Under the pieces are notes generated by a model. That model was not told the DNA's origin, ran no database searches, and was given only the letters and a program-made list of their open reading frames with translations. A stretch of 16,615 bases of DNA from Myxococcota bacterium (GTDB lineage: Bacteria > Myxococcota > JACRCW01): contig JBFMGU010000236.1 in the NCBI GenBank assembly GCA_040752415.1, forward strand, positions 1-16,615, in the 5' to 3' direction. The position numbers and the translations under genes are program-made. Below, one piece after another: positions 1-16,615 of the stretch; the first letter of the stretch is position 1, and every line of letters begins with the position of its first letter.

Positions 1-1
1 T

Positions 2-286
2 GTCGAGCCCGCTGCGCCGGTTCCTGCCGCGCCGCCCGCTGCGGCTGCGGAGGAGAAGGGTTGGGGTTGGTTGTCGGTGGCGGGTTGGGCGTCGTTGGCG
101 GTGGGCACCATCGGCCTCATCATCGGCGCGGTAACGCTGGCCAATCCGCAGGACTTCTACGCGGCCACGTCGACGCAGCGCTTCATCAGCCCCAACAGCG
201 TGTTCGGCTTTGGCTCGCTGGTGGCGGGCGCGGCGCTGGCCGTGGTGGGCGGCGTGTTGCTGTACCTGGACACCGCGCTCAACTGA
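2..286 (+). CDS. 3' fragment of a hypothetical membrane-associated protein (Pro/Ala linker followed by two hydrophobic C-terminal segments)
   Basis: The frame of ORF 71..286 is open from the window edge (VEPAAPVPAAPPAAAAEEKGWGWLSVAGWASLAVGTIGLIIGAVTLA...LVAGAALAVVGGVLLYLDTALN*). It has strong GC3 bias and is followed by a terminator. Confidence 0.75.
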   Translation, partial: VEPAAPVPAAPPAAAAEEKGWGWLSVAGWASLAVGTIGLIIGAVTLANPQDFYAATSTQRFISPNSVFGFGSLVAGAALAVVGGVLLYLDTALN

Positions 287-305
287 TTGAACCCGCAGCG
301 TGGCG

Positions 306-341
306 AGAAGGGTCCGGTGACAACGCCGGGCCTTTTTCTTT
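306..341 (+). terminator. Rho-independent terminator
   Basis: Stem GGTCCGGTG / CGCCGGGCC (with G-U pairs) around an ACAA loop, followed by TTTTTCTTT, about 20 nt after the stop at 286. Confidence 0.75.
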
Positions 342-1031
342 CGACCTGTCCCCGGAGGCGGTCTTCGTCTGGCGCGTGTCGCCGCACCTTGTGGGGCCAC
401 TTCTTTCGATCGGTCCCTCGAGCGGCTCTCCGTCGAGCGGGTGTCTCCGACGTACGTCGTGGAATGCGGTCTGCTGTTCCGTCTGGCGCTTGGAACTCTT
501 GGCTCGGAGGCCAACGGGGGAAAAACCGCAGGGGAATGCGTTGCGCGCGCCAATCGCGGCGCTGGTACCTGTCTCTCGTTTTCATCGTTGGCGTGGCGCG
601 CCTGGTACCCGCTTCGCGTTTCTCATCTCGCTGGCACCTTCCGCCTCTGCCTTTGTCGTCTACGTCTTCGCTGGCTCGTCTTTCCGTCTCCTGGTTGGAT
701 TTTGGTTCCACGAAGAAGAACGGGATTCCCCACCGCGGGTCCCATTTGATTCGCGGCTGCTACGATGACCGCGGCCTTCCTCCGCGCCCGTCCGGCCCAC
801 CGTGTGAGGGTGGTACATCCCATACGCCCGTGAAGCGACTGCGCCGGCCCCCGTGAAGCCGGGCCGGTTACGTATGTGGCGCCAGCGGGCCCGTGGGCCG
901 CTGGTTTCCCGGACAGAATCTGGCAATTCCGAAGCTTATCTCCTGTGCCAACCCCCACTGTGTCTTAGCCCCCCAGCCAGGCATTGTGGCCACGCCGCCT
1001 GGCTGGTTTTGTCCATGGGGCCGGGGGGGCG
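342..1031 (-). ncRNA. Candidate sigma54-dependent long non-coding/regulatory RNA (unassigned; boundaries approximate)
   Basis: Lies directly downstream of a -24/-12 promoter. No ORF with an RBS or coding-type codon bias. Several hairpins (973-1006, 882-904, 844-867) and a purine-rich minus strand with repeated AGAC motifs. Confidence 0.35.
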
Positions 1032-1041
1032 GGAAACGCGG

Positions 1042-1058
1042 AGCACGCGCAGTGCCAA
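1042..1058 (-). promoter_or_regulatory. sigma54 (RpoN) -24/-12 promoter pointing left
   Basis: The minus strand reads TTGGCACTGCGCGTGCT, i.e. TGGCAC-N5-GTGCT with exact GG-N10-GC spacing (consensus TGGCAC-N5-TTGCW). Predicted TSS near 1031. Confidence 0.6.
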
Positions 1059-1097
1059 CCGGCGGGCTCAAGGGCAGTCCGAGTGGAGCAGCCTTTG

Positions 1098-1138
1098 AGC
1101 CTGTCCGAATTCCGGTCAGCCTGTCTGAATTCCCGACA
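1098..1138. promoter_or_regulatory. Tandem 20-bp repeat of a palindromic site, candidate enhancer-binding-protein (bEBP) UAS
   Basis: AGCCTGTCCGAATTCCGGTC and AGCCTGTCTGAATTCCCGAC(A) with a 20-bp period. Copy 2 is TGTC-N9-GACA and copy 1 is TGTC-N9-GTCA. They sit about 70-107 bp upstream of the predicted sigma54 TSS. Confidence 0.5.
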
Positions 1139-1155
1139 CTCGTTCAGCTGTCTCG

Positions 1156-1944
1156 CTACTCCCGCACGATGAGCAGGATGAGCCCGAGCCCGCCGAGGAG
1201 GCTGTACGCTGCGGTCAGCGGGACGGCGAGGGTGAAGAGCAGCTTCTTCCTCGCCGCCGCGTCGAGGTCCCCCAGCACGCCGGAGCCCCGCCAGATTCCC
1301 TGGAATGACGCATGGAGTGCGTACGCGAGCGCGCCGAGGGAGAGGAGCGGTCCCAGGTCGGGCAGCACCCAGAGCACCGCGGCAAACGAGCTGAACAGCG
1401 CGGGCGCGCCGCCCAGGACGGCCACGCGGGAGGCGTTCTGCTTGGCCTCCTTCTTGTCGTCCACCCTCGGCAACACCTTCTCGACGAACTTCCGTCCCAG
1501 CTTGAGTCCGAAGTATCCGAGCGCAATCCACGCCGGGGGAAGCAGGAAGATCCAGAGGGTCGACCAGGTCCGCGTGGTCACGTACGGCTCGACGCCATAG
1601 CTCAGCCCCACGGTGGCCATGCCGGTGGCCGTGCACAACGCCGCCACGCCGGACATCACCACAGCCGCAATGCCCACGCTGGAGCGTTCCCCGAGGAAGA
1701 CACCGCCCTGCGAGAGCGAGCGCTCCCAGCCATCCCTGGGCGCGAACGTCAGCTCCACGACGTCAAAGATGCCCGCCGCCATGCGCGAGGGGCTGAACAT
1801 GGCCACGCCGGTGGCCACCTCGAGCGTGGGACTGCTGATTTCGGGGGCGGGGCCGTCGCCGGTGGGAAGCAGGCGGCCGCACCGCTTGCAGCGCGGGTTT
1901 TCAAAGTTGATGGGGACAAACGCCTTGCAGCCGGGGCATTGCAC
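1156..1944 (-). CDS. Zinc-ribbon plus Yip1-like multi-pass membrane protein
   Basis: N-terminal CPGC...CKRC, then about five hydrophobic helices. GTG start preceded by GGAG. The Yip1 assignment rests on topology resemblance only. Confidence 0.7.
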   Translation of the reverse strand: MQCPGCKAFVPINFENPRCKRCGRLLPTGDGPAPEISSPTLEVATGVAMFSPSRMAAGIFDVVELTFAPRDGWERSLSQGGVFLGERSSVGIAAVVMSGVAALCTATGMATVGLSYGVEPYVTTRTWSTLWIFLLPPAWIALGYFGLKLGRKFVEKVLPRVDDKKEAKQNASRVAVLGGAPALFSSFAAVLWVLPDLGPLLSLGALAYALHASFQGIWRGSGVLGDLDAAARKKLLFTLAVPLTAAYSLLGGLGLILLIVRE

Positions 1945-2030
1945 GGCTCCGGTTATAGACGGGAAGGCGCCCGGGTTGCAGCCGGGCGGGTTTGCGCCTG
2001 TGGATGGGGGTGCGGTAACAGCCCGCCGCC

Positions 2031-2912
2031 GTGAGTCTCCCGTCGGAAAAGCTCCCGCCCGAGCCCCAGTCAGTGCCGTTTGCGGTGGTGCCGCGGACCG
2101 GCCTTCCGGATCCTCTTGAGGCGGGCATTCGGCTCCCCACGCGTTTCATCCGGCTGTGGGACGTCATCACGGCCACGGTGGACGTGCGGGCCTGCGCGCT
2201 GATGGCGTTCTGCGGCGGGTGGCTCGTGTTCACGCAGATCCACTGCACGCTCGGCGCGTTCGACCGCGACATCAAGCCTCGCATCGCTGACTGGAACCCG
2301 TACCTCAAGCCCATCTTCGCGCACCTCTACTGGTTCCTGTGCGGGCCCATCGTCCTCTTCCTCATCCCGCTGTTGCTGGGGTGTTGGCTGCTGAAGGTGA
2401 AACCCGCGGACCTCGGCGCGGGGCTGGGCAACTGGCGCAGTGGCCTGAAATGGACCTTGGGGATCTTCGCAGGGTTCCTGCCCGTGGTCATCACGGTGAG
2501 CTTCTTTGACGCCTTCAAGCGCACCTATCCCATGAACGGGTGGGCGGGCACGGAGGCCGTGAACTATTTCACGGGGAAGGGCGGCAGCGTCCTGCCCATC
2601 CTCATCTACGAGCTGGCCTACGGCCTCTACTTCATCGGCTGGGAGTTCTTCTTCCGCGGCTTCATGGGTTTTGGCCTGTTCCGCACGCTGGGCTGGTACA
2701 GCGTGCTGGTGGCGACGATCCCGTTCGCCGTCATGCACGTGGGCAAGCCGGAGCCTGAAGCGTTGGGCAGCGTGGTGGCGGGCATTGCGCTGGGGATCTT
2801 TGCGTTGAAGGAGCGCAGTTTCCTCTACGGGGCGCTGCTCCATATGCTGGTGGCCTGGAGTATGGATATCCTGGCCATCACGCACAAGGTCCGGGACGCG
2901 CTGGGCAAATGA
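2031..2912 (+). CDS. CPBP-family (Abi/Rce1-like, CAAX type II) intramembrane glutamic endopeptidase
   Basis: Multi-pass membrane protein with motifs WEFFFRG, FAVMH(VGKP) and ALLH matching CPBP motifs. High GC3. Start uncertain. Confidence 0.88.
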   Translation: MSLPSEKLPPEPQSVPFAVVPRTGLPDPLEAGIRLPTRFIRLWDVITATVDVRACALMAFCGGWLVFTQIHCTLGAFDRDIKPRIADWNPYLKPIFAHLYWFLCGPIVLFLIPLLLGCWLLKVKPADLGAGLGNWRSGLKWTLGIFAGFLPVVITVSFFDAFKRTYPMNGWAGTEAVNYFTGKGGSVLPILIYELAYGLYFIGWEFFFRGFMGFGLFRTLGWYSVLVATIPFAVMHVGKPEPEALGSVVAGIALGIFALKERSFLYGALLHMLVAWSMDILAITHKVRDALGK

Positions 2913-3439
2913 GCACCGTCGAGAATCCTCCCCCTCCTGCCCCCATCAGCGCGCGCGCGACTCCCACGCTCGCGCCGGCGCCGTCCCGCGTGCGCGTGGG
3001 TCTTGTGGGCGGTGGTGCGGCCGGCGTGGTGGCGGCTGCGCTCTCCTTGCTTGGCCTCACCCTCATCGAGCCGGAGCTGGCGCTGGGAACGGCGGTGCCG
3101 CTGGTCGCAACGTCGTTGGCGGTGGTGTTGGCCACGGCGGCGGGCGGGATGCGTTCGGGTGGAGTGAGCACTGCCATGGCGGCGGGGTTGGTGGCGTTGC
3201 TCGTCGTGGGGTTTCCGTTGTTCGTGGCCATGGAGCCGGTGTGGTGGCGCTTTGCGGCGGGGATGACGGCGCCGCTGCTCGTCGGTGCGGCGTTGGCCTA
3301 CGGTGTTCCCGAGGCGTTGGAGCCCGCGCACGTCACGGTGAAGGACGCGGTGGCGGCGTGGCTCAATGCGCCGTGGCGTCTGATGCGCGCCATTGCGCTG
3401 GCCCTGCTGGGGCGTGACGAGGCGCCGGTTCGTCGCTGA
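2909..3439 (+). CDS. Hypothetical membrane protein (about four TM segments)
   Basis: ATGA overlap with the CPBP stop, hydrophobic Ala/Val/Leu/Gly segments, coding-type codon bias. Confidence 0.7.
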   Translation: MSTVENPPPPAPISARATPTLAPAPSRVRVGLVGGGAAGVVAAALSLLGLTLIEPELALGTAVPLVATSLAVVLATAAGGMRSGGVSTAMAAGLVALLVVGFPLFVAMEPVWWRFAAGMTAPLLVGAALAYGVPEALEPAHVTVKDAVAAWLNAPWRLMRAIALALLGRDEAPVRR

Positions 3440-3642
3440 CCCGCACCTTCGCGTCGGGCCGGCCCTGCGAGCGCAATGTCCTCACAGGCGCGGCGGCGCT
3501 CGCTTTGGAGTGCGGTGCGGAGCGCAAACGTGCCCGCGTGACTCGTGGTCAGCGAAGCACCGCTTTGGCCCGGGCCACGTCGTTGTCAGGCCCGTCCGAT
3601 CGTCGAAACCGCAGACTCAGTGTGCTCGCCCGGCACAACACG

Positions 3643-4929
3643 TCAGATCGCGCGCGCAGCCGGTCCGTCGGCGCTCCCGCCCTGACGACGCACCGGTGCC
3701 TTCTGCGGCAGACCACGCAGGAGCGCGCCGACGGTGTCACGGACGGGGTCGGTGGCGCGGAGGCGCGCGGCCATGCTGCGGGCGCGGGCGCGCATCTGGG
3801 AGTTGGCCAGCGCTTCCTGGAGGGCGCGGGTGAGGCGGCGGGCGGTGAGGTGACGTCGCCAGATGGGCCTGGGCCCCATGCCCAGCGTGAAGACCTGGTG
3901 GCCCCAGTAGTGCTGGTCCATGAGGTGCGGCACCACCACCTGTGGCACTCCTGCGCGGGCCGCCGCCGACGTGGTCCCCGCGCCGCCATGGTGCGCCACC
4001 GCGGCCATGCGCGGGAGGAGCAGCGCGTGGTCCAGCGGCGGGATGAGCTTGCAGTGCGGCGGGACCTTGAGCCCGTTGAGCGTGGCGAACTCGCCGGAGA
4101 TGAGCGCGCGTCTTCCCAGCGCCCACATGCTCTCGAAGATGAGGTCCGCGGTGCGGTTGGGGTTGGGGTCCGGTACGCTGCCAAAGCCGATGTAGACGGG
4201 TGGCTCGCCCTCGAGGACGAACGCTTCCACGTCGTCAGGGAGCCGGCCGGACGCGGGGCACTGCAGCGCGCCGGTCTGCAGCACGGGCACTTCCACGTCG
4301 GCGGGGACGGTGCTGAGGGCGGGATCCGCGGCGAGGATGGGTTGGCTGCCGACGAGGTGTCGCAGCACGTCCTGGATGGGGCGCAGGCCCAGGCGGGTGC
4401 GGAGGCGGTTGATGAGCGGCCGCACCGTCATCTCGATGGCCGACTGGCCCACCTGCCAGGAGAGCCGGTTGGCCCACGTAGGCAGCGACGACCACGGCAG
4501 GATCCACGGCGGGTGCTCCGACGAGGGCAGGAACTGCGGGCAGTAGAACAGGTAGCGGTAGGGCACCCCCATCAGCTCCGCCACCGACGCGGCCGCCAGG
4601 TGCACCGAGCCCCCCACGACGAGGTCCGCGTTCTTGACGACCGGCAGCAGGCTGGCGAACTGCGATTCCACCTCGGACTCGAGCAGCTTCGCGACCCCCT
4701 GGAGCAACTCGATGGGGTTGGCGTTCGCGCGCCACGCATGCTCGCGCACGTAGCTGTGGAAGTCGCGACCCATCGGGAGGAACGGGACGCCGCGTTCCCG
4801 GACCCAGTCCGAATGGTTGGGTGACGCGCAGACCAGGACGCTGTGGCCACCCGCCTGAAGCCCACCGGCGAGCGCGACCATCGGTTGCACGTCGCCCCGA
4901 GATCCGGAGGCTGCGAGGATGATTCTCAC
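3643..4929 (-). CDS. GT1-family (GT-B) glycosyltransferase, sterol/antibiotic glycosyltransferase-like
   Basis: N-terminal GSRGDVQP, YIGFGS and HHGGAGTT...GVPQVVVPHLMDQHYW motifs. GTG at 4929 is preceded by GGGAGG; the ORF track starts at 4941. Confidence 0.92.
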   Translation of the reverse strand: MRIILAASGSRGDVQPMVALAGGLQAGGHSVLVCASPNHSDWVRERGVPFLPMGRDFHSYVREHAWRANANPIELLQGVAKLLESEVESQFASLLPVVKNADLVVGGSVHLAAASVAELMGVPYRYLFYCPQFLPSSEHPPWILPWSSLPTWANRLSWQVGQSAIEMTVRPLINRLRTRLGLRPIQDVLRHLVGSQPILAADPALSTVPADVEVPVLQTGALQCPASGRLPDDVEAFVLEGEPPVYIGFGSVPDPNPNRTADLIFESMWALGRRALISGEFATLNGLKVPPHCKLIPPLDHALLLPRMAAVAHHGGAGTTSAAARAGVPQVVVPHLMDQHYWGHQVFTLGMGPRPIWRRHLTARRLTRALQEALANSQMRARARSMAARLRATDPVRDTVGALLRGLPQKAPVRRQGGSADGPAARAI

Positions 4930-5117
4930 GTTCCCTCCCAACGCCGGGCGTGCGCGTCAGCGCGGAGGAAACAGCGACGAGGGGTGGATTATTTCTCCGG
5001 GGATCTCGAAGCTGTTGCGCGTCGTCGAAACGTCGTCGGCGCCCGGTCGCCCGCTGTTCCGACCGCGCGTTTCGCGCTAGATCCCGCCCCCCGGAAGGGG
5101 CACAGGGATCGGATTCC

Positions 5118-5582
5118 ATGGAGCGGCGCAAATGGGGGAGGACGCGGCGCGTTGTTGGCGTTGGGACGGTGTTGGTCCTTGTGGGAGCCTGCAACTACTT
5201 CAAGGCGGCCACGTGTTTCTCCCACGAGGACTCGGAATGCGAGCCGGGGTACTACTGCGACGTCGAGCGCGAAGTCTGCGTCCAGGGTACGCGCCCAGAT
5301 GCCGGAATCGAGTCGACCGCGTCCTCGTCTTCCAGCGGCGGGAACTCGACGTCTTCCGACGCAAGCTCAGGATCATCTTCGTCCGGCTCGTCCGGCGGCA
5401 CCTCATCTGGCCCGTATGAGAGTCCGGGCAGACTGAGAGTGACCGTCGGTGGAGGAGCGCGTTTGGACGGCAACGGTCGAACCCTCTACCTCAATGTCGG
5501 ATCGCCGTTGGGCGGGCGGCCGACGGGACCCAACAGCTACGTCGAGCCCGGGATTCCGGCGCAGACGCGGTCACACCCATGA
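5118..5582 (+). CDS. Lipoprotein: Cys-rich motif, Ser/Gly linker, small C-terminal beta-rich domain (module 1 putative anchor)
   Basis: From ATG 5118: MERRKWGRTRRVVGVGTVLVLVGA-C (basic N-region, hydrophobic core, lipobox-like). Then CFSHEDSECEPGYYCDVEREVC and a Ser-rich tract. ATGA overlap with the next gene. Confidence 0.75.
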   Translation: MERRKWGRTRRVVGVGTVLVLVGACNYFKAATCFSHEDSECEPGYYCDVEREVCVQGTRPDAGIESTASSSSSGGNSTSSDASSGSSSSGSSGGTSSGPYESPGRLRVTVGGGARLDGNGRTLYLNVGSPLGGRPTGPNSYVEPGIPAQTRSHP

Positions 5583-7588
5583 ACCCACGCACCATCGTTT
5601 CTCGCGCGCTTCCGGCGGCGATGATCGCGGTCATCGCAGGCTACGCGCCTCCGTCGTCTGCGACGCCACCCGAGAAGATCAACATCCAAGGCGTCCTTCG
5701 AGAGGATGCTGGTGGATTGCAGGATGGCCTTTTTACGTTTCGCGTTCGCCTGATTGACGGCGATGCTGCATTCTACGACGAGACCTATCCCAGCGTCGTC
5801 GTGGAGAGCGGTGTCTTCAGCCTGGATCTCGACGCGACCGGAGCCGGACTCCCCTTGCTTCTGCAACAGCACCCAGCCGCACGCGTTGAGATCACGGTTG
5901 ACGGCGAGGTTCTTTCGGCGGAACCGCTGGGCTCGTCTCCCTACGCGCTCTACTGCGGCGCTGCGGACTCCGCGATCAACGCGCTGCAATTGGGAGGAAG
6001 ACCGGCAGCGGAATGGGTAGCGCGTGACGCCTTGTCAGACGCGGACCCGGCGACGGCGCCTGTGAGTTGGAAGGGTTTGACGTCCTTCCCGTCGGGTTGC
6101 CCGGAGGGGCAGTTTGCCGTCGGGTTTGACGACGCCACCGGAGATCTGCTCTGTGACGTTGGAACGTCTGAAGCTGACATCACGTCGGTGACGGCAGGGA
6201 GTGGTCTTCTCGGCGGTGGGGCCAGCGGTGCGCTAACGCTCGGGGTCGACCCCACGGTTGTGCAGGCGCGCGTTTCGGGAGCGTGTGCCGCTGGGTTCGC
6301 GGTGTCGAGCATTGACGAGGCGGGACAGGTGGCTTGCGAAGCGACCGGCATCACTTCTCTGAACGTCGGGCCAGGCCTTTCAAGTGGCGGTACTGGGACA
6401 GCGACGGTCATCGAGATCGATGAGACGTACGTTCAAAGAAGGGTATCGAGCGCCTGCGCGCCCGGTTCCTTCATTACCGGGATCGCGGCTGACGGCTCTG
6501 TGACGTGTGATCCGGACCGTACCAACTCGTTCACTCGGACTCTGCATGTTCCTACAGTCCCCGGCGACGCAGCGCAGGCTGGACAGAGGCTTGTGAATGC
6601 GGTGGCGGACGCATCCGACGCGACAGCGCAGAATCCCTACCTCATCAAACTGGAGCCCGGCACATACGATCTCGGCACTTCGAGTCTCGCGCTGCTCCCC
6701 TACGTTGATATCGAGGGTGCTGGAAGGCGAGCCACCGTCGTGTCTTCATCCTTCGACGGTGTGTCCGGCACCATCGTGCTTGCTGGCAACAACGAGCTTC
6801 GAGCGCTGACGGTGGACAACCGGGGTGGCGGAACCAAGGCCACTGCCGTGTCCGGGAACGCAGATGGCTTGCGTTTGGTGGACGTGGTCTTGAGTGCAAC
6901 TGCGCCGTCCGGCCTCGCACGCGGGCTGGATATCGCTGGTGGGACCGTGGAGCTGAGGTCTGTGACAGTGAGCGTTAGCGGTGCCGAGTCCACGGGCGTG
7001 AATCTGACGTCGGCGACCCTTGATTTGTCTGATGTCATCATCGGTGTTGCAGGGGCGGTCAACGCCCGCGGTCTGGCGTGCACCCAGTCAAGTGGTCACG
7101 TGAGGGCAGTTCGCGTCACCGCGATTGACGCAAACACGACAATCGGCGTCGTGGCATCGCAGTGCGGGGCGGAGATGACGGACGTCAGCGTCGTCGTAAC
7201 CAGTGCCGACTCCTGCCAGGGATACCTCATCGAACTCACGCCGTCTCCAAGGGTGACGCGTTCGTCGGCGGATGTGTCATGCACGAACGCGCATGGCGTC
7301 CTGGTTGGCGCAGAACCCGCCGATCCCCTGTTCGAGTCCGTCACCCTCACCGCCGCCGGTGGTCCAACCGCGACGGCGGTGGGGCTCTATCGCACGGGTG
7401 ACTCAGCGACGTTCCGCAACTCGAGCTTGAATGCGCCAGTGGCGGTGCAAGCTGCGGCGCCCTCCACATTCCGCGCCGCGTCGACGCTGATATCCGGCAC
7501 GCTTCTGAACGACCCTGGAACAGCGTCGTTCGTCTGCGCCGGCGCGTTCAACGCGCAATACGTATCCCTCAATGCAACATGCCAGTAG
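5579..7588 (+). CDS. Secreted tail-fibre/tailspike-like protein (N-terminal domain, Cys/beta stalk repeats, C-terminal right-handed beta-helix-like region)
   Basis: Signal peptide; INIQGVLRE...VESGVFSLDL...SSPYAL N-terminal domain; 57-aa tandem repeats; PYLIKLEPGTYDLG...YVDIEGAGRRATVV typical of the start of pectin-lyase-like beta-helices. Confidence 0.75.
   Translation: MNPRTIVSRALPAAMIAVIAGYAPPSSATPPEKINIQGVLREDAGGLQDGLFTFRVRLIDGDAAFYDETYPSVVVESGVFSLDLDATGAGLPLLLQQHPAARVEITVDGEVLSAEPLGSSPYALYCGAADSAINALQLGGRPAAEWVARDALSDADPATAPVSWKGLTSFPSGCPEGQFAVGFDDATGDLLCDVGTSEADITSVTAGSGLLGGGASGALTLGVDPTVVQARVSGACAAGFAVSSIDEAGQVACEATGITSLNVGPGLSSGGTGTATVIEIDETYVQRRVSSACAPGSFITGIAADGSVTCDPDRTNSFTRTLHVPTVPGDAAQAGQRLVNAVADASDATAQNPYLIKLEPGTYDLGTSSLALLPYVDIEGAGRRATVVSSSFDGVSGTIVLAGNNELRALTVDNRGGGTKATAVSGNADGLRLVDVVLSATAPSGLARGLDIAGGTVELRSVTVSVSGAESTGVNLTSATLDLSDVIIGVAGAVNARGLACTQSSGHVRAVRVTAIDANTTIGVVASQCGAEMTDVSVVVTSADSCQGYLIELTPSPRVTRSSADVSCTNAHGVLVGAEPADPLFESVTLTAAGGPTATAVGLYRTGDSATFRNSSLNAPVAVQAAAPSTFRAASTLISGTLLNDPGTASFVCAGAFNAQYVSLNATCQ
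6098..6511 (+). repeat. Protein-level tandem repeats in the fibre stalk (three C-x2-G...G-x3-C units, two IT-S-[VL]-x2-G-x-GL units)
   Basis: CPEGQFAVGFDDATGDLLC / CAAGFAVSSIDEAGQVAC / CAPGSFITGIAADGSVTC, interleaved with ITSVTAGSGLLGGGASGALTLGVD / ITSLNVGPGLSSGGTGTATVIEID. Confidence 0.7.
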
Positions 7589-7612
7589 CGTCTCGGGGCC
7601 TGGCGCGAAGCA

Positions 7613-8794
7613 TCATTGCGGGAAGAACGCGGCCTGAAGGTAGGTCTGGTAGAACGTGTCAGCGTTCGCGGACCCAGCCTCACCGTCGCCGCTCCAGGAC
7701 CAGCCGTTCAAGTAGAATGTGTGGTCCCCCGCCCCCACCTGGAACACCTCCTGAAGGACCACGGTGTGCTGGGTAGCCTCTGAAACCGTCGGGTAGGGCG
7801 CTGGGATCTCGAACCAATTGTTGGCCCCAGTGGCTTCTTCGGTGCAACTCGAGCTGCTTCGCGCGATCACGAGCTCAATCTTGTCCGCGGTACCCTGTAC
7901 GTGCTTCAGCGAGACGTGCGCTGTGGCCTGCACCACGACCCGGCCCGCTGTCGGCGCCGTTATCGTCACCTCGGCGCCTGTTGGGTGCGTGCAGGGGAGG
8001 AACGGGATGACCTCGGTATGGGAAGCGCTGCTCTCGGCCATCCTTGGCGCCGGCGCACCATTGCACGCGTACGTTGTCACCCCTCCCACGGTGAACGCGC
8101 TGCCTCCGTAGGTGCAGTTCGTTCCCGCCGGCTCCGACGCGCCCACCACCGACTCACCTGCCGGCCCCTGCGGACCCGTGTTGCCCGCGGGCCCTTGGAT
8201 GCCCTGCGGCCCCTGCGGACCGGTGTTTCCCGTCGGACCTTGCGGGCCCGTGTTTCCCTGTGGTCCCTGCAGTCCCTGCGGCCCCTGAAGGCCCTGCGGC
8301 CCCTGGGGACCCTCCGGCCCCTGGGGACCCTCCGGCCCCTGCGGTCCTTCCGGCCCCTGCGGTCCCTGCAGCAGCTCCGGCTTCCCGTCGACGTCATTCC
8401 AGTGCACGTAGTCCGCCACGTCCGCCACCGACGCGCGCACCGCGAACGGAACGGCGCCCACGCGCACGCGCGGCAGCGTGTCGTACGCGCTGGTGACGGG
8501 GTCGCGCACGCTGACCGAGAGATACGCGTCCGGCGTCGGCGAAGAGAACAGCGCGCCGATGTCGTCCTGGAAGAGGCCGTCGTTGACCTGCACGGGGTGG
8601 TCGCCGATGGTGCCGATGACATTGCCGCCCGTCGGCGCGTCATACAGCCGGTACATGATGGTGTACATGCCGGTTGGTGCCGGGGAGCCGTTGTCCAGGA
8701 GTGTGGCACGGTAGATGACGGAGCCCGGTGTGTTGGCCTGGGCCACACTGGCGGCGAGCATCAACGCAACGACGAGGGACATGTTCACACGCAT
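7613..8794 (-). CDS. Secreted collagen-like fibre protein (N-terminal domain related to 5579..7588, collagen stalk, C-terminal beta-sandwich-like head)
   Basis: Signal peptide ending [12 protein letters not shown]...[11 protein letters not shown]...AVPFAVRA domain; 24 G-X-Y triplets; [11 protein letters not shown]...YACNG motif. ATG 8794 has AGGAG 8 nt upstream; the alternative ATG 8812 overlaps the upstream stop. Confidence 0.85.
8150..8365 (-). repeat. Collagen G-X-Y repeat (24 triplets)
   Basis: [72 protein letters not shown], with 9/18-bp DNA periodicity. Confidence 0.95.
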
Positions 8795-8808
8795 GCTGCA
8801 CACTCCTG

Positions 8809-9537
8809 TCATGGCCCGGGCGTGATGGTGCCGCCCACGATTTCGTAGCGGGCGCCGGCAGCCGCACCGGGGACCAACTCCAGCTCACCCTGCACCGACC
8901 AGCGCGCGCCCTGACCCGTGTTGAGCGGGACGGAAACGGCCGCGTCACAGAGGCCGAAGCGCGCCCCGTTGACGGACTGGTCGCAACGCGCGGTCCCCCC
9001 GCCCGAGCTGCTGGACGAGGACGCCGACGACGAAGAAGAAGACGATGATGACGACGAAGAGGACGATGCCGACGACGCGCTGGACGACGACGAAGCACCC
9101 CCTGAAGAGGACGACGACGAGGGCGCGCCCGACGACGAAGTGGATGCACCACCGCCGGACGACGAAGACGCGCTCGACGACGCGCCCGAGCTGCCGCCCC
9201 CCGACGAGCTCGAACTTGTGGAGGACCCGGGTTCCCCCGAGGAGGATCCACCCGACGAGGAGCTCGCTCCCGAGGTGGAGTCCCCAGAAGACCCCGAGCT
9301 GCTCGCACCTCCGGACGACGACGAGGAGGCGGTGGTGGTGGAGGCGGTCCCGCTGGAGGAGGAGCTGCTGAGGCCCGGCAGCGTGCAGACCCCATCCGCG
9401 CAGACCTTCCCGTCGGGGCAGTCGTTGTCCACGACGCACCCCGGGGGCGGCGACTCGTTGTCGTTGGGCTGCGTCTGGGGGCAACCCAGCGCCCCGAGCA
9501 CAAGACAAGCGAGGAAGGTGGAGAGGCGCAGCTTCAT
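8809..9537 (-). CDS. Lipoprotein: Cys-rich motif, long Ser/Gly linker, small C-terminal beta-rich domain (module 2 putative anchor)
   Basis: From ATG 9537: [19 protein letters not shown] (lipobox). Then [18 protein letters not shown], about 120 aa of poly-Ser/Gly, and C-terminal [26 protein letters not shown]. Confidence 0.8.
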
Positions 9538-9656
9538 GACGTCACGGTCCTGGTGCGTATCACCGGCCCCGTGAGCCTTCAATGCGTCCTGGCGCGTTTC
9601 CCGTTGACGGGGCGCGGTGGTGGGGGCCATAGGGCGCACCCTGACGGAGGTGAGTC

Positions 9657-10877
9657 TTGTTGGGTCCCCTGCCAATGCTTCCGCCCGAGCTGTCCGAGCG
9701 GCGGGTGGCCTTGGTGCATGACTGGCTGGTGTCCACGCGCGGCGGTGAGAGCGTGTTGGCGTCGTTGTGTCGTCTGTTTCCGGGCGCGCCCATCCACACG
9801 CTGTTCCACGAACGCTCGCAGATGCTCGGCCCCGTGGGTGAAGCCATCAACGCCCATCCCATCGTCGTCTCGCCGCTGCAGAAACTCCCGGGGGCCCGCA
9901 GGGTGTACCGCGCGTTGCTCCCGTTGATGCCATACGCCATCGAGTCGTTCGACTTCCGCGACTTCGACCTCGTCATCAGCAGCAGCCACTGCGTGGCCAA
10001 GGGCATCATCGCGCCGCCCACGGCGCTGCACGTCAGCTACATCCACACGCCCATGCGCTACGCGTACGAGCAGATGCCGGAGTACTTCGGCGACGGACGC
10101 CTGCCCGCGCTGGGGCGCCTCCCCATCCAGGTGGCCATGCACCACCTGCGGCTGTGGGATCAGCTCACGGCCGCGCGCGTCGACACCTTCGTGGCCAACA
10201 GCCACCACGTGGCCCGGCGGGTGATGGCGCGCTACCGACGGGAAGCCACCGTGGTGCACCCGCCCGTCGACATGGACCGTTTCAGCGTGGGGGCCCCGCA
10301 TGAGCGCACTGGCCGCTTCCTGATGGTGGGCGCGTTCGCGCCGTACAAGCGCGCTGACGTCGCCGTCGAGGCGTTCAACCGCCTGAAGCTGCCCTTGGAC
10401 ATCGTGGGGGAGGGGCAGGACAAGAAGCGTCTGATGGCCATGGCGGGTCCCACCATCCGCTTCCTGGGCCGTCTCTCCGACGAGGAAGTGACCCGCGTGT
10501 ACCGTCAGGCGCGCGCATTCATCTTCCCCGGCGAGGAGGACTTCGGCATCACGCCGCTGGAGTCCATGGCGAGCGGGACGCCGGTCATCGCGTTGGGGCA
10601 GGGGGGCGCGCTCGAGACCGTCGTCGATCTTGTCGAGGGAAGCCGCGCCACGGGCGTGCTCTATCCCGCCGCGAGCGTCGAGGGGTTGGTGGGGGGTGTG
10701 GAGCGCTTCCTGGCCCATGAGCGTGAGGTCTCCCCGCACGCTGCGCGCGCCCAGGCCATGCGCTTTGCGCGTCCGCGCTTCGAGGAGCAGATGGTGGCGG
10801 TGCTGAAACAGGCCATGGCGGCCAAGCGCGCGTCGTCCGTTCCCAGCCGCGAGGAACGACCGGACCCGGCTTGCTGA
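9657..10877 (+). CDS. GT4-family glycosyltransferase
   Basis: VALVHDWL...GGESVL, YIHTPMRYAY, YKRAD and EEDFGITPLESMASGTPVIA motifs. GGAGG lies 6 nt before TTG 9657; alternative ATG at 9675. Confidence 0.93.
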   Translation: MLGPLPMLPPELSERRVALVHDWLVSTRGGESVLASLCRLFPGAPIHTLFHERSQMLGPVGEAINAHPIVVSPLQKLPGARRVYRALLPLMPYAIESFDFRDFDLVISSSHCVAKGIIAPPTALHVSYIHTPMRYAYEQMPEYFGDGRLPALGRLPIQVAMHHLRLWDQLTAARVDTFVANSHHVARRVMARYRREATVVHPPVDMDRFSVGAPHERTGRFLMVGAFAPYKRADVAVEAFNRLKLPLDIVGEGQDKKRLMAMAGPTIRFLGRLSDEEVTRVYRQARAFIFPGEEDFGITPLESMASGTPVIALGQGGALETVVDLVEGSRATGVLYPAASVEGLVGGVERFLAHEREVSPHAARAQAMRFARPRFEEQMVAVLKQAMAAKRASSVPSREERPDPAC

Positions 10878-10919
10878 CGGCGATGAACTGAACCAGGACC
10901 GGTGGGGCCGTGCGCTGGA

Positions 10920-10949
10920 TTGGCACGGAGAGCGCCCACTCGCTAGAAT
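10920..10949 (+). promoter_or_regulatory. Putative sigma70-type promoter of ccdAB
   Basis: TTGGCA-N18-TAGAAT about 40 bp upstream of ccdA. It is followed by the inverted repeat ATGCG-N11-CGCAT (possible operator) and a GAGG RBS. Confidence 0.45.
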
Positions 10950-10991
10950 GCGCACGACGTCTACGCATGGACGCTGCACATCGAGGTACGC

Positions 10992-11243
10992 ATGGCCGAC
11001 CAGCCCCTCTACGACCCAACCGCGACGAAGCGCCCGACCAACTTGAGCATCAACAGTGACCTGTTGCGCCAAGCAAAGGGCCTCGGCATCAACCTTTCCC
11101 AGGAGTTCGAGCGCCACCTTGCCTCTCTTGTTGCGGAGCGGCGCAGGCAAGCATGGCTCGAGGAGAACAAGGAATCCCTGGACGCTTACAATCGTCACGT
11201 CGAGAAACACGGCGTCTTCAGCGAGGGTTTGCGGAAATTCTGA
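10992..11243 (+). CDS. ccdA: Type II antitoxin CcdA
   Basis: KRPTNLSINSDLLRQAKGLGINLS...WLEENKESLDAYNRHVEKHGVFSEGLRKF, a characteristic CcdA (RHH plus C-terminal WxxEN motif). Confidence 0.93.
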   Translation: MADQPLYDPTATKRPTNLSINSDLLRQAKGLGINLSQEFERHLASLVAERRRQAWLEENKESLDAYNRHVEKHGVFSEGLRKF

Positions 11244-11560
11244 TGCCCCAGTTCGACGTCTTCCGGAACCCGGGTCCTGGCGCTCGGACGGGCATTCCGT
11301 ACCTCCTCGATGTCCAGTCCGACCTCCTTCGTCACCTGGCCACGCGCGTCGTCATCCCGCTATGTCGTCCCTCCGTTCTGGAGGGAAAGCCCGCCCGCTA
11401 CCTCAATCCAGCCTTCGAAGTGGAGGGGAAGACCGTACTGTTGTTGACGCCTCAGATCGCCGGTGTTCCCAAGACGGCGTTGGGCGTCCGGGTAGGGAAT
11501 CTCGCCAAGGAACGCGACGCCATCATCCGCGCGGTAGACATGGTTCTTGCGGGTATCTGA
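11243..11560 (+). CDS. ccdB: Type II toxin CcdB family
   Basis: ATG overlaps the ccdA stop (TGATG). MPQFDVFRNP...PYLLDVQSDLL...TRVVIPL...LNP...IIRAVDMVLAGI; 105 aa. Confidence 0.93.
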   Translation: MPQFDVFRNPGPGARTGIPYLLDVQSDLLRHLATRVVIPLCRPSVLEGKPARYLNPAFEVEGKTVLLLTPQIAGVPKTALGVRVGNLAKERDAIIRAVDMVLAGI

Positions 11561-11581
11561 GCGCTGCACCGGTTCTGGGCG

Positions 11582-13360
11582 TCAAATCACCGACGCTTCC
11601 TGCAGCGCGTGCAGCCGCGCGTAGTACCCACCCAGCGTAATCAGCTCGTCGTGGGAGCCCTGTTCCACGAGCTGGCCGCGCTGCATGACCAGGATGCGGT
11701 CACAGCCCGTCAGCGTGCTGAGCCGGTGCGCCACGATGAGCGCGGTCCGTCCCTCCAGCAGCTTCGCCGTTGCCACCTGCAGCAGCCGCTCGGTCTCGGG
11801 GTCCACGCTCGCGGTAGCCTCGTCGAGGATGATGCACGGCGGGTCGGCCACCAGCGCGCGCGCAAACGCGAGCAGTTGCCGCTCTCCGACGCTGAGGTTG
11901 ATCCCCCGCTCCTTGATGTTCGCTCCCAGCCCGCCGACACGCTCCACCAGCACCCGCGCCTGCACGGCTTCCAGCGCGCGCCACAACTGCTCGTCGCTGG
12001 CGCTGGGAGCGCCGAAGCGCAGGTTGTCCGCCACCGTCCCGGAGAACAGGTGCACCTCCTGCGGCACGGCGAGGATGTTCCTCCGCAGCGTGCGCAGCTC
12101 CATGTCCTGCACGTCGGTGCCGTCGACGGTGATCATGCCGCGCCCGGTCTCGTAGTGTCGGAGCAGCAGGCGCGTGAGCGTGGTCTTCCCGCTGCCCGTC
12201 CGACCCACCAGCGCAATCTTCTCACCCGGCTTCACGTGGAAGGTCACGTCGCGCAGGGCCACGTTTCCGCCGCCGTACGCGAACGTGACGCGCTTGAACG
12301 AGAGCCCCTCCTTCAGCGCGCCCAGCTTCACGGGCTCCTGCCGCTCGGTGATGTGCTCCGGCTCGTCAATCAACGAGAACACGCGCTCGGCGCCGGCCAG
12401 CGCGCTCTGCACCAGCGTGTACTTCGTCGAGAGGTCGCGCACGGGCAGGTAGAAGCGCTGCAGGTACTCCACGAACGCCACCGCCACTCCCAGCGTCTCC
12501 GTCCCGCCGAGGATCTCGCTGCTGGCCATGACCAGCAGGATCGCCACCGACGTGGTGCTGACGGATTCCACGAACGCGTAGATCCCCGCGTCGAGCGCAA
12601 TCGCGCGCTGGTTGGCCTTGCGGTACGCGTCGTTGATCTCGTCGAACTTGCGTGCGGTGCGGGCTTCCTGGCCAAAGAGCTGGACCACCGCCATGCCGCT
12701 GATGTGCTCCTGCAGGAACCCGTTGAGACGGCCCACCTGCGTGCGCACCTCGCGGAACGCCTCGCGCGCGGCCCGGCGGAAATAGTGCACGCCCACCGCC
12801 AGCAGCGGGAGCACCACGAACGCCGCGAGCGTGAGCCGGGTGCTGGTCCAGAACAAGAGCGCCGCCGTGGCGACGAGGAACAGGATGTCGCCCAGGATCG
12901 TGATCGACCCGGAAGCGAACAGCTCCGCGAGGGACTCGACGTCGCTGGTGACGCGGGTCATGACGCGGCCCGCGGGCGTGCGGTCGAAGTATGCCTGGTG
13001 CAGGCGTTGGATCTTGCGGAACAGGGCGAGGCGCAGGTCGCGGGTGACGCGTTGACCCATGAGCTGCATCGCGGAGAGCTGGATGAACTGCCCCAGCGTC
13101 TGCACCATGAGCGCGGCGAGGTAGAGGAAGCCCAGGTTCGCCACCGCCTGCGCGGCCTCGGGGGAAGGACCCTTCTGTAGGACTCCGTCGACCACCCGGC
13201 CCAGCAGGTACGGCTGCAACAGCGCGCTGGCGTTCAGCGGCACGTAGAGCAGCAAGGAAAAGGCGAACAGGACCCGGTGCGGGTGCATCAGGCGCACCAT
13301 CCGCCGGATGAGCTGCGGGTCGTAGGTGTTCTTGAGCAGCTCGTCGGGTGCGGCGCTCAT
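11582..13360 (-). CDS. ABC exporter fused TMD-NBD half-transporter (MdlB/YheH/TM288-like subunit)
   Basis: Membrane domain, Walker A GRTGSGKT, degenerate signature LSVGERQ, Walker B IILDE, H-loop AHR. ATG 13360 overlaps the upstream stop (ATGA). Confidence 0.92.
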   Translation of the reverse strand: MSAAPDELLKNTYDPQLIRRMVRLMHPHRVLFAFSLLLYVPLNASALLQPYLLGRVVDGVLQKGPSPEAAQAVANLGFLYLAALMVQTLGQFIQLSAMQLMGQRVTRDLRLALFRKIQRLHQAYFDRTPAGRVMTRVTSDVESLAELFASGSITILGDILFLVATAALLFWTSTRLTLAAFVVLPLLAVGVHYFRRAAREAFREVRTQVGRLNGFLQEHISGMAVVQLFGQEARTARKFDEINDAYRKANQRAIALDAGIYAFVESVSTTSVAILLVMASSEILGGTETLGVAVAFVEYLQRFYLPVRDLSTKYTLVQSALAGAERVFSLIDEPEHITERQEPVKLGALKEGLSFKRVTFAYGGGNVALRDVTFHVKPGEKIALVGRTGSGKTTLTRLLLRHYETGRGMITVDGTDVQDMELRTLRRNILAVPQEVHLFSGTVADNLRFGAPSASDEQLWRALEAVQARVLVERVGGLGANIKERGINLSVGERQLLAFARALVADPPCIILDEATASVDPETERLLQVATAKLLEGRTALIVAHRLSTLTGCDRILVMQRGQLVEQGSHDELITLGGYYARLHALQEASVI

Positions 13361-15200
13361 GCCACCTGCTCCTTCTGGCTGGCGTCCATCTTCTCCAGGT
13401 CCCGCAGCACGCGCTCCCGACCCCACAGCGCCGCGTATCGGCCGCCCTTGCGCAGCAGCTCCTCGTGCCCACCCCGCTCGACGATGCGCCCCGCGTCCAG
13501 CACCACGATCTCGTCGGCGTCCTTCACCGCGCTCAAGCGGTGTGAGATGACCACCAGCGTGCGTCGGTGCGCCTCGGCGCGCAGCGCGTGGAGGATCTTC
13601 TCCTCCGTCTCCGCGTCGACGGCGCTGACGGTGTCATCCAGCACCAGCACCCGCGGCTCGCACAGGAGGGCGCGTCCCAACGCCACGCGTTGCCTCTGCC
13701 CACCGGACAGCGTGATCCCCTTCTCCCCGACGACGGTGGACCAACCCTGCGGGAGCTGCGAGATGTCCTGCTCCAACGAGAGCAGCTCCACCACGCGCTT
13801 GACCTCATCCTCGCTCGCGTCCGGGCGACCGAAACGGAGGTTTTCGAGGATGGACGTGCTGAACAGGAACGCCTCCTGCGGCGCCAGTGCCACGTCGTGA
13901 CGGAGCGAGGGGAGGGCGCGGGCACGGACGTCCACGTCGTCGACCAGGACGGCGCCGGTGGTGGGATCGCGCAAGCGCGGCAGCAGGCCCGCCAGCGTGC
14001 TCTTCCCACTCCCCGTCCCCCCCACGACACCCAGGAACCCACGCGCCGGCAGCGTGATGTCCACGTCCTGCAGCGTCCAACGCGGCGCCTGCTTCTCTGC
14101 CGTGCGCTGCACCCCCACGCTCCGCAACCCCACGGCGCCCTCACGCGCAGGCGGCGCGACGGGCTTCCCGGCCGACGCAATCGTCGGGGCCACCACGAAG
14201 ATCTCGTTGAGCCGCTCCAGCGACGCCTTCCCGCGTTGCCACACGGCGAGGATCCAGCCCAGCGCCAACGTGGGCCACGCCATCAGCGCCAGCCGGCCGT
14301 GGAACTCCACGAGGTCACCGACGGTGATGTGCCCCGCCAGCACGCGGTGCGCGCCGTACCACAACGCCACCAACGCGCTCCCCGTCCCCAGCAGGGCCAT
14401 CACCGGTCCCAGCAGGTTGCGCGTGAAGGTGAGTCGGATGCTGCTCTGGTAGTAGCGCTGGTTGACGGCCTGGAAGCGCTCCACCTCCGCTTCTTCCTGC
14501 GCAAAGGCCCGCACCACGGCTTCAGTCCCGCCAGGTGCTCCTGGATGCGCGTGGATAGCGCGCCCAGGTCCTCCTGGTTCACCTTGGTCATCGAGAACAC
14601 ATTGCGCGCCACCACCCGCACCACGACGAGCACGATGGGGTAGGGCGCCATGCACGCCAGCGCCAGCGGGAGATCCAACTGGATGAGCAGCGGGATGTTG
14701 CCCGCGTACGCCACGAAGGTGTTGATGAGGTTCAACGTGGCAAACCCCAGCAGCAGGCGCACGTTGCTGAGGTCGTTGATGGCGCGCGACATCAGGTCGC
14801 CCACCGGGCGCGACTCGAAGAACTCCTGCGGTTGCGCGCAGAGGTGCGCATAGAGGTCCTGGCGCAGCCGGTATTCGATGTCACGCCCGACGTTGAACAC
14901 ATACACGCGGCTGAGCACGCGCGTGCCCGCCATGAGCAAGGAAGCGCCCACCATCCACAGCGCAATCTCCACCATCTGCTGCAGCGGAAGATGCGCGCGC
15001 AATCCCTCGACGCCACGGTTGAGCAGCCGCGGCAGCCACAGGGACATGCCGTTGGTGATGAGCAGCCAGAGCACGCCCCAGAGGAACGCTCCGGTGTGCG
15101 GACGGAAGATCTGTCCCAGCGTGCGGCGTCCCACACGCGCTGCCACGAACTCGCTCACGGTGTCACTCCGTGGCGCGGACATTCCTGTCTGCGGCGTCAC
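13357..15200 (-). pseudogene. ABC exporter half-transporter (MdlA/YheI/TM287-like subunit), frameshifted near 14521 (true pseudogene or sequencing error)
   Basis: The N-half (14400..15200 frame) reads to ...QEHLAGL and the C-half (13357..14655 frame) continues AVVRAFAQE.... It has Walker A GGTGSGKS, signature LSGGQRQ and Walker B VLVLDD. Confidence 0.85.
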
Positions 15201-16594
15201 TGGGCGAAGCCGGCGCAGATGGCTTCCAGGCAGCCCTTGACGGTCTCACCGTTCTGTCCGGCGGGAAGGTCCTGGCAGCGGAAGCCGCGCGGGCAGTCGT
15301 CGGCGGTGCGACAACCCACCGAGCAGAACTTGCCAATGGTCTCGGTGCCGCCGTCTGCGTTGCTGCGCTGCATCTCGTAGCAGTGGCTGGCCTGGTTGAA
15401 GCGGTTGATGTCCGAGCAACCGTCGTCGTCCTCGCAGGTGCGGCAGAAGGGATCCTGGAGGTTGAAGCAGTCTCCCGTGGCGATGCCGCTGGGACACGCC
15501 TCGCCGCCCGCCGCGTACAGTTCCTGGCCGCAGCAGAACTGGCCCACGTTGCAGGACAGCTCCTTCCCGCGGCATCCCTGGTCCCGACACTCCCCGTTGT
15601 CGCAGATCTCGAACGCGCCGCACTGTTCCTCGGTGTGGCAGCCCGGCACGCAGGTGCGCGTGGGGACGTCGCAGATGGTGCGGGCGAGCGGGCACTCGGT
15701 GTCGTCGTCACAACCGGCCTGCTTGCAGTAGCCCTCGGTGGCATTGCTGCACTCATAACCGGCTGGGCAGGCCTGCGCCGGGCACATGGCGCCGTAGCGG
15801 CCCCACTCGTGACAGATGCGGTCGGTTCCCACCGTGGCGCCGGGCGCGCAGCCGTTGATGCACTGGCCGTACGTGGGGCTGGGGTCCAGGCTGCAGATCT
15901 TCCCGGCGGGACAGTCCTCGTCGTAGAGGCAGAAGGCCAGGCACACGCCCTGCCGCGGGTTGGTCTCCTCGTCGATGTACGTGGTGCAGTACGTGCCGTC
16001 GGGGCACTGCGAGCTGTGCGTGCAGGGGACCGCGCCAATGCAGCTCCCCACCTCGGGCGCCACCTTGCAGCCGCCGTTCTCACACACGAATCCCTGCGAG
16101 CATCCCGCGGGGCTGTTGCAGGCGATGCCGCAGTACTTCTGCCCGCTGCCGTAGTCGATGCACTTGTTGGGCAGGCCCAGGTTGGGGTTTTCGCCGCACT
16201 GCTCGTCAGCGGTGCAGGGGCCGCAGCTCGAGAGCAGACGACGGCACACGCGCGCGGAGGGATCGCAGTACGCGGGTTGGGACGGGAAGCCGCAGTCCTG
16301 GGAGCCGCCCACGTCGCATTCCCCGCACACGAAGCCGGCGGGATCGCACGTCACGCCGGTTGAGCATCCCCCGTCGCCGGCACAGATGCCGCCCGCTCCG
16401 CAGTCCTGGTCCAGTGCGCAGCTGTTGCTCACCAGGCCCGCGTCGAATCCACCGGAGGTTCCGCCGCCGGATGATGATGACGACGACGTGAGTCCACCGC
16501 CCGGAGGCGTGGGCGTGCCGCTGGTGTTGGGACACGCGCCCAGGGCAAGGAGGGCAAGGGAGGCAAGGGAGGCGGGCAGGAGGAGGTTGCGCAT
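15197..16594 (-). CDS. Cys-rich repeat lipoprotein (myxobacterial-type C-x2-D-x2-C-x5-C repeats)
   Basis: MRNLLLPASLASLALLALGA-C lipobox, short Ser/Gly linker, then many repeats (CALDQDC, CTADEQC, CLYDEDC, CDDDTEC, CRTADDC). Its stop overlaps the ABC gene start (GTGA). Alternative start GTG 16603. Confidence 0.85.
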   Translation of the reverse strand: MRNLLLPASLASLALLALGACPNTSGTPTPPGGGLTSSSSSSGGGTSGGFDAGLVSNSCALDQDCGAGGICAGDGGCSTGVTCDPAGFVCGECDVGGSQDCGFPSQPAYCDPSARVCRRLLSSCGPCTADEQCGENPNLGLPNKCIDYGSGQKYCGIACNSPAGCSQGFVCENGGCKVAPEVGSCIGAVPCTHSSQCPDGTYCTTYIDEETNPRQGVCLAFCLYDEDCPAGKICSLDPSPTYGQCINGCAPGATVGTDRICHEWGRYGAMCPAQACPAGYECSNATEGYCKQAGCDDDTECPLARTICDVPTRTCVPGCHTEEQCGAFEICDNGECRDQGCRGKELSCNVGQFCCGQELYAAGGEACPSGIATGDCFNLQDPFCRTCEDDDGCSDINRFNQASHCYEMQRSNADGGTETIGKFCSVGCRTADDCPRGFRCQDLPAGQNGETVKGCLEAICAGFAQ

Positions 16595-16615
16595 GGGTTC
16601 CACCGTCGGGATGGG

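Follow-up and report, generated by a model that had tools for sequence, protein, structure and literature searches.

A dispersed intergenic repeat carrying a sigma-54-type promoter in a Myxococcota genome: a candidate family of non-coding RNA genes sharing a promoter architecture with recombination genes

The locus and its neighbouring genes

The window, by which we mean the whole stretch of 16,615 nucleotides from a Myxococcota bacterium that was analysed, contains close to its left end an intergenic region that the first-pass annotation had delimited as 342-1138. On its upstream side, and co-directional with the promoter described below, lies a minus-strand gene (1156-1944; GC3 0.90) for a 262-aa protein to which neither Pfam nor NCBIfam assigns a family; the stop codon of this gene is separated by 15 nt from the end of the intergenic repeat described below. 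Divergent from this gene is a plus-strand gene (2031-2912), in whose membrane protein product Pfam recognises an Rce1-like CAAX protease domain (1.2e-07). The other flanking gene, whose product is a small membrane-like protein, is convergent and ends at 286, and it is followed on the plus strand by a hairpin with a T-run at 306-344, visible in the sequence and also in a hairpin alignment underlying a chance-level Rfam match, which represents the terminator that had been placed near 341. The non-coding stretch to the left of the intergenic repeat contains two direct repeats (336-449, 65-nt spacing, 76% alike), for which BLAST found no match elsewhere in the genome. The nearest available relative (G001) encodes an ortholog of the 262-aa protein with 48% identity, but a different convergent gene follows this ortholog directly, with neither the intergenic repeat nor conserved synteny, and the comparison of syntenic regions that had been proposed as a check gave no boundary for the unit.

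Within the intergenic region, TTGGCACTGCGCGTGCT at 1058-1042 on the minus strand, which shows one mismatch to TGGCAC-N5-TTGCW, supplies a sigma-54 -24/-12 element of the form TGGCAC-N5-GTGCT (1042-1057, minus strand) situated 44 nt from a pair of palindromic activator sites. The distal site (1122-1138) is an exact match to the TGTC-N9-GACA type, and the proximal site (1102-1118), whose last half-site is GGTCA here, is displaced from it by 20 bp from centre to centre. The consensus of the 17-bp palindrome is TGTCYGAAWTTCRGACA, and that of the genome-wide PWM for the site is TGTCTGAAATTCAGACA. Transcription is predicted to start near 1031 on the minus strand, going by the usual distance to the -12 GC, which would place the site pair at about -71 to -107. 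Both the promoter motif and the two TGTC-N9-G[AT]CA sites at roughly -70 to -107 are present as the first-pass annotation had reported them. Within the window alone these motifs are no better than chance, with five matches to the promoter pattern at up to two mismatches against 8.2 expected, and three matches to the site pattern against 1.15 expected, a count equalled by 30 of 200 shuffles. Their significance derives instead from their conservation across copies in the genome.

A dispersed repeat family at contig ends

A BLAST search with window positions 300-1300 against the assembly from which the window derives (11 Mb in 520 contigs, 96.8% complete), combined with alignment of contig ends, revealed that positions 522-1141 are one diverged copy of a dispersed intergenic repeat with a unit of about 620 bp and at least 16 copies in the genome. 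Each of the 36 non-self matches is no more than 500 nt from the end of a contig. Fifteen contig ends carry the right part of the repeat, stopping at positions equivalent to window 1129-1149, and 13 carry the left part, beginning at window 522-537. Two of the left pieces extend to window 968-982 and two of the right pieces begin at 862, which shows that the unit is continuous in the other copies too. Between left and right contig ends there is an overlap of exactly 127 bases, a hallmark of assembly graphs interrupted by a repeat. Repeats of this kind break short-read assemblies, and since every copy other than that of the window lies at a contig end, the family would be missed by standard annotation of the genome. 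DNA reads from one run (X1) gave short pieces of low depth with no joints across the repeat. The window copy is the only one with both flanks, and was probably assembled through because it has diverged from the others.

The flanks of the copies are mutually unrelated and consist, in both orientations, of housekeeping genes for BON, PEGA, FtsX, thioesterase, AhpC, multicopper oxidase and rhomboid proteins and a hydrolase. The right edge of the repeat is sharp, with homology ending no more than three bases past the distal activator site. The left edge is blurred by tandem units, as the other copies add, beyond the left end, one to four degenerate tandem units of the first 75-130 nt of the unit. 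No longer version of the repeat was found in the genome. Of the span originally delimited, the motifs are all in place, but the repeated unit occupies only about 522-1141.

Conservation of the promoter and its activator sites

The first-pass annotation had singled out promoter conservation as a check on its proposal, and this was borne out across the family. The -24/-12 element is retained as TGGCA[CT]-N5-[GC]TGCT in 16 of 16 copies, with GG-N10-GC invariant in all 16 while the N5 spacer takes eight forms. The distal palindrome is likewise present in every copy (16/16), and the gap between the site pair and the promoter varies only from 42 to 44 nt (16/16). The 110 bp holding the sites and the promoter split into subfamilies with a mean ungapped identity of 0.75; the transcribed side adjoining the promoter is almost uniform across the copies. 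The retention of the motifs while the spacers drift indicates selection on promoter function. The genome also encodes the machinery of sigma-54-dependent transcription, namely rpoN (on contig C476) and 47 bEBP AAA+ domains, recognised as Sigma54_activat matches, and none of the 47 bEBPs in the genome has its gene beside a site pair.

Organization of the non-coding core

The GC content by codon phase is flat across 342-1141, at 0.55-0.75 in each phase, as against GC3 values of 0.87-0.90 for the three neighbouring genes. The ORFs of the window copy differ from those of the other copies, and the copies are set apart by single-base indels. These observations agree with the earlier statement that no credible ORF lies downstream of the promoter. 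A small peptide or type I toxin was considered and ruled out, as no conserved hydrophobic small ORF was found in the copies of the repeat.

When the window copy was compared with a composite of two other copies, the core resolved into three blocks. Block A (737-1031, minus strand) is the conserved part, with 268 of 295 columns (91%) identical to the composite, and across it the other copies show a few scattered differing columns only, the clearest being a hairpin loop at which four of 15 copies differ. Block B (641-736, minus strand) is purine-rich, with ACGGA/GGAA-type repeats, and has 49% identity to the composite, although its purine content is comparable in the two versions (0.65 and 0.60). 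Block C (522-640), the left end of the repeat, contains CTGGTACC repeats and shows 75% identity to the composite over 537-640.

Two hairpins within the core bear on the direction and the ends of a possible transcript. A 10-bp GC-rich hairpin at 973-1006, identical in the 15 other copies except at one loop position, precedes a T-run on the plus strand, which makes it terminator-like in that orientation; on the minus strand it would occupy about +25 to +58 of the predicted RNA and has no U-run. On the minus strand, a weak hairpin at 734-712 followed by a U-rich tail is a candidate 3' end for a transcript of about 320 nt. No second terminator-like site is present on that strand in the window, nor in another copy (L005) that also has this one, and it coincides with the end of block A. 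One hairpin has a G-U pair in the window copy where the composite has G-C, a difference tolerated on the minus strand only, which weakly favours that strand. The minus strand folds no better than its shuffles (z -0.48 for 712-1031 and +0.21 for 515-1035), and the plus strand does slightly better than the minus strand (z -1.90 and -0.88), with four of 100 shuffles as good at z -1.90. The first-pass annotation had envisaged a transcript of about 690 nt running to 341; this length is not upheld by conservation, as the conserved block 737-1031 ends at the terminator-like site at 734-712 and the repeat itself ends near 522.

The core has no counterpart among known RNA families. Rfam had nothing at gathering score in the whole window, only chance-level rows for 300-1200 at E up to 10, and only an irrelevant snoRNA row for three other copies; the Rfam search suggested earlier accordingly matched no family. 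No tRNA or tmRNA was found.

The same promoter architecture at protein-coding genes

The genome was scanned with the pattern TGTC-N9-GACA-N3-TGTC-N9-GACA, allowing up to two mismatches in 16 positions, and 28 occurrences were found as against one in the reversed-genome control. These comprise 16 in the repeats, 11 elsewhere and one doubtful, GC-rich occurrence that looks like chance. Seven of the 11 non-repeat pairs have a GG-N10-GC element 41-55 nt away, scoring at least eight of 11, an element expected by chance in 0.9% of 15-nt windows on each strand. The genes served by such a pair and a sigma-54-like promoter include one of the two recA genes (on C70; TIGR02012, 524 bits; the second is located on C242), radC (TIGR00608, above its cut-off) and a gene for a YifB/ComM helicase-like ATPase (TIGR00368, 588 bits), along with a gene for a trypsin-like lipoprotein and several others without a family. 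Candidate regulon loci in this genome (G000) are C70:19412-20662 (L038), C132:14488-15295 (L040), C187:8370-10017 (L043) and C148:398-1365 (L049). A two-gene operon whose last gene encodes a secreted helix-hairpin-helix protein of ComEA type (TIGR00426, above cut-off) is also preceded by a site pair; the best promoter candidate there, TGGCAC-N5-TTGAT, lacks the -12 GC.

The presence of the same promoter architecture in front of these protein-coding genes suggests that the promoter of the window belongs to a regulon. The layout of a bEBP-type sigma-54 promoter, as recognised by the first-pass annotation, is thus kept in all 16 copies and also seen at protein genes, but its description as an orphan does not hold, given at least 16 dispersed copies and the same architecture before recA, radC, comM and others. 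Taken together with the conservation described above, this makes it very likely that the element is a real enhancer-dependent promoter and a member of a regulon. The set is a candidate regulon for DNA recombination and uptake that would depend on sigma-54 and an enhancer-binding activator. In naturally transformable bacteria recA, radC, comM and comEA are typically co-induced as a set, and a DNA-damage regulon is an alternative label to such a competence-type set. No site was found before dprA or comEC in the genome.

The LexA box was considered as an identity for the palindrome and rejected: the sequence upstream of lexA is of the GTTCAG type and has no TGTC-N9-GACA, which indicates that the motif is not the LexA box. 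The GTTCAG-containing sequence of the lexA upstream region lies on the minus strand of G000 C271 (L046) at 1700-1800, and it resembles the Myxococcus-type LexA box. A further site pair precedes rnc, the gene for RNase III, by about 95 nt (C201:59555-59591, L044), with no sigma-54 element recognised near it; should both strands of the repeat be transcribed, this pair would be of interest.

Recurrence of the module in other organisms

A scan of metagenomes for the pair pattern gave at least 118 loci, of which 80 were taken for analysis and 70 kept after 10 simple repeats had been dropped. In ten of these 70 a strong sigma-54 element (score of at least 9) is separated from the pair by 35-60 nt, usually by 42-43 nt. 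On one contig (L074) the site pair is followed after 43 nt by TGGCACGGAGTTTGCT and then by radC (Pfam RadC, 5.5e-38), and on another (L094) two divergent promoters, each with an 11/11 consensus match, are arranged around a single pair. The Pfam scan covered 53 of 99 candidate ORFs, picked by eye as the longer ORFs of the higher-GC loci. The recurrence of the pair, the 42-43 nt gap and the sigma-54 geometry points to a widespread, unnamed activator family. In genome contigs the strict site-pair pattern had seven matches, in unrelated taxa and at about chance level, and the three nearest genomes gave one doubtful match as against one in each control.

Several other arrangements were encountered in the metagenome contigs. 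In L055 and L105, at about 1100-1240, a pair is followed some 78 nt on by a sigma-54-like element and then by an IS91-family transposase (Y2_Tnp, 2e-32), so that a mobile element is apparently under the same type of switch. Seven loci (L058, L059, L075, L079, L090, L117 and L118) have paired TGTCCG-N5-CGGACA sites with a core near CTTAGC/CATTGC; this second class of pairs adjoins genes for Peripla_BP_6 solute-binding proteins in related metagenome contigs and probably represents the regulon of a different regulator. The contig L130 contains at 1190-1700 a 20-bp tandem satellite of the GTGTCTGGTAGACTGACAGC kind, which gives 46 pattern matches and is unrelated to the repeat.

The core does not recur with the module. 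None of the 80 metagenome loci listed resembles it, their matches being at the site pair only. No homolog was found in 40 relatives, which gave only matches of 31-33 nt in the coding flank, or in 400 Myxococcota genomes, which gave chance-level matches of 21-67 nt (E 7e-5 to 0.01). An exact 24-mer of the core had no match in genome, metagenome or viral contigs, and blastn of the core against phages and plasmids found nothing.

A proposed mode of action and its alternatives

On balance, and with guarded confidence, we favor the interpretation that the repeat is a family of non-coding RNA genes, each about 0.3-0.5 kb long and dependent on a bEBP and sigma-54, that are co-regulated with recombination genes. 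A bEBP would bind the two 17-bp palindromes set 20 bp apart and activate RNA polymerase-sigma-54 at the -24/-12 element 42-44 nt away, and transcription would then proceed from about 1031 leftwards on the minus strand into the non-coding core. The predicted RNA would probably terminate at 734-712, where the weak hairpin and its U-tract lie, and so be about 320 nt long; a polymerase reading on through the purine-rich block to about 522 would make one of about 510 nt. The shorter form is favored because its terminator-like site, the only one on the minus strand, is found in another copy as well and falls where the conserved block stops. Given that recA, radC and comM share the module, the RNA would be made together with functions of DNA recombination and DNA uptake, and it might act as a regulatory RNA of the recombination or uptake state, either by base-pairing or by titrating a factor through its purine-rich tract. 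What the sequence shows is the repeat family, the conserved promoter geometry, its sharing with protein genes, the lack of a coding signal, and rpoN with 47 bEBP genes; transcription and its strand, the RNA ends, the bEBP concerned and any function of the RNA are inferred, and that the product of the promoter is a functional RNA is plausible but unproven. CsrA or Hfq was considered as the titrated factor, and a sponge for either was rejected, as a search of the assembly (96.8% complete) recovered no member of either protein family.

Several observations count against this interpretation. The minus strand folds no better than shuffled sequences, the best canonical terminator-like hairpin (973-1006 with its T-run) belongs to the plus strand, pointing towards the promoter, and no homolog of the core was found outside the genome. 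With CsrA and Hfq both not found, a known chaperone partner is also missing. On the side of the regulon, the ComEA-like operon lacks the -12 GC, and dprA and comEC lack the site. Moreover, 16 copies in unrelated sites need a mechanism of dispersal that an ordinary RNA gene does not have.

As the main rival reading, the repeat could be a selfish, non-autonomous mobile element that captured a bEBP/sigma-54 promoter, perhaps once that of a transposase, and spread by transposition or recombination, its transcript having no role in the cell. Its dispersal into unrelated intergenic sites beside housekeeping genes, the sharp right boundary directly after the distal site, the near identity of copies grouped in promoter subfamilies and the variable number of left tandem units all accord with such an origin, as does the metagenomic precedent of a pair and sigma-54-like element preceding an IS91-family transposase. 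The repeat itself lacks the usual attributes of a mobile element: none of the seven inverted pairs in 300-1200 constitutes terminal inverted repeats, and no transposase lies in or beside any copy. For a target duplication only the window copy, with both its flanks, offered a comparison, and there the left edge is blurred by tandem units. No autonomous partner was found, although a 96.8%-complete assembly could miss one. The genome contains nine Y2_Tnp (IS91-family) matches, on C420, C78, C362, C466, C277, C3, C460 and C458, several of which are very short contigs, so that the genome carries other repeated mobile elements; these matches have neither the site nor similarity to the repeat and are unrelated to it. 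Furthermore, the copies vary less in the core than around the promoter, whereas recent transposition of whole units would be expected to give the opposite pattern, and motifs kept amid drifting spacers speak for selection on promoter function. We regard a selfish repeat of this kind as rather unlikely, while giving it serious weight.

The terminator-like hairpin, kept in 16 of 16 copies, could alternatively mark the end of a functional plus-strand transcript that starts in the CTGGTACC region (about 540-620) and stops at the hairpin and T-run at 973-1015, in which case the sigma-54 RNA would be an inducible antisense that neutralises it or forms dsRNA with it. The somewhat better folding of the plus strand relative to shuffles (z -1.90) and the site pair about 95 nt upstream of the RNase III gene would fit this arrangement, but no plus-strand promoter was recognised: neither the window nor the L005 copy has a sigma-70-like site there, and the CTGGTAC motifs lack the -12 GC. 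One hairpin of the window copy would have an A-C mismatch on the plus strand, and the conserved block adjoins the sigma-54 promoter and not the proposed plus-strand start, all of which makes this arrangement very unlikely. That the promoter-like motifs are due to chance, or that the region is a decayed protein-coding gene, is improbable in the extreme. The motif counts are indeed at chance level within the window alone, but the motifs are conserved in all 16 copies, the pairs number 28 in the genome against one in the control, and the same architecture is found at recA, radC and comM and in other organisms; a decayed gene is contradicted by the missing codon-phase signal and the single-base indels between copies.

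Beyond the family of RNA genes that we favor, the repeat may conceivably belong to a new kind, in which an RNA gene of about 0.5 kb, multiplied to at least 16 dispersed copies evolving in concert, is wired through its own enhancer-dependent promoter into the recA/radC/comM regulon, whose site pair a ComEA-like operon also has; we consider this distinctly unlikely. If it were so, the repeat would be transcribed exactly during DNA uptake or recombination. It could then be a genetic parasite, with transcription at 16 identical loci promoting its own gene conversion or spread, or else a device of the host, with the RNA controlling recombination or incoming DNA. Competence and genetic parasites are the subject of a 2025 review (PMC12378983).

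Comparison with known systems

As a dispersed repeat, the family invites comparison with the pneumococcal BOX and neisserial Correia elements, which are dispersed modular intergenic repeats with variable sub-units in transformable bacteria. Both are shorter than the present repeat, Correia elements have terminal inverted repeats, and we know of no repeat of this type with an enhancer-dependent promoter common to recA, radC and comM. MITEs are dispersed in a like manner, but the repeat described here has neither terminal inverted repeats nor an autonomous partner. No description of such a regulon or repeat was found in the literature searched.

Among known systems, non-coding RNA genes that depend on sigma-54 and a bEBP come closest, and several families of them are available for comparison. 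CrcZ and CrcY of Pseudomonas depend on sigma-54 and the bEBP CbrB, and are RNAs of about 400 nt with repeated short motifs that titrate a protein. The type of motif and the partner of CrcZ (Hfq/Crc) are inapplicable here, and CrcZ has one to three copies as against 16. The Qrr1-5 RNAs of Vibrio come from several sibling genes at different loci; every gene has a sigma-54 promoter of its own and sites for the activator, the bEBP LuxO, and the RNAs are about 100 nt long and Hfq-dependent. In the present genome, by contrast, Hfq was not found, the copies number 16, and the core is far longer and without an Rfam match; copy numbers of 4 and 5 are cited for the Qrr sRNAs in Vibrio (PMC5568312). GlmY and GlmZ of Enterobacteriaceae are encoded by paralogous sRNA genes governed by sigma-54 and the bEBP GlrR through TGTC-N10-GACA sites (PMC3045617). 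The likeness lies in the presence of non-coding paralogs that each combine a sigma-54 promoter with palindromic activator sites upstream of it. GlmY/GlmZ differ in having three N10 sites, where the present repeat has two TGTC-N9-GACA sites at 42-44 nt from the promoter and no evident IHF site. They are also present in two copies, in contrast to 16 dispersed copies with a core of about 0.3-0.5 kb that matches no Rfam family, and the regulon here is one of recombination genes and not of glmS control.

With the Pxr RNA of myxobacteria the repeat shares a non-coding character and a sigma-54 promoter. In Myxococcus, pxr is located between the bEBP gene nla19 and a gene for NADH dehydrogenase, is transcribed from a sigma-54 promoter and gives an RNA with three short stem-loops; in Cystobacter there are tandem paralogs, and every one of these has a sigma-54 promoter of its own (PMC5568312). 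The neighbours of the window copy (the 262-aa protein without a family and the small membrane-like protein) are unrelated to these, and the unit is dispersed and not tandem and several times longer, which speaks against its being Pxr; the first-pass annotation, too, had seen no evidence that the locus is Pxr itself.

On the whole, the repeat differs from the known families of sigma-54-dependent RNAs in its 16 dispersed copies, in its length and in a switch common to recombination genes. If transcribed as predicted, it would be the largest sibling family of sigma-54-dependent RNA genes known to us, and would link a non-coding RNA with an enhancer-dependent regulon, not described before, of recombination and DNA uptake in a Myxococcota lineage. 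The regulon is of interest in itself, as the same pair, 42-43 nt gap and sigma-54 geometry are found in contigs of other organisms, once in front of radC.

Follow-up and report, generated by a model that had tools for sequence, protein, structure and literature searches.

We identified a recurrent two-gene module in Myxococcota and Bacteroidota in which the gene of a small lipoprotein or other secreted protein (hereafter, the partner) directly precedes the gene of a mosaic, Sec-exported fibre. The fibres share an N-terminal domain (N-domain), and the anchoring device of the partner differs between the phyla: a lipid in Myxococcota and a T9SS sorting domain in Bacteroidota. We consider it somewhat probable (roughly 0.55) that the partner is a tether, possibly also an export adaptor, for the base of the fibre.

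Gene organization of the two pairs

The stretch of DNA analyzed here (the window) is one entire 16.6-kb contig from an 11-Mb Myxococcota genome. It contains two convergent gene pairs, in each of which a lipoprotein gene is followed, at a spacing of 0-15 nt, by the gene of a fibre with a Sec signal (Table 1); translations and sequence place all four genes where the original prediction had put them. In pair A, the fibre ATG and the lipoprotein stop overlap as ATGA (5579-5582). The same overlap is present in pair B (8809-8812), as predicted, but an AGGAG located 8 nt before an in-frame ATG indicates that fibre B probably starts at Met7, 15 nt past the lipoprotein B stop, rather than within the overlap; the coupling would still be tight. 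A scan of positions 4800-9900 detected no promoter or terminator. Among 12 neighbouring ORFs, 7 matched known families (glycosyltransferases, ABC exporters, and an Rce1-like protease) and 5 had no match; none matched a phage family.

Table 1. Features of the two lipoprotein-fibre gene pairs in the window
Feature	Positions	Strand	Evidence
Lipoprotein A (P0001, 154 aa)	5118..5582	+	Translation, sequence
Lipoprotein A C-terminal three-strand motif, type A	5409..5579	+	Alignment A3 (first row), 28 sequences
Fibre A (P0003, 669 aa)	5579..7588	+	Translation
Fibre A N-domain, ~115-aa beta sandwich	5654..5998	+	HMM domain E 1e-36; alignments A1, A4; AF2
Fibre B (P0004, 399 aa; likely start ATG 8794)	7613..8812	-	Translation; AGGAG before Met7
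Fibre B collagen-like Gly-X-Y run, about 24 triplets	8153..8368	-	PF01391, E 3.6e-13, residues 149-201 and beyond
Fibre B N-domain	8390..8743	-	HMM domain E 4e-27; alignment A1
Lipoprotein B (P0002, 242 aa)	8809..9537	-	Translation, sequence
Lipoprotein B C-terminal motif, type B	8812..9000	-	Alignment A7

Mosaic fibres with a common N-terminal domain

Fibre A consists of a Sec signal peptide, the N-domain, a neck (PVSWKGLTSFP, at about nt 6059-6091), Cys-bracketed stalk repeats, and a C-terminal head of unknown family. Fibre B has a signal peptide, the N-domain, a neck ([11 protein letters not shown]), a collagen-like stalk, and a globular head. The Gly-X-Y run of fibre B, which scores 49.5 bits with PF01391 (gathering cut-off, 27.2) and also matches NCBIfam collagen-like adhesin models below their cut-offs, implies a triple helix and hence a trimer; no recognised trimerisation module was found in fibre A.

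The N-domains of the two fibres are only 22% identical in alignment A1, and pairwise BLAST of this stretch does not see the domain (E = 13). An iterated HMM search of the six-frame ORFs of the same genome recovered the N-domain in 16 ORFs, including both window fibres, which are linked by cross-matches via paralogues on contigs C312 and C131. The common N-terminal domain that the original prediction had proposed is thus borne out by profile searches, and the V-x-W-x2-[LVI]-x3-P neck motif was found again in the fibre paralogues. The paralogues of fibre A are 44-63% identical to it in the N-domain.

AF2 modeled the N-domain of fibre A with pLDDT above 90 over residues 10-95. With this model as the query, Foldseek gave nothing at an E-value of 0.001 or below, and the best VIA-align score (Z = 6.8) was among generic Ig-like folds. 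In the ESM Atlas, the aligned N-domain part is labeled PF30789 in 8 of the 10 listed structural neighbours; we found no mention of this family in the literature. Fibre A had no Pfam or PDB sequence match, and PDB sequence searches with A1, fibre A, and the fibre B head gave nothing meaningful. A search for proteins related to the fibre A N-domain returned proteins from the same genome only, and one with A4 returned 80 proteins from Myxococcota or Deltaproteobacteria MAGs, the few named ones being hypothetical. The N-domain family comprises 75,122 cluster representatives. In different family members, the N-domain is followed by tips that include S74, collagen, YadA_head, gp53-like, TIG/DUF1554, NHL, and FGE-sulfatase, with an S74-tipped member encoded on contig C499 of the genome studied here, which upholds the predicted mosaicism of the fibres. 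Tandem N-domains were seen among the representatives with internal N-domains; no natural lipoprotein-fibre fusion was found among these.

The lipoproteins and their C-terminal motifs

By inspection, lipoprotein A starts at ATG 5118 and carries a lipobox (...VLVLVGA-C25; Cys25 at nt 5190-5192), followed by four more cysteines up to residue 54 (nt 5279), a Ser/Gly linker, and a C-terminal region of ~50 aa with three short beta-type segments. Lipoprotein B consists of a signal peptide, a lipobox (...VLGALG-C19), a Cys motif, a Ser-rich linker of ~130 aa, and a C-terminal motif made up of three G-A-R-aromatic-x-hydrophobic repeats, the first pair of which is Cys-bracketed. The common plan previously noticed in the two lipoproteins therefore holds, but homology of their C-terminal domains could not be demonstrated: BLASTP gave no alignment between the two proteins, and hhalign of the C-terminal ends yielded a probability of 0.3% (E = 0.18). 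Similarly, hhalign of alignment A7, which joins the type B motif with two relatives found in other genomes, both of them encoded upstream of fibres, lent no support to a link with type A (A3) or with the Bacteroidota motif (A6) described below.

Lipoprotein A matched no Pfam, NCBIfam, or PHROG family above threshold, and lipoprotein B showed only a weak, below-cut-off match to Myxo_Cys_RPT in NCBIfam. Scans of the two lipoproteins and 14 partner proteins against Pfam, NCBIfam, and PHROGs returned no family for the C-terminal motif. Modeled alone by AF2, the partner motif forms just a hairpin (pLDDT 58); the ESM Atlas contains weak, unnamed clusters only, and the related-protein search with A3 returned its own members only. 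A lipobox with an invariant Cys ending the signal peptide was recognised, by inspection only, in both window lipoproteins and in most partners from the phylum sample.

Conserved pairing in Myxococcota

In the genome studied here, a lipoprotein gene lies directly upstream of 10 of the 16 fibre genes and is missing from the other 6; the remnant of an eleventh lipoprotein precedes a tandem fibre pair on contig C481. Among the 139,044 six-frame ORFs of this genome, the motif profile matched six, all directly upstream of fibres and none elsewhere, with the same outcome for the 12-sequence seed profile and the iterated A3 profile. The N-domain is present in 79 of the 201 genomes of the phylum sample. 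Where 700 nt or more of DNA was available upstream of the fibre gene, manual reading showed that about 48 of 86 distinct genes are preceded by that of a small protein, either a lipoprotein or otherwise secreted, that ends in the strand motif; by an automatic lipobox rule, the count was 44 of 88. In the reverse direction, a search of 401 genomes of the phylum with the A3 profile located the motif at 47 places, spread over 32 genomes, and in 29 of the 30 loci fetched, a fibre N-domain is encoded 57-153 nt downstream on the same strand (11 of 12 for the loci outside the profile seed). These counts substantiate the two-gene module of the original prediction.

In the loci found with A3, the motif is always located at the end of the protein, with 0-13 residues following. 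The spacer between the anchor and the motif varies freely, both in length (20-300 residues) and in its arbitrary composition, which can be Ser/Gly/Thr, (GE)n, (DG)n, or Cys-rich, DUF4215, or TSP3 repeats. Given the terminal motif and the freely varying spacer, the partner looks like a tether, not an enzyme. About half of the fibre genes sampled have no such partner gene before them, and one fibre subfamily follows a giant protein of 660-2400 aa instead of a small one; thus, the partner either is not universally required or acts in trans. The lipoproteins that cluster by BLAST (C105, C112, C153+, C268, and C481) adjoin the closest N-domain clade, within which the heads differ. Across the ten pairs of this genome, pairwise identities of the C-terminal motif and of the N-domain were not correlated (Spearman 0.09, p = 0.55), in alignments that are short and noisy, with one pair 100% identical over a tiny stretch.

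Exchange of the anchor in Bacteroidota

Bacteroidota were sampled starting from a Pedobacter genome. The N-domain was detected in 28 of 101 Bacteroidota genomes, and 14 of the 32 N-domain genes (31 loci) are preceded by a gene for a partner of 173-220 aa, the remaining 18 having none. In these partners, a signal peptide is followed by a similar three-strand motif and then, after a linker, by a T9SS type A sorting domain, which scored above the cut-off of TIGR04183 in all 11 partners tested (NCBIfam) and of PF18962 in all 8 (Pfam); neither family was found in the partners of the window with the same databases. T9SS type A cargo proteins lose this domain and become attached to the cell surface. 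Because their sorting domains exceed the curated cut-offs, the Bacteroidota partners should be exported and surface-attached by the T9SS. Among 12 full-length Bacteroidota fibres picked for having partners, none contains Por_Secre_tail and 9 contain Peptidase_S74.

The profile of the Bacteroidota motif (A6) had matches in 34 of 201 genomes. The fibre gene is directly downstream in 26 of 30 A6 loci, directly upstream in 2, and absent from 2; for loci outside the seed, it is downstream in 13 of 16. Hence, the profile-based check of gene adjacency across genomes that accompanied the original prediction gave a conserved adjacency in both phyla. Over 39 columns, the Myxococcota motif aligns with that of Bacteroidota without a shift in register (hhalign E = 4.4e-4), but the probability is only 33.6%, so that the match could reflect convergence on a generic beta-hairpin pattern. 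The combination of a similar motif with a T9SS sorting domain in place of the lipid lends comparative support to the idea of an anchor. The earlier interpretation is accordingly sustained in part: the conserved module, the mosaic fibres, and the anchor idea find support, but the C-terminal homology of the two window lipoproteins does not.

A possible mode of action and its alternatives

We propose that the two genes of a pair function together as a single unit. The product of the second would be a trimeric surface fibre that resembles phage tail fibres and is built on a constant beta-sandwich base, with a stalk and tip that can be exchanged; the first would encode a small tether with an anchoring signal (here, an N-terminal lipid), a spacer of any composition, and, at its free end, the three-strand beta motif. 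This motif might bind the N-domain of the fibre, so that the fibre base would be held at the outer membrane, out on a flexible stalk, if, as we assume, lipoproteins of this phylum are surface-exposed. Because the fibre has a Sec signal only, the partner may also serve its export, carrying it over the outer membrane along the sorting route that the partner itself takes. The physical contact, stoichiometry, surface exposure, and export role of the pair are what we infer from this arrangement. Prediction of a complex of three N-domains (A4) with three motifs (A3) gave scores of 0.01 and 0.03, compared with a mark of 0.32; for this run without controls, the verdict of the tool was no answer, and it therefore carries no weight on binding in either direction.

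Conserved adjacency and translational coupling suit a chaperone equally well as an anchor, and the partner could be an assembly or export factor only, in the style of a tail-fibre assembly protein or a pilotin, which would contact the fibre only briefly, at the outer membrane or in the periplasm, without staying on as its anchor. The lack of an outer-membrane sorting signal in the fibres, where the partners have one, and the motif that by itself is not a stable fold also agree with such a role. However, an arbitrary spacer of 20-300 residues combined with an obligatory attachment signal would be unusual for a catalytic chaperone, and many fibres already possess their own S74 intramolecular chaperone. 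On balance, we consider this explanation unlikely. We assign a slightly lower likelihood to a scenario in which partner and fibre are expressed together at the surface without binding one another, the partner being, for example, a co-receptor that acts alongside the fibre or a glycosylated spacer or coat protein. The window pairs are flanked by glycosyltransferase genes, half of the fibres have no partner, motif type B shows no link to type A, and no covariation signal was found in the ten pairs of this genome. Against this explanation, conservation in the partner is limited to a short terminal motif, which occurs essentially only beside the fibre N-domain, in two phyla, and which tracks the N-domain clade and not the type of head.

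A phage origin would agree with the matches of fibre B to PHROG families of tail fibres (best E = 5e-29), with the S74 and gp53-like tips seen in some family members, and with one Atlas cluster that is mostly viral. Yet a derivation of the pairs from prophage or tailocin tail-fibre cassettes, as remnants (fibre plus assembly gene) with no cellular role, appears very improbable given that the PHROG matches are confined to the collagen stretch of fibre B, both proteins carry secretion signals and the partner a lipobox, the window contains glycosyltransferase, ABC exporter, and Rce1-like protease genes but no phage genes, and the genome harbours 16 dispersed copies.

If the tether reading is confirmed, the pair would constitute a portable two-part display system, in which a tether is combined with a fibre base whose tip can be exchanged. 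The only constant parts of the partner are the sorting or anchoring signal and the terminal motif, and the pairing, which recurs in two phyla with different anchoring devices, may explain how the fibres are retained at the cell surface. The pairing also offers a possible answer to the question of how Sec-only fibres leave the periplasm.

Comparison with known systems

In architecture, the fibres are close to the mosaic adhesive trimer (MAT) fibres of Bdellovibrio bacteriovorus, which fall into S74 and non-S74 subgroups (Caulton et al. 2024, PMC10769870) and were recently shown to mediate prey recognition (PMC10769870). MAT fibres, like those in the window, are secreted and combine an invariant N-terminal domain with exchangeable tips (S74, collagen-like, beta-helix, or lectin-type), with 21 paralogues in strain HD100 compared with 16 in the genome studied here (PMC10769870). 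The constant base with exchangeable tips, S74 among them, is a MAT trait that the N-domain family displays. The MAT members listed in Table S3 of that paper include ones from a Myxococcales bacterium, Bradymonadaceae, Saprospiraceae, other FCB-group bacteria, and Omnitrophica (PMC10769870), the same kinds of taxa in which we found the N-domain. The shared architecture and these taxa are what points to a putative homology of the N-domain with that of the MAT fibres, as raised in the original prediction. An exact search of the genome contigs for two primer strings from the supplement of that paper gave 0 and 1 matches, the latter by chance in Pedobacter.

In the portion of the MAT paper that was accessible, no anchor is named, and the surface element bound by the N-terminal domain of MAT fibres is stated to await identification (PMC10769870). 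The partner gene is not mentioned there or in the accessible parts of a 2026 review and of the Peredibacter genome paper, and we found no described anchor or partner for such fibres in the literature searched, most subscription journals lying outside the search. The tiny conserved partner gene is a concrete, cheap-to-test candidate for the missing MAT surface element. Tentatively, the three-strand motif protein could be this element in general: a cross-phylum adaptor that would grip the fibre base and carry at its other end the sorting signal of the lineage (lipid in Myxococcota, T9SS in Bacteroidota, and possibly others), so that the Sec-only fibre would be carried out and held by piggy-backing.

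The Bacteroidota partners resemble T9SS type A cargo in their C-terminal sorting domain (TIGR04183/PF18962). Unlike the usual cargo, such a partner consists of a motif of ~50 aa and a linker that apparently serve another protein, the fibre, whereas the partners in the window use a lipobox. Phage tail fibres (S74) and collagen-like minor tail proteins share with these fibres the collagen or S74 modules, the V-x-W neck motif, and the logic of a trimeric fibre. In contrast to phage fibres, the proteins described here are cellular, Sec-exported products of multi-copy chromosomal genes with a membrane-anchored partner, and their N-terminal base is not a phage baseplate-attachment domain. YadA-type trimeric autotransporter adhesins are likewise trimeric surface fibres with head-stalk mosaicism, and YadA_head repeats occur in some members of the N-domain family. 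Fibres A and B contain no C-terminal YadA anchor barrel (Pfam, E up to 1); compared with these adhesins, anchoring here would be N-terminal and mediated by a separate protein.

Two convergent gene pairs in the window

The window is the complete contig C153 (16,615 bp) of a 520-contig, 11.0 Mb assembly with a G+C content of ~67%, and those relatives of its proteins that carry a source name are from Myxococcota or "Deltaproteobacteria" MAGs. The two "lipoprotein plus fibre" modules of the original prediction were confirmed as two convergent gene pairs, A and B, located at 5118-9537. The overlapping ATGA of pair A is also present at the lipoprotein B/fibre B junction; because an AGGAG precedes an in-frame ATG at 8794, Met7, 15 nt past the lipoprotein B stop, is the likelier start of fibre B. 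The genes surrounding the pairs encode two glycosyltransferases, ABC exporters, and an Rce1-like protease, and 5 of the 12 neighboring ORFs scanned had no family match. O-glycosylation could target the lipoproteins' long Ser-rich linkers. One exporter is apparently split, with ABC_membrane positions 8-191 in one ORF and positions 192-262 plus the ATPase in an ORF in another frame; the split reflects either a frameshift in the gene or faulty assembly.

Features of the window and of related loci (positions without a prefix refer to the window; G, genome, with G000 the window's own; C, contig; L, fetched locus)
Feature	Position	Strand	Description
Lipoprotein A	5118-5582	+	154 aa; lipobox Cys25, four further Cys, Ser/Gly linker, end of ~50 aa
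Fibre A	5579-7588	+	669 aa; Sec signal peptide; start codon inside ATGA shared with lipoprotein A stop
Fibre B	7613-8812	-	399 aa; signal peptide and collagen-like stretch (PF01391, E 3.6e-13)
Lipoprotein B	8809-9537	-	242 aa; Cys19, Cys motif, Ser-rich linker of ~130 aa
Glycosyltransferase genes on either side of the pairs	3643-4941; 9657-10877	-; +	GT28/EryCIII-like MGT type and GT4 type
Apparently split ABC exporter	13357-14655; 14400-15200	-; -	Overlapping ORFs, different frames
Tandem fibre pair with lipoprotein remnant	G000:C481:37505-41651	-	Lipoprotein motif breaks off into a fibre lacking the N-domain; intact fibre gene follows
Extra-Cys fibre subfamily	G000:C112:7573-11730; C504:17233-19890; loci L042, L056, L065, L066, L067		Extra Cys motif at mature N-terminus (A-Q-S-V-x-C-x-G...F-P-C-G)
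L143	G037:C63:9988-13128		Sole type A match among fetched loci without an N-domain in 1.5 kb downstream; Cys-rich, lipoprotein-like ORF with two S-x-x-Y-R-L-R-L repeats at its end
Upstream protein with IPTL-CTERM sorting signal	L165:760-1446	+	TIGR04174, 21.6 bits (cut-off 20.5)

The fibre N-terminal domain

The predicted N-terminal domain (N-domain) common to both fibres was substantiated by an iterated HMM and by common paralogs. BLASTP of fibre A against fibre B was not significant; own-genome searches with each fibre N-terminus shared paralogs on contigs C312 and C131, and the iterated HMM search over 139,044 six-frame own-genome ORFs converged on 16 ORFs that included both window fibres (domain E of 1e-36 and 4e-27). 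The profile of these 16 N-domains (A1), run against 1.84 billion cluster representatives, matched 75,122 of them at E <=0.001 and 30,566 at E <=1e-10; judged by these profile matches, the N-domain family is very large. Among the 150 top-scoring proteins listed, most have a match that starts inside the first 70 residues. Pfam analysis of 34 of the best A1 matches detected no family over the N-domain and identified Peptidase_S74, collagen, YadA_head, gp53-like, TIG/DUF1554, NHL, FGE-sulfatase, fn3, and other domains in their C-terminal parts. Some chains from other lineages contain the N-domain twice or more (P0028, P0032, and P0040; residues ~20-130 and ~200-300 in P0032), and therefore, it is not always a single fibre base.

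AF2 modeling from a 90-row alignment yielded a seven-strand beta sandwich with pLDDT >90 over residues 10-95. A Foldseek search with this model returned nothing at E <=0.001, VIA-align retrieved generic Ig-like domains (best Z of 6.8), and a sequence search of the PDB found no relative of the N-domain; thus, across these searches, it has no specific solved structural relative. Among the 10 structural neighbors listed from the ESM Atlas, the aligned part is labeled PF30789 in 8; the clusters of such neighbors come from Myxococcota, Verrucomicrobiota, Bacteroidota, Pseudomonadota, and phages. No mention of PF30789 was found in the literature searched.

A conserved partner encoded beside the fibre

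Directly upstream of 10 of the own genome's 16 fibre genes, on the same strand, lies a gene for a lipoprotein built on the plan of the window lipoproteins. Giant proteins are encoded ahead of two of the other six, a 966-aa Cys-rich protein is encoded ahead of a third, a fourth has another gene before it close to a contig start, and a fifth has nothing recognizable upstream. The sixth belongs to a tandem pair as its second member; the first copy lacks the N-domain and abuts a lipoprotein remnant, and the arrangement looks like that left by a deletion of the partner's end together with the fibre's base.

Across a phylum sample, the N-domain was detected in 79 of 201 genomes. Upstream DNA was taken for the best-scoring places, and with 8 N-domains too near a contig end, 88 fibre genes were left, 44 of which had an upstream gene flagged by an automatic lipobox rule. 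When the cases were read by eye, 5 flags proved false, 2 loci were duplicates, and 9 cases had been missed; after these corrections, by our own, non-blind judgment, ~48 of 86 fibre genes are preceded by a small protein, lipoprotein or secreted, with two or three strand-like repeats at its end. The reverse test, from motif to fibre, is cleaner than this forward count. A profile (A3) of 28 C-terminal ends resembling that of lipoprotein A matched 47 places at E <=1e-4, distributed over 32 of 401 genomes, and in 29 of the 30 loci returned, an N-domain follows on the same strand after 57-153 nt, a gap that corresponds to the fibre signal peptide. Outside the seed, this was the case for 11 of 12 loci, the exception being L143. 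When run against the own genome, the iterated A3 and a seed profile of 12 sequences each matched six ORFs and none besides. The partner gene is a conserved neighbor of the fibre gene; about half of the fibres are without such a neighbor. The extra-Cys fibre subfamily follows a giant 660-2400-aa protein, not a small lipoprotein, and three such fibres occur in tandem in one genome (G162:C73). Three of the closest paralogous loci (C105, C112, and C268) share a ~600-880-aa protein encoded upstream of the lipoprotein; by eye, its C-terminal end looks cupredoxin-like.

Only the two ends of the partner are constant. The middle, ~20 to ~300 residues long, is Ser/Gly/Thr-rich, (GE)n, (DG)n, or composed of acidic D-x-x-D repeats or of Cys-rich, DUF4215, or TSP3 repeats. 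The terminal motifs belong to several classes that stay separate in profile comparisons, among them type A, type B, a GE-linker type, and a three-repeat VNY type. Lipoprotein A carries the main class, type A, which closes the protein, with 0-13 residues beyond it in the A3 loci; AF2 modeling of this motif alone gave a low-confidence hairpin (mean pLDDT of 58). Lipoprotein B (type B) has three G-A-R-aromatic repeats, in common with two partners in other genomes, each preceding a fibre. The description of the two lipoproteins as following the same plan with little identity was accurate; homology of their terminal ends is unproven, with no profile similarity detected between the lipoprotein B motif and type A.

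A Bacteroidota counterpart with a T9SS anchor

In Bacteroidota, surveyed by way of a Pedobacter genome, the N-domain was found in 28 of 101 genomes. The 31 loci analyzed there contain 32 N-domain genes, of which 14 have a gene for a 173-220-aa partner directly before them and one more has such a gene after it. This partner consists of a signal peptide, immediately followed by a three-strand motif, a linker, and a T9SS type A sorting domain (TIGR04183 above cut-off in 11/11 partners tested; PF18962 in 8/8). In pattern, the motif is similar to type A: S-S-G-G, followed by aromatic-x-L...[ST]-[VA]-G-[QE] and by aromatic-x-L-x-x-G-F. Aligned with hhalign, the Myxococcota and Bacteroidota motif profiles match in the expected register across 39 columns (E of 4.4e-4, probability of only 33.6%). 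The Bacteroidota motif profile (A6) had matches in 34 of 201 genomes, usually a single one per genome; among 30 A6 loci, the fibre gene is immediately downstream in 26, immediately upstream in 2, and absent in 2, and it is downstream in 13 of the 16 loci outside the seed alignment. In 12 full-length fibres picked for having such partners, Por_Secre_tail was found in none and Peptidase_S74 in 9. These sequence comparisons suggest the same module in a second phylum with a different anchor. The gene preceding one Bacteroidota fibre (L165) encodes a protein ending in IPTL-CTERM, and this signal may represent a third anchor type.

A putative tether and its alternatives

We propose that the partner is a tether, the terminal motif of which would grip the fibre N-domain. 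The occurrence of the terminal motif almost exclusively beside a fibre base fits a tether, as do a spacer of any composition and an anchoring signal that varies with the surface-sorting machinery of the lineage and lies at the chain end opposite the motif. The partner may also be the ticket of the fibre across the outer membrane, because the fibres themselves bear only a Sec signal. Translational coupling in the window pairs suggests that partner and fibre are made in equimolar amounts. We infer this mechanism, including the contact between motif and N-domain, from comparative genomics alone.

Alternatively, the partner could be a transient assembly or export factor, or it could be co-expressed with the fibre without binding it. 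A covariation test of the partner motif against the fibre N-domain was flat. The pairs could also be a prophage remnant; none of the 12 neighboring ORFs scanned matched a phage family.

Relationship to known fibres

Bdellovibrio bacteriovorus has 21 mosaic adhesive trimer (MAT) fibres with an invariant predicted N-terminal domain that has no PDB homolog, and the members given in Table S3 of that work include a Myxococcales bacterium (559 aa, beta-helix tip), Bradymonadaceae, Saprospiraceae (collagen-like), other FCB-group bacteria, and Omnitrophica (Caulton et al. 2024, PMC10769870; available portions of the article). The available portions of a 2026 review and of the Peredibacter genome paper name no anchor, and no description of the partner protein was found in the literature searched; as far as we found, such a conserved partner, with its exchangeable anchor, is undescribed. 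It makes the question that Caulton et al. leave explicitly open, which surface element the N-terminal domain binds, a simple experiment. The fibres themselves are new representatives of an already known kind of mosaic fibre. To the extent that the MAT literature was available, window-type fibres match MAT fibres in architecture and taxa, and the likeness is one of architecture and taxonomic distribution.
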